A stretch of DNA of 64,000 bases from Gammaproteobacteria bacterium (GTDB lineage Bacteria > Pseudomonadota > Gammaproteobacteria > Eutrophobiales > Eutrophobiaceae). Positions within the stretch are counted from its first letter, which is position 1; each line of letters opens with the position of its first letter. The notes under the pieces were generated by a model that saw nothing but the letters and a program-made list of their open reading frames with translations, was not told where the DNA came from and ran no database searches. Location of the stretch: contig JBDNFW010000033.1 in NCBI GenBank assembly GCA_041689615.1, forward strand, positions 258,520 to 322,519. The letters run 5' to 3'. This document shows positions 1 to 64,000 of this stretch, piece after piece. A program made the position numbers and the translations under genes.

Positions 1-1326
1 CTTTTACGTCCACAAAACCAGAGTCGATCTTGTCCATCTAAATAACCAATATCACCCATACGATGATAAAAACTATCTTTTGTTCTAATTTTAGCCAGCC
101 CTGTTTCTTTATTGCGATTAAAATAAGTGCGCGTCACCTGTGGTCCTTTAACACAAATCTCACCAATCTGGTTTATAGGTAATTCAATCTCATCACTCCA
201 TTCAGAAATAATATCATCAGTAAGTTTAATGATTCTGATATCAAGATTTGCTACCGGTTGACCAACACAAACGCCCTTACCTGTGGCGGTCTCTTTAGCC
301 GTTTCATTTAAGACTTCATCACTACCAATCGAGCTTACCGGTAATGATTCGGTCGCACCATAAGGAGTGAATATCTGTACATCTTTATTCAATAATGCTT
401 TGAATTTTTTTAATACCAATGGGGAAACTGGAGCACCAGCAGATAACGCTCGTTTTAATGATGGTAATTTTATTTCTTTATTCTCAGCCCATTTACCGAC
501 ACGGTTAAGCAATGCAGGTGAACCAAACATATTAGTGCATTTATATTGCGTAATGGCATCAACGATACTTTTTGGATCTACAGAGCCTGGCTTGGTAAAG
601 TCCATTTCTGGAATAATGGATGTCATTCCCAATGCCGGCCCAAATAAAGCAAACAATGGAAAAGTAGCTAGATCAACTTCACTCGGTTGAATATTATATA
701 GTTCTTTTAAGGCCTTAACTTGTGCAGTGAAATTGGCATGCGTATAAACGACTCCTTTAGGAACACCAGTACTGCCACTTGTAAAAAGAATTGCGGCGAT
801 GTCTTCTGCTTTTGTTTCTTTTTTTATACGCTTTGATTTCTTTCCAATTGATTTTATCTTATTAAGATCGGTTAAGAAGTTATTGCTAAGAAAATTACCT
901 CCGACCAGAATATTTTTGTGTATTGTTTTTTTTGACCAGCCAAATGCAAAGCGAGCCAAATGCGCTGTTGTAACACCTATAAATGCCTCAGGCTCTGCTT
1001 CTTCCAAACACTTACCGAGATTTTTAATCCCCATACCTGGATCAACTGCAACAAGAACTGCGTCTAACTTAAACAAGGCAAAGACTAATGCAAAAAAATC
1101 CAGTCCAGGCTTGACCATCAGCACTGTTCTTGTTCCCTTCTTTATTCCATATACTTCTAAACCATTAGCAATAAGATCACTCACTTCATCTAATTGCTTA
1201 TAGGTATAGGCAACATCATAAGATGCTTTTTTTAATTTCTTTTTACTCTGTTTGACAACTGCATAAGTATTGGGTTGTTTTTTTGCCAACACCGGTAAAT
1301 AAGATGCAATATTTGCCGTAATCATG
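1..1326 (-). CDS. oleC: AMP-dependent synthetase/ligase, OleC-like (olefin beta-lactone synthetase). The C-terminus lies beyond the window start; the N-terminal Met is at 1324-1326.
   Basis: My translation of the minus strand gives MITANIASYLPVLAKKQPN... with the AMP-binding motif LFTSGSTGVPKGVVYTHAN. The gene lies immediately downstream of the oleA-like and oleB-like genes on the same strand. Confidence 0.7.
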
Positions 1327-1336
1327 AGAACTTATT

Positions 1337-2221
1337 CTAAAGAGGGTTGTTTTGAAGAAATGTTTGAATAATCGGAATCACTTCATCACCCGCGTCTTCA
1401 AGTAAATAATGTCCGGCATCAAATTCATGGAACTCAGCATTCGGCATGCGTTTTTTCCATTCATCTAAATAGTGAACATCGAAAACAAAATCATTCAATC
1501 CCCAACAAACTAGCATTGGTAATTTTGAAAAATTTTGTAAATTTTTATCGACTTGGTCAACTATTTCATAAGAAGGATGATCTTTTTCTAATGGAATATC
1601 CTCAACAAATCGTAAAACGGAAAAACGATGCACCCAGCTATCATAAGGTGCGAGATATGCATTCTTTACATCTTTACTCATTGCCTTTCTTGTAACGCAT
1701 TGGATAACACCACCTCGACAAAAAGCATTCAAGCCTTGGATTAATAAGGCTCCTATAATTGGCATACGACTTAGCTTTAATTGCCAGGGAATTTGCTTAC
1801 CTGTTGGTATATGAAAAGCTGCTGTATTAGAGATAACCAGGCGTTTTATCTTATCGGGAAACCGAGTGGCATATGCCATTCCAATCATTCCACCCCAATC
1901 ATGAACAATTAAGGTTAAATTATTATCAACACCTAGAGATGCCAGTAAAGTATCAAGATCATCAACTCGCTGCTTCAAAGTAAATTCATAATTACCCTTA
2001 GCCGGTTTATCCGACAAACCCATACCAATGTGATCAGGAACAATGCAATGGTATTTGTCGATTAATGCAGTAAAGAGATGTCGATAATAAAAGGACCAAC
2101 TTGGATTGCCATGTAACATAACAACAGTTTCAGAATGCTTTATACCTCCATCGAGATAATGCATTCGTTTACCATTAATTACTGCATAAGATGAACTATC
2201 AGGATAATCCGGAAAAGACAT
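1337..2221 (-). CDS. oleB: alpha/beta-hydrolase, haloalkane-dehalogenase-like, OleB-type
   Basis: 294 aa. HGNPSWSFYYRH motif and IVHDWGG nucleophile elbow region are typical of OleB/HLD-like hydrolases. It sits between the FabH-like and AMP-ligase genes. Confidence 0.72.
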   Translation of the reverse strand: MSFPDYPDSSSYAVINGKRMHYLDGGIKHSETVVMLHGNPSWSFYYRHLFTALIDKYHCIVPDHIGMGLSDKPAKGNYEFTLKQRVDDLDTLLASLGVDNNLTLIVHDWGGMIGMAYATRFPDKIKRLVISNTAAFHIPTGKQIPWQLKLSRMPIIGALLIQGLNAFCRGGVIQCVTRKAMSKDVKNAYLAPYDSWVHRFSVLRFVEDIPLEKDHPSYEIVDQVDKNLQNFSKLPMLVCWGLNDFVFDVHYLDEWKKRMPNAEFHEFDAGHYLLEDAGDEVIPIIQTFLQNNPL

Positions 2222-2258
2222 AAAAAATTATTGCGGCAAAAGTTGTGTTAAATGGTAA

Positions 2259-3458
2259 TTACCATTCCCAACCAAGCATCAGGCAATTAAGACCACTACC
2301 TATACCAAGAAAGCTGACGCGGTCACCTTTCTTAAGGAATTGTCTTTGTTCAGCAATTGCTGCAGTTAAAGGAACAGAAACTGTACCAATATTGCCGAGA
2401 TATTTATAAGTACTAAAGTCTTTTTCAGGGGCAATACCCAGTTCTTTTAATATCGTATCGCGATGACCTTGGCCCACCTGATGACATATCACTTTATCGA
2501 CCTGATCTCTGGCCCAGCCCATCCTGCTAAGAAAGGAACCCCATGTTTTAACGCCCAACTTGGCACCATGTTTTAGTACAGCAACTGAATCAGTCGACAT
2601 GAACTCGGATAAAGCTGCTGGTAAAGTTTCCGATGGCATAATACCCGCCAAGGCTGGTGGTAATTTGTTACTCGTCATGACGTCTTTGATTGCTGAAGGT
2701 AGCACTTCCGGATGCATCACCTGATCAATTGCAGCAAGCAATTTGTCAGGAGAAAACATCAATTCACCAAGTGCCACTGGAGATAAAGTGACACCCCAAC
2801 GACAGAGTTTATGATGCTCTGGCGCAGATTGATTAGCGCCTCCAAGTAAGCGATGTGTTTCTTTATTATCAAAAGAACCATCCGTCAGTAATACTGCCGC
2901 CGCACCAGAACCACCGGTTAGTGTTGCTAATGATCTGGAAAACATATCCATCGTTCTGTCATTCAACATACGATCTATCATGATTTCGACGATTTCACGT
3001 GAAGTCTCGCAGGAAACGACCATACCAGCACGAATCTGCTTTAATTCAATCCGGTTAGCAATATCAATAATGCCATTCATGACGCCCAAACAGGCATTTG
3101 AAATATCATAAATATTGGCATCGTTACTAATACCCAATTGAGCCGCAACAGCGCAAGCCGTTGCCGGTTCAAAGTTTTCCCGACAAACACCAGTATAAAT
3201 AAGTGCCTCAACATCTTTTGCTACAACATTAGATTGTTCCAGAGCTTTGCGAGCTGCTGCTGCTGCGCCATCAGAAAGTACATGCCCTTCTTCCCACCAG
3301 CGACGCTCACTAATACCGGTCAAAGCCTGTAATTGACCAGGAGCAATATGTAGCGTGTCATACATAGGCATGAGGCGTTCTTCTAAATCTTCGGAAGTAA
3401 TGACTACAGGGGGTAATTCGTAGCCAATCGACTCCATTTGTACGCGAGTATATTTCAT
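2259..3458 (-). CDS. oleA: FabH-like thiolase-superfamily condensing enzyme, OleA-type (head-to-head Claisen condensation)
   Basis: 399 aa. FabH-like N-terminus (SIGYELPPVVITSEDLEERL), active-site Cys context SNACLGVMNGI, C-terminal GIGSGLNCLMLGWEW. It is the first gene of an oleA-B-C order. Confidence 0.68.
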   Translation of the reverse strand: MKYTRVQMESIGYELPPVVITSEDLEERLMPMYDTLHIAPGQLQALTGISERRWWEEGHVLSDGAAAAARKALEQSNVVAKDVEALIYTGVCRENFEPATACAVAAQLGISNDANIYDISNACLGVMNGIIDIANRIELKQIRAGMVVSCETSREIVEIMIDRMLNDRTMDMFSRSLATLTGGSGAAAVLLTDGSFDNKETHRLLGGANQSAPEHHKLCRWGVTLSPVALGELMFSPDKLLAAIDQVMHPEVLPSAIKDVMTSNKLPPALAGIMPSETLPAALSEFMSTDSVAVLKHGAKLGVKTWGSFLSRMGWARDQVDKVICHQVGQGHRDTILKELGIAPEKDFSTYKYLGNIGTVSVPLTAAIAEQRQFLKKGDRVSFLGIGSGLNCLMLGWEW

Positions 3459-3467
3459 CGGTGCATT

Positions 3468-6400
3468 CTATGTGATTCGGAGCGCAAAATCTTTCATCTG
3501 ATAGATAATTCTTCCATCAACGGTCAAAAATCCATCTGCTTTGATAGTTTCCTCAGCATCATCAATTTCAGTAATAACTGCCTGTATTGTTACTTTTTCA
3601 TCTACAGGCAAGATTTGCCCCCGATATACCCATTTATGAACCTGATTTAAAGCCATACTCTCAAAAGCAAACTCGCCTATATTCAGCTCATCCTGCCAAC
3701 GTTCCCAGGCAAATACTTTCAATAATTGCATAAATGATTCTAGCCCTAACGATCCTGGCCAAACCGGATCTTCATAAAAATGCGCCTTAAAAAACCATGC
3801 TTCTTCTTTAACTTTAGCAGTTCCTTCGATAAATCCGAGATTATTTGGCCCACCTTCAGGATCATACAAACTAATATCATCAACCATTCGCATCATATCT
3901 GCAGGCATTGGCGCATCGATCGGATACACAAAGGATTTACCTCGAGATCTTTCTAATTCTGTTGGAACATAAAGTTTAGCATCGCGAATACCGATTTGGT
4001 CAGCCAGAGCTTGTTTAGAAAAAAAGCCAAAATTGGTATCGCCTTTATAGACTAATCCCTGATCAGATGTCATTTCATAATCGTAAGTCTGAATAATCAT
4101 ACCACCCGATTGTGAAACGCTGGTCATCTTTACTTTAGTAGTAAGCGTTCCTATTTCTGGTGTTACTTTTATATATTGTGTTGCCGTGCCACCCAGGTTT
4201 CTAAAGGAAATATCGACTTCGCTAGTCAAGGCAGATCCCAAATACGCAGCTAACCAACCACATGGCTGCAATGCCACTTCTAGCAATACTGCAAAAGGCA
4301 TATAGGGCTGATTGTCTTCCGTGAAATACCATTCATCCACAGGCACGTCATATTTAGCTTCGATAATTCCTCCTGCTTTTAAGACCCATTGTTCACAATC
4401 TTTAATAGAGGTTATTCGATCGAGAAATTTATATGGTGGACCAGGTAAACGTGCAATCTTACGTTCGCTATCGAATATTTTATATCTATCACCAAAAGCT
4501 TCTGAAGGTTTACCAATAGCAAAAGCAAGTATCGATTCGTTATCAAATAGAACTTGTTTTGTTTCTGCCGTATTTTTGTGTTCCCAAAGTGCTTCCAGTC
4601 TTTCTCGTTTCAAACCAGTCAATTGAACAGACATATTCTTCATCTGCACAATGGCACGATGATCGCCATACATTAAGGCATCTGCCAATACATAAGGTGT
4701 ACCATCATCACGATAACCAATTTCCTTCAAGGTAATTTCATATTGAACTGCTTTCGTTTCTTCAGTGACCTGACCTCGACATTTCAATTGACTAACTTCA
4801 CCAATGATTGGTTCGTAAACAAATTCATCTTCTTCGCCAATCCAGCCCATGCGTAACAAATAAACACGTAAAGTATGTAAACAACATTCGTACATTAATG
4901 TACCGGGCATCACTCGATCATCAACAAAGTGACATGTTAGAAACCAGTCATCAGGATGAATATCTGCTTCGCCAGTAATCTGACCTATGCCAAAACGACC
5001 CGCATTTGGATCAAGCTTGAGTATGCGATGAACCAACGTCATACGTCCGCTTGGTAAACCAACTGGATTATTTAAATCAATATTATTAAATGACTCACCA
5101 AAACAAGCTGCTAAATTACCTTCTCGTAATACAGCTAATTGTTCATCGCTATAACTCTCAACTTGCATAGCAACAAGTTGTTTCCAATCTTCAGTAAATA
5201 CGCCTTGTTGTTGCTGTTTCTCCATATTGGTTAGCACTATGCCTTTACCCGCATCTAACTCCTGTTGCGTAAAGAAACCGGCACAACCTTGTGTCATCGT
5301 TAATAACGGCTCTCCATTAACGCTCCCTTCAAAGTTAAAACGAAATAGATAGGTATCATCCTGACGAAAGAATTCTTCTATGCGAATATCGTAATGAATA
5401 GTTTCCCCTGCCTTTGGCAAAGGGCCATGAAAAGTAATTTTTGCATCTAATAATCTGTAAACAGCCAAACCTTTCGCAATATGATCAATGCCTAAATAAC
5501 CTGACAAAAATAAATCAGCTTGCCCTGCTTCTACGGCAATACAAGTTGGTATACGTCCAAGATCCAGATACCATGCGTCGTACAAAACATCATGCTCCGT
5601 TATAACGCGACCATTGGTGTTTGGATTGTCTTTCAACGAATCTGCTACACCTTCAACACTTAATATTCGGTCAGCAAGCATTAAAGGTTCATCAGGTAAA
5701 CGCACTCGCGTGGGATACTGATCAATATCGGCAAATTCAGAACCAAGCATCTTACCAATCGAGCCCACCGCAAATTCCATACATTGTTCACGATCAAATA
5801 AACAATCTATTTTATTAGGCATCTCTTGTCTTACAGTTACTTGCGATAAATCATCATCTGTATTATTTAATAAATGCATTTGCATACTGATTGCTTGCGT
5901 GATGGTTTCTGTCATTCCCTGACTAACGCGTAAAAATGTTTCTTGCGCTTCTGAACGTGCTTGTTCAGCTAATTGCATTTGTTGAATCATCGGTTGAAAG
6001 TCACCATTCGCTGTCATAGGTAATGATGTAACACTGGAAGATGTATTAATCGTTTCAACTGAACTCTGTTTTACTTTAGGTTGTATATGCTCAATAACAT
6101 CAGGTTTTGCAGGTGGTGCTGACACTTTGAAAGGCTCACCCCCCGTTTTAACACTGATAAAGTTTTTATATTCTGTTTTTTGTTTTTCCTTATTAATATT
6201 CAACTTTGAAAAATTGACATCCACACCTTCAACATAAAGTCTGGCAAGTATCTGCAATAGGTTATCAACACTGTTTTGCCCTTTAACACAAACTGCTTTT
6301 GCGTAATGTGCTTTATCTTCAAGAATTTGATCAATCATTCTAGTACATGAACCACCCGGCCCCATTTCAACAAAAAAACGTACGCCGTCTTCATAAGCAC

Positions 6401-9400
6401 TATTAATCACCTTGGTATAATCAAACGGCGCTAAAGCTTGGTCTAAAATTGAATCAGCAGCAGAATCCTGTGTTACTTCATAAGCACCACCACGTATACC
6501 ACTATAAAAAGTAACGTCTTCCGGTGGTGTAGTTTCAAAGATATGCAGATCGCGATAAGCCTTTTCAACAGGTCTAGCAACTTCACAATGCACCGTCGTC
6601 ACACCCGACAAAGGATGATACTGAGCATTAAGCTCTTTAATTGCATTATTTAATTCAGTTTTATCGCCACCAATAACGCATTCATTTGGTGTATTAATAA
6701 TCAATAGATAAACATGTTTAAACTTTTCTAAAACAACTTTGACTTTGTCTTCACTGGTATTAATCACACCTAGTGCCCAATCAATAGGCTGTTCTGTTCC
6801 CCATGCCGTTTGTACAGAAGTACAGGGACCAGCAAGTTCTTCTGTAAACAAACTGCTTTGTTGAATTCGTTTCAACATTTCATCACGCGCTGTCCATGTT
6901 CGCGTTGAGAAAAAACCGGCAGTCTCGCCAAGACTATAACCAATCACAGCATCAGGTTTAACAGCAAAACTGGCAACCACATCACTGATAAACGTTCCTA
7001 GCCACACTTGTCCAAAAATAACTTCCTCATGACTGAGCTCTTTGCCATCGTCTTTTTGCCAGAAACGTCCTTGTGCAAACTGAGATGCAAGTGTTTCATT
7101 TTCATTATTTAATTTTTCTAATACGCCAGGAAAAGCAATTCCCAATTCCTGTCCCATACCAAAGAAATGATTGCCTGAACCCGGATAGACAAAAGCAACT
7201 TTGCCATTTTCAGTCAATGGAGAAACTGAAAAATAACAGCGCCCATTATCAATGGAATTATTACTTTTTATTGCAGCAAGCGTTTCTTCGCGGGCTAGAT
7301 TAAATTCTTTCTCATCATTAATTAATAAGACAACGCGATACTTCTCTTTTTTATCTTCGACAACTTCATCAAAAGATAAACTTTGAATCTTACTAATTAA
7401 TGAGTCTTTATCATCAGCAGAAAGAGAAAATAATTTGGCCGTAATATTTTTAACATCAATATTAACCTGTGTTTGCTTTTGGGCTTGCTCTAAAACCACA
7501 CTGATACAATTACCATCAATACTCGTGCTATTAACTAAAGCCCGTCTTGCCCCTTTAACACTATCCTTTAACCAATAGCGGGCCTGCCCACTATTTTCAG
7601 CTGGCAAAATACAATGATGCAAGGCACTTACTGAACTAGCGACACTCATTAATCCATTTGCAGCACCGGAATGTCCGAGAGGAAATGCGTTTGTTACAGC
7701 ATGTTGTAAAGCAGGAATATTAATTACATCATCGCCGGCAGATTGACTAATATAATCAATTGCATCTAAATGACATTGTGCATCTGAACAGGCATTTTGA
7801 ATTGCAGTTATCATCGCAGACTGTTCAGGTTTTATATCGCAACCGCCCGCAGAGGCAACGCCAATACCTTTAATCAAGGCATAAACATTATCACCATCAC
7901 GTATCGCATCTTCATGGCGTTTTAAAACAAAAGCAGTTGCAGCATCGGCAATATTATTAATCTGTTCGACACTTCCTTTAACTGCTCTAAGATCACTAGC
8001 AATATCTACAGCACCAACAATAACTTGATCGAGTTCTTTTAGTTGTAGGGCGCGTACACCGGACTCAAGCGCACGTAAGCCTGAAGTTTCTTCAGAAGAA
8101 ACCGTAAAAGCCGGACCACCGATATGAAAAGCGCGAGCAATACGACTGGCAACAATGCCGCCTAGCGCACCCATTGTGCGATTTGCAGTTAATGCAGGAC
8201 CAAACGCTTGCTTAAGGTTTTCTATCCATTCGAATAAATCATTTCCACTTAAATGAACACCCAGTTTTTTTAGCCATTCACTTGCATATTTTTTTTGCAT
8301 CCAGCGAAAATGAAAATTCGTTGTATTTAAATCAAGTGCAATTCCAATAAACACTCCCGTTCTACATTGTTGTTCTGCATTCAGTTCTGATAACCCTGCA
8401 TCTTCTAAAGCATTTGCTGCAACTTCGAGCATTAATAATTGTTGTGGCAACATTTCTTTTAACTCTGCCGGCGGAATTCGATAGCGTCCTAACGGAACAT
8501 TAACCTCTTCAATTAAATTTCCCTGACATTCTTTACTGTCTGCTCCCCACCAATTATTAGGAGGCATTAACTTCATATCAGAACCAAACAATACTGCTTG
8601 ATCAAATTCCTGTTGATTGCTCCATGGACCTAGACGTGACTCCATGCCGACTATGGCAATATCAGTTTGTGTAGAGTTAGACTGCGTAGAAACAGGAGTC
8701 ACTTTCTCTTTCGGTTTGTACTCTTGTAAAAGTACATGTGCATTAATTCCACCAAAACCAAAACCACTTATCGCTGCGCGTCGAGGCGTATTATCTTCAA
8801 TAGTCCATGACTCTGCTTTATTTAGTACTTTAAATGGGCTGTTAGCTAAATCAATTTTATTCGAAGGAGATTCGTAATTTGCAGTTGGCGGCAATACGCC
8901 ATGTTTCATAGCCAACAAAGTTTTCATTAATGCCGCAGCACCAGCTGCTGTTAATAAATGGCCAACGTTACTTTTGACTGAACCAATAACACATTCACCA
9001 TCAACATTATGGTTTTGCCAAAGATTTTTTAATGACGTGAATTCAACACCATCACCAACCGGTGTACCGGTACCATGACATTCAATATGTTGTACCTGAT
9101 TTGGCTTCCAATCTGCCATTTCATAAGCCGATTGCATGGCACGGCCTTGTCCTTCTGAATCCGGTGACATGATATTGCCTTCAATATCATTCGAAAGACC
9201 TATGCCTTCAATCGTCGCGTAGATATGATCATCTTGCTCTATCGCGTCACTTAAACGCTTAAGCACAAAAATACCTGCTCCCTCACCGACAACAAGACCA
9301 TCAGCTTTACTATCAAACGGCGAACATCGACCTGATTTTGAAATAGCATTAAGTTGGGAAAAACCCATTTGCGTATACAAACAATCCGGCCGAGATAAGC

Positions 9401-10040
9401 CACCTGCCAACATAACGTCAGTACGTCCTGCAATTAGTTCATCAACTGCATATTTCAGGGAATAGAGAGAAGAAGAACAAGCCGCATCTAATGTGTAAGC
9501 GCCTGCTCCTAAGCCTAAAGCTTTTGCCAACAAACCACCCGGCAATCCGGCAACGTATCGATTTAATGGTTCTATCTTTTCTTTTCCATCATCCGAGTCG
9601 ATATTTAACTGTGCTTCAAAAAGGTGTTTAAATATTTCGTCACTAAAGAGAGATGATGACTCTGTGGGAAGCGCAATATTGCCAATGACAATACCAACAC
9701 GTTCTTTATTAATAGCATTAGTCTTCGCATCTGCCCAGGCATCCCGACCTGCATGTAATAAAATTTGATACATCGGATCCAGACGTTGAAGCAAAGAAGC
9801 ATCAACATTAAATCCAGCAGGATTAAATTCAAAATTTTGAATTAAACAAGCGCGACGTGAATTTACTTTATCCGGAGCTAATTCTTCAGAATACAATTCA
9901 TCAGCTTCTAGTCGCCAGCGATCTGCACCAACATTAATGGCAGTGTCCTTTGCATCAAGAATATTTTTCCAGAATTCATCAAGATCACTAGAACCAGGAA
10001 AAACGCCACCAATACCAACAATTGCTATTCGTTCTGCCAT
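3468..10040 (-). CDS. pfaC: PUFA synthase subunit with fused PfaB/PfaC architecture: KS, CLF, acyltransferase (GYSLGE) and two FabA-like DH domains
   Basis: 2190 aa. KS Cys context DAACSSSLYSL. A second KS-like (CLF) domain lacks the active-site Cys. AT motif VIGYSLGETAGF. Two FabA-type hotdog domains (HFVDDRVMPGTLM; AHFYEDPVWPGSLG). Confidence 0.9.
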   Translation of the reverse strand: MAERIAIVGIGGVFPGSSDLDEFWKNILDAKDTAINVGADRWRLEADELYSEELAPDKVNSRRACLIQNFEFNPAGFNVDASLLQRLDPMYQILLHAGRDAWADAKTNAINKERVGIVIGNIALPTESSSLFSDEIFKHLFEAQLNIDSDDGKEKIEPLNRYVAGLPGGLLAKALGLGAGAYTLDAACSSSLYSLKYAVDELIAGRTDVMLAGGLSRPDCLYTQMGFSQLNAISKSGRCSPFDSKADGLVVGEGAGIFVLKRLSDAIEQDDHIYATIEGIGLSNDIEGNIMSPDSEGQGRAMQSAYEMADWKPNQVQHIECHGTGTPVGDGVEFTSLKNLWQNHNVDGECVIGSVKSNVGHLLTAAGAAALMKTLLAMKHGVLPPTANYESPSNKIDLANSPFKVLNKAESWTIEDNTPRRAAISGFGFGGINAHVLLQEYKPKEKVTPVSTQSNSTQTDIAIVGMESRLGPWSNQQEFDQAVLFGSDMKLMPPNNWWGADSKECQGNLIEEVNVPLGRYRIPPAELKEMLPQQLLMLEVAANALEDAGLSELNAEQQCRTGVFIGIALDLNTTNFHFRWMQKKYASEWLKKLGVHLSGNDLFEWIENLKQAFGPALTANRTMGALGGIVASRIARAFHIGGPAFTVSSEETSGLRALESGVRALQLKELDQVIVGAVDIASDLRAVKGSVEQINNIADAATAFVLKRHEDAIRDGDNVYALIKGIGVASAGGCDIKPEQSAMITAIQNACSDAQCHLDAIDYISQSAGDDVINIPALQHAVTNAFPLGHSGAANGLMSVASSVSALHHCILPAENSGQARYWLKDSVKGARRALVNSTSIDGNCISVVLEQAQKQTQVNIDVKNITAKLFSLSADDKDSLISKIQSLSFDEVVEDKKEKYRVVLLINDEKEFNLAREETLAAIKSNNSIDNGRCYFSVSPLTENGKVAFVYPGSGNHFFGMGQELGIAFPGVLEKLNNENETLASQFAQGRFWQKDDGKELSHEEVIFGQVWLGTFISDVVASFAVKPDAVIGYSLGETAGFFSTRTWTARDEMLKRIQQSSLFTEELAGPCTSVQTAWGTEQPIDWALGVINTSEDKVKVVLEKFKHVYLLIINTPNECVIGGDKTELNNAIKELNAQYHPLSGVTTVHCEVARPVEKAYRDLHIFETTPPEDVTFYSGIRGGAYEVTQDSAADSILDQALAPFDYTKVINSAYEDGVRFFVEMGPGGSCTRMIDQILEDKAHYAKAVCVKGQNSVDNLLQILARLYVEGVDVNFSKLNINKEKQKTEYKNFISVKTGGEPFKVSAPPAKPDVIEHIQPKVKQSSVETINTSSSVTSLPMTANGDFQPMIQQMQLAEQARSEAQETFLRVSQGMTETITQAISMQMHLLNNTDDDLSQVTVRQEMPNKIDCLFDREQCMEFAVGSIGKMLGSEFADIDQYPTRVRLPDEPLMLADRILSVEGVADSLKDNPNTNGRVITEHDVLYDAWYLDLGRIPTCIAVEAGQADLFLSGYLGIDHIAKGLAVYRLLDAKITFHGPLPKAGETIHYDIRIEEFFRQDDTYLFRFNFEGSVNGEPLLTMTQGCAGFFTQQELDAGKGIVLTNMEKQQQQGVFTEDWKQLVAMQVESYSDEQLAVLREGNLAACFGESFNNIDLNNPVGLPSGRMTLVHRILKLDPNAGRFGIGQITGEADIHPDDWFLTCHFVDDRVMPGTLMYECCLHTLRVYLLRMGWIGEEDEFVYEPIIGEVSQLKCRGQVTEETKAVQYEITLKEIGYRDDGTPYVLADALMYGDHRAIVQMKNMSVQLTGLKRERLEALWEHKNTAETKQVLFDNESILAFAIGKPSEAFGDRYKIFDSERKIARLPGPPYKFLDRITSIKDCEQWVLKAGGIIEAKYDVPVDEWYFTEDNQPYMPFAVLLEVALQPCGWLAAYLGSALTSEVDISFRNLGGTATQYIKVTPEIGTLTTKVKMTSVSQSGGMIIQTYDYEMTSDQGLVYKGDTNFGFFSKQALADQIGIRDAKLYVPTELERSRGKSFVYPIDAPMPADMMRMVDDISLYDPEGGPNNLGFIEGTAKVKEEAWFFKAHFYEDPVWPGSLGLESFMQLLKVFAWERWQDELNIGEFAFESMALNQVHKWVYRGQILPVDEKVTIQAVITEIDDAEETIKADGFLTVDGRIIYQMKDFALRIT

Positions 10041-10078
10041 AACTTTATTACTCGTTCAGATTTATAAGATCTAAACTT

Positions 10079-13000
10079 CTATATTGCTTCAAGACTTAAT
10101 TGATTTTTCTCAAATGCCATTTGCAAAGAACTGTCACGTACGCATTCATAACAATCGATCAATGCTATCAACTGCCCTTTACTATCGATGAACTCTATTG
10201 ATGCATTAGCCCTATGATCAGTTTTCTCATTAACTACAGTAATAATTCTTGCTCCATCTTTTGGATAGTTGCGTTGATATTGACGGTAACTGGAAATGGC
10301 CGTCGGCAAAGAAGCAATACCTCTCTCTTCAAAACTCCAGAGGATCATCATCTGGAAGGCAGAATCAAGAATTAAAGGATCAGTTAACCAACTCGAACGT
10401 ATCGGTTGGTTCATCCACGTTGATGGTTGCGGTGCTGCGTTTACATTGGCAGCAATACCTTTATCACTACAGTGAGTTACTTCTTTAATACCTTGTAGAT
10501 CTTGCCCGTGAAACAACTGTCCATTTTTATAATATTCACCTTGAGTTTTATTGTATTTCTTATTTACCACTTTTAATTGCGGTAACACATTCGTTTCATA
10601 ACTATCAGCCAAAATCATTATTGCACTGGCATGCAATAAGTCATCAGAACGTAATTCAACTGGCACTAAAGAAACATCACCTTTATGAATAATGTTGCCC
10701 GCAAGAATTCTCAAACGAATAGTTTCGTCAGCTTTTAAAGTAACACCTTTTAATACACGAAAATCGTCAAAGCCCTGAAACTGCATGCCCGGATTTAAAT
10801 GTAATGCACCATGTGCAAACCATTCGATAATAATAGCCACAGGCAAAACAGCCTGACCATTCATTACATGTGATTTTAGAAACGCATGTGTATTAACTGA
10901 AAGCTCACGTTCAAAAGCTAAAGACAGCTCGCTGTTTTCGACTGACAATGCTGAATAATTCTTTAAAGGTATTTTTTGTAAAATATTATCTGATTCACCG
11001 AGTACAACTGTCTCCACAGGTCCATCAGATTCTATCTCATTTATTAAATACTCAGCACCGGCTCTGAGTCCAATAACACCAACGCCTTCTTCTGCAAATA
11101 ATTTTTTTAATGCAGGAGTCACCATGCCACCATCCCAGGGACCCCAGTTAACTGATAAGACTTTGCAATCCTTTCTATTGTGATTTTCTTGTACTGCTTG
11201 CTTATTTAAGATTTCATTTGCCGCAGCGTAGTCAACCTGGCCTTTACGCCCCAATCTAGCTGTCGTCGATGAAAATAAAACTATCAGTTTTAATGTGTCA
11301 TTATTAGTTGCTGTCAATAAATTATCTAAACCATCTACCTTGGTAGAATAAACAGTATTGAATTGTTCTTCTGTTTTATCTTCTATCAAACGATCCGCAA
11401 GCACACCAGCAGCATGTATTATTCCAGTAACATTACCTAACTCAGCACGTGCTAAATCAATTGTATTTGTAACCGCATCAACATCAGTAACATCAACTGA
11501 GCTGTACTGAACTTTTGTACCCGTCTGTTCGATGCGTTCCAGCGTTGCTTTAATTTCACGATTAGCCAAAATGGATTGATATTGTTTTTCAAGTTCAGCA
11601 GGACGCAAATTTTTTTCTGCTTCATCCATAATCGCTTTCTTGATACTTGCCGCATCGGACAAAGATGATAACCATTCTGGTTCGTTCTTCGGTTCTGGAC
11701 TGCGGCCTAATAGTAACAAACTACATTGATATGTTTCGGCTAACTTAACCGCTACTTCAGCAGTCACGCCGCGCGCACCTCCGGAAATAACAATAAGATC
11801 GTCTTGATTTAAAGCTGTTCGTTCTTGTTTACTATCAGAGAGCGCCTCTTCTTCTAATAATAACTGACTTGCTTTTTCATCTGACAAACCGACTTCTAAA
11901 GGCCCATCGAGAAAGAGTTCATTTTGAATTAAATCAACTGATGCTGAAGCTTGATTAATATCAATCGATTTGCAATTAACATCAGACCATTCTTTATCTG
12001 CCGTTTTAATAATGCCATACAGCCCAGCCTGAACAGGATTAGTTTCAATACTGCCATTAAATCCAAAACTTCCGCCCAATGATGTTATTGAAGCAAGTAT
12101 GCCTTTTGATTTTTTTAGACTATCAGCACAACGCTGCACCAATGAAAATGTATCAAGCAAATATTGTTTATCCGCTTCTACTTTGGCGCAAATAATTAAA
12201 GCACCTAATTCATCAATTGCTGCTTGACCATTATTAATAAGCTTTGTTTTATATCCTTTTTCTTTTAATGTCGTTGCTAACTGATCAGCCAGTTCACCAC
12301 CCTCTTTCGTAATCCAGATTTCTTTATCTTTATTAAAGTCTATCTGTTGGCGAGACCCTGTTTCATCAAGTTCAGCAAGGTGAACAACACTGCGGACAAT
12401 TCTTGATTCTTTTTTGCTTTCAACGACTGCTTCTTTGACTGCTGCAACTGTTACTACTTTATTACCAGTAACAACTTGCTCGTTCATATAATCAATGATT
12501 TGTTGCAAGGTCTGTAAAGCAGCTAAATCATCCGCTGATACAGTCGGCAAGTCTGGCATTTTGTCTTGTAATGCCGATAAGATTTCCACACGTTTAATTG
12601 AGTCGATACCAAGATCACTATCCAGATTCATTTCCAGATTTAACATATCCACTGGATAACCGGTTTTATCTGCCACAACCTCTAATAATACTTCTGATAA
12701 ATTCGAATCACTTACTGGGAGTGACTGTTCTTGTTGATCAGAAGGTAATGCTTCAGAAATATTAAAAACATCAACAATCGATTGCAATGTTTGTAAGGTG
12801 GCCATGTCATCAGGACTAACTGAAGGTAATTCAGGTATGCGTTCTTGTATTGCAGATAAAATTTCAACGCGCTTAATCGAATCAATACCGAGATCGCTAT
12901 CCAGATTCATTTCCAGATTTAACATATCTACCGGATAACCGGTTTTGTCTGCCACAACTTCAAGTAGAGTATCTGCAAAACCGTTAATAACACTTGTCGT

Positions 13001-16000
13001 ATTAACAGCAACTACAACAGGTGCAGATTCCGTTTGTTCAGTGATAAATAATTCTGTTATAGATCGTAAGGTTTGCAATTGCCCCAATTCATCTGGACTG
13101 ATTGTTGGTAATTCTGGCATTGCTTCTTGCAATGCCGATAAAATCTCAACACGTTTGATCGAATCGATACCGAGGTCGCTATCAAGATTCATATCCAGTT
13201 CCAACATATCTATTGGATAACCGGTTTTTTCTGAAACGATTTCTAATAAAACTTTAGCGAAGTTGTCATCAACTTGAGTCGCTGCTGCCACAGTTTTTGT
13301 TGTAGTACTTGCGGCAATCCCCACCGGTCTACCGGCAGCAATAAATTCAACAATATGTTGCAAGAACTGGAAGGTGCCTAATTCTTCCGGATTAACAGCT
13401 TGCGACCAGGGTAATTGTTCTTGCAAGGCAGAAAGAATTTCAACACGCTTAATTGAATCAATTCCCAAATCAGTATCCAGACTCATATCGAGACTTAACA
13501 TTTCTAATGGATAACCCGTTTTTTCTGAGACGACTTTTAATAACAAATTATTTATATCAATATCCGTTGTTTCAATTGAAACTGGAGCAGACTGAATGGT
13601 TTCTTCTCTCTCTTTAACAAGCGGCGCTTTGATTAGATTATTTTTTTTTGGCTCAGATTTTATTGATTCTGTTTTTTGTGCCGGCGCACTGACTTGTGTT
13701 AGCTGTTGTACAGCTAAAGGTTGTCCTGACATTAATCGAAATTGCTGATCTAACAATGATTGAATTGATTTTTGTGCTGTCTCCTGTCCTTCAAGATACT
13801 GCTGATGTAAACGCGCGGTTTGTTCCTGCATTTTTTGTAAGGCAATAATGCTTTCCTGCGTAGCTTGTAATAAACCGCTGCTTGCAACAGTGCTAACTGA
13901 TGTTGTTACTTGTTCAGTTTCTTTAGAAGAAATATTTTTTACATCATTCGTCATGGCATTAACATTAATTACTGGTTTAGATTTTGGTTTACTTGCTGGA
14001 CGCGGCTTACGCGGCATTGTGTAATTCGCACCACTTATTGCTATGGTCATTACAGGTTTTACATCTTTAGCCGGTCTTTCCATGGTTGAACATGATGCAT
14101 CCCATTTATTAAGTTCAACTTGTTGTCCATTAACTGCTAACGTTGCTAACACAAGAGCCAAATCATATTGACCTTGCTTCTTGCCGACTGAGGCATCAAT
14201 AGCAATAGTAGTAATAGGTTTGTCTGCAAGAATTGAATTAATTAATCCGGTTAATATTTTTCCCGGGCCTACTTCAACAAAAGTCGTAATACCTTCTGCA
14301 TATAGTTTTTCAACCTGTTCGACAAAACGAACAGGCGATGCTAATTGATATGCTAATAGTTGTTTCGCTGCGTCAACATCTTTTGGATAAGTGTCAGTCG
14401 TTGTATTGGATAAAACCTGATAATTGTTTTTTTCGAACTTAAATGGCGCCAGTGCTTCAGCAAATGGTTTCGCAGCATCAGCAACAAATGAACTGTGAAA
14501 TGCTGCTGCTACAGGTAATTTAATTGCACGTATTTTTTCAGCTTTAGCAACTTTTGCAAAAGCATCCACTTGATCTGTTGAACCTGATAACACAACCTGT
14601 GTTGGTGAGTTATGATTTGCAATAACCAGTTCTAACTTATTTTTTTTCAATAAGGACTCTACTTGTTCATAAGGCGCAACGACTGCCAGCATAGAACCTC
14701 TATCACCTTCACCTGTAGCCATTAACTCACCACGAATTCGTGATAAGCGATGCAATGTTTCAGCGTTATACATGCCTGCTGCCGATAGTGCAGTTAATTC
14801 ACCATAACTATGACCAATCGCAGCTTTTGGCTTAACAGAAAAATAATTTAATACTTCAAGCGCACCAAGACTTACAGCACCAATGGCAGGCTGTGCATTT
14901 TGCGTTTGTCGTAAAGTTTCTTCCTGATGTTTTTGATCAGCTTTGGAAAAAACAGGAATAGGATAAAGCACATCACCCAAGCTTTCTTTTCCTAGGCTTT
15001 CTTTACCCGTCGCTTCTATGAAAATATTGTTTGCTTGTTCTAATACATTTAAAAACTGAGGAAACTGACAGGCTAGATCACGACACATGCCAGTGTATTG
15101 CGAACCTTGTCCCGGGAAAACAAAAGCAATGTTGTCGTTGTTTCTTTCAGAACTGTATGCAACACCATCAGGTCTTTGCCATGCTGATTCAGATGAAGAT
15201 GTTAATTGCTTTTTAATATCAGCAATAAACTTTTGTCTATCTTCATTTGATTTTTCAATGACTATCGTTAAACGATGAGCTGCATCGCTTTTAAAACTTT
15301 GACATGAATCATAAGCAAAAAACCTGAGTTCATTCCATGAATCAAGAATGGTAGACTCTGGTAACTGTTTTATTAATTCTTCTTTTGAATCTACGCTTAA
15401 AGCAATAATTAAAACAGTACCATCCCATTCAATTTCGGTTTTCGTTTCTTCAGCTTCTTCAAGTACACAATGAAAATTGCTGCCGCCAAAACCAAACGAA
15501 CTTAATCCCGCACGACGCGGAGTAGATTGTGTTTTTAACCATGGACGTTTCACGGTATTGAGATAAACAGGTGAAGTACCGGGATTAATAATTTCTAATG
15601 GTTCATCTACTTTAATACTCGGTGGTAAAACTTTATATTTTAAAGCCATGGCCGTTTTAATCAGTCCGGCAACACCGGCTGCAGCTTTGGTATGTCCGAT
15701 CATCGATTTTACTGATCCAATCGCACACCATGTTTCACCATCATTATCTTGTCCATAAACACCGGACAACGCAGTTGCTTCAACAGCATCACCAACTGAT
15801 GTACCTGTACCATGCGCTTCAACTAACTCAATGCTTCTTGGAGTAACATCCGCTTCACGATAGGCATTCCATAATGCTTTGGTTTGACCTGTAGCACTCG
15901 GTGCATAAATGGCATTACCTCTACCATCAGACGAAGAACCGATACCACGTAATACCGCATAGATTTTATCGTTGTCACGTTTAGCATCGTCAAGTCGTTT

Positions 16001-16843
16001 TAATACAACGGCACCAATGCCTTCACCTAAAATTGTTCCATCGCCTTCTTTAGCAAACGGACGACTATTACCTGTTGGCGATAAGGCCGGTGTTTTACTA
16101 AAACACATATACATAAAAATATCGTTAAAGGTATCGACACCACCGGTAATAGCCATATCAACTCTGCCGGCACTCAGTTCCATTGAAGCAAGGTGTAATG
16201 CACTTAATGAACTCGCACAAGCTGCATCAACAACACAATTGGTGCCACCAAAATCAAATCTATTAGCAATACGACCGGCTGCAACATTACCTAATAAACC
16301 AGGGAATGAATTCTCTTGCCAGGGCACATAACCATCAGCAATGCGTTGTACGACATCTTCTGCTGTTTCAGGATCTATTCCAGCATCGGCTAATGCTTTT
16401 CGCCATATTGGATGACCGAGTCGAGCACCTAACGGAATCACTAATTCTAATGTACCGGTCACACCCATAATGACGCTGGTGCGATCACGATCAAATTCAC
16501 GACCATCACCTGCATCTTTAGCAGTGGAATAATTCGCATCTAATAATGCCTGACGCGTAACCACCATACCTAATAATTGTGTGGTATCCGTCGCTTCAAT
16601 ATTGTTCGGACTTAGTCCGTATAACAGTGGGTTAAATTCTTGCGCATTAATAAAACCACCACGTTTAGCATAAGTCATATCTGGTGCAGTTTTATCCGCA
16701 TCAAAATAATCTTCCGGTTTCCAATGCGTATCAGGTATATCAGTTATCGCATCAACGCCTTCACGAATATTGGTCCAATACTCTTGAGGATTATCTGCTT
16801 TAGGAAATAGACAACCAATACCAACAATAGCAAGAGGCTTCAT
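10079..16843 (-). CDS. pfaA: PUFA synthase PfaA: KS-MAT-4xACP-KR-DH
   Basis: 2254 aa. KS motif VVDAACASSLSALH. MAT motif GHSYGE. Four ACP repeats (LGIDSIKRVEILSAL). KR Rossmann motif ISGGARGVTAEVA. PKS-type DH domain at the C-terminus. Confidence 0.92.
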   Translation of the reverse strand: MKPLAIVGIGCLFPKADNPQEYWTNIREGVDAITDIPDTHWKPEDYFDADKTAPDMTYAKRGGFINAQEFNPLLYGLSPNNIEATDTTQLLGMVVTRQALLDANYSTAKDAGDGREFDRDRTSVIMGVTGTLELVIPLGARLGHPIWRKALADAGIDPETAEDVVQRIADGYVPWQENSFPGLLGNVAAGRIANRFDFGGTNCVVDAACASSLSALHLASMELSAGRVDMAITGGVDTFNDIFMYMCFSKTPALSPTGNSRPFAKEGDGTILGEGIGAVVLKRLDDAKRDNDKIYAVLRGIGSSSDGRGNAIYAPSATGQTKALWNAYREADVTPRSIELVEAHGTGTSVGDAVEATALSGVYGQDNDGETWCAIGSVKSMIGHTKAAAGVAGLIKTAMALKYKVLPPSIKVDEPLEIINPGTSPVYLNTVKRPWLKTQSTPRRAGLSSFGFGGSNFHCVLEEAEETKTEIEWDGTVLIIALSVDSKEELIKQLPESTILDSWNELRFFAYDSCQSFKSDAAHRLTIVIEKSNEDRQKFIADIKKQLTSSSESAWQRPDGVAYSSERNNDNIAFVFPGQGSQYTGMCRDLACQFPQFLNVLEQANNIFIEATGKESLGKESLGDVLYPIPVFSKADQKHQEETLRQTQNAQPAIGAVSLGALEVLNYFSVKPKAAIGHSYGELTALSAAGMYNAETLHRLSRIRGELMATGEGDRGSMLAVVAPYEQVESLLKKNKLELVIANHNSPTQVVLSGSTDQVDAFAKVAKAEKIRAIKLPVAAAFHSSFVADAAKPFAEALAPFKFEKNNYQVLSNTTTDTYPKDVDAAKQLLAYQLASPVRFVEQVEKLYAEGITTFVEVGPGKILTGLINSILADKPITTIAIDASVGKKQGQYDLALVLATLAVNGQQVELNKWDASCSTMERPAKDVKPVMTIAISGANYTMPRKPRPASKPKSKPVINVNAMTNDVKNISSKETEQVTTSVSTVASSGLLQATQESIIALQKMQEQTARLHQQYLEGQETAQKSIQSLLDQQFRLMSGQPLAVQQLTQVSAPAQKTESIKSEPKKNNLIKAPLVKEREETIQSAPVSIETTDIDINNLLLKVVSEKTGYPLEMLSLDMSLDTDLGIDSIKRVEILSALQEQLPWSQAVNPEELGTFQFLQHIVEFIAAGRPVGIAASTTTKTVAAATQVDDNFAKVLLEIVSEKTGYPIDMLELDMNLDSDLGIDSIKRVEILSALQEAMPELPTISPDELGQLQTLRSITELFITEQTESAPVVVAVNTTSVINGFADTLLEVVADKTGYPVDMLNLEMNLDSDLGIDSIKRVEILSAIQERIPELPSVSPDDMATLQTLQSIVDVFNISEALPSDQQEQSLPVSDSNLSEVLLEVVADKTGYPVDMLNLEMNLDSDLGIDSIKRVEILSALQDKMPDLPTVSADDLAALQTLQQIIDYMNEQVVTGNKVVTVAAVKEAVVESKKESRIVRSVVHLAELDETGSRQQIDFNKDKEIWITKEGGELADQLATTLKEKGYKTKLINNGQAAIDELGALIICAKVEADKQYLLDTFSLVQRCADSLKKSKGILASITSLGGSFGFNGSIETNPVQAGLYGIIKTADKEWSDVNCKSIDINQASASVDLIQNELFLDGPLEVGLSDEKASQLLLEEEALSDSKQERTALNQDDLIVISGGARGVTAEVAVKLAETYQCSLLLLGRSPEPKNEPEWLSSLSDAASIKKAIMDEAEKNLRPAELEKQYQSILANREIKATLERIEQTGTKVQYSSVDVTDVDAVTNTIDLARAELGNVTGIIHAAGVLADRLIEDKTEEQFNTVYSTKVDGLDNLLTATNNDTLKLIVLFSSTTARLGRKGQVDYAAANEILNKQAVQENHNRKDCKVLSVNWGPWDGGMVTPALKKLFAEEGVGVIGLRAGAEYLINEIESDGPVETVVLGESDNILQKIPLKNYSALSVENSELSLAFERELSVNTHAFLKSHVMNGQAVLPVAIIIEWFAHGALHLNPGMQFQGFDDFRVLKGVTLKADETIRLRILAGNIIHKGDVSLVPVELRSDDLLHASAIMILADSYETNVLPQLKVVNKKYNKTQGEYYKNGQLFHGQDLQGIKEVTHCSDKGIAANVNAAPQPSTWMNQPIRSSWLTDPLILDSAFQMMILWSFEERGIASLPTAISSYRQYQRNYPKDGARIITVVNEKTDHRANASIEFIDSKGQLIALIDCYECVRDSSLQMAFEKNQLSLEAI
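12560..13560 (-). repeat. four tandem ~280-bp intragenic repeats encoding the ACP domains of pfaA
   Basis: Near-identical DNA blocks recur at about 12600, 12880, 13160 and 13445 (gaatcgataccgag.tcgctatc.agattcat...ggataaccggtttt). Confidence 0.85.
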
Positions 16844-16854
16844 CTGAGTACCTC

Positions 16855-17090
16855 CAAAAATGCACTTTTCCCGCGATCGCCGCGTCGGCTCCGTACTTGA
16901 ATACTCACAGAGTACGATGTTCTCATGTATGTTTTATACATTGCGATTCTCGGCAATTGCTCCCGGCATTGCTCTACCTCCTGCATCCATGCAGTCGTCC
17001 GCGTATGCATCCTTGCACTTATGTACAGGGATGTACTGTATACCGGTTTTGCAGGAGCAAAAACCGGACACGAAAAAATCACTATTTCTT
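16855..17090. repeat. intercistronic repeat element copy A (pfaD/pfaA spacer), flanked by 11-bp inverted repeats CTGAGTACCTC (16844-16854) and GAGGTACTCAG (17091-17101)
   Basis: Shares the core aaaaatgcactttt...atactcacagagtacgatgt.ctcatgtat with the copies at 49991-50120 and 32480-32592. The flanking inverted repeat contains the pfaA SD (GGAGG). Confidence 0.6.
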
Positions 17091-17128
17091 GAGGTACTCA
17101 GTTTTTTAATGTGTTTCTTTGACATAAC

Positions 17129-18817
17129 TTACTCAGATAAATAACTCTTAATTGTTTCTTGTTGCATAGGATGGAATTGCGTTAATGCAACAGGAAGTTC
17201 AACACCTTGCTTAAGCAAACCATTAATTCGATATAAAACAGCAGCACCAAATAAAATATTCATTGCCACAGTCACTGCATTTCTATTATTTGTTTCAGAT
17301 AAAAAAGTTTCGCGCGTCCATTCATTAAACGCTCCCATTGCTGGGCCACACCAAACTTGATAATCAACTTGGCGATCTTCAACGCCGGCATTTGCCCAAC
17401 GTGAAGACAGTCCTAAATACCATCGAAAAATTAATGCCATTTTATGTTTTGCATCTTTATGCGCTTTTTCAACTTGACGCGGATCTCGTTCAGTAAAAAA
17501 TTCTTCTGTCTTTTGCCATACTTCAGCTAATGACATTTTAAAAATTGTTTTTTCCAGATTCGCTTTTTCTGTTTCAGAAATTTCTTCTATCGATCCGTAT
17601 TTTTTATAAATGTCATAAAGCTTATTACCGCGCATCGCAAACATGGTGCCGCGTTTTAATACTTGTAACTTCACACCCATTTCAAACATATCTACTGCTG
17701 GTGCCATAGTGACGTCAGCTTGTTCTGCATTGGCTAACATTTCTCTAACAATGTCAGAGGAACCTGATTCTTTGCAGGCTTGATTAACAGTACCGGTAAC
17801 AATGTAAGCCGCACCCATAGCAAACGCACCTAATGCTGAAGCAGGTATTGCAATCCCTCCGGCAGCACCAACACGCAGTGGTTTTTCATAATTATGTTTT
17901 GCCTGATATTGATCGCGTAGTGATAACATCGTTGGTAATAATGTAATAGCAGGTCGATTGTCTGTATGACCACCCGAGTCAGCTTCGACCGTTAAGTCTT
18001 GCGCCATCGGAATATGTTTGGCCAAGTCTGCTTCTTCTTTTGTTATCGAACCCTGCTCTAATAATTTTTCCAATAATTTTTCAGGTGGAGGACTAAACCA
18101 TTTGCTTGCAAGCTCTACCCTCGATGCCTTAGCTATGATCCTATTAGGAACAATAATATTACCCTGCTTATCTTTATGAATTCCTTTCACTCGATAACGT
18201 ACAACTGGCAAAGTCAGTTTCATATAAGCAGATGTTTCAACCAGTGTAACTCCGTATTTTAAATAGAGATCAACAACCGCATCTTCATGTCCTATTTCAT
18301 TCGGGCTATAAATAAGGTTAAAGCAAAATGTTTTATCGCCTAAGGAAGTTTGCAGACGTTTAATTGCTGTTTCTATTTCAGTTAAAGACAAACCCGCTGC
18401 ACCGAATGATGCCAACATGCCTTCGCTTGCTAACGCTTCAACCAATTCAACAGAAGCAATGCCATTTGCCATTGAGCCTGCCATATAAGGATAATCAATT
18501 TGATAATCCTGACAAAAATTCTGATCACCTAAGGCTTTAATGGTTTGTGCCGAAGCAATGCCACGTAAACGATACTGTTTGTCGTCTTTTTGATAGTCAT
18601 CACCCTGACTATCAAACTGAATAGATCCACCCAAGGCAATTGCAGATCTGGATTTATTTTCAACTATACAAAATGGCACATCTAACTGATAAAGCTGTTC
18701 AGGCAATTTTTCCAAATCAGATAGACTAGCGCGACTATCCGATTGCCAAACATTTTGAGAATGACGCTTTGTTTCCGTCGAACGAGACGGACTAATAATT
18801 TCTGGTATGGAACTCAC
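17129..18817 (-). CDS. pfaD: PUFA synthase enoyl reductase PfaD (nitronate monooxygenase-like fold)
   Basis: 562 aa. YPYMAGSMANGIASVELVEALASEGMLASFGAAGL region is typical of PfaD-type ER. It lies upstream of and co-directional with pfaA. Confidence 0.85.
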   Translation of the reverse strand: MSSIPEIISPSRSTETKRHSQNVWQSDSRASLSDLEKLPEQLYQLDVPFCIVENKSRSAIALGGSIQFDSQGDDYQKDDKQYRLRGIASAQTIKALGDQNFCQDYQIDYPYMAGSMANGIASVELVEALASEGMLASFGAAGLSLTEIETAIKRLQTSLGDKTFCFNLIYSPNEIGHEDAVVDLYLKYGVTLVETSAYMKLTLPVVRYRVKGIHKDKQGNIIVPNRIIAKASRVELASKWFSPPPEKLLEKLLEQGSITKEEADLAKHIPMAQDLTVEADSGGHTDNRPAITLLPTMLSLRDQYQAKHNYEKPLRVGAAGGIAIPASALGAFAMGAAYIVTGTVNQACKESGSSDIVREMLANAEQADVTMAPAVDMFEMGVKLQVLKRGTMFAMRGNKLYDIYKKYGSIEEISETEKANLEKTIFKMSLAEVWQKTEEFFTERDPRQVEKAHKDAKHKMALIFRWYLGLSSRWANAGVEDRQVDYQVWCGPAMGAFNEWTRETFLSETNNRNAVTVAMNILFGAAVLYRINGLLKQGVELPVALTQFHPMQQETIKSYLSE

Positions 18818-19107
18818 TGTATTTAATCAATAAACTCTTCTGAATATGTAATGGCGGAAAGGACAATGCTTATTTATTTACATCCATCTGTTCTGATTGT
18901 AATGTGCGCGTCCTGAACAGCCCTAATTATTGAATAATATCATTTTTTTCGGGCAAAACCTTGTAGCATCGATGCTCTAAACGATTAAGATTTAGTGACT
19001 ACTTGTTCAAAATGAATGCTGAATTTAGTTATTTTGATGTGATTAACTAAAAAATAAAACCACAAAACATACTAAACCATTGTTTTTATAAGAGATATTT
19101 ATTTTTC

Positions 19108-20175
19108 ATGAAATCCAGAGAAGAATTTCAAACCAAACTTGATGACCTTGCCTATCAAAACAAGATTTTGCAGCATGTCTCTCGAACTTTTGCCTTAACT
19201 ATTCCGCAATTGCCTGAACCATTAAGCACGGTCGTAGCAAATGCCTACCTTTTGTGTCGTATTGCCGACACGATCGAAGATGATAAGAGCATGTCGGCTG
19301 AACAAAAAAAGGAATCTGCCGAGCTTTTTATCAAAGTTGTTAAGGAAAATGCTGAAGCTGAAGCATTTGCCGAAACCCTGTTTCCATTATTGTCACCGAC
19401 AGCAACTGAAGCTGAACATGATCTGATTTCCAATACGTCTCCTGTAATTAGAATTACTCACAGTTTCAATCAACGCCAACGCGCTGCTCTAGAACGTTGT
19501 GTCAAAATCATGGCCGATGGCATGGTAATGTATCAGGATGCTGAAACCCTTGATGGCGTTTCCGATCAGAGGGATATGGATCAATACTGTTATTACGTTG
19601 CGGGCGTTGTTGGCGAAATGTTGACTGAACTTTTCTGCGATCATTCGCCTGAAATCGATGCACATCGTGATGAGATGATGAAATTGGGAGTGTCATTTGG
19701 TCAGGGTTTGCAAATGACCAATATATTGAAAGATATCTGGGAAGATCATGAGCGCGGAGCTTGCTGGTTACCTCGCGATGTATTCGAAAAATACGGTATC
19801 GATATTCGTCATAAAGTACCAGGTAAAATGGGTGAAGGTTTTAATGAAGCTTTAATAGAATTGCTCGGTGTTGCCCATGCACATGTCTATAACGCTTTGC
19901 GCTATACTTTAATGATTCCCGAAAAAGAAAAAGGATTACGAAAATTCTGTTTGTGGGCCTTGGGTATGGCGGTATTAACTCTAGAAAAGATCAGACGACA
20001 GCCTGATTTCACGGAAGGTCAGCAAGTCAAAATCAGTCGTCGCAGTGTTAAAGTCACCCTCTTTTTGACAAGTCTTTTCGTTGGCCAAAATAGAATATTA
20101 AGTTATCTTTTCCAATTCAGTGGACGTCGTTTGCCTATGGCAAATATTCATGCGAAACTCTGCCAAAATCAGTGA
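19108..20175 (+). CDS. sqs: squalene synthase, single-enzyme eukaryote-like type
   Basis: 355 aa. SRTFALTIPQL...YLLCRIADTIEDD and YCYYVAGVVGEMLT match squalene/phytoene synthase motifs. It is the first gene of the hopanoid operon. Confidence 0.8.
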   Translation: MKSREEFQTKLDDLAYQNKILQHVSRTFALTIPQLPEPLSTVVANAYLLCRIADTIEDDKSMSAEQKKESAELFIKVVKENAEAEAFAETLFPLLSPTATEAEHDLISNTSPVIRITHSFNQRQRAALERCVKIMADGMVMYQDAETLDGVSDQRDMDQYCYYVAGVVGEMLTELFCDHSPEIDAHRDEMMKLGVSFGQGLQMTNILKDIWEDHERGACWLPRDVFEKYGIDIRHKVPGKMGEGFNEALIELLGVAHAHVYNALRYTLMIPEKEKGLRKFCLWALGMAVLTLEKIRRQPDFTEGQQVKISRRSVKVTLFLTSLFVGQNRILSYLFQFSGRRLPMANIHAKLCQNQ

Positions 20176-20274
20176 TATACATGACTATAACGCTGAAACA
20201 ACAAGGAGAATAAGGCGGCTTTCGACAGGGCAGTATGGTCTATCTGACTTCTTGCCCCACCTGTATTAAATAAC

Positions 20275-22221
20275 ATGACTTTTGAAACTAATAACGATAA
20301 TACGCCCAATCCAACGCTCGGAGAGTCGAACTCGAAGAAGCCTGCGATTAATTTAGACGAAGCGATTCAATCTGCTAAAAATAAATTACTCGAGCAACAA
20401 CAAGATGATGGGCATTGGGTCTATGAACTCGAAGCTGATTGCACTATTCCTGCTGAATATATATTAATGAATCATTTCGTCGATGAAGTCGATGATGATA
20501 CAGAACAAAAAATTGCCCAATACTTGCGTGACCAACAAAATGAAGATGGTGGTTGGTCGCTTTATACCGCTGGTGATTTTGATATTAGTTGTGCGGTAAA
20601 AAGCTACTACGCATTAAAAATCGTTGGTGATAATCCTCAAGAAGAACATATGGTCCGCGCAAGGAATATCATTTTAAATCATGGTGGCGCTGCTCGTAGT
20701 AATGTCTTTACCCGAATTTTGATGGCTCTGTTTCAACAAGTACCGTGGCGTGCGACACCTTTTATTCCGGCTGAAGTAATCATTCTTCCAAAGTGGTTTC
20801 CGTTTCATATCGACAAAGTATCTTATTGGTCACGTACAGTCATGGTGCCATTGTTTATTTTGTGCACCATAAAACCAAAAGCTGTAAACCCACGTGGTGT
20901 TGATATAAGAGAACTTTTTATAATACCGCCTGAAGATGAACAAAATTATTTTAAAGTAACAACTCCGCTGACTCGAGCGTTTCTAATACTCGACCACTTA
21001 GGTCGTTTAGCAGAAAAGATCGTACCTAAATTTGTACGACAATATTCTATTGATAAATGCGAACAATGGTCTCTTGCTCGAATGAACGAAGAATTTGGTA
21101 TCGGCGGTATTTTTCCTGCCATGGTTAATGTGTTTGAATCTTTAGTTATTCTTGGTTATAAAAAAGATCACCCGGCACGAATACAGGCACGACAAGCTAT
21201 TGATGCTTTACTAGTCAAGCGCGGTAACACGATGTATTGCCAACCTTGTGTTTCTCCTGTTTGGGATACTTGTTTAGCGGCGCAATCTCTTATCGAAACA
21301 GAAAATCAAAACGTCAGTACAGAAATAGAACATTCACTTGACTGGCTTAAGGATAGACAACTTAGCGATGAACCCGGTGACTGGCGCATCCCCAGAGCCA
21401 ATCTTGCTGGCGGCGGCTGGGCCTTTCAATATAGTAATTACTACTTCCCTGACCTCGATGATACTTCCATGGTGGCCTGGGCGATGCACAGAACTGGAAA
21501 TGATAAATATTCAGAACCGATTCAACGTGCAGCAAACTGGGTTGCCGGTATGCAATCGAATGGTGGTGGTTTCGGATCGTTTGAAGTAAATAACACGCAG
21601 TATTATTTAAACGCGATTCCTTTTGCGGATCATGGTGCTTTATTAGATCCACCCACAGCCGATGTGACCGGACGTGTTATTGCATTACTTAGTCTTGCCG
21701 ATAAAGAAAAATATAGCTCTGTTATTAAAGATGCGATTAATTTTATAAAATCTGATCAGGAAGAAGACGGTTCCTGGTTTGGTCGTTGGGGTACGAATTA
21801 TATATACGGCACCTGGTCGGTGCTAACCGCACTTGAACTTGCTGATGAAGATCTACAACAAGACTATATAAGAAAAGCTGTCTCGTATTTACAAGGCATG
21901 CAAAATGAAGATGGTGGTTGGGGCGAAAGTAATGATAGCTATTATCCTCCAAAACATTATCGTCCTTTTGAAAGCACCGCATACCAAACAGCATGGGCAT
22001 TACTTGCTTTATTGGCGGTTGGAGAAGCTGAAACAGAAACGGTTAGAAAAGGGATTGATTATTTGATCTCTAATCAATCCAATGATGGTCATTGGTATAA
22101 TGATAGTTATACTGCTCCAGGTTTTCCTCGCGTTTTCTATTTAAAATATCACGGCTACACAAAATATTTTCCGCTTTGGGCGTTAGCTCGTTACAGAAAC
22201 CTGTTGCACAATAAGGTTTGA
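20275..22221 (+). CDS. shc: squalene-hopene cyclase
   Basis: 648 aa. Multiple QxxxGxW (QW) repeats (QNEDGGW x3). DLDDTSMV matches the DxDDTA catalytic motif. Confidence 0.9.
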   Translation: MTFETNNDNTPNPTLGESNSKKPAINLDEAIQSAKNKLLEQQQDDGHWVYELEADCTIPAEYILMNHFVDEVDDDTEQKIAQYLRDQQNEDGGWSLYTAGDFDISCAVKSYYALKIVGDNPQEEHMVRARNIILNHGGAARSNVFTRILMALFQQVPWRATPFIPAEVIILPKWFPFHIDKVSYWSRTVMVPLFILCTIKPKAVNPRGVDIRELFIIPPEDEQNYFKVTTPLTRAFLILDHLGRLAEKIVPKFVRQYSIDKCEQWSLARMNEEFGIGGIFPAMVNVFESLVILGYKKDHPARIQARQAIDALLVKRGNTMYCQPCVSPVWDTCLAAQSLIETENQNVSTEIEHSLDWLKDRQLSDEPGDWRIPRANLAGGGWAFQYSNYYFPDLDDTSMVAWAMHRTGNDKYSEPIQRAANWVAGMQSNGGGFGSFEVNNTQYYLNAIPFADHGALLDPPTADVTGRVIALLSLADKEKYSSVIKDAINFIKSDQEEDGSWFGRWGTNYIYGTWSVLTALELADEDLQQDYIRKAVSYLQGMQNEDGGWGESNDSYYPPKHYRPFESTAYQTAWALLALLAVGEAETETVRKGIDYLISNQSNDGHWYNDSYTAPGFPRVFYLKYHGYTKYFPLWALARYRNLLHNKV

Positions 22222-22931
22222 GTAAGCTTGGTATTATTGCAGCCCTACCTGCTGAAGCAGCTTGTCTATATAATAAAAAACTAACTGTTCTTTCACCCAT
22301 AGAAATTCAGAAAGATGTCTTTTTGTGTTTATCAGGTATGGGGTATGAAGCAGCTTGTGGAGCTGCAAAAAAGTGTCTGGATTTCAAAGTAGATGCCTTA
22401 ATCAGTTGGGGGGTTGCTGGCGCAATAGAGTCTTCACTTAACTCGGGTGATTTAATTTTCGCTGATTCGATAATTGCTCAAGATAAAACTTTTCAAACAT
22501 CGACTGAATGGAAAAATAAATTACTGGCACACTTTCAGAAAACCCATACTAATGTGTTAAGTAGCGATATTGCTTCAAGTAAAGAGATATGTGCCTTAAC
22601 AACCGATAAAAATAATTTATTACATAAAACAGGCGCTGGCGCTGTCGATATGGAAAGTGCGGCTATTGCAGAAATAGCCATTAATAATCATCTCGATTTT
22701 TTGGTCATTCGTGCCATTGCTGACAAGGCTAATACCGTTATTCCAGAAGCGGTGTTAAAACACACAGATAATCTGGGCAATCCTGAAATATTAAAATTTG
22801 TATTGTCGTGTATTTTTAAGCCAGCACAAATTCGGGAGATTTTTATATTGGCAAAAAGCTACAAAATAGCTTTAAAAACATTAAGCAATATCGCCTCAGA
22901 TTTAAAAAAACAGAATTTCTTTTATACATAA
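22218..22931 (+). CDS. hpnG: hopanoid-associated phosphorylase (PNP/MTA nucleosidase family), HpnG-like
   Basis: 237 aa, N-terminus MSKLGIIAALPAEA. The TTG start overlaps the shc stop (gtTTGA). Hopanoid cluster context. Confidence 0.65.
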   Translation: MSKLGIIAALPAEAACLYNKKLTVLSPIEIQKDVFLCLSGMGYEAACGAAKKCLDFKVDALISWGVAGAIESSLNSGDLIFADSIIAQDKTFQTSTEWKNKLLAHFQKTHTNVLSSDIASSKEICALTTDKNNLLHKTGAGAVDMESAAIAEIAINNHLDFLVIRAIADKANTVIPEAVLKHTDNLGNPEILKFVLSCIFKPAQIREIFILAKSYKIALKTLSNIASDLKKQNFFYT

Positions 22932-23001
22932 CCTGGCCGCTTGTTATAAAATCTAAGCTGGTTTATAAGGAAACATAATCCCCCACTAGAAAGATATTAA
23001 T

Positions 23002-23748
23002 ATGAAAATAAGCAAAGAACAAATTGAAGAGTTTAAATCCACCGGCTTTCTCGTTATTCGTAAGTTGTACGATACGGAAAGAATGAAGGAAATTATTACC
23101 TGGACAGAAGAAGTACGCAATTATCCTGAAGTCCCTGGCAACGTCATGATGTATTTTGAACAGAGTAAATTAGAACCGGGAAAAAGAATTATATCCCGTA
23201 TAGAAGATGTCGAACCTTTCCATCAAGGATTCAGTGAGCTTTTTATGCGCGGTGAGATACAGCAAATTACATCTCAATTATTCGATGATAAGGCAATTTT
23301 GTTTAAGGATAAAATAAATTTCAAGATGCCGGGTGCAGATGGTTTCAAAGCGCATCAGGATGTACAGGCCGGCTGGGATCGTTATTCCAAGTTACATATC
23401 ACTGCTTTAGTAAGCGTTGATCCTTCCACCATTGAAAATGGCTGTCTGGAAGTGGCTAATGGTTATAATAATAAAGGACTTATAGGAGAACAGTGGGCAC
23501 CATTAGAAGAAGATGGCCTAGACTATATCGCACTACCAACAGAACCGGGTGATGCTGTTTTCTTTGATTCTTATGCCCCTCACCGTTCAAAAGCAAACCT
23601 GAGTAATGGTCAACGCCGCGTTCTGTATGTCACATACAACGCTGCGGCCGAAGGTGACCATCGTAGAAAATATTATGATGACAAACGTCTTAGCTATCCA
23701 CCAGACATTGAACGGGACACGGACAAAGAATACATATTCAGAGTTTAA
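23002..23748 (+). CDS. PhyH-family Fe(II)/2-oxoglutarate dioxygenase, uncharacterised, embedded in the hopanoid operon
   Basis: 248 aa. HQD (HxD) followed by a downstream His (APHRS) and an Arg, the typical phytanoyl-CoA dioxygenase facial triad arrangement. Confidence 0.6.
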   Translation: MKISKEQIEEFKSTGFLVIRKLYDTERMKEIITWTEEVRNYPEVPGNVMMYFEQSKLEPGKRIISRIEDVEPFHQGFSELFMRGEIQQITSQLFDDKAILFKDKINFKMPGADGFKAHQDVQAGWDRYSKLHITALVSVDPSTIENGCLEVANGYNNKGLIGEQWAPLEEDGLDYIALPTEPGDAVFFDSYAPHRSKANLSNGQRRVLYVTYNAAAEGDHRRKYYDDKRLSYPPDIERDTDKEYIFRV

Positions 23749-23763
23749 TCGATATAACTAAAA

Positions 23764-26388
23764 ATGAGTAAATCTCATTCATCATATCTAGATCGCTGGA
23801 TAATTAACTGGGTGCAATTCGTTGAGCGCTATCGAATTGCGATCATCATCAGCTTTGTCGCTCTCACTATTTTTTCAATTTTTTATATAAAAGATAACCT
23901 CGGTGTAAGTACAGATACAACCGACATGTTGTCGGAAGAACTGGCTTGGCGAAAACTTGATATTGAATACGAAAAACAATTTCCTCAATTTAATGACAAT
24001 GTTCTTGTTGTTATCGAATCAAACACGCCGGACCAAGCTACTGATACAGCAATAAAATTACATTCTGCTTTAAAAGAAAATCCTACATTAATTAGTAATA
24101 TTTATTATCCAAATTTATTACCTTATTTTCGTCAATCTGCTTTTTTATTTTTTGATGATGAAGAGTTACAAGATCTGGCAGATCAATTAGCAACCATACA
24201 AGCCTTTCTAGGAACCTTATTACAAGATAAAAATTTACGTGGCTTATTCACTATGTTGACTGATGCACTTCAGTACAAAGTGGATGGCGAAAAGATTGAA
24301 TTGAAACCACTATTACTAGAAATCAATCATGCATTAGAAAATGAAAAATATAATGTCTCATGGCAACATTTGATGAGTTCAGATAAAAGTCTAAAACCTG
24401 TTTATCGAGAATTTATCGTGTTACAAACGCTAGAGTCTGAAGAAGAACTTTTGCCCGGCCAAGATGTCCTCGCGCATATAAGAACCGTTATCAATTCACT
24501 TTCTTTGAATAATGAATCTGTACGGATACGTTTAACCGGTGGTACCGCACTGTCCTATGAAGAATTAAAAAGTGTTTCCGAAGCAAATATTCAAGCTATT
24601 GTTATTTCATTCATTCTGGTCGCCATTATTTTACTGATTGGTCTAGGCTCAGTCTGGCTGGTAGTGGCATCACTCATCACACTAATTTTCGGCTTAACTG
24701 CAACTACGGCTTTCGCGGCAGCAACTGTAGGCGAACTTAATCTTATTTCCGTTGCCTTTGCTGTGTTGTACATCGGTCTTGGTATTGATTTCACCATACA
24801 TTTGATATTACGTTATCGTGAACAAGTTATTTTATCGGGAGAACCTAATAATGCATTGAAAATATCAATGTCTTATATTTTTCGCTCTTTAATACTCTGC
24901 TCCATCACAACCGCGATTGGTTTTTATTCATTTATACCAACGGACTATCAAGGTGTAGCTGAACTCGGCTGGATTGCAGGCAGCGGCATGTTCATCAGTA
25001 TTCTTTTCACATTGACCTTATTACCTGCTTTATTAAGTTTAAAGCCTTACAAAGAAAGAGAAAAAACGAATAACCGTGGAAATCATTTAATTACTTTTTT
25101 AACCACCCTGCCCTACAAATATTCAAAACAGATATTAATATTTACACTCATTATTTTAATTGGGTTTATTAGCCAACTCTATAGAGTTAGTTTTGATATA
25201 AATACGCTTAACTTGCAAGATCCTGAAAATGAATCGGTGCAAACCTATCGTGATTTATTAAAAGACAGTGATTCTTCGCCTTGGAGCAGTGTTTTATTAA
25301 AAGAAAGTAGAAGTGAGGCTATCGCCGCGATAAAAGAAATTGAACAACTTGATTTGGTTGACAAGGTTATATGGTATGAAGATTTACTTCCTGAAGATCA
25401 AGAAGATAAATTATTCATTATTGATGAAATAAATCTATTTATGGGAATACTCTCTACAGACGAGACAAACGCAGAGATAAATAACAGCGATAGAATAAAT
25501 GCCATACAAAAACTTATAACAAAATTAGATTATTTTTCCAGTCATGAATTAGAGTCGAATCCTGAGCTATATAGCGAAATTAGAACACTAAAAACATATT
25601 TATCTATAATTCTAGATAACTCTTCTGATAACAAAAATTTATTGTCACTAGAAAAACAATTACTATCTAATCTTGATGGTCGAATTCATTCGTTGAACGA
25701 TGCTTTAAACGCCGAACAAGTCGAACTCAGTGATATCCCTGCGATTGTTCATGATAGATGGGTAAGTCATAAACACTATAAAATAGAAATTTTTCCAAGA
25801 GAAGATTTGAACGATAACGCAGCAATGGAACGTTTCGTTAACCAACTACAAGCCTATGATAATACCGTTATTGGTTCTCCTATTATTAATATTGAAGCGG
25901 GTAGTGCCGTCATCACTGCCTTCAAAACTGCACTCACTTATGCCTTAATTGCTATTGCATTATTGCTACTTGTTTTAATAAAACGGAAATCGGATGCGGT
26001 AATTATCCTAATCTCAGTACTCGTTGGCGCTGTTTTTACATTTGGCTTTATGTTGATATTTAATATCCCGCTTAACTTTGCCAATATTATTGGGCTCCCT
26101 TTATTACTTGGTATCGGCGTAGACAGTGGTATTCATATTGCTGATCGATTTCGTCAGGAACAAGGAACCAATAAAAATATTTTTATGACCAGCTCTTCTC
26201 GTGGCGTCATTGTCAGTTCTTTAACAACTATTTGCAGCATTGGCAACCTCGCTTTTTCTTCTCATACGGGTACGGCCAGCATGGGATTGCTATTAACTTT
26301 AGGTCTTGCCTCAATGATGATATCAACTATGATGATCCTTCCTGCCTTTCTTATATGGCAAAATTTATTGAAAAAAATAGCTTTATGA
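23764..26388 (+). CDS. hpnN: RND-superfamily (MMPL-like) hopanoid transporter, HpnN-like
   Basis: 874 aa. Two 6-TM bundles with large periplasmic loops. Hopanoid cluster context. Confidence 0.75.
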   Translation: MSKSHSSYLDRWIINWVQFVERYRIAIIISFVALTIFSIFYIKDNLGVSTDTTDMLSEELAWRKLDIEYEKQFPQFNDNVLVVIESNTPDQATDTAIKLHSALKENPTLISNIYYPNLLPYFRQSAFLFFDDEELQDLADQLATIQAFLGTLLQDKNLRGLFTMLTDALQYKVDGEKIELKPLLLEINHALENEKYNVSWQHLMSSDKSLKPVYREFIVLQTLESEEELLPGQDVLAHIRTVINSLSLNNESVRIRLTGGTALSYEELKSVSEANIQAIVISFILVAIILLIGLGSVWLVVASLITLIFGLTATTAFAAATVGELNLISVAFAVLYIGLGIDFTIHLILRYREQVILSGEPNNALKISMSYIFRSLILCSITTAIGFYSFIPTDYQGVAELGWIAGSGMFISILFTLTLLPALLSLKPYKEREKTNNRGNHLITFLTTLPYKYSKQILIFTLIILIGFISQLYRVSFDINTLNLQDPENESVQTYRDLLKDSDSSPWSSVLLKESRSEAIAAIKEIEQLDLVDKVIWYEDLLPEDQEDKLFIIDEINLFMGILSTDETNAEINNSDRINAIQKLITKLDYFSSHELESNPELYSEIRTLKTYLSIILDNSSDNKNLLSLEKQLLSNLDGRIHSLNDALNAEQVELSDIPAIVHDRWVSHKHYKIEIFPREDLNDNAAMERFVNQLQAYDNTVIGSPIINIEAGSAVITAFKTALTYALIAIALLLLVLIKRKSDAVIILISVLVGAVFTFGFMLIFNIPLNFANIIGLPLLLGIGVDSGIHIADRFRQEQGTNKNIFMTSSSRGVIVSSLTTICSIGNLAFSSHTGTASMGLLLTLGLASMMISTMMILPAFLIWQNLLKKIAL

Positions 26389-27371
26389 AGACATTAGTCA
26401 CAGGCGCAAATGGATTCATTGGCTCTGCTGTCGCACGCTTATTATTAGATAAAGGTCATGACGTACGCGTATTAGTTCGCCCTAACTCAGACAAGCGTAA
26501 CTTTGAAGGACTTGAGCTCGAAATAATTGAAGGTGATTTAAACGATAATGAATCCTTAAAACGTGCTGTTTCTGGCTGTAACACACTCTTTCATCTCGCT
26601 GCTGATTATCGTTTATGGATACCTGATCCAGATAACATGTACAAAACAAATGTTGATGGTACACGTAACCTTATTATTGCCGCAACTGAAGCTAACGTAG
26701 ATAAAATTGTTTATACCAGCAGTGTTGCTACTCTGGGAATAAATAAAGATGGGACGGCTTCTGATGAAACAACACCTGTTTCACTTGAAGAGATGACCGG
26801 TCATTACAAGCGCTCTAAATTTTTAGCAGAACAAGAAGTCAATAAACTCATAAAAGAACAATCTTGTCCTGTCACCATTGTGAATCCTTCGACGCCAGTT
26901 GGTCCACGAGATATTAAACCGACACCAACGGGAAAGATCGTGCTCGACACGATTCGCCATCGCATGCCGGCTTATGTCGACACCGGTTTGAATATCGTTC
27001 ACGTAGATGATGTTGCAAAAGGACATCTACTGGCGATGGATAAAGGCGAAATTGGAGAGCGATATATTCTCGGCGGCGATAATATGACCTTGGCATCGAT
27101 ACTGGAATATATCTGCGTCAGTCAGGGTATGTCTCCACCAACAATTAAATTACCGCATAATCTGGTATTACCCATTGCCTGGTTTATGGAACGTATTGCT
27201 AATATCACACATAAAGAACCTAGAGCCACGGTTGATAGTGTCAAAATGTCGAAAAAAATGATGTTCTTTTCAAGTGAAAAAGCAAAAGAAAAACTGGGAT
27301 ACCAATCACGTCCAGGTATTGAAGGTTTTAAGGATGCTATCGATTGGTTTAATGCAGAAAACTACTCTTAA
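26385..27371 (+). CDS. hpnA: NAD-dependent epimerase/dehydratase, HpnA-like
   Basis: N-terminus MKTLVTGANGFIGSAVARLL (Rossmann fold). The ATG overlaps the hpnN stop (ATGA). The 26232 start in the ORF track is an over-extension. Confidence 0.75.
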   Translation: MKTLVTGANGFIGSAVARLLLDKGHDVRVLVRPNSDKRNFEGLELEIIEGDLNDNESLKRAVSGCNTLFHLAADYRLWIPDPDNMYKTNVDGTRNLIIAATEANVDKIVYTSSVATLGINKDGTASDETTPVSLEEMTGHYKRSKFLAEQEVNKLIKEQSCPVTIVNPSTPVGPRDIKPTPTGKIVLDTIRHRMPAYVDTGLNIVHVDDVAKGHLLAMDKGEIGERYILGGDNMTLASILEYICVSQGMSPPTIKLPHNLVLPIAWFMERIANITHKEPRATVDSVKMSKKMMFFSSEKAKEKLGYQSRPGIEGFKDAIDWFNAENYS

Positions 27372-27410
27372 GACTCAAATAAAAATGCACTATTTTAAAA
27401 AGACTCTTTT

Positions 27411-27453
27411 AAAAAAAGCCTTTCCTAAAAACACAACGTATTTTTAGGAAAGG
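27411..27453 (-). terminator. rho-independent terminator hairpin (13-bp perfect stem cctttcctaaaaa/tttttaggaaagg), followed by a T-run on the minus strand and preceded by an A-run
   Basis: Perfect inverted repeat at 27419-27453 in the convergent spacer between hpnA and the minus-strand MnhD-like gene. Confidence 0.5.
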
Positions 27454-27622
27454 TGCGCCATCCATTGCGCGGGTTCATCCGTGACTGTTTCCATACAAGA
27501 ATATACGTCCTTGTGAGTAGAACTATAAATGTATTAATCGCGAATAGATATTATCGCAAAAGAGGACATGCAGTGAGTTAGGGTCTACTCACAAATAGGG
27601 AGAGCTAAAGATGAGCCTTTGT

Positions 27623-29293
27623 TTAAAGCAGAAAATAAGATAAGGAAATAATAAATACCACCATGATTAATCCCATACCCATTGCCAGAGAAAACTGAAT
27701 ATTTAATTTATTATCAACATAGTGACCAAGTTTCAAACCTGAATATTTATGACTTATGCCACTTTGAAGCAGACAAAGCTTCTTCAAAATACAATCTGAG
27801 ATTGTTTTGCCAAACTTTCTGTAAAACCAATCAAAATCAAGACTGATGGTTAATGTTCTTTTCATTAATGGCAACATGACAAAGAAAGCTAGACCTGAAA
27901 ACAAAAGCAACTGTAGTTGTGTCAATGTATGTGCTGCAGTGTATGGTACATAATTCACTTCATAAGGTAGCATTGCATATAACAAATTTGGAAAAACACC
28001 CAACAAAATACAGATGACCGCAAAAAATATCATACCCATCTGCATATTAAGCGGAGGATCATCTGGTCTCAAACCACTGTCTTTCTGAAAGAAAACAAAC
28101 CACGGAAATTTAATACCTGCATGTAAAAACACACCGGCGGAAGCTGCTTGCAACAGTAACCACACCCATAATAAATGTTCATCAACAGAAGCCTGCGTCA
28201 CCATAGACTTACTAACAAAGCCGGAGGTAAGAGGAAAAGAAGAAATCGCTAACGCACCGATAATCCCACAGACAGCAGTAACGGGCATAGTCTGAATTAA
28301 GCCGCCTAAATCAGTACATTTACGTTTACCGGTCATATATAAAACAGATCCGGCAGACATTAATAATAAAGCTTTATATATAATGTGTGTAAATGCATGA
28401 GCTGCAGCACCATTTAATGCCATCTCGGTACCAATGCCGATACCACAAAGCATGAACCCCACCTGATTAATAATGCTATAGGCAAGAATTCGACGCATAT
28501 CATTTTCAAGTAAGGCGTAAATGATCCCGTAAAAAATCATAAATAAACCGATATACACTAATAACTCTGTTCCGGGAAAACCTCTCAACAAAACATACAC
28601 TGCAGTTTTCGTCGTAAAGGCACTTAGAAACACAGTGCCACTAAATGAAGCTTCAGGATAAGCATCGGCCAACCATGCTGTTAATGGTGGTGCGCCTGCA
28701 TTTAATAAAAAGCCGCAAAGGATTAGCCACGTCGCAATACTATTAGGTTGCATCGCTGTAAATAATATTGAACCAGTTTCATTAACGTAGGCTGATATAC
28801 CGCACATCAATATGACACCACCTAATAAATGAATAACGATATAACGCATACCCGCTCGTCGAGAATTTTCATTCTGTGCCGACCAGATAACCAGTGTTGA
28901 AGATAATGCCATCAATTCCCAGAAAATAAACAACGTCAGAAGATCGCCTGCAAGTACGACAGACATCGCACCACCGGCATAAATAAAAGCTGCAGCTAAT
29001 TCTTTTGAACTAGCTTGCTTACAGCAAAACAAGCTTCCGGTGAAAACAGTAATAGAAAATACTGTAATAAATAATCGACTCAGTGCATCAAGATTAATAA
29101 GTGTTAATTCGAATCCAAGATATTGAATCGAACAAGCCGAACCAAATGACATATCCCAGACACTGGCTAAAGCTAGACAGGGAATTAATAAAACGAAGAG
29201 TGTTCTTTTTGTTCCATGTAAAAAAGGAATTAATAAGCCTGATAAGATTAGTAACAAACCTGGATGAAATAAACTACATGTCATAGTAATCAT
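27623..29293 (-). CDS. MnhD/NuoN-family proton-pumping antiporter-like membrane subunit
   Basis: 556 aa polytopic protein. WLADAYPEAS and TKTAVYVLLR resemble MrpD/NuoN motifs. Confidence 0.65.
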   Translation of the reverse strand: MITMTCSLFHPGLLLILSGLLIPFLHGTKRTLFVLLIPCLALASVWDMSFGSACSIQYLGFELTLINLDALSRLFITVFSITVFTGSLFCCKQASSKELAAAFIYAGGAMSVVLAGDLLTLFIFWELMALSSTLVIWSAQNENSRRAGMRYIVIHLLGGVILMCGISAYVNETGSILFTAMQPNSIATWLILCGFLLNAGAPPLTAWLADAYPEASFSGTVFLSAFTTKTAVYVLLRGFPGTELLVYIGLFMIFYGIIYALLENDMRRILAYSIINQVGFMLCGIGIGTEMALNGAAAHAFTHIIYKALLLMSAGSVLYMTGKRKCTDLGGLIQTMPVTAVCGIIGALAISSFPLTSGFVSKSMVTQASVDEHLLWVWLLLQAASAGVFLHAGIKFPWFVFFQKDSGLRPDDPPLNMQMGMIFFAVICILLGVFPNLLYAMLPYEVNYVPYTAAHTLTQLQLLLFSGLAFFVMLPLMKRTLTISLDFDWFYRKFGKTISDCILKKLCLLQSGISHKYSGLKLGHYVDNKLNIQFSLAMGMGLIMVVFIISLSYFLL

Positions 29294-29513
29294 CCTTACG
29301 CTTAATCAAGAAACCTAATACTTTTGCAAAAATGACCATTGCGACACAAGTTAGAAAACCATAGATCGCATGAAATACAAAAAAACCTTCTACTTTAAAA
29401 TGTGGATGCAACACCACGAAAACTTCGGCCAACACAGTTAATGCCAGAATAACAATGGCACCTATCCATAATTTTTTAATTGATGACTTTCTATAGAACC
29501 AGTTTTGATTCAT
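29274..29513 (-). CDS. small 2-TM membrane protein (possible Mrp accessory subunit)
   Basis: 79 aa, hydrophobic. Overlaps its neighbours by 4 and 20 nt, which suggests translational coupling. Confidence 0.35.
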   Translation of the reverse strand: MNQNWFYRKSSIKKLWIGAIVILALTVLAEVFVVLHPHFKVEGFFVFHAIYGFLTCVAMVIFAKVLGFLIKRKDDYYDM

Positions 29514-30976
29514 ATCATATTACCTGCCAGCAGTTGAACCAGTTGTAATGGAACTTCAGGAAATAAAAATAATAATACTGTCATTATTGCTGTAAATGTT
29601 AAGGCAAAAACAATAGCTAATGGTGCTTCACTGTAACTAAGTTCTTTGCCATCAACTGGTTTTTTAAAAAATGCAGCATAAATTATTGGCAAAAAATATC
29701 CTGCGTTTAATAAGGTACTGATGACAATAACTGTTATTGCAAAATAGGACTCAACTTCGAATGCGCCCTGTAGAATATACCATTTACTTAAAAAACCTGC
29801 TGTAGGCGGGACACCTATCATCGATAAACTGGCAATAGCAAAAGCACCCATCGTCCAGGGCATTGCTTTTCCTATACCATTAAGTTCACTCACAGCAGTT
29901 TTTTTCGTTGCCGTATAGATTGATCCGGCGGCAAAGAACAAAGTAATTTTACCAAACGCATGAGCAAGAATATGAAGTGCTGCACCCATTATAGATATCG
30001 GTGCCAGTAATGCCGTTGCTAATATGACATAAGATAATTGACTAATGGTTGAATAAGCCAAGCGACGTTTTAGATTGTCCGCTTGTAAGGCAATAATCGA
30101 AGCAACAATAATAGTCATGCCAGCTAGATAAAGCAGAACATTCACTTCAATCATTTCGGCCAATAAAGCAGGACTAAATATATAAGTCACAATCTTAACA
30201 ATACTAAAGACACCCGCTTTCACGACCGCAACCGCATGCAATAAAGCACTTACCGGGGTGGGAGCCACCATTGCCGCCGGTAACCAACGGTGCATAGGCA
30301 TTAATGCCGCTTTACCTATTCCGTAAGCAAACAACATTAATAAAATTAATATCACACAATGCCCAATATCATTATTCAAAATACCACCGTTGGTAAATTC
30401 GGTCGTGCCAGCCAACACATTCGTCCAGATAATAGCTGGCAGAAAAAAACAGATTGATGTTGAAAGAAGAACGCCTAAATAAACGCGGCCAGCACGCATC
30501 GCATCTTCACTACCTTTATGCGTTACCAGTGGATAAGTTGACAGCGTTAACGCTTCATAAAAAACAAATAATGTAATTAAGTTTGCCGAGAATGCAATCC
30601 CTATCGTGCTGGCAATGGCTATAGCAAAACAAATATAAAAGCGAGTTTGATGCTTTTCCTTATTACCACGCATATAACCGATAGAATAAATTGAGTTTAT
30701 TAACCATAAAAATGAAGCGATACAGGCGAACAACATGCCTAATGGTTCAATCTTGAAATGAATTGCAAGACCAGGCAAAAACTCTAATAAATGTAATTGT
30801 GGTTGTTCACCATTCAATACTTTTTGCAATAATGCATAAACGACGAAGATTAAACAAACAGAGCTAATTAATGTAACTGCTTCTCTGAGATTAATACTAT
30901 TATGAGTAGCCACAATAAAAACCGTCGCTATAACAGGAATACATAAAGCCAGTGTGATTAATAATTGATCGCTCAT
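29510..30976 (-). CDS. MnhD/NuoM-family antiporter-like subunit
   Basis: 488 aa. WLPAAMVAPTPVSALLHAVAVVKAG is an MrpD/NuoM hallmark. Confidence 0.7.
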   Translation of the reverse strand: MSDQLLITLALCIPVIATVFIVATHNSINLREAVTLISSVCLIFVVYALLQKVLNGEQPQLHLLEFLPGLAIHFKIEPLGMLFACIASFLWLINSIYSIGYMRGNKEKHQTRFYICFAIAIASTIGIAFSANLITLFVFYEALTLSTYPLVTHKGSEDAMRAGRVYLGVLLSTSICFFLPAIIWTNVLAGTTEFTNGGILNNDIGHCVILILLMLFAYGIGKAALMPMHRWLPAAMVAPTPVSALLHAVAVVKAGVFSIVKIVTYIFSPALLAEMIEVNVLLYLAGMTIIVASIIALQADNLKRRLAYSTISQLSYVILATALLAPISIMGAALHILAHAFGKITLFFAAGSIYTATKKTAVSELNGIGKAMPWTMGAFAIASLSMIGVPPTAGFLSKWYILQGAFEVESYFAITVIVISTLLNAGYFLPIIYAAFFKKPVDGKELSYSEAPLAIVFALTFTAIMTVLLFLFPEVPLQLVQLLAGNMI

Positions 30977-30978
30977 GA

Positions 30979-32463
30979 TTATTTAGTAAATAAATCTTTA
31001 GCGATGGCATTAGCCATATCAACATTAAAAGAAGAATCAAGTCCAAAATAAATATTGGCAACAACAAATAGAGATAATGCAAAAAATAATAAGTATGGCG
31101 TTTTCTGATCTTTATCTAATACGATAATTTCTTTTTCAGATGTTTTAAAATAAGCAACCTCAACAAACTTCCAGATATACATAATGGCTAACACAGATGA
31201 AAAAACAATAACTATCACGAGACCCCAGTAACCCGCTTCAAATGATGCTTTAATCAAGTACCATTTACTAACAAAACCAGCTGTCATGGGTACGCCGATC
31301 AAACTTAATCCGGAAATGAGAAAAGAAAGCATCAGTAAAGGCATTTTTTTAGCCAAACCTGCAAGCTGAGAAATTGAATCCGTCTTGCTATAAAAGATGA
31401 TTGTGACTACCGATAAAAACAGGGTTACTTTAATAATGGCATGATTAAAAATATGAATCAGGCCAGCAGCAAGTCCTGCTTCGGTTGCCAATGAAATACC
31501 TAATAACATATAGCCCAATTGCGCAATACTGGAATAAGCTAATAAACGTTTCAAACTATCTTGTTTAATTGCCAAATAAGAGCCATATAAAATTCCAGCA
31601 CAGGCTAATATCATTAATAAATAATTCAATGTCTCCTGAAAAAAGACATAGTCATGGCCAAATGTTGAATAAATAAATCTTATAAGAACATAGATAAAAA
31701 CTTTGGTCGTCGTGCCTGCAAGAAAAGTAGAGACTATTGACGGCGAATAGCTATAAGCATCGGGCAACCATAAATGCAGAGGAAAAATAGCAGCTTTTAT
31801 TCCAATACCTATGACAAAAAATACCAACGCTATCGTTAATGTCTTCGTATTTTCAACATCTGGCAAACGTTGAAATATATCCGCCATATTTAATGTGCCG
31901 GTAACAACATAAAGTAACCCAACAGCGATCAAAATAAAACTGGCGCCAATCGTTCCATAGATAAGATATTTAAAAGCAGCATATAAACAACGCTTATCTT
32001 TGCCAATACTAATCATAGCGTAAGATGATAGTGAAGCTATTTCTATAAAGACAAATAAATTAAACGCATCACCAGTCATAATGACGCCCAATAAACCGGT
32101 CAAATTTAACAAGAACGCCGTGTAAAATAAATAAAGACGATCAGATGAAATTTCATTCGCAATACTCGCTTTTGCACCGAGCAAAACAATTGCGGCGACA
32201 CCATTAACAATGAGCAACATAAATACCGTCAGCTTATCTAGCCGATATTCAATCCCCCAGGGACTAAGCCAACCACCAAGCGCATATGAAATAACACCTT
32301 CAGTTAAAACTTGGTCAAATAAAATGCAAGAGATAACAAAGGATAAGACACTAACCAGTGCTGTTAACAACCAACTTAATGTACCTTGACGTAAAATGAC
32401 ACATAAGGGTGCAGCTATTAAAGGTACAATTACTTGTAATACAGGCAAATGAGAACTAATCAC
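30979..32463 (-). CDS. MnhD/NuoM-family antiporter-like subunit (GTG start)
   Basis: 494 aa. WLPDAYSYSPSIVSTFLAGTTTKV is an MrpD/NuoM hallmark. Confidence 0.7.
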   Translation of the reverse strand: MISSHLPVLQVIVPLIAAPLCVILRQGTLSWLLTALVSVLSFVISCILFDQVLTEGVISYALGGWLSPWGIEYRLDKLTVFMLLIVNGVAAIVLLGAKASIANEISSDRLYLFYTAFLLNLTGLLGVIMTGDAFNLFVFIEIASLSSYAMISIGKDKRCLYAAFKYLIYGTIGASFILIAVGLLYVVTGTLNMADIFQRLPDVENTKTLTIALVFFVIGIGIKAAIFPLHLWLPDAYSYSPSIVSTFLAGTTTKVFIYVLIRFIYSTFGHDYVFFQETLNYLLMILACAGILYGSYLAIKQDSLKRLLAYSSIAQLGYMLLGISLATEAGLAAGLIHIFNHAIIKVTLFLSVVTIIFYSKTDSISQLAGLAKKMPLLMLSFLISGLSLIGVPMTAGFVSKWYLIKASFEAGYWGLVIVIVFSSVLAIMYIWKFVEVAYFKTSEKEIIVLDKDQKTPYLLFFALSLFVVANIYFGLDSSFNVDMANAIAKDLFTK

Positions 32464-32479
32464 CCAGGACTCCTCTGAA

Positions 32480-32592
32480 AATGTCTTTTATTCGCGATAG
32501 CGGCGTCAGCACTGTGCTCGAATCCTCATGTATTACATATACACTGCGGTTCTGTGCGCAGTGCTTCCTTACTCTCACAAAAAAATCCTATC
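32480..32592. repeat. intercistronic repeat element copy B (mnhC/mnhD spacer), flanked by 14-bp inverted repeats AGGACTCCTCTGAA (32466-32479) and TTCAGAGGAGTCCT (32593-32606)
   Basis: Core cgcgatagcggcgtcagcactgtgctcgaat.ctcatgtat...ccttactc.cacaaaaaaa is shared with copies A and C. It lacks the 18-bp acTCacaGAgtacgatgt hairpin segment. Confidence 0.6.
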
Positions 32593-32952
32593 TTCAGAGG
32601 AGTCCTTAAACTCCTGTTGTATTTCATCATCTTCAACTGAACCAAAGGCATGATAAAGCCGAATAACGATGGCGAGCCCTAATGCGGTCGTTGATATGCC
32701 CACGACAATCGCAGTCAGAATTAACACATGTGGTAAGGGACTCGAATAAAGCGTATTTGATTCATTTAGAATCGGGGCTGTACCACCCGTAATTTTTCCC
32801 ATTGAGATAAATAGAATAAAAATGGATGTTTGAAAGATATTGATGCCTATTAATTTCTTTACCAGATTCTTATGCGCAATAACAATATACAGCCCTATCA
32901 TCATTAATATGACGACGACCCAGTAATTAAACGCCCCCAGAATATCCATCAA
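32575..32952 (-). CDS. MnhC/NuoK-like small antiporter subunit
   Basis: 125 aa, 3 TM, NuoK/MrpC-like profile. Confidence 0.6.
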   Translation of the reverse strand: MMDILGAFNYWVVVILMMIGLYIVIAHKNLVKKLIGINIFQTSIFILFISMGKITGGTAPILNESNTLYSSPLPHVLILTAIVVGISTTALGLAIVIRLYHAFGSVEDDEIQQEFKDSSEDRIFL

Positions 32953-33036
32953 AGTTAAAACCTGTTTTATTTTTTATTTAACTGAAAAAGCTCGTAGTAA
33001 AAAGAGCTTAATTTTAGAGGATATTATATAGAAAAA

Positions 33037-33062
33037 AACCGGACGCGTCGGCATCCGGTTTT
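33037..33062 (-). terminator. bidirectional rho-independent terminator (stem aaccgga/tccggtt flanked by A7 and T4)
   Basis: Hairpin about 45 nt downstream of the NhaD-like stop. It separates that gene from the mnhC-D cluster. Confidence 0.55.
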
Positions 33063-33106
33063 CATTATTAAATACTTATAAGAATTATGTTGCCATGGCT
33101 AATAAC

Positions 33107-34558
33107 TTAGCCATTAACAAGAAAATGCACCCAAATGCTTGCCGCATAACCCAGGGCAATGGCCCAGGTCCACTTAAGATGACCAAAAAAAGTATAGATC
33201 CCTCTAGCCTGTCCCATTACAGCGACGCCTGCAGCCGATCCAACAGACAACATAGACCCACCTGTACCTGCAGTTAAAGTCACTAACAACCATTGCGTCG
33301 TATCCATATCAGGTAACATAGTCAATACAGCAAACATTACCGGGATATTGTCAATAATCGCAGAGAGGATTCCAACCAGCACGTTCGCTGTCGTTGGCCC
33401 TAAATCGACATACATAAATTCTGATAATGCAGCGAGATATCCCATCGTCCCCAAGCCACCAACACAGAGAATAACACCATAGAAAAACATTAATGTGTCC
33501 CACTCTGCTCGAGCTAATTTTTTGAAGATATTAAACTCTTCTTCCTGCTTTCCTTCATTATTATTATCGCCAAATGATTCTACACCCAACGCACCGGCAC
33601 CATTGTCGACAACAGTTACTTTATTTTGACGTTTGATTTTCATTTTTAGAAAATAGCCAAATATTTTAAGAAACGCTAAACCGGTCATCATGCCTAGTAC
33701 TGGAGGCATATGAAGGAAATTGTGTGCGCATACGGCCATAATAATTGTCACAATAAATAATATGACAACAACGACAGCACCATCTTTTAACTCCACTTTC
33801 TCATCAATTGCATCGGGTTTCTCACTCGATACAAAACATGACATGATTGCCGCAGGTATTAGCCAGTTAACTAATGAAGGAACAAACAAAACAAAGAACT
33901 GTTGAAAATCAAGAATTCCTTTTTGCCATACCATTAATGTGGTGATATCTCCAAACGGACTAAATGCGCCACCTGCATTTGCAGCAACAACGATATTGAT
34001 ACACGCTATTGAAACAAACTTAATGTTCGTTCCGCCTACTGCCATAACCACAGTCGACATTAATAACGCCGTTGTCAGGTTATCGGCTATGGGCGATAAA
34101 ACAAATGAGATAGCACCGGTAATCCAGAAAATCGTGCGTAATGAAAAACCTTGCGACACAAGCCATGAACGTAATTTGTCAAAAACATTACGATCTTCCA
34201 TGGTATTGATATAGGTCATTGCAGCGAGTAAAAATAAAAATAACTCGCTAAACTCAAGCAAATTATGTCTTACCATGATTTCAGCCGTATGCTGATCACC
34301 ATGTTGCCCATAGACAATGGCAACTATCATCCAGATGATACCGGCAGCAAGCATTACCGGCTTGGATTTACGCATATGAATTTGTTCTTCTACAATAACC
34401 AGGCTATACGCCAAACAGAAAACAATGACGCATATTATGCCGCCCCAATGAGCAGTGAAATCCTGCAAATGTGCTTCTCCAGAAGCAAAAACAGACATTG
34501 GCAAGAGCAATAAAACTGATAGCACATATATAAAGAATTGCTTTCCACGTATTTGCAT
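33107..34558 (-). CDS. NhaD/ArsB-superfamily ion transporter (likely NhaD-type Na+/H+ antiporter)
   Basis: 483 aa polytopic protein with signal-like N-terminus and SPFGDITTLMVWQ motif. Confidence 0.5.
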   Translation of the reverse strand: MQIRGKQFFIYVLSVLLLLPMSVFASGEAHLQDFTAHWGGIICVIVFCLAYSLVIVEEQIHMRKSKPVMLAAGIIWMIVAIVYGQHGDQHTAEIMVRHNLLEFSELFLFLLAAMTYINTMEDRNVFDKLRSWLVSQGFSLRTIFWITGAISFVLSPIADNLTTALLMSTVVMAVGGTNIKFVSIACINIVVAANAGGAFSPFGDITTLMVWQKGILDFQQFFVLFVPSLVNWLIPAAIMSCFVSSEKPDAIDEKVELKDGAVVVVILFIVTIIMAVCAHNFLHMPPVLGMMTGLAFLKIFGYFLKMKIKRQNKVTVVDNGAGALGVESFGDNNNEGKQEEEFNIFKKLARAEWDTLMFFYGVILCVGGLGTMGYLAALSEFMYVDLGPTTANVLVGILSAIIDNIPVMFAVLTMLPDMDTTQWLLVTLTAGTGGSMLSVGSAAGVAVMGQARGIYTFFGHLKWTWAIALGYAASIWVHFLVNG

Positions 34559-34643
34559 CGACTTACTCCCGTCCTAAATATCCTTTAAATTATCTAATAA
34601 ACCTACCAATCGGCAATTGTTGTTCGATACTATGCAGCAAAAA

Positions 34644-36407
34644 TCAAGCCACATTTGCCACACGTTCAAGCTGCCATTCATATTCAACATTCAATGTACG
34701 GCCACCATCACTGTATTCACATTTTCGACATAAATCATATAGTAGAGCGATTCCCCTGCCACTTTTCATTGTGTTTTTTGAAAGTTCAGCCATAACCTGA
34801 GTATGATCGAAACCTATGCCATTATCTTTCATCGTAAAAGAAACAATGCCTTTTTCGTTTTCAACATAGTGATTAATTTCAATCAAAATATTTCCATCAG
34901 TCAATGAATTAAGCTTCGTCTGACGTAAATCATAATATTTAACAAAGCCATTTTCTTCTTCTTTAATAGATGAATCTAAATTTAAAATACCATGCTCTAC
35001 CGCATTTGAGTACATTTCGGTCAAGATTAAAAATATTTTTTCACGGTGACCACCAAAACCTTGCATCTCTACTATCGCCTGAATTAGACCGGGTATAGGA
35101 TTTGTTTTGCTAATAACATCCGTTTTTAAATCAAATTTAACATGCCAATCCATTGGCTTTATTTCATTAGTATGAATTTTATTTTTTCCACGCTTTTTAA
35201 TGAGTTTTTTATCACAATTAATTTCCAGCAATAAAACATCATCTGTTACGGAGGCATTGTTGCTAAATTTTTTAGTCTGATTAACAATAGCATCAACCCT
35301 CTGTTCTAAAGTGCAACTGGACCTAATTGCTTTCAGCAAACCTTCCTCACCAAACATCTCACCCCTTGCATTAAAAACTTCAATTAGCCCATCAGTATAA
35401 GCATAGATACGATCATTTTCTTCAAGGTTGACACTAATAGGAACAACATCTTTTTTATCAAACAATATTATACCTAAAGGCATGTGCATGGAATTCAAGG
35501 TTGTTTTTAATGCCCCATTAGAATTAATGACTAGTACATTAGGCATTCCGGCAATCCATAATTTCATTGATTTATAATCAAAATTGAATTCAATGATAGT
35601 TGCAGCAAGAAAACGGTCCGTAGGCAATAAGAAAAAAATCTTTTTGTTAATTGCTTCTATGATAACCTGGATATCAAAACCTTTGTTGACCATAGAATAA
35701 AATGTTTCACAGGTAATAATTGAACCTATCGCAGCAGGCAAACCATGGCCAGTATTGTCACCAATTAATACAACATGATTTCCGGAAGGTGTTTCTGCTG
35801 AACAGACAATATCACCGCTTAATATATTTTGCGCAACATAAGACCATTCAATATTTCCTGAATTATGAAAACGTGGTTTATGTATATTATAAATAATACT
35901 TTTTGCATCATACAAATCTTTTAATTGCTCATCGCTATGGCTTGCTAAGACTTTTTTTTCATCATACATATCATCATGTATTTTTTTTATACGCAGCAAA
36001 GAGTTTATTTTTGCGTTCAGCAAACCCTCTCTTATTGGTTTTACAAAAAAATCATCTCCGCCAGAGTCAAAACATCTCCCTAAAAATTCATCATCACTTG
36101 CTCCGGTAACGAATACGATTGGTATATATTTATCTGTCGACAACCTTTTCAGTATTCTTGTTAAATCATAACCACTAATATCAGGCAAATTTAAATGCAT
36201 GAAAACAATATCTGGTTTATATTCATTAAATTTATGAATTGCTGCATCACCATTCGGAGCAATGCAAACATCAAAATTATTATTAATGAGCAACCTGCTC
36301 AAAATAATTTGATCCATTCTTGATTCGCCAACAATAAGCGCTTTTACAGAATTATTATCTTCAGAATTAGTTGTATGCTGTACTATTGCAAAAGGGTTTG
36401 TGACCAT
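34644..36407 (-). CDS. three-domain partner-switching regulator: REC (apparently degenerate) - PP2C/SpoIIE phosphatase - RsbW-like HATPase serine kinase
   Basis: 587 aa. REC fold from residue ~20. PP2C metal-binding motif IGDNTGHGLPAA. Kinase N-box LTEMYSNAVEHG and G-box DNGIGFD. Confidence 0.8.
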   Translation of the reverse strand: MVTNPFAIVQHTTNSEDNNSVKALIVGESRMDQIILSRLLINNNFDVCIAPNGDAAIHKFNEYKPDIVFMHLNLPDISGYDLTRILKRLSTDKYIPIVFVTGASDDEFLGRCFDSGGDDFFVKPIREGLLNAKINSLLRIKKIHDDMYDEKKVLASHSDEQLKDLYDAKSIIYNIHKPRFHNSGNIEWSYVAQNILSGDIVCSAETPSGNHVVLIGDNTGHGLPAAIGSIITCETFYSMVNKGFDIQVIIEAINKKIFFLLPTDRFLAATIIEFNFDYKSMKLWIAGMPNVLVINSNGALKTTLNSMHMPLGIILFDKKDVVPISVNLEENDRIYAYTDGLIEVFNARGEMFGEEGLLKAIRSSCTLEQRVDAIVNQTKKFSNNASVTDDVLLLEINCDKKLIKKRGKNKIHTNEIKPMDWHVKFDLKTDVISKTNPIPGLIQAIVEMQGFGGHREKIFLILTEMYSNAVEHGILNLDSSIKEEENGFVKYYDLRQTKLNSLTDGNILIEINHYVENEKGIVSFTMKDNGIGFDHTQVMAELSKNTMKSGRGIALLYDLCRKCEYSDGGRTLNVEYEWQLERVANVA

Positions 36408-36410
36408 GAA

Positions 36411-36710
36411 TCAGGTCACAGTGAACAATTTATCAAAATGTGCGATCTGTATTATTTGCATAACGTTTTTGCTGGCATTTTTTATACTGATTTTGCCATT
36501 GTTTTTATCAGTATATTCCTTAAGCTGTAATAACATTCCAAGTGCAGAACTATCCATATACTGCGTTTTATTCATATCTAACACGAGTGATTTAGCGGAG
36601 GCTTCTTCATAAGCTTGTCTAAACTCTTTATGTAATTGAAAATCAAATTTTTCAGGCAAAGAAATTGTTATTTCATTACCATCGCTAGATTTATTTTTTA
36701 GTAGTCTCAT
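36411..36710 (-). CDS. STAS-domain anti-sigma-factor antagonist (RsbV/SpoIIAA/SypA-like)
   Basis: 99 aa. DSSALGMLL serine-containing STAS motif. Confidence 0.75.
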   Translation of the reverse strand: MRLLKNKSSDGNEITISLPEKFDFQLHKEFRQAYEEASAKSLVLDMNKTQYMDSSALGMLLQLKEYTDKNNGKISIKNASKNVMQIIQIAHFDKLFTVT

Positions 36711-36731
36711 AGTTATTTACCTGGTTTATTA

Positions 36732-37991
36732 TTAAAATAAGTCAATTTCACCTTCAGCCATCGAATTTTGAACTGCAGGTCTTTTATTAGGAAGACTGGT
36801 CAATTCTTCAGCGATTTGATTAATTCTTGATTGCACGTCATTAATCATCTGTTCTGCACGAACGGCATCTTCACATTCTTCTATTTCACACACACCTTCA
36901 GTAAATTTTTGCATAAACTCTGAAAGCACGTTTATTTTTTCGTCGGCATGAATAACAACTTGCCTGACAATATCTTCAAACTGAAGGTTCCTGATAGCGA
37001 CACTTGTTTTGTCTGATATCTCTGTATTAATAACGCCTGCCTGCTCGATTGACTCATCAATAAACGTTTCGAGTAGAGAGAGTGACCCCATCATCGTATC
37101 CACACTCTTTGTGCTTAACATAACCTGTGTCACATCCTCACTAGCAGTATCACCTACCATTTTACTGGCTGTCTGTAGTTTTGATTGAGCTGATGTAACA
37201 CAGCTTTTAATTTCATTATTTAAAATGTTCGACGTTATTGAAAGATTTCTAACTTCATCAGCAACGACAGCAAAACCACGACCTGCTTCTCCAGCTCTTG
37301 CAGCTTCAATAGCGGCATTAAGTGCTAATAAATTTGTTTGATCAGCAATTTGTTTAACTTCATCCAGAAATTTAAATATGGTTGCCATCTCAGTAGATAA
37401 ATCATCTATTGATAAAACAACGTCCATGCTGTGTTTACTGTTCTGGATCATTGTATTAACAAATTCCTCAAGAATTCCTGATGTTTTAGATATAAAACTA
37501 CCGATACTAACTATCTCTTCTTCAAGCTCTTTCTCACCTTCCGAATGTTTTTTTCCCACCACATGTAATCGGCCTGAAAGTTTACTAATCAACTCACCTT
37601 GTGATGACACATCACCACTAATCCCGTAAAAACTTTCATTCAAGTTCATTACTGAATTTGAAATAAGATCCCTGACTTGCCCAAGTTCAGTTTTAATTGA
37701 AGTCATGGACTCACCAATGATGTCATTGACTTTTCCTATCAAATTATGAACGGAGTCTTTTGTTTCTTTTTTATTCGAGCTATTGCCGGAACCCACAGCA
37801 ACATCACCGATTTGACCCTGTATTTGTTTTTCACGACGCATCACCGTCGATACCCAGGAAACAAGAATAAAAATAGAAATCAGCGACTCATGACTCGTAT
37901 TATCAACTATAGAAAAATAGACCAAAGCACCCCCACTCACTAAAAGAGGAAATATATAATTCTTAAGAGATTTGCTACTCTTAATGATCAT
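36732..37991 (-). CDS. methyl-accepting chemotaxis protein, membrane-anchored, without a periplasmic sensor domain
   Basis: 419 aa. Two N-terminal TM helices. Highly conserved MCP tip [32 protein letters not shown]. Confidence 0.85.
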
Positions 37992-38188
37992 TAAAAAGCT
38001 CCATTACATTACATTACATTGTCGTTCCATAAAATAATATCGACACAACTCATTAAAACTTTAAGGAACTTCGACGTTATTTATACTTTTTATAGTCCGC
38101 CATCACTTATCTTATAATGGTTATTTCACAAACAAACTAAATTTCTATCTTATTGATAAAAATAGATTTATTAGCTATTAATCAGAAA

Positions 38189-39298
38189 TTAAGCCGCCAT
38201 GGAAGCGCTTAAAGAAACCAGTCTGTCAACAATCTTATTAAGCGGTAATATGATATCTACAGCGTCGCGTTTTACAGCTTCACCCGGCATTCCCCAAACA
38301 ACACTGCTACGCTCATCCTGAGCAATAGTCACTGCGCCTGCTTGTTTCATTTCCAGCATACCTTCGGCACCATCGTCACCCATACCCGTTAAAATAACAC
38401 CCATGGCATTTTGCCCAAGTTGATTAGCAACAGAGCGAAACAAAACATTAACCGAAGGCCTATGCCGATTAACAGTCGGACCATCGTTTAAACGACAAAT
38501 ATAACGAGCACCGCTTTTTTCAACTAACAAGTGTCTGTTTCCAGGTGCAATATAAGCATGTCCTGCTAGTATCTGTTGTCCATCTGTCGCTTCACAAACT
38601 TTCATTGCCGATAAGCTATCCATTCTCAGAGCAAAGCTAGTGCTAAATTTTTCTGGAATATGCTGTGTAATAACAATACCCGGAGAAGTTGCAGGCATGT
38701 CTTCAAGAAGTTCCCTGATAGCTTCAGTGCCACCGGTAGATGCACCGATAGCAATGATTGAATCTGTTAATTTATAGTTTCGTTTTTTATTATTAAGCTG
38801 CAATACCACATCAGCATTATTCTTTCTGGTAACTTCATGCTTTTTAACCCCCTTATTACTCTTCTTCCGTTTTTCAGAACTTGATTTAACTTGTGCTACC
38901 GATGCAACTTTAACTTTTTCGATTAACTCTGTTGCATAGTCCTGTATAGAGTTACCAAAATTTATTTTTGGCTTAGCTATAAAATCGACGGCGCCCAATT
39001 CCAATGCATCCAGCGTTATCTCTGCTCCCGCTTCAGTTAATGTTGAAACCATTACCACTGGCATCGGTCGTAAACGCATCAAATTAGCAAGAAAGGTAAT
39101 ACCGTCCATATTAGGCATTTCCACATCCAACGTTAATACATCCGGCTTTAACTGCTTAATCTTATCTCTTGCCATTATTGGATCAGCCGCAGTACCAACA
39201 ACGTCTATTCCCTTGTCTGAATTGAGGATCTCAGTCAACATTTTTCTAACCAGTGCTGAGTCATCGATTATTAATACTTTAATTTTTTCAATTGACAT
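38189..39298 (-). CDS. cheB: chemotaxis methylesterase CheB (REC + methylesterase)
   Basis: 369 aa. REC motifs DDSALVRKML and DVEMPNMDG. C-terminal CheB_methylest domain. Confidence 0.9.
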   Translation of the reverse strand: MSIEKIKVLIIDDSALVRKMLTEILNSDKGIDVVGTAADPIMARDKIKQLKPDVLTLDVEMPNMDGITFLANLMRLRPMPVVMVSTLTEAGAEITLDALELGAVDFIAKPKINFGNSIQDYATELIEKVKVASVAQVKSSSEKRKKSNKGVKKHEVTRKNNADVVLQLNNKKRNYKLTDSIIAIGASTGGTEAIRELLEDMPATSPGIVITQHIPEKFSTSFALRMDSLSAMKVCEATDGQQILAGHAYIAPGNRHLLVEKSGARYICRLNDGPTVNRHRPSVNVLFRSVANQLGQNAMGVILTGMGDDGAEGMLEMKQAGAVTIAQDERSSVVWGMPGEAVKRDAVDIILPLNKIVDRLVSLSASMAA

Positions 39299-39318
39299 GT
39301 TTACCTACATTGAGTTTA

Positions 39319-39987
39319 TTAAAATAATTCTACATCACCTTCAATCTTGTCTTCTTCTAAATGTTTCTTATAGTCTTGCTCACGCATGACCACAGTATCA
39401 TTATTCATGGATCGTAATTTTTTAACCTGAAGTTTTCCTGTTTTTGGAAAATAACGCACTTTGCGTGGACAAACATCACCGACATCCTCACTCGCAATAT
39501 CGTAACCTTCCATTTCCAAATATTTTTTTATGAATGAAATGTTCTTACCACCAATATCATTCATTTTTGCCATGATCCTGCCTCCGCCAGTAATCTTAAT
39601 TTCAAAATTATTTTTCCTGCCACCATTTTTTAATAAGTCGTTAACAAGATGTTCCATCGCATCTGAACCATAACGTGCTGCTTTATCTATTTTGTTATAT
39701 TTCCAGCTGTCATCACCTTTCATATTATTCTCCGGCAACATAAAATGGTTCATACCACCGATACCCAATTTAGCATCACGAATACAAACTGAAATACAAG
39801 AACCCAATACGGTCGCAATTATTTCATTTGAACTTGTAACATAGAATTCACCAGGAAGAATTTTGACCATCTCCATATTCATCTGTCGACACCAAAAACG
39901 GTTTATGTTTTCAAAACCCGGTAAGACTTGATTAGATTGATTATTTATTGAATGTATTCCATTCGTTTTTGAAGAAGATTTATTCAT
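39319..39987 (-). CDS. cheD: chemoreceptor glutamine deamidase CheD
   Basis: 222 aa. LGSCISVCIRD...GGMNHFMLP matches the CheD catalytic Cys/His region. Confidence 0.75.
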   Translation of the reverse strand: MNKSSSKTNGIHSINNQSNQVLPGFENINRFWCRQMNMEMVKILPGEFYVTSSNEIIATVLGSCISVCIRDAKLGIGGMNHFMLPENNMKGDDSWKYNKIDKAARYGSDAMEHLVNDLLKNGGRKNNFEIKITGGGRIMAKMNDIGGKNISFIKKYLEMEGYDIASEDVGDVCPRKVRYFPKTGKLQVKKLRSMNNDTVVMREQDYKKHLEEDKIEGDVELF

Positions 39988-40005
39988 AAATAATATCTCT
40001 TTAAA

Positions 40006-40857
40006 TCAGGCTGCCTTCTGGTGTATGGTCTTTCCTATCAGCGTAAATCTATCAGTTACTTTATAAAGGCTTTCTGAATGACCAATAAACATATGTGCGT
40101 CTTCTTTAAGTTTGTTTGCAAATTTCTCAAACAAAACACGTTGTGTATCTTTATTAAAGTAAATCACTACGTTTCGACAAAACAAAACATCAAATTGGCC
40201 TTGCATTGGCCAATCTCCCATCAAATTTAACTCTTTAAAAGTGATTAATTCTCTGAGTTTCGGACTAACTTTTACTTCACTAGATTCACATTCAATTCCT
40301 GGTTTTGAGAACCATTTATTAAAACGCTCCTTACTTACACCGCTAATTTTATCTTTTAGATAGATACCTTGACTGGCTTTAGAAAGAACATTGGTATCGA
40401 TATCGGTTGCCAATATTTTAACGTCCCAACTATTAATATTTGGAATGGATTCGAGCAAGGTCATCGCAATCGTGTAAGGCTCTTCACCGGTAGAACAACC
40501 GGCAGACCATATTCGTATTTGTTTTTCTCGTTTTCGCTGTTGTAATAAATATTTAACGACGGTATCGCCTAAATATTCAAAATGATGTGCCTCACGATAA
40601 AAACTGGTTAAGTTGGTGGTAATTGAATTAACAAACTCAACCAGCTCACCTTCCGGATTATTTTTAAGTAAATGACAATATTGATCAAAATTATCAAGAT
40701 CGAGTTTCCTTACACGTCGCGCCAATCGACCATAGACAAGATCTCTTTTCTTTTCGGTAAGAGCAATACCCGTTTTTTCCAAAACCATTTTAATAAGCCA
40801 GTTAAAATGCTTATCAGTAAACTTAAATTCACGTCTGGATTCCATCTTTATCCCCAA
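40006..40857 (-). CDS. cheR: chemotaxis methyltransferase CheR
   Basis: 283 aa. FFREAHHFEYL and IWSAGCSTGEEPYTIAM SAM-binding motif. Confidence 0.9.
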   Translation of the reverse strand: MGIKMESRREFKFTDKHFNWLIKMVLEKTGIALTEKKRDLVYGRLARRVRKLDLDNFDQYCHLLKNNPEGELVEFVNSITTNLTSFYREAHHFEYLGDTVVKYLLQQRKREKQIRIWSAGCSTGEEPYTIAMTLLESIPNINSWDVKILATDIDTNVLSKASQGIYLKDKISGVSKERFNKWFSKPGIECESSEVKVSPKLRELITFKELNLMGDWPMQGQFDVLFCRNVVIYFNKDTQRVLFEKFANKLKEDAHMFIGHSESLYKVTDRFTLIGKTIHQKAA

Positions 40858-40883
40858 GAGGAAGATGTGTTAAACAATCTTTC

Positions 40884-41342
40884 TTATGCTGCTATCGAAG
40901 GAAGGTTTACAATATCTTTCATACCTAGTAATTCTACTGCGTGACAAAAAGCCTCACTGGGTTTATCCCAGATAACCTTTTTGCCTCCCTCTATAGCGAA
41001 CAAATAGAACCCCAATAATAATTGCAAGGCTGCTGTATCAACTTTCTCTACCTGATCTGATTCGAATACCAACTCAGTTTCATCAGGACTAATATTATTT
41101 AACTCCTCCATTAATTCTGCGATGTCTCTAATAGTAATGGAGCTTTGCAGCTTAATTAAATAGGGAGCATTTCCTTTCTCTTCAACAACACTATCTCCTG
41201 TTGTCACCGCCTCTATATTCTCATTAAGCACTGAGATTTTTTCTTCTTCGCTTAACCATGCAAGAGGATCAACACCAATCAAATTCGTTTTATCTTTTGT
41301 TTTATCATTCATAGTTTTATCCTGTTTATATCGTTCGTCCAT
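40884..41342 (-). CDS. STAS-domain protein (anti-sigma antagonist-like) inside the che operon
   Basis: 152 aa. The C-terminal half has the STAS pattern (VDTAALQLLLGF). Confidence 0.5.
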   Translation of the reverse strand: MDERYKQDKTMNDKTKDKTNLIGVDPLAWLSEEEKISVLNENIEAVTTGDSVVEEKGNAPYLIKLQSSITIRDIAELMEELNNISPDETELVFESDQVEKVDTAALQLLLGFYLFAIEGGKKVIWDKPSEAFCHAVELLGMKDIVNLPSIAA

Positions 41343-42078
41343 GTGCTAAATCCAGCGCTAATGATCCATAATCAGCAGCACCATTACTATTTTTCCTGTA
41401 TTCAAATATAGTCTTTCCAAAACTGGGACATTCAGCAAGAGCCGCCGCTTCACGTATCCGGGTAGCGAGAACCTGTTTAGGGAAATATTGTTTCAACGTA
41501 TCCATCACTTGTTGTGGTAATCGACGGCGTGTATTAAATCGTGTCATAACAAACGATTCATGGATCTTATGCCCAAGTTTTTCAAAATTTTTGAATGTCC
41601 CTATCAGGTAAGATAAACCTTGCAAGGAGAGGTAATCACCCGCTACCGGAATCAAAGCTTCGTTAGTGGAGAAAAGTGCATTTATGACAAGCAAACCAGA
41701 AGCAGGTGGACAATCAATCAACACATAATCCTGATCCTGAAAACGACCTTTCATGGCATCTCGTAATAAAGTACCGCGTTTAATACCTCGCATCGCTTTA
41801 TATTCAAGACTTCCTAACTCAGGCCCTGAAGGTATGAGTGATAAACCAGGCCGTACTTGTTTGACACAGTCCTCGATCGGATATTCATCCAGCAACACTG
41901 AGTCGAGCCCAGGATTTTGCAAATAATCTTCACCCAAACTCGTCGTCAAATGTCCCTGTGGGTCAAGATCGATGACTGTGACCTTGTGTTGGTTCAAAAC
42001 AAGAGCGTGAGCTAAATTCGCTGTCGTCGTTGTTTTACCAACACCGCCCTTTTGGTTGATAACTGCTATTGTGCGCAT
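41326..42078 (-). CDS. ParA/MinD-family ATPase associated with the chemosensory cluster
   Basis: 250 aa. Deviant Walker A motif NQKGGVGKTTT. Confidence 0.8.
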   Translation of the reverse strand: MRTIAVINQKGGVGKTTTTANLAHALVLNQHKVTVIDLDPQGHLTTSLGEDYLQNPGLDSVLLDEYPIEDCVKQVRPGLSLIPSGPELGSLEYKAMRGIKRGTLLRDAMKGRFQDQDYVLIDCPPASGLLVINALFSTNEALIPVAGDYLSLQGLSYLIGTFKNFEKLGHKIHESFVMTRFNTRRRLPQQVMDTLKQYFPKQVLATRIREAAALAECPSFGKTIFEYRKNSNGAADYGSLALDLAHGRTI

Positions 42079-42153
42079 AAGTTCCCTCCATGCTGTTGTC
42101 CACTAAAGACAAACCTCTACCCAAAGCTTCTAGGGAAATTTCCAGAAACTATC

Positions 42154-45100
42154 CTAGAACTCATCCCACTCACTATCGCTACCAGCACCGGCGGCTTTGG
42201 ATTGTACTTTAGCCGCTGATTTCTTAGGTTGTGATTTTTCTGGAGTCCATGGTCGTTCATCTCTACTACGGCGTTCACCTGCAGCTGCTGTGCTACCGCC
42301 TGTTGAATTATTTCCTGTATTGAAAAATGATATCAACTCAGTTAAACCTTTGGCCTGCTCATCCATGGATTCACTAGCCGCTGCCGCTTCTTCAACCAAT
42401 GATGCGTTTTGTTGCGTCATCTCGTCCATTTGCGCTATGGCTTTATTAATCTGGTCTATACCGGTTGATTGCTCACTACTGGCTGCAGCTATCTCGGCAA
42501 TGATATCGTTAACTTTTTGCACTGAATCAACAATTTGTCCTAAGTTGGTACCGGATTCATTAACAAGTTTTGAACCTTCTTCAACTTTCTGTACGCTATC
42601 ATTAATCAGTGTCTTGATTTCCTTAGCAGCTCCGGCACTACGTTGAGCCAGATTTCGAACTTCGGCAGCAACAACCGCAAAGCCTCGACCCTGTTCACCT
42701 GCTCGGGCTGCTTCAACTGCGGCATTTAAAGCCAACAAATTAGTCTGGAAAGCAATCTCATCAATAACACCTATGATATCTGCAATCTTCTTGCTCGCCT
42801 GATTGATTTCACTCATTGCGGCAATCGCATCAGTCACTACAGCTCCACCTTTTTCAGCTTCAGTTCGTGCGCCCGCAGCCAATTGATTTGCCTGCTGTGC
42901 ATTGTCTGCATTTTGTTTCACTGTGCCAGTTAGCTCTTCAATACTGGAGGCTGTTTCTTCTAACGAAGACGCCTGCTCTTCAGTACGTTGACTTAGATCC
43001 AGGTTGCCCTGTGCAATTTCATTCGCAGAAGTATTAATAGAGCTTGCACTTTCACGAATCTCACCTACCATTTTCATTAGATTGGAAATTGAAGTATTCA
43101 CCGCACCTTGCATCGTCAAGAACTGACCTTCGAATTCACCATTCATCGTCTGTGTTAAATCACCATCAGACAAACTTTCAATAACACGAGTTGACTCATT
43201 GATAGGCACAACAACTGCATCCATCAAATTGTTAATCGATGAAGCCAATCTCTTTGTAAAACCGGAAAAGTCATCGACTTCAAGTCGAGTACCCAATTCA
43301 CCATTAGTTGCAGCATTGATAAGATTTTCTATTTGTCGCTCTGCATTTTTTTCCTCAGTAATATCACGCCATTCAACCATGTTGCCCATGTAGTTGCCTT
43401 CGGGATCTGTAATGGCAGTGGCATTCAATCCAAACTCCATGCCACCTACTTTTATTTCAGCATTGGCAGGCAAACTAGCCACATCACCTAACAAACGTCG
43501 TTGATGTGCCGGATTTTTATGAAACTGATCTATACATTCGCCTACCAACTTATCAACATTCAGACTAGGCCAGATAGAACGTAATTCAGTTTGTCGATTT
43601 CTTAACATTTCAACAACAGCAGGGTTAACATAAGTGATATTCAAATCCTCATCACAAAGCATCAAGTTAGCCTGTGCGCCATCAACAGCCGATTGCAAAC
43701 GTGCCACTTCAAGATCACGTTGACGCATTGCAGTCACGTCTTCCCATTCCAGTGTTGTACCGATGTAAGTACCGTTCAGATCCATTTGTGCTGAAACCAC
43801 CAGTTTGAACTTGAGATCAAGAATTTCAATATCGGTTGTGTAAGGTAGGTTCTTTGGATCATCTAATAATTTACGTTGATGCGCTGGGTTTTTATGAAAC
43901 ACATCGATACACGTACCCATAACATTGTTTGCATCAAAACCAGGCCAATTCTCAGCGAATTTAGCCTGATGTTTTGCCAATAATGCGTTAGTTGATTCAT
44001 TAACATAAGTAATGATGAAATCACGGTCGATCATGATCATTGGTGATTGCGCACCATCAACAGCGACTTGTAAGCGAGCTGAGGCTATTTGTTGTTGACG
44101 TAATGCGGTACCATCAGTTGCATATTTGACAACTTTAAAAGTATTTCCATTCATATCAAAAACGGCGTTGTAACTTGCATTGAGCCAAAGCTCTTCACCT
44201 TTCTTATTTAAACGTTTGAATTGACCGCTCTGTGATTCGCCGTTACTTAACTTTTTCCAAAAATCCTTGTATTCCTGACTTCCTGCATAGGTAGCATCAA
44301 CAAACATACTGTGATGTTTTCCTTTGATCTCTTCTAACGTGTAACCAACTGCATTAGTAAAATTTTCATTCGCAGTAATAATCGTACCATCGAGATTAAA
44401 CTCGATCGCTGCTTGAGTTTTACTTATAGCGTCCAACTTTCCTGAAAAATCGGCATACTCAAGTTTTTGAGCGGTCACGTCAGTCGCAAACTTCACAACT
44501 TTATAAGCCTTTCCATCTTTAAAGACTGGGTTGTAAGAGGCATTAATCCAGATTTCTTTACCACCCTTTCCGATACGTTTGTATTCACCGGCATCGAACT
44601 CACCACGATTCAGTTTTTCCCAGAATTGTTTGTATTCCGGACTTGCTGCATAAGTAGGCTCAACAAACATACTGTGATGCTTACCTTGAATCTCTTCCAA
44701 ACTATAATCTATGACATTTAGAAAATTTTCATTCGCTGTGATGACTGTACCATCCAGATTGAATTCAATCGTTCCCTGTACCTTATCTATTGCGGTAATC
44801 TTGCCCAACAACTCTTCATGTTGTTTTTTAAGACTATCCAATTCTTGTTTCAATGTTTCGTTGTTATCTAAATTATCCATTTTTTGATCCTCTTCTTTCA
44901 TTTCTTCATTTCCCGAATTTTCGTATGCACCCAACATTGCTGATGCGACCGTGTTTAAAGCATTTGTCCAGGCCTGTTTAACATCATCGGTCCACAGGTC
45001 TCCTGCAAATTCACTCATTACTTCAAGTAATACTTCTGCTACTGCCGGATACTGCTCGGCAACAACACCATATTTCTGATGATTCTTTCCCAGATTACTT

Positions 45101-45336
45101 AGGGCTGGCCCTAATACATCGGGCTTACGAATGTTATTAACTACCAGCGCCAATCCGGACAAGAGTTTCTTTTCTTGCTCTTTCTGATCAACATTGGCAA
45201 ACATCGGTTTCACATCCGGGTAGCGTGAAAACAATTCACTGTAGAATTTTTCTACCAATGCCTCACCCTGAGGTGCAAGTTTGGCAAAGGTGTCTTCGAC
45301 TAATTTAATCTGTCTTTGGGTCAGCTTTTTGCTCAT
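42154..45336 (-). CDS. soluble chemoreceptor: N-terminal Vgb/Hmp-type globin, 4 PAS domains (two tandem pairs), MCP signalling domain
   Basis: 1060 aa. Globin domain (KNHQKYGVVAEQYPAVAEVLLEVM, proximal His context). PAS repeats (GTIEFNLDGT.ITANENF; FHKNPAHQR). MCP tip [32 protein letters not shown]. No TM segments are evident. Confidence 0.85.
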   Translation of the reverse strand: MSKKLTQRQIKLVEDTFAKLAPQGEALVEKFYSELFSRYPDVKPMFANVDQKEQEKKLLSGLALVVNNIRKPDVLGPALSNLGKNHQKYGVVAEQYPAVAEVLLEVMSEFAGDLWTDDVKQAWTNALNTVASAMLGAYENSGNEEMKEEDQKMDNLDNNETLKQELDSLKKQHEELLGKITAIDKVQGTIEFNLDGTVITANENFLNVIDYSLEEIQGKHHSMFVEPTYAASPEYKQFWEKLNRGEFDAGEYKRIGKGGKEIWINASYNPVFKDGKAYKVVKFATDVTAQKLEYADFSGKLDAISKTQAAIEFNLDGTIITANENFTNAVGYTLEEIKGKHHSMFVDATYAGSQEYKDFWKKLSNGESQSGQFKRLNKKGEELWLNASYNAVFDMNGNTFKVVKYATDGTALRQQQIASARLQVAVDGAQSPMIMIDRDFIITYVNESTNALLAKHQAKFAENWPGFDANNVMGTCIDVFHKNPAHQRKLLDDPKNLPYTTDIEILDLKFKLVVSAQMDLNGTYIGTTLEWEDVTAMRQRDLEVARLQSAVDGAQANLMLCDEDLNITYVNPAVVEMLRNRQTELRSIWPSLNVDKLVGECIDQFHKNPAHQRRLLGDVASLPANAEIKVGGMEFGLNATAITDPEGNYMGNMVEWRDITEEKNAERQIENLINAATNGELGTRLEVDDFSGFTKRLASSINNLMDAVVVPINESTRVIESLSDGDLTQTMNGEFEGQFLTMQGAVNTSISNLMKMVGEIRESASSINTSANEIAQGNLDLSQRTEEQASSLEETASSIEELTGTVKQNADNAQQANQLAAGARTEAEKGGAVVTDAIAAMSEINQASKKIADIIGVIDEIAFQTNLLALNAAVEAARAGEQGRGFAVVAAEVRNLAQRSAGAAKEIKTLINDSVQKVEEGSKLVNESGTNLGQIVDSVQKVNDIIAEIAAASSEQSTGIDQINKAIAQMDEMTQQNASLVEEAAAASESMDEQAKGLTELISFFNTGNNSTGGSTAAAGERRSRDERPWTPEKSQPKKSAAKVQSKAAGAGSDSEWDEF

Positions 45337-45380
45337 ATCAATATCCTTGGCATACTATAAAATAACCATTTTTAAATTAA

Positions 45381-45824
45381 TTAAACTGCAATTTTATGTT
45401 CAATTTCATCATAGGCCGCCAGCATTATTTCGGCGACGGTGTTCAGTGCATTGGTCCAGGCTTGTTTAACGTCATCCGTCCATAAGTCACCCGCCATGTC
45501 GCTCATGACACTCAGTAATGTCTCTGCCACTACCGGATAATGTGCGGCAACTGCACCGTAGCCTTGATGTTTTTTACCGAGATTACTCAAGGCAGGGCCT
45601 AAGTCCTCTGGTTTACGTAAGTTATTAATCACTAGCACCAGACCCGACAGAAGCTTCTTTTCTTGTTCCTTTTGATTAACATTCTTAAACATCGGCTTCA
45701 CTTCAGGATGACGAGAAAATAATTCACTGTAAAATTTTTCAACCAGAACCGCACCCTGAGGCGCAAGTTTACCGAACGTTTCTTCGAGTAGTTCTATTTG
45801 TGTCTCGTTTAGTGGTTCGTTCAT
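45381..45824 (-). CDS. single-domain haemoglobin (Vitreoscilla Vgb / flavohaemoglobin N-domain type)
   Basis: 147 aa. About 75 % identical to the globin domain of the adjacent MCP. KKHQGYGAVAAHYPVVAETLL aligns with Vgb [20 protein letters not shown]. Confidence 0.8.
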   Translation of the reverse strand: MNEPLNETQIELLEETFGKLAPQGAVLVEKFYSELFSRHPEVKPMFKNVNQKEQEKKLLSGLVLVINNLRKPEDLGPALSNLGKKHQGYGAVAAHYPVVAETLLSVMSDMAGDLWTDDVKQAWTNALNTVAEIMLAAYDEIEHKIAV

Positions 45825-45868
45825 TTTTTTGCTCTCTGATTCGACTAAATTATTATTCTGATTAATGT

Positions 45869-46411
45869 TTAGTGTGTTGTTGGACTTTTTTTTTGAGCAT
45901 TAGCTGAATTAACAACTTGAGTAATATCAATATCTGCATCAATAAGATGATCAATATCCAGCAAGATCAACATCTTTTCATCAACCGTTGCCAGTCCTTT
46001 GACAAACTTTGTATTAACGGCTTTACCAAAATCTGGCGATGGTTTTAATTGTTCTTCGGTCAAGTTATAAACATCGGATACGGCATCAACAATAAAACCG
46101 ATAGTTTTTTCCTTTTTCTCGGTTTTTGTCTTTAAGACGATAACAACTGTCGTATTGCTATATTCAACTTGTTCAAGTTCAAATCGACTTCGAAGATCGA
46201 CAATTGGCACTATCGTGCCACGCAGGTTCATAACGCCTTGTATATATTTAGGCGTATTTGGAATTTCTGTAGCACTTTCCCAACCTTTGATTTCCTGAAC
46301 CCTTAAAATATCCACACCATATTCTTCACCCGCTAACATAAACGTCAGAAATTGATTGGCATTATCTGAATCTAATTCAACAACACTTTCTTCTCTAACT
46401 TCAGCGTTCAT
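45869..46411 (-). CDS. cheW: CheW coupling protein
   Basis: 180 aa. GVMNLRGTIVPIVDLR CheW motif. Confidence 0.85.
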   Translation of the reverse strand: MNAEVREESVVELDSDNANQFLTFMLAGEEYGVDILRVQEIKGWESATEIPNTPKYIQGVMNLRGTIVPIVDLRSRFELEQVEYSNTTVVIVLKTKTEKKEKTIGFIVDAVSDVYNLTEEQLKPSPDFGKAVNTKFVKGLATVDEKMLILLDIDHLIDADIDITQVVNSANAQKKSPTTH

Positions 46412-46423
46412 AATTCCTTACTC

Positions 46424-48493
46424 CTATGCTGCTTGGTTATTCATAACAGATGATGTTTTATATTCTTCTTGCTTACGATAGAGACCTAATAGACTTGTTA
46501 CATCTAGAATCATTGCGACGGTACCATCACCTAAAATAGTCGCACCAGATACGCCTTCTACCTTTTGGAAATTTGTTTCCAGACTTTTTATAACAACTTG
46601 TTGCTGAGCAAGTAAGTCGTCAATAAACAAACCTACTTTTTGACCTTCTGATTCAACAACAACTAATAGACCATTTACAAGTTCTGTATTATTACTAGCG
46701 ACATTAAATATTTCATGTAAACGTAATATAGGTAGATAATCTTCACGTAACCTATAAACCTCTGCATCACCTGTAATCGATTTAGTGTGCTCTTCTTTTA
46801 TTTGTATTGATTCGATAATTGAAACTAAAGGAATAATGTAAGTTTGAGTACCTACTTTAATGAGTTGTCCATCGAGTATTGCCAGTGTTAATGGTAAGCG
46901 TATTGTAAAGACTGAACCTTTACCTTCTTCTGATTTAACTTCGACAGTTCCACCAAGGTCATGAATATTACGTTTGACAACATCCATACCGACGCCGCGA
47001 CCGGATACATCACTAACTACTTCAGCGGTTGAAAAACCGGCATGGAAAATAAGTTCATTAATTCTTCTATCCGATAGTGTTTCGCCTTCCTTAACGAGTC
47101 CACGTTCAATTGCTTTACTTAGAATTCGTTCTCTATTAAGGCCAGCGCCGTCATCTTCAATATCAATAACGATATTGCCACCCTCATGATAAGCATTAAG
47201 ATGTATTGTGCCTGTTTCCGGCTTACCTGCAGCAAGACGAACTTCAGGCATTTCGATGCCATGATCGAGTGAATTTCTTACCAGATGAACAAGTGGATCA
47301 CCAATCTTCTCCATGACTGTCTTATCAAGTTCTGTTCCTTCACCTGACAATTTAAGCTCGATTTTTTTATTCAACTTGCTACTTAAATCATGAACCAGTC
47401 GAGGAAATCGGTTAAACGAAAAACTGATTGGCAACATACGAATTTGCATCACATTTTCTTGTAGTTCACGCGTATTTCGTTCCAACTGTTTTAGACCATC
47501 GCTTAACTTCTCAACATCTTTCATATCAAAGTCTTCACCAAATTGTCCTAGCATCGATTGAGTGATAACCAGTTCGCCGACCATATTAATCAATGTATCA
47601 ATTTTATCTGTATTAACTCGTATAGAAGATGATTCGCTACTAGCACCATGGCGGTCAGTACTTCTTCTATCTCCTGCTCTTCTATCTCCTGCTCTTCTAT
47701 CTTCTGCTGATGCTACTTCTTTTACTTGATTATCAGTTGATGGCTTATTGTCATTATTTGTTTCAATTGAATCACTAGAACTAATTTGAGTGATAATTAA
47801 CTCGCAATCATCTTCTACCCATTCAAAGACTTCTTTCACTTTATCTTCGTCAACATCCGTCGTAAGAGTTAGATCCCATGACAAATAACATTCTTCAGTA
47901 TCGTATTTATCAAAGGGAGGCAGATTATCAATATGAAGCTCGGTGGATAATTCACCAAACTCTTCCAGTTCGCGGAACATGCGTAAAGGGTCATTGCCTG
48001 TCTGGAACATATGATGATGAGGTACAAAATTAATATGCCAACCAGAACCGGCTAGACTACTGTCACTACTTTCACCAGCGTCCACTTCAGTCTGAGAATT
48101 TGATTCAACTCCCAATGCCTTTTCTAGTTCACTCTGGACTGACTTGATATGCTCTTCGTCTATTTCTGTTTTATCTCGTGCTGCTGATAGCATCTCACGT
48201 AAGCAATCAACTGAAGTTAGTAATAAATTGACCTCTTCCTGATTCAGCTCATGTTTCCCTGAACGAACATCATCAAGTAGCGTTTCAAGAACATGCGTAA
48301 AACCGGTTATCTCATTAAAACCAAAACTACCACTACCACCTTTGATAGAATGCGCGGCACGAAATATTTTGTTTATTTCTTCATCACCAGGATCTTTATA
48401 ATCGAGCTCAAGAAGCTCGGTTTCCATAATTTCCAAGCCTTCAAAACTTTCTTCAAAGAAGACACCGTGAAACTGAGTTAGGTCAATCGACAT
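46424..48493 (-). CDS. cheA: CheA histidine kinase (Hpt-linker-dimerisation-HATPase-CheW)
   Basis: 689 aa. Hpt motif FRAAHSIKGGSGSFGF. HATPase G-boxes. C-terminal CheW-like domain. RRAGDRRAGDRRSTDR low-complexity linker. Confidence 0.9.
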   Translation of the reverse strand: MSIDLTQFHGVFFEESFEGLEIMETELLELDYKDPGDEEINKIFRAAHSIKGGSGSFGFNEITGFTHVLETLLDDVRSGKHELNQEEVNLLLTSVDCLREMLSAARDKTEIDEEHIKSVQSELEKALGVESNSQTEVDAGESSDSSLAGSGWHINFVPHHHMFQTGNDPLRMFRELEEFGELSTELHIDNLPPFDKYDTEECYLSWDLTLTTDVDEDKVKEVFEWVEDDCELIITQISSSDSIETNNDNKPSTDNQVKEVASAEDRRAGDRRAGDRRSTDRHGASSESSSIRVNTDKIDTLINMVGELVITQSMLGQFGEDFDMKDVEKLSDGLKQLERNTRELQENVMQIRMLPISFSFNRFPRLVHDLSSKLNKKIELKLSGEGTELDKTVMEKIGDPLVHLVRNSLDHGIEMPEVRLAAGKPETGTIHLNAYHEGGNIVIDIEDDGAGLNRERILSKAIERGLVKEGETLSDRRINELIFHAGFSTAEVVSDVSGRGVGMDVVKRNIHDLGGTVEVKSEEGKGSVFTIRLPLTLAILDGQLIKVGTQTYIIPLVSIIESIQIKEEHTKSITGDAEVYRLREDYLPILRLHEIFNVASNNTELVNGLLVVVESEGQKVGLFIDDLLAQQQVVIKSLETNFQKVEGVSGATILGDGTVAMILDVTSLLGLYRKQEEYKTSSVMNNQAA
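47637..47702 (-). repeat. 15-bp tandem repeat (ctcctgctcttctat, about 2.5 copies) encoding the RRAGD repeats in the CheA linker
   Basis: Direct tandem copies are visible in the DNA. Confidence 0.7.
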
Positions 48494-48551
48494 TATTTCT
48501 CTTCCTTAATGTATTCTTCATTTAAAATTCTTCCCTTAATAATTTTTCTAA

Positions 48552-48932
48552 TCAGGCAATAACTTTTTTAATGGTTGCGAGCAATTGATCTGGATTAAAT
48601 GGTTTAACTAACCAGCCTGTCGCTCCAGCAGTCTTTCCTTTGCCTTTCATATCGGCTGATGATTCAGTAGTTAACATCAACATAGGCGTATGTTTATAAT
48701 TAGGTAACTTACGTAACTCCTGTATTAATGTGATGCCATCCATATTCGGCATATTGACATCCGTCAATACTGCGTCAGAATTACTAGCTTTCGCTTTGTT
48801 TAGAGCATCCACTCCATCCACAGCTTCTATCACATCGTAACCTGCTCCTTTTAATGTGAATGCCACCATTTGGCGCATTGAAGCTGAATCATCTACTGTA
48901 AGAATTGTTGCCATAATAATTGATATCCTCAA
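48552..48932 (-). CDS. cheY: CheY response regulator
   Basis: 126 aa. Intact DD (TVDDSASM), phospho-Asp context LTDVNMPNMDG and KP. Confidence 0.9.
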   Translation of the reverse strand: MRISIIMATILTVDDSASMRQMVAFTLKGAGYDVIEAVDGVDALNKAKASNSDAVLTDVNMPNMDGITLIQELRKLPNYKHTPMLMLTTESSADMKGKGKTAGATGWLVKPFNPDQLLATIKKVIA

Positions 48933-49321
48933 TAATCAATTTAAATCCATTAAAAAACGTTGCATTTTACAGCGCTACATTCTTTATCGGCATTCAGTTT
49001 CTTTTCTTTAACGCTTGAATCAACAAAATTAAGAAAAATAAATAATCCTGCTTTTGAATGTACCTGCATAAAGTTTGCCAATTAGAGTCAAGATTAATCC
49101 TTTTCAAATGTACTTATAATTCATGTGCTTACGAATACAGGATGTAGAAGGTGAAATCTAACTTTGAGAAGATGTCAAATAGACGTCACCATCGGGAAAA
49201 TACTTACCGGCTTTGTCTATCAATAATGCTAAATGTTTTAGCAAAGCTCTGTGCGTATTACCGAACATGGAATGATGAATATAGAGTAATCACCTAAAGA
49301 GATTTCTGATAGAATGGGCGC

Positions 49322-49987
49322 ATGCTTAAAGTACTCAGTAACAGTAAATTTTTAATCCCAGCGATGGTCATCCTCGCCGTATTAGCGGCAAGCAGTGGCT
49401 TTTATATCTCGTTAAAGCAATCACAAAATCAACAGCAACCAGACTTTGGATCGTCGCCAAATATCGAAGGCTTATTCTGGCCAAACCCGAAACAAATACT
49501 CGATTTCAATACACTGGATCAAACAGGTAATACATTTGGACTTGAACAGGTAAAAGGCAAATGGTCGTTTGTTTTCTTCGGCTACACACACTGTCCCGAT
49601 GTCTGTCCTGTTACTATGTCAGTCATGAGCGAAACATATAAGCAACTTTCAGTTGATTACGATGACTTACAAATTCTCTTTGTCAGTGTTGATCCTGAAC
49701 GCGATACCACAGAAAAGCTGGCTCAATATGTTTCCTATTTTAATGAAGATTTTATTGGCTTGGGTGGTGATACTGAAAAAGTTGACAGCTTAACGAAACA
49801 AATTGGCGTAGCGTACTATCTAAATAATGAGGAACAAGAAGATGGGTATTTAGTTGATCATTCAGCATCAATTTTTGTCTTTGATCCTAAAGCGCGCTTA
49901 GTTGGAAAACTATCAGCACCACATGAGTCAGCAAAGGTTATCGAGCAGTTCACTAATATAAAAAACTTCATTGACGGAACCCTATAA
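49322..49987 (+). CDS. sco1: SCO1/SenC copper chaperone (thioredoxin-like)
   Basis: 221 aa. N-terminal TM helix. FFGYTHCPDVCP Cu-binding CxxxC motif. Confidence 0.8.
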   Translation: MLKVLSNSKFLIPAMVILAVLAASSGFYISLKQSQNQQQPDFGSSPNIEGLFWPNPKQILDFNTLDQTGNTFGLEQVKGKWSFVFFGYTHCPDVCPVTMSVMSETYKQLSVDYDDLQILFVSVDPERDTTEKLAQYVSYFNEDFIGLGGDTEKVDSLTKQIGVAYYLNNEEQEDGYLVDHSASIFVFDPKARLVGKLSAPHESAKVIEQFTNIKNFIDGTL

Positions 49988-49990
49988 AAA

Positions 49991-50120
49991 TGCACTTTTT
50001 TCACAATAGCTGTGTCAGTGTCGTGCTCAAATACTCACAGAGTACGATGTCCTCATTTATTATTAATACACTCCGGTTTTCCGCGCGCGCCTTCCTTACT
50101 CGTGCAAAAAAAATTACTAT
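49991..50120. repeat. intercistronic repeat element copy C (sco1/pcuAC spacer), flanked by inverted repeats GGAACCCTATAAAAA (49976-49990, contains the sco1 stop) and TTTTTATAAGGTTCC (50121-50135, contains the pcuAC SD)
   Basis: aaaaatgcactttttt...gtgctcaaatactcacagagtacgatgtcctcat...ccttccttactcgtgcaaaaaaaa matches copies A and B. Confidence 0.6.
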
Positions 50121-50135
50121 TTTTATAAGGTTCCT

Positions 50136-50600
50136 ATGCACAAAATTAAACAGCTCTTATTAGTATCTACCCTATTCTTTTCCTGTTTTGTATCTGCTGA
50201 TGAAAATATTAACATCACAGATGTATGGATTAGTGAAGCGCCACCGACTGTGTCTGTACTGGCTGCTTATGCAACGATTCAGAATACATCGAATGAAGAA
50301 CAAATCTTAACATCGGCAACAAGTCCGATATTTTCAAAAATAGAACTTCATTTAAGTAAAGTCATTGATGAAATGGCAACAATGGAAAAACAAGACTCTC
50401 TGAGAATACCAGCACAAAATTCTATCGAACTATCACCCGGCGCTTTTCATCTCATGTTATTTTATCCAAAAGCCCCATTAAAAGTTGGCGATACAACAAC
50501 AATCACCTTTACCTTTGCCGATGGTACTTCAAACACTGTAGAAGCAACCGTAAAAAAACGAAACAATGATGGCCATGAACACCATGATGGTCATCACTAG
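50136..50600 (+). CDS. periplasmic copper chaperone PCu(A)C (DUF461)
   Basis: 154 aa. Signal peptide. H/M-rich Cu motif region (HLSKVIDEMATM). His-rich C-terminal tail. Confidence 0.65.
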   Translation: MHKIKQLLLVSTLFFSCFVSADENINITDVWISEAPPTVSVLAAYATIQNTSNEEQILTSATSPIFSKIELHLSKVIDEMATMEKQDSLRIPAQNSIELSPGAFHLMLFYPKAPLKVGDTTTITFTFADGTSNTVEATVKKRNNDGHEHHDGHH

Positions 50601-50614
50601 GGCGCTCATTAATT

Positions 50615-51502
50615 ATGTCTTTACTATCATCAATGGCAACTCGACTGCTCGACTACATCAAAGTATTGCCGCTATATTGCATGCCGCAACATGGCTTAAC
50701 CTCGATTGTTTATAAACTAACCAGAATTGAAAATAAACGCTGGAAGAATTTTTTAATCAAGACATTCGTTAAGTACTTTAAAGTCGATATGAGTCAGGCT
50801 ATTTGGCCTAGCGAAGAAGATTATTCTACTTTCAATGCTTTCTTTACCCGACATTTAAAACCCGATGCAAGAAGCTTGAAAAAAGATAAGAGCGTAATCC
50901 TGTCTCCTGTCGATGGTGCCGTCAGTCAAATTGGCATTATTAATAGTGACAAATTAATACAAGCCAAAGGCATTGATTACAGTCTGACACAACTACTAGC
51001 CAATGATGTCGAAGCCGTTAAAACATTTCATGACGGCAATTTCACCACACTCTATCTATCCCCACGCGACTATCACCGAATACACATGCCAGTCAGAGGT
51101 AAATTAATAAAAACCATCTTCGTCCCCGGCGATCTATTCCCCGTTAATAGCGCCAGCGTTAGAACAGTAGATCAACTATTCGCAAGAAACGAACGCTTCA
51201 TCAGCCTATTTGAAACTGAACTAGGACTAGTAGCACAAATCATGGTTGGGGCAACTTTCGTCGGCAGTATGGAAACCGTCTTCGCCGGACAAATCACCCC
51301 AACAAAACACCGGGAAATCAGTATTAAAGAATACGAAGAAGAAGAAAAAACAATCCAACTAAACCAAGCCGAAGAATTCGGCCACTTCAACATGGGCTCA
51401 ACTGTGATTCTATTATTTGAGAAAGATAAAATAACTTGGGAAGAAAAACTAAAAGAAAACGATCCAATCCAAGTTGGGCAAGTAATAGGGAAAAGTAAAT
51501 AG
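50615..51502 (+). CDS. psd: phosphatidylserine decarboxylase proenzyme
   Basis: 295 aa. Self-cleavage motif FNMGST (LGST-type) near the C-terminus. PSD family N-terminus. Confidence 0.85.
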   Translation: MSLLSSMATRLLDYIKVLPLYCMPQHGLTSIVYKLTRIENKRWKNFLIKTFVKYFKVDMSQAIWPSEEDYSTFNAFFTRHLKPDARSLKKDKSVILSPVDGAVSQIGIINSDKLIQAKGIDYSLTQLLANDVEAVKTFHDGNFTTLYLSPRDYHRIHMPVRGKLIKTIFVPGDLFPVNSASVRTVDQLFARNERFISLFETELGLVAQIMVGATFVGSMETVFAGQITPTKHREISIKEYEEEEKTIQLNQAEEFGHFNMGSTVILLFEKDKITWEEKLKENDPIQVGQVIGKSK

Positions 51503-51526
51503 TTAAAAATAGATTCTATAACAATC

Positions 51527-51685
51527 GTTATGCAGCTATTTCAACATAGGATGAACCGCTTATTGGCTCAAGAATCTCATAACCCTCCTTAAGTCCATCA
51601 ATATGAAATGCCATAGCTTCACGCATATTTTTTTCAGTATCCGTGAGAGTGATCCCGGTTGAGACATAACCGTGAAAATACAGAA
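51527..51685 (-). pseudogene. start-less gene remnant (52 codons with no ATG at the frame start; partial product ...GYVSTGITLTDTEKNMREAMAFHIDGLKEGYEILEPISGSSYVEIAA)
   Basis: Open frame with protein-like composition but no start codon, sitting in the psd/DUF454 spacer. I could not identify its family. Confidence 0.25.
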
Positions 51686-51858
51686 ATTATAAGCTGATTA
51701 TTTAGAAAATAACTCGGACAAATCTCGAACTGTAGAATAATAATTCTAGGATAGAACATATATCTTTTTTAATAATCACTAAAGGTTGCACAACTACAGC
51801 CGATAAAATGACCATCGGAAAATAAGATATTTATAAAAAACAAACGGGCGGCAAGTCG

Positions 51859-52302
51859 ATGAATATAATAAATGAAAAAATGAAAACATATTTCTTCTCG
51901 ATTATCGGTTTTATGGCCACGACATTAGGTATTATAGGCTTGTTTTTGCCATTAATGCCTACGACATGTTTCCTAATAGTTGCTGTTTGGGCATTTTCCA
52001 AGTCTAATCCTGAATTAAGTAAAAAAATCCTTCAACATCCACGATTCGGCTCCACTATTAGTAACTGGATGAAATATAAATCGATCGATAGAAAAACGAA
52101 GTGTACGATTAGCTTGTCGATTGTAGTTGGATTTTCAATAACACTATTGATATCAACACCATCATTAATAATAAGTGCACTTCTTATTTCCAGCATGCTA
52201 CTGCTATTGGGATATATAAATACACGACCCCAGTATAACAACAATAGCAATCAGAAACATTTGCATACAATAAGACTATCAACTAAAAAAGTACTAACTT
52301 GA
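51859..52302 (+). CDS. DUF454/YbaN-family inner-membrane protein
   Basis: 147 aa. GLFLPLMPTTCFLIVAVWAFSKSNPEL resembles YbaN. Confidence 0.55.
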   Translation: MNIINEKMKTYFFSIIGFMATTLGIIGLFLPLMPTTCFLIVAVWAFSKSNPELSKKILQHPRFGSTISNWMKYKSIDRKTKCTISLSIVVGFSITLLISTPSLIISALLISSMLLLLGYINTRPQYNNNSNQKHLHTIRLSTKKVLT

Positions 52303-52332
52303 TACAGATAATGAATATATCTGTTAACCTAA

Positions 52333-52462
52333 TAATGCCGACAAACACAAAGCCATCAACGCATTAGGCGCCAATCCCAATAACACTAAATCAAGCCGAA
52401 GAATTCGGCCACTTCAACATGGGCTCAACCGTCATCCTATTATTCGAGAAAGATAAAATAAG
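52333..52462. other. chimeric duplication scar: about 54 bp copy of the nuoN 3' end (matches 53180-53233) joined to about 76 bp copy of the psd 3' end (matches 51364-51439)
   Basis: Alignment by eye gives about 53/54 and about 70/76 identities. The junction lies at cccaataaca|ctaaatcaagcc. Confidence 0.8.
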
Positions 52463-52505
52463 CAAGGACAGGAAGACTAATTATCCAATATAAAATAAAC
52501 AAACT

Positions 52506-52805
52506 TTATGCTGCATGAGGAACAACTTCTTTATCCAACCGTTTACTTAAATCCACTTCAGCTTTCTGTAAATCAAAACGAGATTGCAGATTCAACCAAA
52601 ATTGCGCTTCCATTTTAAAGTATCGGCCTAATCGAAGTGCCGTATCTGCTGTAATAGAACGCTTTCCCTGGGTAATTTCACTAATACGGCGTTGAGGTAC
52701 ACTTATGTTTTTCGCTAAACGGTATTGAGATATTTCCATAGGCTGTAAAAATTCTTCAAGCAGAATTTCGCCGGGATGAATAGGTTGAAAGTCTCTTTTA
52801 GTCAT
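52506..52805 (-). CDS. higA: HigA antitoxin (XRE-family HTH)
   Basis: 99 aa. YRLAKNISVPQRRISEITQGKRSITADTALRLGRYF HTH motif. Confidence 0.8.
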   Translation of the reverse strand: MTKRDFQPIHPGEILLEEFLQPMEISQYRLAKNISVPQRRISEITQGKRSITADTALRLGRYFKMEAQFWLNLQSRFDLQKAEVDLSKRLDKEVVPHAA

Positions 52806-52814
52806 TTTACACCT

Positions 52815-53096
52815 CTAATGATAATCAATTATTTCCAAATCGTAAGCATCACCATTCTTCCATGTAAAGCATAGACGCCATTGGTCATTAATACGAATGC
52901 TATGTTGCCCGGATCGCTTACCTTTAAGTTTCTCAAGTCGGTTAGCCGGTGGTATTTTCAATGATTTCAATTGGCTAGCTGCATGCAACATTTCAAGTTT
53001 TCTTGCTGCAATTCGTTGTAGATTATTCGGCAGTCTTCTAAAAAATAAACCATTGAATATGCGCTCAGTTTCTCGACATTTGAATGACTTAATCAC
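52815..53096 (-). CDS. higB: HigB toxin (RelE/ParE superfamily, plasmid-maintenance killer)
   Basis: 93 aa. IKSFKC...PPANRLEKLKGKRSGQHSIRINDQWRLCFTW...EIIDYH matches the HigB family consensus. Confidence 0.85.
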   Translation of the reverse strand: MIKSFKCRETERIFNGLFFRRLPNNLQRIAARKLEMLHAASQLKSLKIPPANRLEKLKGKRSGQHSIRINDQWRLCFTWKNGDAYDLEIIDYH

Positions 53097-53170
53097 TCTA
53101 TAATACTAACGTTTCTCGTTAGTATTATCAAGTGATAGTACTATGAATAAAAATGAAGTAGAAAGAAATA

Positions 53171-54601
53171 TTAACCAGCTAATGCCGACAAACACAAAGC
53201 CATCAACGCATTAGGCGCCAAGCCCAATAACAAGATCAACAATCCATTAACACTTAATACCATTCGCATTTGCTTAGATGCTTTAATCGCTGTCATCGAA
53301 TCTGCTTTATCAAAATACATCAGCTTAACTATACGCAAGTAGTAGTAAGCCCCGATAATAGAAAAGACTACGGCAACGGCAGCTAGGGTTACAAAACCCG
53401 ATGCCACCAGTTCTTTTAAGACAAACCATTTTGACCAGAAGCCAAGAAACGGTGGAACACCTGCCATTGAAAACATTAGACACAACATAATAAAAGCAAA
53501 CCAGGGACTACGGTCTGACAGGCCTTTAAAGTCATCCAGCATTTCAGCTTCAAAACTATTTCGACTTAACAGGATAATCATACCAAACGCACCCATGCTC
53601 ATTAGCGCATAGCTGATAATATAAAACATCGAACCGGAAAAACCGGTACCTGTTCCTGCAATAAGGCCGAGGAATAAAAATCCAACATGTGCAATCGTTG
53701 AATAAGCCAACATGCGTTTTATATTTGTCTGGGCTATAGCAATGATGTTACCGAGGCCCATTGATAGAACAGCAAGTATCATTAAGATTGACTGCCAGTC
53801 AGAAATTAATGGAAACAAACCATCAACCAATACACGCATTGCCATAGCAAAGGCCGCAAGTTTTGGAGCGGTACTAATGAACAAGGTTACTGAGGTTGGC
53901 GCACCTTGATAAACATCGGGTACCCACATATGAAATGGTGCAGCACCTAATTTGAATGCTATTCCAATAATCATAAAGATCATGCCAAAGACAAGATAGG
54001 AACGATTAATAGAATCACTGCTTGCCGCTTCAGCGATACTAGCTAATTGTAAATGTCCGGTAAGTCCATAAATCATTGAAATACCATATAACAACATACC
54101 CGATGCCAAGGCACCGAGAATAAAATATTTCATCGCCGCTTCAGAGGCTGATTCGGAATCACGTTGCATGGCAACCATGGCATACAAAGACAGTGATAAT
54201 AATTCCAGACCAAGATACACAGATAAAAGACTCGCAGCAGAAGCCATAATCATCATGCCAAGTACCGCAAATAATCCCAGGACAAAGTATTCGCCTTTTA
54301 GAGATCGTTGTTCTTTCAGGTATTCATAGGAATAAAGAAAAACAAAGAAGGTAATACCACACATAAAGGCTTTGAGCGTCGCACTCATGGCATCACTAAT
54401 AAAACCATTATTAAATGCATATGCAACATCAGTTGGAAAGTTATTCAACACTAATACTAGTGTGATTAACAAAGTTGCCTGAGTAACCCAGTATGTTAAT
54501 GAATGTAGTGGGTCTTTATTAAAGGCATCGACAATCAATACCAGACACGCTAAAGCAAATAAGGTGATTTCGGGTATAGCCAGTATTAAGTCAGCATTCA
54601 T
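53171..54601 (-). CDS. nuoN: NADH-quinone oxidoreductase subunit N
   Basis: 476 aa. Last gene of the nuo operon. Confidence 0.9.
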   Translation of the reverse strand: MNADLILAIPEITLFALACLVLIVDAFNKDPLHSLTYWVTQATLLITLVLVLNNFPTDVAYAFNNGFISDAMSATLKAFMCGITFFVFLYSYEYLKEQRSLKGEYFVLGLFAVLGMMIMASAASLLSVYLGLELLSLSLYAMVAMQRDSESASEAAMKYFILGALASGMLLYGISMIYGLTGHLQLASIAEAASSDSINRSYLVFGMIFMIIGIAFKLGAAPFHMWVPDVYQGAPTSVTLFISTAPKLAAFAMAMRVLVDGLFPLISDWQSILMILAVLSMGLGNIIAIAQTNIKRMLAYSTIAHVGFLFLGLIAGTGTGFSGSMFYIISYALMSMGAFGMIILLSRNSFEAEMLDDFKGLSDRSPWFAFIMLCLMFSMAGVPPFLGFWSKWFVLKELVASGFVTLAAVAVVFSIIGAYYYLRIVKLMYFDKADSMTAIKASKQMRMVLSVNGLLILLLGLAPNALMALCLSALAG

Positions 54602-56118
54602 AAAATTTTACTCTGCAATACATGTTTAATCAGTTCTTCTACAGTCACATGCATAACATCAAAGATAGGTGCAGGCCAAACACCGAACATTATGACAACA
54701 ATAGCTAACATAAAGAGAATAAAACCTTCTCTACTGTTAATGTCTTTTAACTCAGCGACGTCTTCTTTGGTAACATCGCCGAAGATCACCCGTTTGTACA
54801 TCCATAAACTATAAGCTGCACCAAGGATTAATGTTAATGCCGCAGTAAAGGCAATCCAGAAACTGGCTTTGAAACTACTCAGTATCACCAGAAATTCGCC
54901 AACAAAACCTGAAGTTCCGGGCAATCCTGAATTAGCCAGAACAAAGAGCATCATAAAAGCCGCGAAGTAAGGCATGCTATTAACCACACCACCATAGTCT
55001 TTAATCATTCGGCTGTGTAAACGATCGTACATCACACCAACGCAAAGAAACATGGCGGCTGAAATAAAACCATGAGAAATCATTTGCATCATGGCGCCTT
55101 CCATCCCCATGATTGCACCTGAATCTGACCCTGTAGCTGCAACAATCGCGAAAGGAATAAAGAAACCCAGTGTGACAAAACCCATATGTGATATTGATGA
55201 GTAAGCAATTAACTTTTTCATATCTTCCTGAACCAGTGCCACAAAGCCGATATAAACAATTGCTATTAATGAAAGAACAATCATTGCATCACTAAAAAAT
55301 AAACTGGCATCTGGTGTAATCGGCAAACTAAATCTGAGAAAACCATAACCACCCATCTTCAACATAATGGCAGCAAGCACCACTGAACCACCGGTTGGTG
55401 CTTCAACATGCGCATCCGGCAACCAGGTATGTACTGGCCACATGGGGATCTTCACAGCAAAGGCCAGAAAGAACGCAATAAAGATAAGTTTTTGAGCTGA
55501 TAAACTTAGCGGAACATCATGTAAAGCTTCAATATTAAAACTACCTGCTACGGAATACAGATAGAGAAAAGCGACTAGCATAAAGACCGAACCCAGGAAG
55601 GTATAAAGAAAAAACTTTATTGTAGCGTAAACTCGGTTTGGCCCACCCCAAATACCAATGATTAAAAACATCGGTATCAACATTGCTTCCCAGAACACAT
55701 AAAACAAGATGACATCGAGTGCGATAAAAACCGCATTCATTAATCCAGTAAGAATTAAAAAGGCACACATATAATAAGAAATGCGTTTCTCTATCACTTC
55801 CCATGAAGCCAGAATAACAAGTATTGTAGTGAACGTGGTCAGCAAGATTAATGGCAAGGCAATACCATCAACACCAAGATGATATTTAATATTAAATGCA
55901 CTTATCCATTCCGTCTCTTCAACAAACTGCATACCGGAATAAGAGATATCAAATTGACAATACAACATAATAGAAAAAACAAAGGTAATAATAGAAACAG
56001 CAAGCGAAAAGTATTTCACCGTTTCTTCCTGACGATCACCCGCAATCAAAACCCAGATGCCACCGAGTATCGGTGTCCAGATAAGCATACTTAATAAAGG
56101 TAAATTACTTAATGTCAT
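54598..56118 (-). CDS. nuoM: NADH-quinone oxidoreductase subunit M
   Basis: 506 aa. WLPDAHVEAPTGGS motif. Confidence 0.9.
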   Translation of the reverse strand: MTLSNLPLLSMLIWTPILGGIWVLIAGDRQEETVKYFSLAVSIITFVFSIMLYCQFDISYSGMQFVEETEWISAFNIKYHLGVDGIALPLILLTTFTTILVILASWEVIEKRISYYMCAFLILTGLMNAVFIALDVILFYVFWEAMLIPMFLIIGIWGGPNRVYATIKFFLYTFLGSVFMLVAFLYLYSVAGSFNIEALHDVPLSLSAQKLIFIAFFLAFAVKIPMWPVHTWLPDAHVEAPTGGSVVLAAIMLKMGGYGFLRFSLPITPDASLFFSDAMIVLSLIAIVYIGFVALVQEDMKKLIAYSSISHMGFVTLGFFIPFAIVAATGSDSGAIMGMEGAMMQMISHGFISAAMFLCVGVMYDRLHSRMIKDYGGVVNSMPYFAAFMMLFVLANSGLPGTSGFVGEFLVILSSFKASFWIAFTAALTLILGAAYSLWMYKRVIFGDVTKEDVAELKDINSREGFILFMLAIVVIMFGVWPAPIFDVMHVTVEELIKHVLQSKIL

Positions 56119-56140
56119 GTGTTTATTCTTTAATAAATAA

Positions 56141-58117
56141 TTAGTTCAATATTCCATGTACAAATACGCCAAGCAGTACAAGCAAACCGATAATGATGGC
56201 AAAGGCATAATCATAGAGATAACCCGTCTGTATCTTGCGGACAACACTTGAAATAATTCCGACACTTCGTGCAGTACCGTTAACAAACAAACCATCAATA
56301 ATTTTCTCATCACCAATTTTCCAAAGCAGCTGCCCTATTTCTCTTGTACCTCTGGCAAAAACCAGTTGATTAAAATCATCAAAACCATATTTGTTGAGTA
56401 AAATTTTATGAATAAATCCGGTCTTACTCACGATCTTGGCTGGCAGTTCCGGAAACTTGATGTAACAAAGCCATGCAACGAATATTCCTGAGGACATTAA
56501 AATAAGAACCAGAGGATGTTGAATAGAATGCATCAAAAATCCGCCTATACCATGATAGTTGTGCCCCATTTCTGCCAACACATCATGTTCGGAAGCTACA
56601 TAAATAGCGTCGCCAAAATAGCCACCGAATAACATCGGACCAATTAAAAATGCACCTAATATTAATGAAGGTATTGCCAGGATTGATAAAGGCACGGTAA
56701 CGACAGCTGGTGCTTCATGCAAATGCTTCCATGTTTCGATATCCATTCTTTGCTCGCCATGAAAGGTCATAAAAAGTAAACGAAAGCTATATAAGGCCGT
56801 GATGAATACACCAATCAGAACAGAGTAGTAAGCGAACTGCGCGCCATATAATGAAGAGTGATGAACTGCTTCAATAATCGCATCTTTGGAAAAGAAACCC
56901 GAAGTACCGGGAAAACCAATCAATGCCAGAGTACCAAAGAAGCAGGTTATCCAGGTAATCGGCATGGCTTTATATAAGCCACCCATTTTTCGCATATCCT
57001 GTTCGTGATGCATAACAATAATCACTGCACCTGCGGCCAGGAATAATAATGCTTTAAAGAAAGCATGTGTCACTAGATGAAACATTGCTGCCGCATAAGC
57101 TGAAGCACCTAAAGCAACCGTCATATAACCGAGTTGCGACAAGGTTGAGTAAGCAACAACACGTTTAATATCGTTTTGCACCAGACCAAGAAAGCCCATA
57201 AACAGCGCAGTAATCGAGCCAATGATTAAAATAAAACTGAGTGCGGTTTCTGATAATTCAAATAACGGTGACATCCTCGATACCATAAAGATACCAGCAG
57301 TCACCATAGTTGCGGCATGGATTAATGCAGAGATAGGTGTTGGACCTTCCATTGAATCAGGTAGCCAAACATGTAATGGGACTTGTGCTGATTTACCCAT
57401 CGCACCGATAAATAGACAGATACATATTACTGTCATTAATGACCAGGGCTCGTTACCAAAAATTGTTATTGTTGTTTCTGCATGTCGTCCAACATCGGCA
57501 AAGACAGTCGCATAATCTAATGAATTGAAATACATTAGTACTGCGGCAATACCCAGTAGAAAACCAAAGTCACCTACTCTGTTCACTAAAAAGGCTTTCA
57601 TATTAGCGAAGATGGCTGTTTCTTTTTTGTACCAGAAACCAATCAATAAATATGAAATAACCCCCACTGCTTCCCAACCGAAAAATAACTGTAGGAAGTT
57701 ATTCGACATCACCAGCATCAACATGGCAAAGGTAAACATGGAGATATAACTAAAAAAACGTTGATAGCCCGGATCATCATGCATGTAACCAATGGTATAT
57801 ATATGGATCATCCAGGAAACAAAGGTCACAACAACCATCATCGTTACAGAAAGTGGATCAATCAAAAATCCAATTTGAAAATCAATGCCGCCACTACTTA
57901 ACCATGTGTATAGCGCCTGATTGTACACGGCAGCTCCATCAAACATATGATGTTTATAAGCCACCATAGAAAGAATACTAGAGACTGCCACACCAATGAT
58001 AGTGACCCAATGCGCGCCACTTCTTCCAATCACTTTGCCAAACAAACCCGCGATCAAAGAACCAACTAACGGTGCTAGCACAATGATTAAATAAATTGTT
58101 TCCATGTTCTCAAACAT
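56141..58117 (-). CDS. nuoL: NADH-quinone oxidoreductase subunit L
   Basis: 658 aa. WLPDSMEGPTPISALIHAATMVTAG motif. Confidence 0.9.
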   Translation of the reverse strand: MFENMETIYLIIVLAPLVGSLIAGLFGKVIGRSGAHWVTIIGVAVSSILSMVAYKHHMFDGAAVYNQALYTWLSSGGIDFQIGFLIDPLSVTMMVVVTFVSWMIHIYTIGYMHDDPGYQRFFSYISMFTFAMLMLVMSNNFLQLFFGWEAVGVISYLLIGFWYKKETAIFANMKAFLVNRVGDFGFLLGIAAVLMYFNSLDYATVFADVGRHAETTITIFGNEPWSLMTVICICLFIGAMGKSAQVPLHVWLPDSMEGPTPISALIHAATMVTAGIFMVSRMSPLFELSETALSFILIIGSITALFMGFLGLVQNDIKRVVAYSTLSQLGYMTVALGASAYAAAMFHLVTHAFFKALLFLAAGAVIIVMHHEQDMRKMGGLYKAMPITWITCFFGTLALIGFPGTSGFFSKDAIIEAVHHSSLYGAQFAYYSVLIGVFITALYSFRLLFMTFHGEQRMDIETWKHLHEAPAVVTVPLSILAIPSLILGAFLIGPMLFGGYFGDAIYVASEHDVLAEMGHNYHGIGGFLMHSIQHPLVLILMSSGIFVAWLCYIKFPELPAKIVSKTGFIHKILLNKYGFDDFNQLVFARGTREIGQLLWKIGDEKIIDGLFVNGTARSVGIISSVVRKIQTGYLYDYAFAIIIGLLVLLGVFVHGILN

Positions 58118-58363
58118 GAGTAACCCGTAAATTGTATAAGTTGCCGAAATGATAGCGCTGTGTTGGTGCGAACATGAGCGTGCTCACGACCGTAATCATA
58201 GCAGTAGCTATGGTGAAGGGAGTATGTGCGCTCATGGCGTGCCAAAACAAGCTAGCACTCGGCAAACATAATTTCCTGCCATTTCGATTTTCACCATATT
58301 TATAAAATATTAGATTCATAATTTTTTAAAAATTGTTCATATGTACTTGTGCAATTTACGGGT
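58118..58363. mobile_element. MITE-like element of about 246 bp inserted exactly between the nuoK stop and the nuoL start, with about 20-bp terminal inverted repeats (AACCCGTAAATTGtAtAAGT / ACTTgTgCAATTTACGGGTT)
   Basis: The terminal inverted repeats match 19/21. There is an internal 8-bp stem (CATGAGCG/CGCTCATG). nuoK-nuoL are normally adjacent, and the 69-aa ORF inside is not credible. Confidence 0.55.
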
Positions 58364-58669
58364 TTAACCCTTCATTGTTCCAAGATCATCAACATTGATA
58401 GAATTTTTCTTACGGAATAAAACGATGAGAATAGCCAAACCAATCGCAGATTCAGCTGCAGCCACCGTCAATATAAAAAAGACAAATACTTGTCCATGAA
58501 TATCGCCAAGAAAATGAGAAAAAGCGATAAAGTTCATGTTCACGGAAAGCAACATCAATTCAACACACATTAGTAATATAAGAATGTTTTTTCTATTTAG
58601 AAAAATACCTGCAACACTGATACAAAATAACAGTGCTGCTAATGATAAGACTTCAGGTAAAGTAATCAT
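58364..58669 (-). CDS. nuoK: NADH-quinone oxidoreductase subunit K
   Basis: 101 aa, 3 TM. Confidence 0.9.
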
Positions 58670-59289
58670 GCATCTGATTCCCCATTCTTTGCCTTAGGCT
58701 CTGATTGCATTTTGATGATACGTAAACGATCCTTCTTTTTAACAAACACTTGCTTATTCGGATTGATTGATTTGTTTATTTTCAATTTACTCATGCCCAA
58801 GGTAATTGCCGCAATAATTGCCACTAACAAAATGGCGCCGGCAATCTCAAACTGAAAAAGATATTGCGTATAAATCGCTATACCCAGTTCTCGTGCATTA
58901 CTGTAATTCGGGTCAAGTTGTGGTGTTGCTGTATAACGTTCAGATAAAAAGTAATCCGAACCAACAACCAATCCCATTGAGATCACCATTAATACCGCGA
59001 CGATAATACCGGCCGGCAAATAGCGTGCGAATCCTTCCTTCACAGTCACCTGATTAATATCCAGCATCATGACAACAAAAATAAACAACACCATTACCGC
59101 ACCGACATAAACCAGCACCAATGTTATTGCCAAAAATTCTGCTTCTAATAACAACCAGATTGCAGATGATGCAAAAAACGAAAGAATAAGAAACAAAGCA
59201 GCATGAATCGGATTACGCACAACCACGACCATTGATGCTGAGAAGATCAACATACCCGCAAAAAGATAAAAAATAATTTGCTCAATCAT
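58666..59289 (-). CDS. nuoJ: NADH-quinone oxidoreductase subunit J
   Basis: 207 aa. Confidence 0.85.
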
Positions 59290-59344
59290 TCGCTATATCT
59301 CTTTTTTTCTTTAAACATTTTTCTATCATAATCACACTTTATAT

Positions 59345-59836
59345 TTATCGATAAAAAGCATCTCTGGCACGGTCTTCGGCAATCTGTTTTTCTTCCCTAT
59401 CACCTACTGCTAACAACTTTTCTTTGGTCATCAATAAGTCATCGCGATTTTCACCGTGGTATTCGAATATTCTTGTTTCAACGATGGCATCAACCGGACA
59501 TGATTCTTCACAAAAACCACAAAAGATACATTTAGCCAGATCAATATCGTATTTCGTTGTACGTCGACTTCCATCATCACGTGCTTCAGATTCAATCGTA
59601 ATGGCTACAGCCGGACAAACAGCTTCACATAACTTGCAAGCAATACAACGTTCTTCACCATTAGGATAACGACGTAAAGCATGTAATCCACGGAAACGAT
59701 GTGACTGTGGTGTTTTTTCTTCCGGGTATTGCACGGTAACTTTTCGTTTAAACATATACCGTCCGGTAAGCTGTAAACCTTTTAACAGTTCCCAAAGAAA
59801 CAAGCTTTGAATGTAATTTTTAATATTATTCATCAT
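59345..59836 (-). CDS. nuoI: NADH-quinone oxidoreductase subunit I (2x[4Fe-4S] ferredoxin)
   Basis: 163 aa. Two CxxCxxCxxxCP motifs. Confidence 0.9.
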
Positions 59837-59838
59837 AA

Positions 59839-60954
59839 TTAATCAAACCAGGGCGGTACATCTGCTACGACCATTGCTGACACCACAACTAACCAGACTA
59901 TGGTTAAAGGAATAAATACTTTCCAGCCTAAACGCATGATTTGATCATAACGGTATCGCGGGAAAGTAGCTCTGAACCATAAAAATAAAAACATGAAAAA
60001 GGATGTCTTAGCTAACAACCAAAGTATTGGTGGCACCCATGCAAACAAATCTTCGAGAACAGGTATTCCCTGAACGGGCGATAACCAACCACCACAAAAT
60101 AGTATTGCTGATAATATAGCAATCAAAATCATATTGGCGTATTCCGCCATAAAAAAGACCGAGAATGCCATGCCACCGTATTCAACGTGAAACCCAGCAA
60201 CGATTTCAGATTCACCTTCGGCAACATCGAACGGGGCTCGGTTTGTTTCAGCGAGACCTGAAATAAAGTAAATAACAAATAAAGGAAACAAAGGTAGCCA
60301 GTACCAGTGAATAACACTGCCCGCTTGAGAATCAACAATGTCGCCCAGATTCAAACTACCGGCGGCAACCAAAACGCCAACCAAGGCAAAGCCCATGGCA
60401 ATTTCATAAGACACAATTTGAGCAGCCGATCGCATAGCACCTAAAAATGCATATTTTGAATTCGATGCCCAACCGGCAATGATGACGCCGTAAACCGCCA
60501 ACGATGTCAGCGCTAATACATATAATAAACCAGCATTAATATCAGCTAGAACTTTCGTGTCATCAAAAGGAATTACGGCCCATGCTGCAACTGAAGGTGC
60601 TAAAGATAATATCGGCGCGATAACAAATAAGGAACGATTTGATCCTGTTGGAATAACAATTTCTTTAAACATTAATTTGACTGCATCCGCGATAGGTTGA
60701 CCAAGACCCCACAAACTAAAACCAAAGAAGCCAACCCGGTTTGGTCCAATACGACCTTGAATATAACCAATCACCTTGCGTTCGGCATAAGTAAAATACG
60801 CAACCGTTATCAATACAGGAACTAATATAGATAGAATTTTTATGATTGTTTGCAATACAGTCAGCGCTTGAGCTTGATAATCAATCGGAACAATCAGTGT
60901 GGTTATAGGTAACAACACATGTTGACTGATAAATTGGTAGAGTATATCCAACAT
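59839..60954 (-). CDS. nuoH: NADH-quinone oxidoreductase subunit H
   Basis: 371 aa. [19 protein letters not shown] motif. Confidence 0.9.
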
Positions 60955-63335
60955 TAGCTCTTCGCAATCCTTATAGCACCAAATGATGCGCCCAGATTTA
61001 TTTGATCAGGATGTGCCGAATGAATTAATACACAATCATCTGCTACACGCTCATCAATAATCACTTTCAAAATAACACTACTTTCATCCTGCTCAACTTT
61101 TGCATTGTCATCGTTAGCTAATTTATGCTTCGCTGCTAACACAGAGTTAATATGAATTGCGCCATCAGAAACATCTTTTGTTTTTTGTAGGGAAACTGCT
61201 CGGCGGCTTATCGAATCAATCATATTCATCGGTGTTTCAGTAATTCGCTGCACACCATTAGAACTGGTGTTTATTGAAACTAATACTTTCCATTTTTCCG
61301 AATTATCACCTTTGATATCACCTGTCTCTTTCATTACTTCATCAAGTACATCAGTTGAAGACTGATAGTCAAATCCATCAAGCTCAAAATAATTACCTAA
61401 CACTCTTAATACTTTCCAGGCGGGTCTTGCTTCAGATAAAGGAGCAACAACGCCAGCAAAACTCTGGCTAGTTCCTTCATTATTAATATAAGTGCCGGAC
61501 GTTTCAGTAAACACAGAGATTGGTAATAGGACATCTGCATATTCGTTCATTTCATCACTGCGGAACGACGTTAAAGAAACAACAAAATCAGCATTCTTCA
61601 TTGCTTCACGAGCTAAACGACTGTCATAACAATCCAGTTCAGGTTCAACACCCATTAATACATAAGCTTTTAATTTTTCTTGCAGCATTTCCAGTGTATT
61701 CATGCCTGCATTTGTTTGTTGTTTAACTCCCGCTAAACGATGAGGCACTGCACCTGCTAACCATGCGCCGGATGTATTTGCATTCTCTGATAAATAACCC
61801 AGTTTTGAATTACTTAATTTAGTAATCCATCCAGCAAGTGAGCGTAGTATTGAAAACTGTGGATGCGCCATTGCCAGATTACCTAACATGACAATCGCAT
61901 TGTCCGCATTAACAAGATTAGCTGCTATGGTTTTATGAACGTCATTAACAACTGCTTTATCAACACTCTGTTTTACCAGTAGATCTACATCCTTATCAGA
62001 AGACTCAACAAGCGCTTTCAATATAGAAGCTAACTCCATCGCCATCATGTCAGGAGCAACAATACTTTTTGCTGCCACTGGAAAATTAAAATCGTAATCA
62101 ACCGGATTCAAGGCCATAACTGTTGCGCCATGTAATACTGCTTTACGAATTCGATGATTAATAATCGGTTGATCTTTTCGGACATTACTACCTATGAGCA
62201 ATACTGATTGCAAGGTATCAAACTCAGCAATACTTTGACCTAAATAAGGAAAGCTTGGCGCAGTATCTTGATCTGAAAAATCAGATTGCTTTAAACGGCT
62301 ATCGATATTGCTTGAACCAATACCACGTATGAATTTTTGTAACAGGTATAATTCTTCGAGTGTCGATGACGCAGAAGCAATCGCACCTATTTGGTTTGAC
62401 TCTTCTGAATCAATAAGCACTTTCAAACTATTTTTAACAACATCCAATGCTGTTTCCCAATCTACTTCATGCCATGTTCCCTTTTCTTTAACCATTGGCA
62501 TTTGTAATCGGTCGTCACTATAAACCGCTTCATAACTAAAACGATCACGATCGGATAACCATACTTCATTAATAGCTTCATTGTTTGCCGGAACAACACG
62601 TTTAACCTGATTGCCTTTTACGTGAACATGAATATTTGAACCGACAGAATCATGCGGAGCAATAGCATCTTTTTGTACTAGCTCCCATGTTCTTGCAGAA
62701 TAACGGAAAGGCTTGGAAGTTAATGCACCAACAGGACAGAGATCAATAATATTGCCTGACATTTCAGAACTGACACTTTTTTCAATGTAGGTTCCGATTT
62801 GCATGTTCTCGCCACGACCGGTTGCACCCATTTCTCGTAGACCAGCGATTTCTTCACCAAAACGAACACAGCGCGTGCAATGAATACAACGTGTTAAATC
62901 TGTCTGGATTAATGGACCAATATTTTTATCTTCAACTACACGTTTCTTTTCTTGATAACGTGATACATCCTGACCATAGCCCATGGCCAAATCCTGTAAT
63001 TCACATTCACCACCCTGATCACAAATAGGACAATCTAAAGGATGGTTAATCAGTAAAAATTCCATAACTGATTTTTGTGCATTAATAGCTGCTTTAGATC
63101 GGGTTTTAACTTTCATCCCTTCCATAACTGGCGTTGCACAAGCCGGTAACACTTTTGGTGCTTTTTCAACTTCAACCAAACACATTCTGCAACTTGCAGC
63201 GATAGTTAATTTGTTGTGATAACAAAAGCGAGGCACATAGATATCATTGGCATCCGTTACCTCAATCAGCATTTGTCCCTTATTAGCTGTTAAGGTTTGG
63301 CCATCAACTTCAATTGTTATTTTATCTTCTGACAT
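60954..63335 (-). CDS. nuoG: NADH-quinone oxidoreductase subunit G
   Basis: 793 aa. N-terminal 2Fe-2S and 4Fe-4S cysteine clusters. Confidence 0.9.
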
Positions 63336-63352
63336 AATTTTTTATTCATATC

Positions 63353-64000
63353 TCAAGCCGCTTCATCGTCTTTAGATTTACTCGTATCCACCATGCAACG
63401 CTTATGGTCGATGTGATACTGAAATTCATCTCTGAATTGCTTAACGAAACTTCTTACTGGCCACGCTGCTGCATCACCAAAAGCACAAATCGTACGTCCT
63501 TCAATCTTGCTGGCAACATCATCAAGCTTATCCAAGTCACCTTGCTCACCTTTGCCTTCTTCAATGCGTTTTACAACACGATACAACCAACCGGTGCCTT
63601 CGCGACAAGGCGTACATTGACCACAAGATTCGGAATAATAAAAACGTGAAAGACGTTCTAAAGCTTTAACCATACAAGTTGTATCATCCATTACGATAAC
63701 AGCACCAGAACCTAACATTGAACCGGATTTAGAAACGGAATCGTAATCCAGATTTGTTTCCAACATCACATCACCATGTACAACCGGCATAGAACAGCCA
63801 CCCGGAATAACCGCTTTCAAACCGCGACCATTACGTACACCACCGGCCATCTCAAGCAATTTTGAAAAAGGTGTTCCTAAAGGTATTTCAAAGTTACCGG
63901 GATTGTTAACGTGTCCGCTAACAGAAAAACATTTCATGCCACCACTGTTCGGCACACCTTTATCAGCAAACCAGGTTCCACCATTTTTAAGTATGCTAGG
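63353..64000 (-). CDS. nuoF: NADH-quinone oxidoreductase subunit F, C-terminal part (the 5' end is beyond the window)
   Basis: 4Fe-4S motif ESCGQCTPCREGTGW. The open frame runs to the window edge. Confidence 0.85.
   Translation of the reverse strand, partial: PSILKNGGTWFADKGVPNSGGMKCFSVSGHVNNPGNFEIPLGTPFSKLLEMAGGVRNGRGLKAVIPGGCSMPVVHGDVMLETNLDYDSVSKSGSMLGSGAVIVMDDTTCMVKALERLSRFYYSESCGQCTPCREGTGWLYRVVKRIEEGKGEQGDLDKLDDVASKIEGRTICAFGDAAAWPVRSFVKQFRDEFQYHIDHKRCMVDTSKSKDDEAA

What the first reader, a model, noticed from the sequence alone, without database searches (positions are those of the whole stretch)
51503..53170. Rearrangement hotspot between psd and nuoN: a chimeric nuoN-3'/psd-3' scar separates a DUF454 gene from a higBA toxin-antitoxin pair
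A 54-bp copy of the nuoN tail is joined head-to-tail to a 76-bp copy of the psd tail at 52333-52462. The joint lies at a CAATCC/AACA microhomology. The order, nuoN-tail then psd-tail, is exactly the junction expected from a tandem duplication of the ancestral psd-to-nuoN convergent spacer. The two resulting halves now carry different cargo: the DUF454 gene plus a start-less gene remnant in one, and higBA in the other. This marks a small integration or recombination hotspot with an addiction module lodged next to an essential respiratory operon.
Basis: seen in the sequence. Interest (0 to 1): 0.55.

Follow-up and report, generated by a model that had tools for sequence, protein, structure and literature searches.

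The report
Recombination scar beside a higBA cassette
Between two converging housekeeping genes (psd and nuoN) of an uncultured gammaproteobacterium lies a small gene-swapping hot spot, where a toxin-antitoxin cassette sits next to a real 138-bp scar made of copied ends of both neighbouring genes; it is a clear but ordinary example of how such hot spots are rebuilt by recombination.

Summary
A 53-62 nt copy of the nuoN 3' end (52324/52333-52385) is fused to a 76-84 nt copy of an internal psd 3' piece (52378/52386-52461). Both match far above chance. The gene calls also hold: DUF454, an intact higBA pair with its operator, and a start-less remnant that is a truncated HicB-like antitoxin.

Relatives show psd and nuoN converging with a 14-78 nt spacer in seven lineages. 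Five lineages carry cargo there, each different, so this is a true hot spot.

One relative (L098) has psd-hicB-PIN/RHH-DUF454-nuoN with no scar and no higBA. The first compartment is therefore an older allele, and psd'+higBA is the added part.

The nuoN'-then-psd' order is the joint of a duplication or of a circle re-integration. A simple in-situ tandem duplication of an empty spacer fits poorly for three reasons:
- All five psd'/psd differences are synonymous (P about 0.004-0.015) and occur in other lineages' functional psd.
- psd' lacks the psd tail.
- The two compartments share no content.

The best reading is a merger of two hot-spot alleles by one illegitimate joint plus homologous exchange. 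The kind is known, and interest is low to moderate.

The parts
50615..51502 (+). psd (phosphatidylserine decarboxylase), the left core gene of the hot spot. The parent of the psd' fragment is 51351-51434, with its core at 51359-51433.
   Evidence: Pfam PF02666 at 5e-60. Relatives at 61-89% identity sit in the same SCO1-PCuAC-psd context.
51531..51677 (-). Truncated HicB-like antitoxin pseudogene. It has no start, and stop codons lie upstream.
   Evidence: tblastn with the L098 HicB_lk protein (70 aa) matches residues 21-70 at 76% identity, E 4e-21. The DNA is colinear with L098 psd-hicB over 51300-51701 at 77%. The translation shows upstream stops. Pfam alone gives only a weak hit, E 0.035.
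51702..51858 (.). A 157-nt AT-rich stretch (32% GC) with no detectable homologue. It stands where L098 has the first codons of hicB plus a PIN_3/RHH pair (about 1.1 kb).
51859..52302 (+). DUF454 / YbaN-family membrane protein gene, intact. A 140-aa version would start at 51880.
   Evidence: Pfam PF04304 at 1.3e-29. It is 68% identical to the DUF454 in the same position in L098. Relatives at 72% identity lie elsewhere in their genomes.
52324..52385 (-). nuoN': an orphan copy of the last 20 codons plus stop of nuoN. The strict homology is 52333-52385.
   Evidence: 62 nt at 94% and 53 nt at 98% with E 2e-24. The differences are GGC to GGA (synonymous) and one 3-nt block, GCT to TTA.
52386..52461 (+). 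psd': an orphan copy of an internal psd segment encoding LNQAEEFGHFNMGSTVILLFEKDKI. In register it extends back to 52378.
   Evidence: 84 nt at 90% and 77 nt at 93.5% with E 3e-29. All 5 differences are synonymous. There is no psd homology beyond 52461.
52462..52504 (.). A 43-nt linker of unknown origin between psd' and the higA stop codon.
   Evidence: No match to psd tails or to the spacers of relatives.
52506..52805 (-). higA, an HTH-XRE antitoxin of 99 aa.
   Evidence: Pfam HTH_3 at 5.6e-07. PDB relatives are 3trb (2e-23), 7csv and 6jpi (P. aeruginosa HigA-type), and 6f8s_A GraA.
52815..53096 (-). higB, a RelE-fold toxin of 93 aa with a GTG start, lying upstream of higA.
   Evidence: Pfam PF05015 at 6e-20. 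PDB relatives are 6f8s_B GraT (8e-28) and Proteus HigB 4mct (1.5e-08). Thousands of 93-aa relatives exist, at 80-85% identity in several phyla.
53092..53136 (-). A 20+20 nt palindrome overlapping a promoter-like site. It is the putative higBA operator and promoter, and the upstream limit of the cassette.
   Evidence: Inverted repeat I3, 90% complementary. Promoter-like site at 53131-53103. The palindrome and the whole 52505-53136 unit are conserved at 74% nt in the unrelated higBA locus L094.
53137..53170 (.). A 34-nt linker between the cassette and the nuoN stop codon.
   Evidence: No match to the spacers of relatives.
53171..54601 (-). nuoN (NADH:quinone oxidoreductase chain N), the right core gene. 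The parent of nuoN' is 53171-53232.
   Evidence: Pfam PF00361 at 2e-77. It converges on psd in all relatives that keep the adjacency.

Best explanation
The psd/nuoN convergent spacer is a horizontal-transfer hot spot with no mobile-element genes. The present locus is a concatenation of two alternative alleles of that hot spot. Allele A is psd-hicB-DUF454-nuoN, the resident and older form, seen without a scar in relative L098. Allele B carries the higBA cassette next to nuoN. DNA carrying a short psd piece, higBA and a nuoN 3' end came from another lineage of the same clade. It was joined to the resident chromosome by one illegitimate, microhomology-poor joint (nuoN codon -20 to psd codon about 249, at 52385/52386). 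It was also joined by homologous exchange in the nuoN 3' end. This could have happened by Campbell-type integration of a circularised fragment, or by homology-facilitated illegitimate recombination that left a duplication. The result is an 847-bp insert (52386-53232) bounded by 62-nt direct repeats of the nuoN end. It keeps nuoN intact, orphans the old nuoN end, and adds an autoregulated HigB/HigA pair co-directional with and downstream of the nuo operon. What is shown: the copies, their order, the hot spot, the ancestry of compartment 1, the intact cassette and its limits, and the allele-like pattern of differences. What is inferred: the order of events, the foreign origin of psd'+higBA, the circular or one-sided-homology intermediate, and HigBA activity.
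For: Copies and joint. Hot spot: the empty spacer is 14-78 nt in L002, L003, L015, L086, L101/102 and L103/104. The occupied lineages all differ: L081 has a TIR gene plus 2 ORFs, L082 an HD-domain gene, L087 a split OmpW plus HicB-like, L098 HicB, PIN/RHH and DUF454, and then the window. No integrase or transposase gene lies in the spacer. Compartment 1 is syntenic and homologous with the whole L098 spacer, where DUF454 is followed by the true nuoN. The window and L098 also share a roughly 150-nt insert between SCO1 and PCuAC. psd' against psd shows 5 of 5 synonymous differences, P 0.004-0.015 under in-situ decay, and all five states occur in functional psd of other lineages. The higBA cassette (52505-53136) is a self-contained unit conserved with its operator in an unrelated genome, and HigB relatives at 80-85% identity are spread over phyla, so it is mobile cargo. 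A scar occurs in none of the four other occupied lineages, which fits a one-off recombination accident. Hot spots without mobile elements that turn over by recombination in flanking core genes are documented (PMC5635113). Illegitimate joints during transformation are also documented (Hulter and Wackernagel 2008, cited in PMC12359135).
Against: No sampled lineage carries allele B (psd-higBA-nuoN). None of the 120 best HigB relatives shares a contig length with a psd relative, except the source contig itself. psd' lacks the last 68 nt of psd, so a donor with intact psd needs a further deletion, or else the donor's psd had an altered tail. nuoN' is closer to the window's own nuoN (4-5 differences) than to any sampled lineage (9 or more), which also fits a local copy. 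The statistics rest on only five substitutions. No relative is closer than about 90% nt identity, so recombination tracts could not be mapped.
Confidence: 0.5

Rival explanations
1. In-situ tandem duplication. An illegitimate exchange between sister chromosomes joined nuoN codon -20 to psd codon about 249 and duplicated the whole psd-tail/spacer/nuoN-tail interval. Later deletions or insertions made the two halves different. This is essentially the first reader's model.
For: The order and orientation of the joint are exactly those of a direct duplication. nuoN' is nearest to the window's own nuoN. Both parents lie within 1 kb.
Against: It needs three or four events: the duplication plus two precise losses or gains, including removal of the psd' tail. 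Compartment 1 pre-exists as a complete allele in L098. Five of five synonymous differences are unlikely for a decaying copy, P 0.004-0.015. The two halves share no spacer sequence. Kilobase direct repeats would normally collapse rather than be trimmed.
Confidence: 0.25
2. Templated filler. The higBA cassette entered the DUF454-nuoN spacer by illegitimate recombination or break repair. Serial template switching (MMBIR-like) copied 62 nt of nuoN and 76 nt of psd from nearby DNA into the joint.
For: Both pieces are short with sharp ends and were copied from sequences less than 1 kb away. Three novel joints lie within 140 nt, plus unassignable 43-nt and 34-nt linkers. Microhomology is minimal.
Against: Filler copied in situ should start identical to the resident genes, so it faces the same synonymous-only problem. 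A template-switch model does not require the tidy duplication-type order that leaves nuoN intact.
Confidence: 0.12
3. Assembly chimera of two co-occurring strains. One strain would carry psd-hicB-DUF454-nuoN and the other higBA next to nuoN, and the two were stitched together in the contig.
For: The source looks like a metagenome-derived contig, because its relatives are all MAGs. Allele-like synonymous differences between the copies are what two strains would give. A 990-nt Logan contig encodes the identical DUF454 protein, and 990 nt is exactly the k=31 unitig of the window, 51373-52362. The read graph therefore branches at both repeats, which fits either one genome with a duplication or two strains.
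Against: The nuoN'-to-psd' joint contains 17 nt between the two exact repeat cores. No graph assembler can create such a joint without reads that contain it. psd' is followed by non-psd sequence, which a second strain with a normal psd would not give.
Confidence: 0.05
4. A dedicated site-specific system. The conserved psd 28-mer or hairpin and the nuoN end would be attachment sites used repeatedly to load cassettes.
For: A 28-nt psd stretch containing the hairpin GCCGAA-GAA-TTCGGC is invariant at DNA level in nine lineages, and it lies inside the duplicated piece. 62-nt direct repeats bound the higBA insert.
Against: There is no recombinase gene in or beside the spacer. No repeat or scar flanks the cargo in L081, L082, L087 or L098. 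The 28-mer encodes the conserved FNMGST self-cleavage motif, and a terminator-like fold on the opposite strand offers another reason for its conservation.
Confidence: 0.03

Closest known systems
Horizontal-transfer hot spots between conserved core genes that lack mobile-element genes (Oliveira et al. 2017, PMC5635113)
   Same: There are two conserved flanking core genes. The site is empty in some lineages and filled with different small cargo in others, here toxin-antitoxin, TIR, HD and OmpW genes. No integrase or transposase is present. The inferred turnover is by recombination in the flanks.
   Different: This hot spot was seen across species-level lineages of an uncultured clade (80-89% psd identity), not within one species. 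Raised recombination in the flanks could not be shown here. This copy also keeps a physical scar, which that model (double homologous crossover) does not leave.
Homology-facilitated illegitimate recombination, or double illegitimate recombination, during natural transformation (de Vries and Wackernagel 2002, from my own knowledge; Hulter and Wackernagel 2008, as cited in PMC12359135)
   Same: Foreign DNA is anchored by homology on one side (nuoN) and joined at a very short microhomology on the other. No element-encoded enzymes are involved.
   Different: The classical outcome replaces resident DNA. Here 62 nt of the anchor gene is duplicated, which needs a circular intermediate or two sister chromosomes. 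Competence of this organism is unknown.
Tandem-duplication join points formed at microhomology (RecA-independent duplications in enterobacteria; own knowledge)
   Same: A distal sequence (nuoN end) is joined to a proximal sequence (psd piece) in direct orientation with almost no homology at the joint.
   Different: The two 'units' have different content. The proximal copy is truncated at both ends. The copies differ by allele-like changes rather than random ones.
Integrating elements that rebuild the 3' end of their target gene (attL/attR duplications at tRNA or protein-gene 3' ends; own knowledge)
   Same: The insert is bounded by direct repeats of the target gene's 3' end, and the target ORF stays intact.
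   Different: There is no integrase, no recurrence in other genomes, and the repeat is simply the gene end.
HigBA / GraTA type II toxin-antitoxin modules
   Same: There is a 93-aa HigB-like RelE-fold toxin and a 99-aa HTH-XRE antitoxin. The toxin gene comes first, and a palindromic operator overlaps the promoter.
   Different: Nothing structural differs. Activity is untested.

Membership tests
HigBA (type II toxin-antitoxin) | Toxin with the HigB-like RelE fold | tested here: met
   PF05015 at 6e-20 over the full length. PDB 6f8s_B GraT at 8e-28 and Proteus HigB 4mct at 1.5e-08. The 93-aa length equals that of nearly all relatives.
HigBA (type II toxin-antitoxin) | HTH-XRE antitoxin encoded immediately downstream of the toxin (reversed gene order) | tested here: met
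   higB at 53096-52815 is followed by higA at 52805-52506 on the minus strand. HTH_3 at 5.6e-07. PDB HigA-type hits at 2e-23 to 5e-11.
HigBA (type II toxin-antitoxin) | Autoregulatory palindromic operator at the promoter | tested here: met
   The 20+20 nt palindrome at 53092-53136 overlaps a -35/-10-like site and is conserved in L094. This is sequence-level evidence only.
HigBA (type II toxin-antitoxin) | Toxin arrests growth by ribosome-dependent mRNA cleavage, and the antitoxin neutralises it | not testable with these tools
   Needs expression experiments.
Tandem duplication of the psd-nuoN interval | A novel joint linking the distal end to the proximal start, both in parental orientation | tested here: met
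   nuoN' (52324-52385) is followed directly by psd' (52386-52461).
Tandem duplication of the psd-nuoN interval | The two units carry the same intervening sequence, or recognisable remains of it | tested here: not met
   No repeat other than the two gene fragments. The linkers match nothing. psd' lacks the psd tail.
Tandem duplication of the psd-nuoN interval | The non-functional copies diverge without regard to codon position | tested here: not met
   Five of five psd' differences are synonymous third positions, P 0.004-0.015. This rests on few sites.
Core-gene-flanked HGT hot spot | The same two flanking core genes with variable content in related genomes, including empty sites | tested here: met
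   Seven empty and five differently occupied lineages.
Core-gene-flanked HGT hot spot | Raised homologous recombination in the flanking genes | tested here: inconclusive
   The nearest relative changes from one sliding window to the next, but all are 70-92% identical, which is too distant to call tracts. There is a local peak of synonymous-codon identity at psd codons 236-260.
Site-specific integrative element | A recombinase gene in or next to the insert | tested here: not met
   All ORFs of 40 aa or more between psd and nuoN are accounted for: the hicB remnant, DUF454, higA and higB.
Site-specific integrative element | The same attachment repeats flank cargo in other genomes | tested here: not met
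   No flank copies in L081, L082, L087 or L098.
HicB-like antitoxin (PF15919) | Homology to family members and an intact ORF | tested here: not met
   Homology is clear: 76% to L098 HicB_lk residues 21-70, E 4e-21. However, the first 20 codons are missing and stops lie upstream, so it is a pseudogene.

The most novel reading that the evidence does not exclude
The 847-bp unit bounded by the 62-nt nuoN-end repeats (psd' - higBA - nuoN end) could be a minimal, enzyme-free hitch-hiking cassette. In this reading, a toxin-antitoxin pair travels between lineages as a small circle or fragment. It carries short pieces of both flanking core genes as homology 'address tags'. It would then re-insert at the same hot spot by host RecA alone, and could excise again through the repeats, which would regenerate the L098-type allele.
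Probability: 0.1. Interest if true: 0.5.

Novelty: new member of a known kind. Interest (0 to 1): 0.25.

Why it matters
This is a clean natural example of how a hot spot without mobile-element genes is remodelled. The scar preserves the joint of the event. A relative preserves the 'before' allele. The codon-position pattern of the differences separates 'two functional alleles merged' from 'local copy decaying'. That is useful as a worked case for studies of hot-spot turnover and of how toxin-antitoxin cassettes spread. It does not reveal a new kind of element or mechanism.

Tried and rejected
1. I looked for psd-tail homology beyond 52461, in the window and in six relatives. None was found (p 0.3-0.9).
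2. I looked for homology of the linkers 52462-52504, 53137-53170, 52303-52323 and 51702-51858 to the spacers of relatives, to decide which nuoN end is the original. None was found.
3. I looked for similar scars in other occupied lineages. None was found.
4. I looked for the donor allele (higBA between psd and nuoN).
   - HigB relatives with long contigs are in unrelated contexts (L094).
   - No HigB hit shares a contig with a psd relative.
   - The one metagenome scan, with the clade-invariant 28-mer, returned only one locus of the OmpW lineage.
   - The viral scan returned nothing.
5. Sliding-window nearest-relative analysis to map recombination tracts failed, because the relatives are too distant.
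6. Rfam found nothing credible in 51000-53600. The only hit was GcvB at E 0.37, far below the gathering score.
7. Exact look-up of the window's psd and of P0025 found no record.
8. A site-specific attachment-site reading of the conserved psd 28-mer was considered and set aside, because there is no recombinase and no recurrence.
Full report
**1. What is in the sequence**

Between psd (50615-51502, + strand) and nuoN (53171-54601, - strand) lie 1668 bp. Pfam confirms the following:
- psd, 5e-60
- a DUF454/YbaN-type gene at 51859-52302, 1.3e-29
- a HigB-like toxin at 53096-52815, 6e-20
- an HTH-XRE antitoxin at 52805-52506, 5.6e-07
- nuoN, 2e-77

The repeat finder gives two direct-repeat families:
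- 51351-51434 against 52378-52461, 84 nt at 90%
- 52324-52385 against 53171-53232, 62 nt at 94%

BLASTN of each gene's last 300 nt against the spacer returns only psd' 52385-52461 (93.5%, E 3e-29) and nuoN' 52333-52385 (98.1%, E 2e-24). Alignment scores are 132 and 108, against about 19+/-3 for shuffles.

Two corrections apply:
- psd' is an internal piece of psd, encoding LNQAEEFGHFNMGSTVILLFEKDKI. After 52461 nothing resembles the W...IQVGQ tail that all 70 inspected relatives keep.
- The microhomology at the joint is minimal. One base is strictly shared, and CAAT plus A match in register.

**2. The other parts**

*The start-less remnant.* It is a truncated HicB-like antitoxin. The 70-aa HicB_lk protein of relative L098 matches 51677-51531 over residues 21-70 at 76% identity (E 4e-21). 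Stop codons lie upstream in the window.

*The higBA pair.* It is full length, and its closest solved relatives are as follows:
- For HigB: P. putida GraT (6f8s_B, 8e-28) and Proteus HigB.
- For HigA: 3trb, 7csv and GraA.

A 20+20 nt palindrome at 53092-53136 overlaps a promoter-like site. Comparison with an unrelated higBA locus (L094; HigB 82% identical) shows homology from the higA stop codon to this palindrome, 52505-53136 at 74% nt. That interval is the cassette.

The cassette is flanked by a 43-nt linker and a 34-nt linker, neither of which matches anything. HigB relatives at 80-85% identity carry source labels from Bacteroidota, Nitrosomonadaceae and Deltaproteobacteria, so the cassette is promiscuous cargo.

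**3. Is it a hot spot?**

Yes. The organism is not among the GTDB representative genomes. The best psd match there is 73% identical. The large protein collection holds many relatives at 75-89%, and psd converges on nuoN in nearly all of them.

Empty sites:

| Lineage | psd identity | Spacer |
|---|---|---|
| L002 | 61% | 24 nt |
| L003 | 54% | short (ORFs not called; tblastn match ends 14 nt apart) |
| L015 | 46% | short (ORFs not called; tblastn match ends 23 nt apart) |
| L086 | 83% | 34 nt |
| L101/102 | 85% | 16 nt |
| L103/104 | 83% | 78 nt |

Occupied sites, each with different cargo:

| Lineage | Cargo |
|---|---|
| L081 (89%) | TIR-domain gene plus two ORFs |
| L082-85 | HD-domain gene |
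| L087-93 | split OmpW plus an uncalled HicB-like gene |
| L098-100 | HicB_lk, a PIN_3/RHH pair and DUF454 |
| window | hicB remnant, DUF454, scar, higBA |

L001 (73%) has lost the adjacency. No integrase or transposase gene is present in the window's spacer. This matches the documented class of hot spots without mobile elements that turn over through recombination in the flanking core genes (PMC5635113).

**4. History**

*Compartment 1 is older.* L098 is the key relative. Its spacer reads psd, HicB_lk (minus strand, directly after psd), PIN_3/RHH, DUF454, then the true nuoN. It has no scar and no higBA. Window 51300-51701 is colinear with L098 psd-hicB at 77% nt, and DUF454 is 68% identical. 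The window and L098 also share a roughly 150-nt insert between the SCO1 and PCuAC genes that the other relatives lack. The window's first compartment (hicB', DUF454, then a nuoN end) is therefore an older, complete allele of the site. Compared with L098, it lacks the first hicB codons and the PIN/RHH pair. What was added is psd', a linker, higBA, a linker and a second nuoN end. This is an 847-bp insert bounded by 62-nt direct repeats of the nuoN end.

*The copies look like functional alleles.* Over the 25 codons of psd' there are five differences from psd. All are synonymous third-position changes. With 20-27% of random substitutions synonymous in this sequence, the probabilities are as follows:
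- 0.0003-0.0015 if only a dead copy mutates
- 0.004-0.015 if the live parent also accepts synonymous changes

Each of the five psd' states (AAT, ACC, GTC, ATC, TTC) occurs in the functional psd of other lineages. psd' is as far from the window's psd (5 differences) as from L086 (4) or L101 (5). psd' and psd therefore look like two alleles that each evolved as a working gene.

*nuoN' is less informative.* It shows one synonymous change, GGA, also seen in L086, L098 and L101. It also shows one 3-nt block, GCT to TTA, that puts Leu where all relatives have Ala or Ser. It is closest to the window's own nuoN.

**5. Mechanism**

The nuoN'-then-psd' order is the joint produced either by a direct duplication of the psd...nuoN interval or, equivalently, by circularising such an interval and re-integrating it by one homologous crossover.

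My preferred reading (about 0.5) rests on the two different contents, the ancestry of compartment 1 and the allele-like differences. DNA from another lineage of the clade, carrying higBA next to nuoN, was merged with the resident allele. The merger used one illegitimate joint and homologous exchange in the nuoN end. It could have been Campbell-type integration of a small circle, or homology-facilitated illegitimate recombination with duplication.

The rivals are:
- In-situ tandem duplication followed by several deletions and insertions (0.25). This has the right topology and is favoured by the closeness of nuoN' to nuoN. It needs more events and fits the synonymous pattern poorly.
- Templated filler by template switching during an illegitimate insertion of higBA (0.12).
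- A strain chimera in the assembly (0.05).
- A dedicated site-specific system (0.03). There is no recombinase, and no scar in the four other occupied lineages.

In every model the psd'/linker joint at 52461/52462 is a further illegitimate joint. The alternative is that the donor's psd really ended ...EKDKISKDRKTNYPI*, which is in frame with a stop at 52491-52493.

**6. Check against an independent assembly**

The exact 147-aa DUF454 protein is also encoded on a 990-nt Logan contig. The non-branching k=31 path around DUF454 in the window runs from 51373 to 52362, which is exactly 990 nt. An independent read set therefore branches at the same two repeats. This supports the repeat structure but cannot separate one genome from two strains. 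The 17 nt that bridge the two exact repeat cores argue that the joint is present in reads.

**7. Comparison with what is known, and verdict**

- The TA pair is an ordinary HigBA/GraTA module. All sequence-level defining features are met, and activity is untested.
- The site is an ordinary core-gene-flanked hot spot.
- The scar is an ordinary product of illegitimate plus homologous recombination.
- The duplication-type joint is real. However, two features expected of a simple tandem duplication were tested and not met: shared content in the two units, and codon-blind decay of the copies.

This is a new instance of known kinds. Its interest is as a well-resolved example, not as a new system (0.25).

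The most novel reading not excluded is that the 847-bp unit is a recurrent, enzyme-free hitch-hiking cassette that uses pieces of both core genes as homology tags. I give it a probability of about 0.1.

Noticed in passing
window 51368-51395 (copy at 52395-52422); also in L001, L081, L082, L086, L087, L098, L101 and L103: The 28-nt psd stretch CCGAAGAATTCGGCCACTTCAACATGGG is invariant at DNA level in nine lineages whose Psd proteins are only 73-89% identical to the window's. Synonymous-codon identity peaks at 0.87 for psd codons 236-260, against a gene mean of 0.59. The stretch contains the hairpin GCCGAA-GAA-TTCGGC and encodes the FNMGST self-cleavage site. On the minus strand it is called terminator-like (51383-51367), so it may be an antisense terminator for the converging nuo operon embedded in psd.
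   Followed up: partly
window 49986-50084, 16856-16954, 32523-32585: A small dispersed repeat of about 100 nt, 76% identical between copies. One copy separates the SCO1 and PCuAC genes, which overlap in most relatives, and that insert is shared only with L098. It may be a miniature mobile or REP-like element.
   Followed up: partly
window 12491-13542: Four tandem units of about 197 nt at a spacing of 279-294 nt, 71-76% identical. This is probably a repeated protein domain, but it was not examined.
   Followed up: no
L087-L092, about 6876-7076 in L087 (minus strand): An uncalled HicB-like gene, 61% identical to the one in L098, lies just before nuoN, and the OmpW gene in the same spacer is split into two ORFs. 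Antitoxin-like genes therefore recur at this hot spot in different positions.
   Followed up: partly
L095 5001-5453; L096 5001-5435: The closest DUF454 relatives with long contigs (72% identity) lie in two other genomic contexts: after a STAS/che cluster, and next to an inositol monophosphatase gene. DUF454 has therefore itself been relocated into the psd-nuoN spacer in the window/L098 lineage.
   Followed up: partly
L081 5966-6733: The closest psd relative (89%) carries a CAP12/PCTIR-type TIR-domain gene plus two unannotated ORFs in the same spacer. This may be a defence system and was not examined.
   Followed up: no
window 52305-52323: The short inverted repeat CAGATA...TATCTG lies directly after the DUF454 stop codon and before nuoN'. 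It may be a terminator stem for DUF454. I read it from the sequence; it was not flagged by the terminator scan.
   Followed up: no

Follow-up and report, generated by a model that had tools for sequence, protein, structure and literature searches.

A conserved single-copy element with inverted-repeat ends between nuoK and nuoL in uncultured marine gammaproteobacteria

In a small group of uncultured marine gammaproteobacteria, a 243-nt element separates nuoK from nuoL within the complex I operon. It is an insertion with terminal inverted repeats and an internal hairpin, it is found as a single orthologous copy, and it is strongly conserved while evolving as non-coding sequence. The element is most likely an old insertion, present once, that has the form of a miniature inverted-repeat element. 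We tentatively favor the reading that this transposon-like insertion was retained for a function, most likely as a structured intercistronic RNA in the nuo transcript. Operons are known to harbor small transposon-like insertions, which are usually young, multi-copy and decaying, whereas this one is single-copy, orthologous and constrained. It would mark a retained functional non-coding stretch inside a highly conserved respiratory operon, and it offers a concrete case of a 243-nt insertion that is tolerated or exploited between genes that normally abut and are translationally coupled.

The element and its empty sites

We refer to the whole stretch of DNA that was analyzed, 64 kb in length, as the window. 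The nuoK-nuoL spacer at 58118-58363 is exactly 246 bp, and the gene coordinates confirm the original prediction that an element fills it between the nuoK stop and the nuoL ATG. The genes, the parts of the element and two of the reading frames within it are as follows.

58364-58669, minus strand: nuoK, 101 aa; its stop codon adjoins the element; PF00420 in orthologues
56141-58117, minus strand: nuoL, 658 aa; PF00662 and PF00361
58122-58364, minus strand (the nuo operon strand): the entire insert, 243 nt with both repeats included, defined by empty-site alignment and nhmmer
58345-58364, minus strand: operon-proximal terminal inverted repeat (mRNA 5' side), AACCCGTAAATTGCACAAGT; 1 of 20 columns variable across three lineages
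58122-58141, minus strand: operon-distal terminal inverted repeat (mRNA 3' side), ACTTATACAATTTACGGGTT; carries the GGG at 58124-58126
58142-58264, no strand assigned: internal imperfect hairpin, 123 nt, G+C about 50%, apical loop at 58203-58206
58265-58344, no strand assigned: AT-rich segment from the hairpin to the operon-proximal repeat, 80 nt, G+C about 25%
58110-58319, minus strand: ORF69, 69 codons; its TGA overlaps nuoL codons 2-3
58174-58305, plus strand: ORF43, 43 codons; hydrophobic, helix-like N-terminus; GGTG 5 nt upstream of the ATG

The arms of the inverted repeat are AACCCGTAAATTGTATAAGT at 58122-58141 and ACTTGTGCAATTTACGGGTT at 58345-58364. They are 20 nt long and complementary at 18 of 20 positions, a value reached by none of 20,000 shuffles of the spacer (shuffle maximum, 16). 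These data bear out the proposed terminal inverted repeats of about 20 bp. The proposed internal stem is also present, as the 123-nt imperfect hairpin, which stacks directly onto the terminal stem in a region whose surrounding G+C is about 38%. The left terminal repeat had been said to overlap the nuoK stop codon, and base 58364 is indeed both the outermost position of the repeat and the final base of that stop (TAA, 58366-58364, minus strand). At the other end, the nuoL ATG lies 4 nt beyond the element, and the GGG at 58124-58126 sits 6 nt upstream of this ATG in place of the AAGGGA Shine-Dalgarno sequence of empty-site relatives. The element is shorter than 500 bp and lacks a transposase, and the frames within it are only 40-69 codons long and match no family.

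We compared this junction with related loci chosen through NuoL homologues that are 87-93% identical, the closest relative's NuoL being 93% identical to that of the window. These loci belong to uncultured marine gammaproteobacteria, some of them labelled Thiotrichaceae. In eight related lineages (L001, L003, L005, L054, L055, L056, L058 and L059) only 2-3 nt separate the nuoK stop from the nuoL ATG, typically AAGGGATAGATA-ATG, as had been predicted for a normal nuoK-nuoL pair. Eleven loci have such empty sites (L001, L003-L007, L054-L056, L058 and L059). Because these eight lineages have empty sites, the element is an insertion.

The terminal inverted repeats coincide with the insertion boundaries set by the empty sites, and an nhmmer profile of the element matches the window end to end at 58364-58122. 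When compared to relatives with a 3-nt spacer, the insertion adds 243 nt. This equals the repeat-to-repeat span, so no target duplication is required. TA, TTA or GGGTTA can be read at both junctions; since the repeat end AACCC itself has GGGTT as its complement, these readings do not allow a target duplication to be assigned. The direct repeats of old MITE copies are expected to fade (PMC10969869).

Copy number, divergence and descent

We searched for further copies of the element at several scales. In the 64-kb window, the terminal-repeat 13-mer with at most 2 mismatches occurred at chance level, with no second copy. Across 185,579 species, each represented by one genome, the 17-base repeat pattern gave 45 single matches, which is about the chance number, and the terminal repeat gave 4 chance matches in IMG/VR. 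None of these 45 genome or 4 viral matches extended past the pattern, and none revealed a parent insertion sequence, in which AACCCGTAAATTG would be the repeat sequence expected to flank the transposase. The two hairpin cores gave 0 and 0 matches in IMG/VR, and blastn against plasmids and phages returned AT-rich low-complexity matches only. In JGI metagenomes, the two-ended repeat pattern found one contig, L053, at the same nuoK-nuoL junction. An nhmmer profile run over 554 kb of collected sequence, including the window and L053, returned orthologues only and no second copy. Rfam gave nothing relevant for the whole window at the gathering threshold or for the region at E<=10, an exact look-up of the window NuoK sequence returned no record, and a literature search on the repeat sequence and on nuoK/nuoL intergenic repeats found nothing.

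With ORF69 as the query, 5.8 billion protein clusters yielded four clusters of one or two contigs each. Three of the four have readable DNA, and all three lie at nuoK-nuoL: L060, which is identical to the window, L057/L061 and L053. The comparisons below therefore use three element lineages with DNA (the window, equal to L060; L053; and L057/L061). L057 and L061 (GCA_024449935.1 and GCA_024449835.1) carry the element on contigs of 2.5-5 kb with serial numbers above 13 million, and their bacterium is a minor component of very large assemblies.

The fourth, P0150, came from an exhaustive ORF69 profile run against 1.84 billion representative proteins, in which the only other new matches were two repetitive proteins judged spurious. 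P0150 represents a more divergent lineage on a 2,889-bp JGI contig, known from its ORF translation alone (68 aa, 66% identical). It keeps 37 of the 46 hairpin-covering codons, and its AT-rich part and 3' repeat have diverged; by back-translation the 3' repeat is CAATATGTGGGTT, with three changes. The translation ends in VGQ and a stop, which, for a locus known only as translation, is compatible with CAATGA overlapping a nuoL start. Its amino-acid differences map to the same spots as the variable columns of the other lineages (apical loop and bulges).

Across the three lineages, 32 of 244 columns of the element vary (13%). The terminal repeats vary at 5% of columns, the hairpin at 8.8% (11/125) and the AT-rich segment at 24% (19/80), making the hairpin the most conserved long part and the AT-rich segment the least conserved. 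In nuoH-L, the variable columns amount to 13.9%, 4.8% and 52.4% at codon positions 1, 2 and 3, respectively. Even the AT-rich segment thus varies far less than third codon positions (24% vs 52%), and for the element as a whole the difference from nuoH-L third positions is highly significant (binomial P ~1e-37). The element is about as constrained as the first codon positions of the neighboring complex I genes, and the lineages that share it have nearly saturated silent sites. For the window and L053, identity is 92% in the element and about 86% in the nucleotide sequence of the flanking genes, with only about 50% at the four-fold degenerate sites of these genes. Judging from these alignments, strong purifying selection appears to have acted on the nucleotide sequence of the element.

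The original prediction described the element as MITE-like. As a statement of form this stands, since the element is small, has terminal inverted repeats, lacks a transposase and is an insertion, and a site filled in three lineages and empty in eight speaks for past mobility, as expected of a MITE. As a statement of membership in a repeated mobile family it does not stand. A MITE is expected to have multiple dispersed copies, and we found no second copy, the direct scan of the source genome covering the 64-kb window. The prediction had itself named two findings that would speak against it, namely terminal repeats with no other copy and relatives with the same conserved spacer. No collection searched yielded another copy of the repeats, and relatives do carry orthologues at the same site, including an open 69-codon frame. 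In our view, the most fitting description is an ancient transposon-like insertion, palindromic and single-copy, that purifying selection has retained, with "MITE-like" describing its form.

These data bear directly on the idea that the element is an ordinary selfish MITE, a member of a multi-copy family mobilized in trans that is tolerated between nuoK and nuoL and has no function. Its form would fit (243 bp, 20-nt terminal inverted repeats, an AT-rich part and a stable hairpin transcript), relatives have empty sites, the source genome was read over 64 kb only, and the same genome holds another, true multi-copy family in stop-to-start gaps. However, no second copy appeared in the window, L053, the genomes of 185,579 species, IMG/VR, plasmids or phages; the two-ended pattern hit only the orthologous site in JGI data; and ORF69 occurs in just four of 5.8 billion clusters. 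Moreover, a neutral copy could not have kept about 92% identity while four-fold sites dropped to about 50%. We consider a functionless selfish copy very improbable.

The other family in the window has the terminal inverted repeats AGGACTCCTCTGAAAATG...CATTTTCAGAGGAGTCCT and occupies 16846-16960, 32464-32606 and 49985-50135. Its three copies in 64 kb each fill a stop-to-start gap, and their sequence is unrelated to the nuoK-nuoL element. A similarity of placement to a repeat family had been pointed out; the element does not belong to this family, whose terminal repeats are different. In L053, a different hairpin-forming repeat with GTGAAA/GTTAAA-rich units is found at 8580-8725, 9219-9426 and 10033-10235, and also at 1407-1587 and 2844-2992; the gaps that it occupies are nuoH-nuoI, nuoI-nuoJ and nuoJ-nuoK. 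The corresponding genes of the window are closer together, with nuoJ-K and nuoH-I overlapping or abutting (0-2 nt) and 55 nt between nuoI and nuoJ.

We examined the descent of the carriers in trees and pairwise distances. The window and L053 were sisters in 299-300 of 300 bootstraps. A clade of all three carriers, adding L057/L061, was recovered in 23-32 of 300 bootstraps (~10%), and third-position identity to the window is 0.61 for L057/L061 vs 0.61-0.63 for the element-free L001 and L054-L056. Because the carriers are not recovered as one clade, a single gain is not demonstrated; the element may have been gained once on a short internal branch, lost several times, or spread laterally into the same site. 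The pairwise element differences are 19, 20 and 26, at host third-position identities of 0.69, 0.61 and 0.59. Element distances thus scale with host distances, which fits vertical co-divergence under constraint.

The patchy distribution could also be produced by a site-specific or "homing" mobile element that spread horizontally, or that was moved by recombination, in which case the identity between copies would reflect youth. The carriers form no clade, L057/L061 is no closer to the window than are element-free lineages, the site is always the same, and GGGTTA can be read at both junctions, all of which would suit such an element. Yet the scaling of element with host distances holds in all three pairs. 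Ordinary synonymous divergence in the flanking codons continues right up to the edges of the element, leaving no co-transferred tract, and this disfavors a recent co-transfer of flanks. In addition, the AT-rich part diverges faster than the hairpin, the graded pattern of P0150 is typical of long vertical descent, and searches of viral and plasmid collections returned no copy. Horizontal spread of this kind is quite unlikely in our judgment.

Reading frames within the element

ORF69 is annotated by gene callers in public assemblies. We compared its variation with that expected of a coding sequence. Its variable columns are distributed 10:6:9 over codon positions 1, 2 and 3, and 14 codons have a non-synonymous change vs 6 with synonymous-only change. 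About 6 of 46 core codons show a third-position change vs about 24 expected from the neighboring genes. The two plus-strand frames show a similar pattern; for ORF43, the corresponding distribution is 4:5:5 and the position of the stop drifts. Neither Pfam nor NCBIfam has a match for ORF69, ORF43 or ORF40. We rejected a coding role for all three frames on their codon-position pattern and lack of a family match, and for the same two reasons we conclude that constraint acts on nucleotides and not on a protein.

ORF69 might still be thought to encode a real small membrane protein and to be a new accessory gene in the operon, with its translation coupled to that of nuoL. In all four lineages the frame is open, and it runs in operon orientation, contains a hydrophobic stretch and ends in a TGA that overlaps the nuoL start. 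However, the copies were found through ORF69, so its openness is partly ascertainment. The frame shows no excess of third-position change, its non-synonymous changes outnumber the synonymous-only ones, its ATG has no preceding Shine-Dalgarno sequence, and it matches no family. Taken together, these observations make a protein product extremely improbable.

RNA fold and a proposed role in the nuo transcript

The original prediction raised the possibility that the element carries a promoter or terminator that uncouples nuoLMN. We searched for such sites with a tool scan and a relaxed scan across the three lineages. The element contains no sigma-70-like match of at least 9/12, no 8/12 match is conserved throughout the three lineages, and no intrinsic terminator is conserved among the three. 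We dropped promoter- or terminator-based uncoupling of nuoLMN because the element has no conserved site for it. The absence of a promoter or terminator consensus in the element is compatible with read-through. The predicted geometry of the RNA points in the opposite direction from uncoupling, towards preserved coupling.

The same scans weigh on a role at the DNA level, in which the element would be an internal promoter with its operator, or a protein-binding palindrome, regulating nuoLMN transcription. The primary sequence of both arms is conserved and shows no compensatory change, which would fit sequence-specific recognition of duplex DNA, and Correia elements supply promoters and IHF sites (PMC2649163, PMC10969869). 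We nevertheless regard a DNA-level role as improbable, given the sigma-70 results and a 123-bp imperfect palindrome that is far larger than usual operators.

We folded both strands of the element. In the window, the minus (sense) strand folds at -78 kcal/mol (z -5.3 vs shuffled) and the plus (antisense) strand at -94 kcal/mol (z -7.8 vs shuffled). In the three-lineage comparison, the plus strand reaches -94, -87 and -88 kcal/mol vs -74, -67 and -74 for the minus strand, and is thus better by 14-20 kcal/mol. The difference arises from eight conserved G-U pairs of the plus strand, in place of which the sense strand has C-A mismatches.

Variation is distributed unevenly over the fold. Paired columns vary less than unpaired ones (11/142 vs 21/102; Fisher P = 0.004), and the variable hairpin columns fall mostly in the apical loop, other loops and bulges, leaving the stems nearly invariant. 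On the sense consensus fold, 6 one-sided substitutions preserve pairing, mostly as G-U, and pairing is lost in 5 cells, compared to 3 and 8, respectively, on the antisense fold. No stem shows a double compensatory change among the three lineages. The structure is therefore supported by where variation falls and not by covariation. The evidence on strand is split, with fold energy favoring the plus strand and substitutions favoring the sense strand. One speculative way of combining the two is that the plus strand was the original functional strand and that, after its fixation, the element has been filtered as part of the nuo mRNA.

If the plus strand were the functional one today, the element could be the source of a small structured RNA, or of a module resembling type I toxin-antitoxin systems and built on ORF43, carried by a transposon-like vehicle. 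The fold is more stable on this strand in all three lineages, the eight strand-specific G-U pairs are almost all conserved, and the hydrophobic start of ORF43 with the GGTG ahead of its ATG would suit a toxin. However, a type I toxin should be a hydrophobic ORF under coding constraint, and the even 4:5:5 pattern and drifting stop of ORF43 are not what such constraint produces. There is no convincing conserved promoter or terminator on the plus strand and no family or Rfam match, and substitutions in the stems break more pairs on this strand than on the other. These data suggest that a plus-strand function is unlikely.

We return to the sense RNA, the only one of the two that needs no extra promoter to exist. 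The probability that positions -14 to -5 relative to nuoL are unpaired is predicted to be 0.02-0.03 with the element vs 0.21-0.80 in empty-site relatives, and the element is thus predicted to sequester the nuoL ribosome-binding site.

We infer transcription through the element, a coupling mechanism and any processing in the following form. The element would be transcribed on the sense (minus) strand as part of the nuo polycistronic mRNA. In the terminal stem, the 13-20 nt after the nuoK UAA would pair with a stretch that ends 4 nt before the nuoL AUG and includes the GGG of the nuoL Shine-Dalgarno region. The nuoK stop and the nuoL start would thereby become neighbors at the base of a compact fold shaped like a Y. 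On reaching the nuoK UAA, a terminating ribosome would occupy and open the 5' arm, so that the nuoL ribosome-binding site beside the stop codon would become accessible, and translational coupling would in this way be maintained across the 243 nt of the insert. The long hairpin would compact the untranslated stretch and, by analogy with what has been shown for Correia and ERIC elements in other bacteria (PMC10969869, PMC2649163), may also be a site of RNase III or RNase E processing or of stability control. This model would account for the fact that the terminal repeats are nearly invariant.

The primary-sequence conservation of the hairpin (~91%) goes beyond what the coupling stem alone explains and is not fully explained by it. 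A more specific form of the favored reading, which we regard as possible but doubtful, is that the element is an undescribed cis-regulatory RNA of the complex I operon. Its stem would tie the translation of nuoL and nuoMN to the termination of nuoK, and its hairpin would serve as a site of regulated processing or binding, or would give rise to a small RNA acting in trans. If true, this would be a clade-specific control point between the NuoA-K and NuoL-N modules that is absent in other bacteria.

We compared the element with known intergenic repeats. Chunjie, a MITE from Geobacter uraniireducens, is described as a 235-bp insertion inside an undisrupted pst operon (Chen et al. 2008, PMC2516098, as relayed in PMC10969869). 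Going by that summary, the element resembles Chunjie in its size, its terminal inverted repeats and its position between genes of an intact operon. Chunjie is there credited with dozens of copies, direct repeats and recent activity (PMC10969869). Unlike Chunjie, the element is single-copy in the collections searched, lacks a clear target duplication, and combines age with conservation across lineages; the two have no detected similarity in sequence.

Correia elements of Neisseria are co-transcribed with their neighbors, and their repeats pair in the mRNA to form a stem that is an RNase III target (PMC2649163, PMC10969869). The element is likewise small with terminal inverted repeats. Correia elements, however, number in the hundreds and carry TA target duplications and promoter and IHF motifs; we found no other copies of the element, no clear target duplication and none of these motifs. 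The ERIC/IRU sequences of enterobacteria are imperfect palindromes in transcribed intergenic regions of operons, with an orientation-dependent effect on mRNA stability (PMC10969869). ERIC and the element share a long palindrome with an internal extra segment. ERIC is about 127 bp and occurs in 30 to ~700 copies per genome, compared to one copy per genome for the element, and the two have no sequence similarity. No Rfam or sequence similarity links the element to Correia, ERIC or other named families.

Conserved structured cis-acting RNAs are found inside long operons, as in the case of the EAR RNA of the Bacillus eps operon and the put RNAs. Like these, the element is a conserved, structured, non-coding stretch in a mid-operon gap; it matches neither EAR nor any other Rfam family, and antitermination could be proposed only by analogy.

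Three further candidates were set aside. In minus orientation, the element bears a resemblance, and only that, to a retron msr-msd region (flanking inverted repeats, AT-rich small stem-loops and then a long hairpin). We rejected a retron RNA because there is no reverse transcriptase gene, and nuoL (PF00662/PF00361) lies downstream instead. An integron attC site was dropped, as the core-site consensus fits one end only, judged by eye. An IS200/IS605-type end was dropped as well, since that family has no terminal inverted repeats.

Other repeats were noted elsewhere in the window. Just downstream of nuoN (53171-54601, minus strand) are two direct-repeat pairs, 51351-51434/52378-52461 and 52324-52385/53171-53232, which are 62-84 nt long and 90-94% identical. 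One member of the second pair overlaps the nuoN 3' end, which suggests that these repeats are duplicated gene-end fragments. Four tandem units of about 280 nt, 71-76% identical, occupy 12491-13542 inside the ORF at 10079-16843 (minus strand). This ORF belongs to a pair of giant ORFs that lie next to each other (2254 aa and 2190 aa), and the tandem units are probably repeated protein domains.
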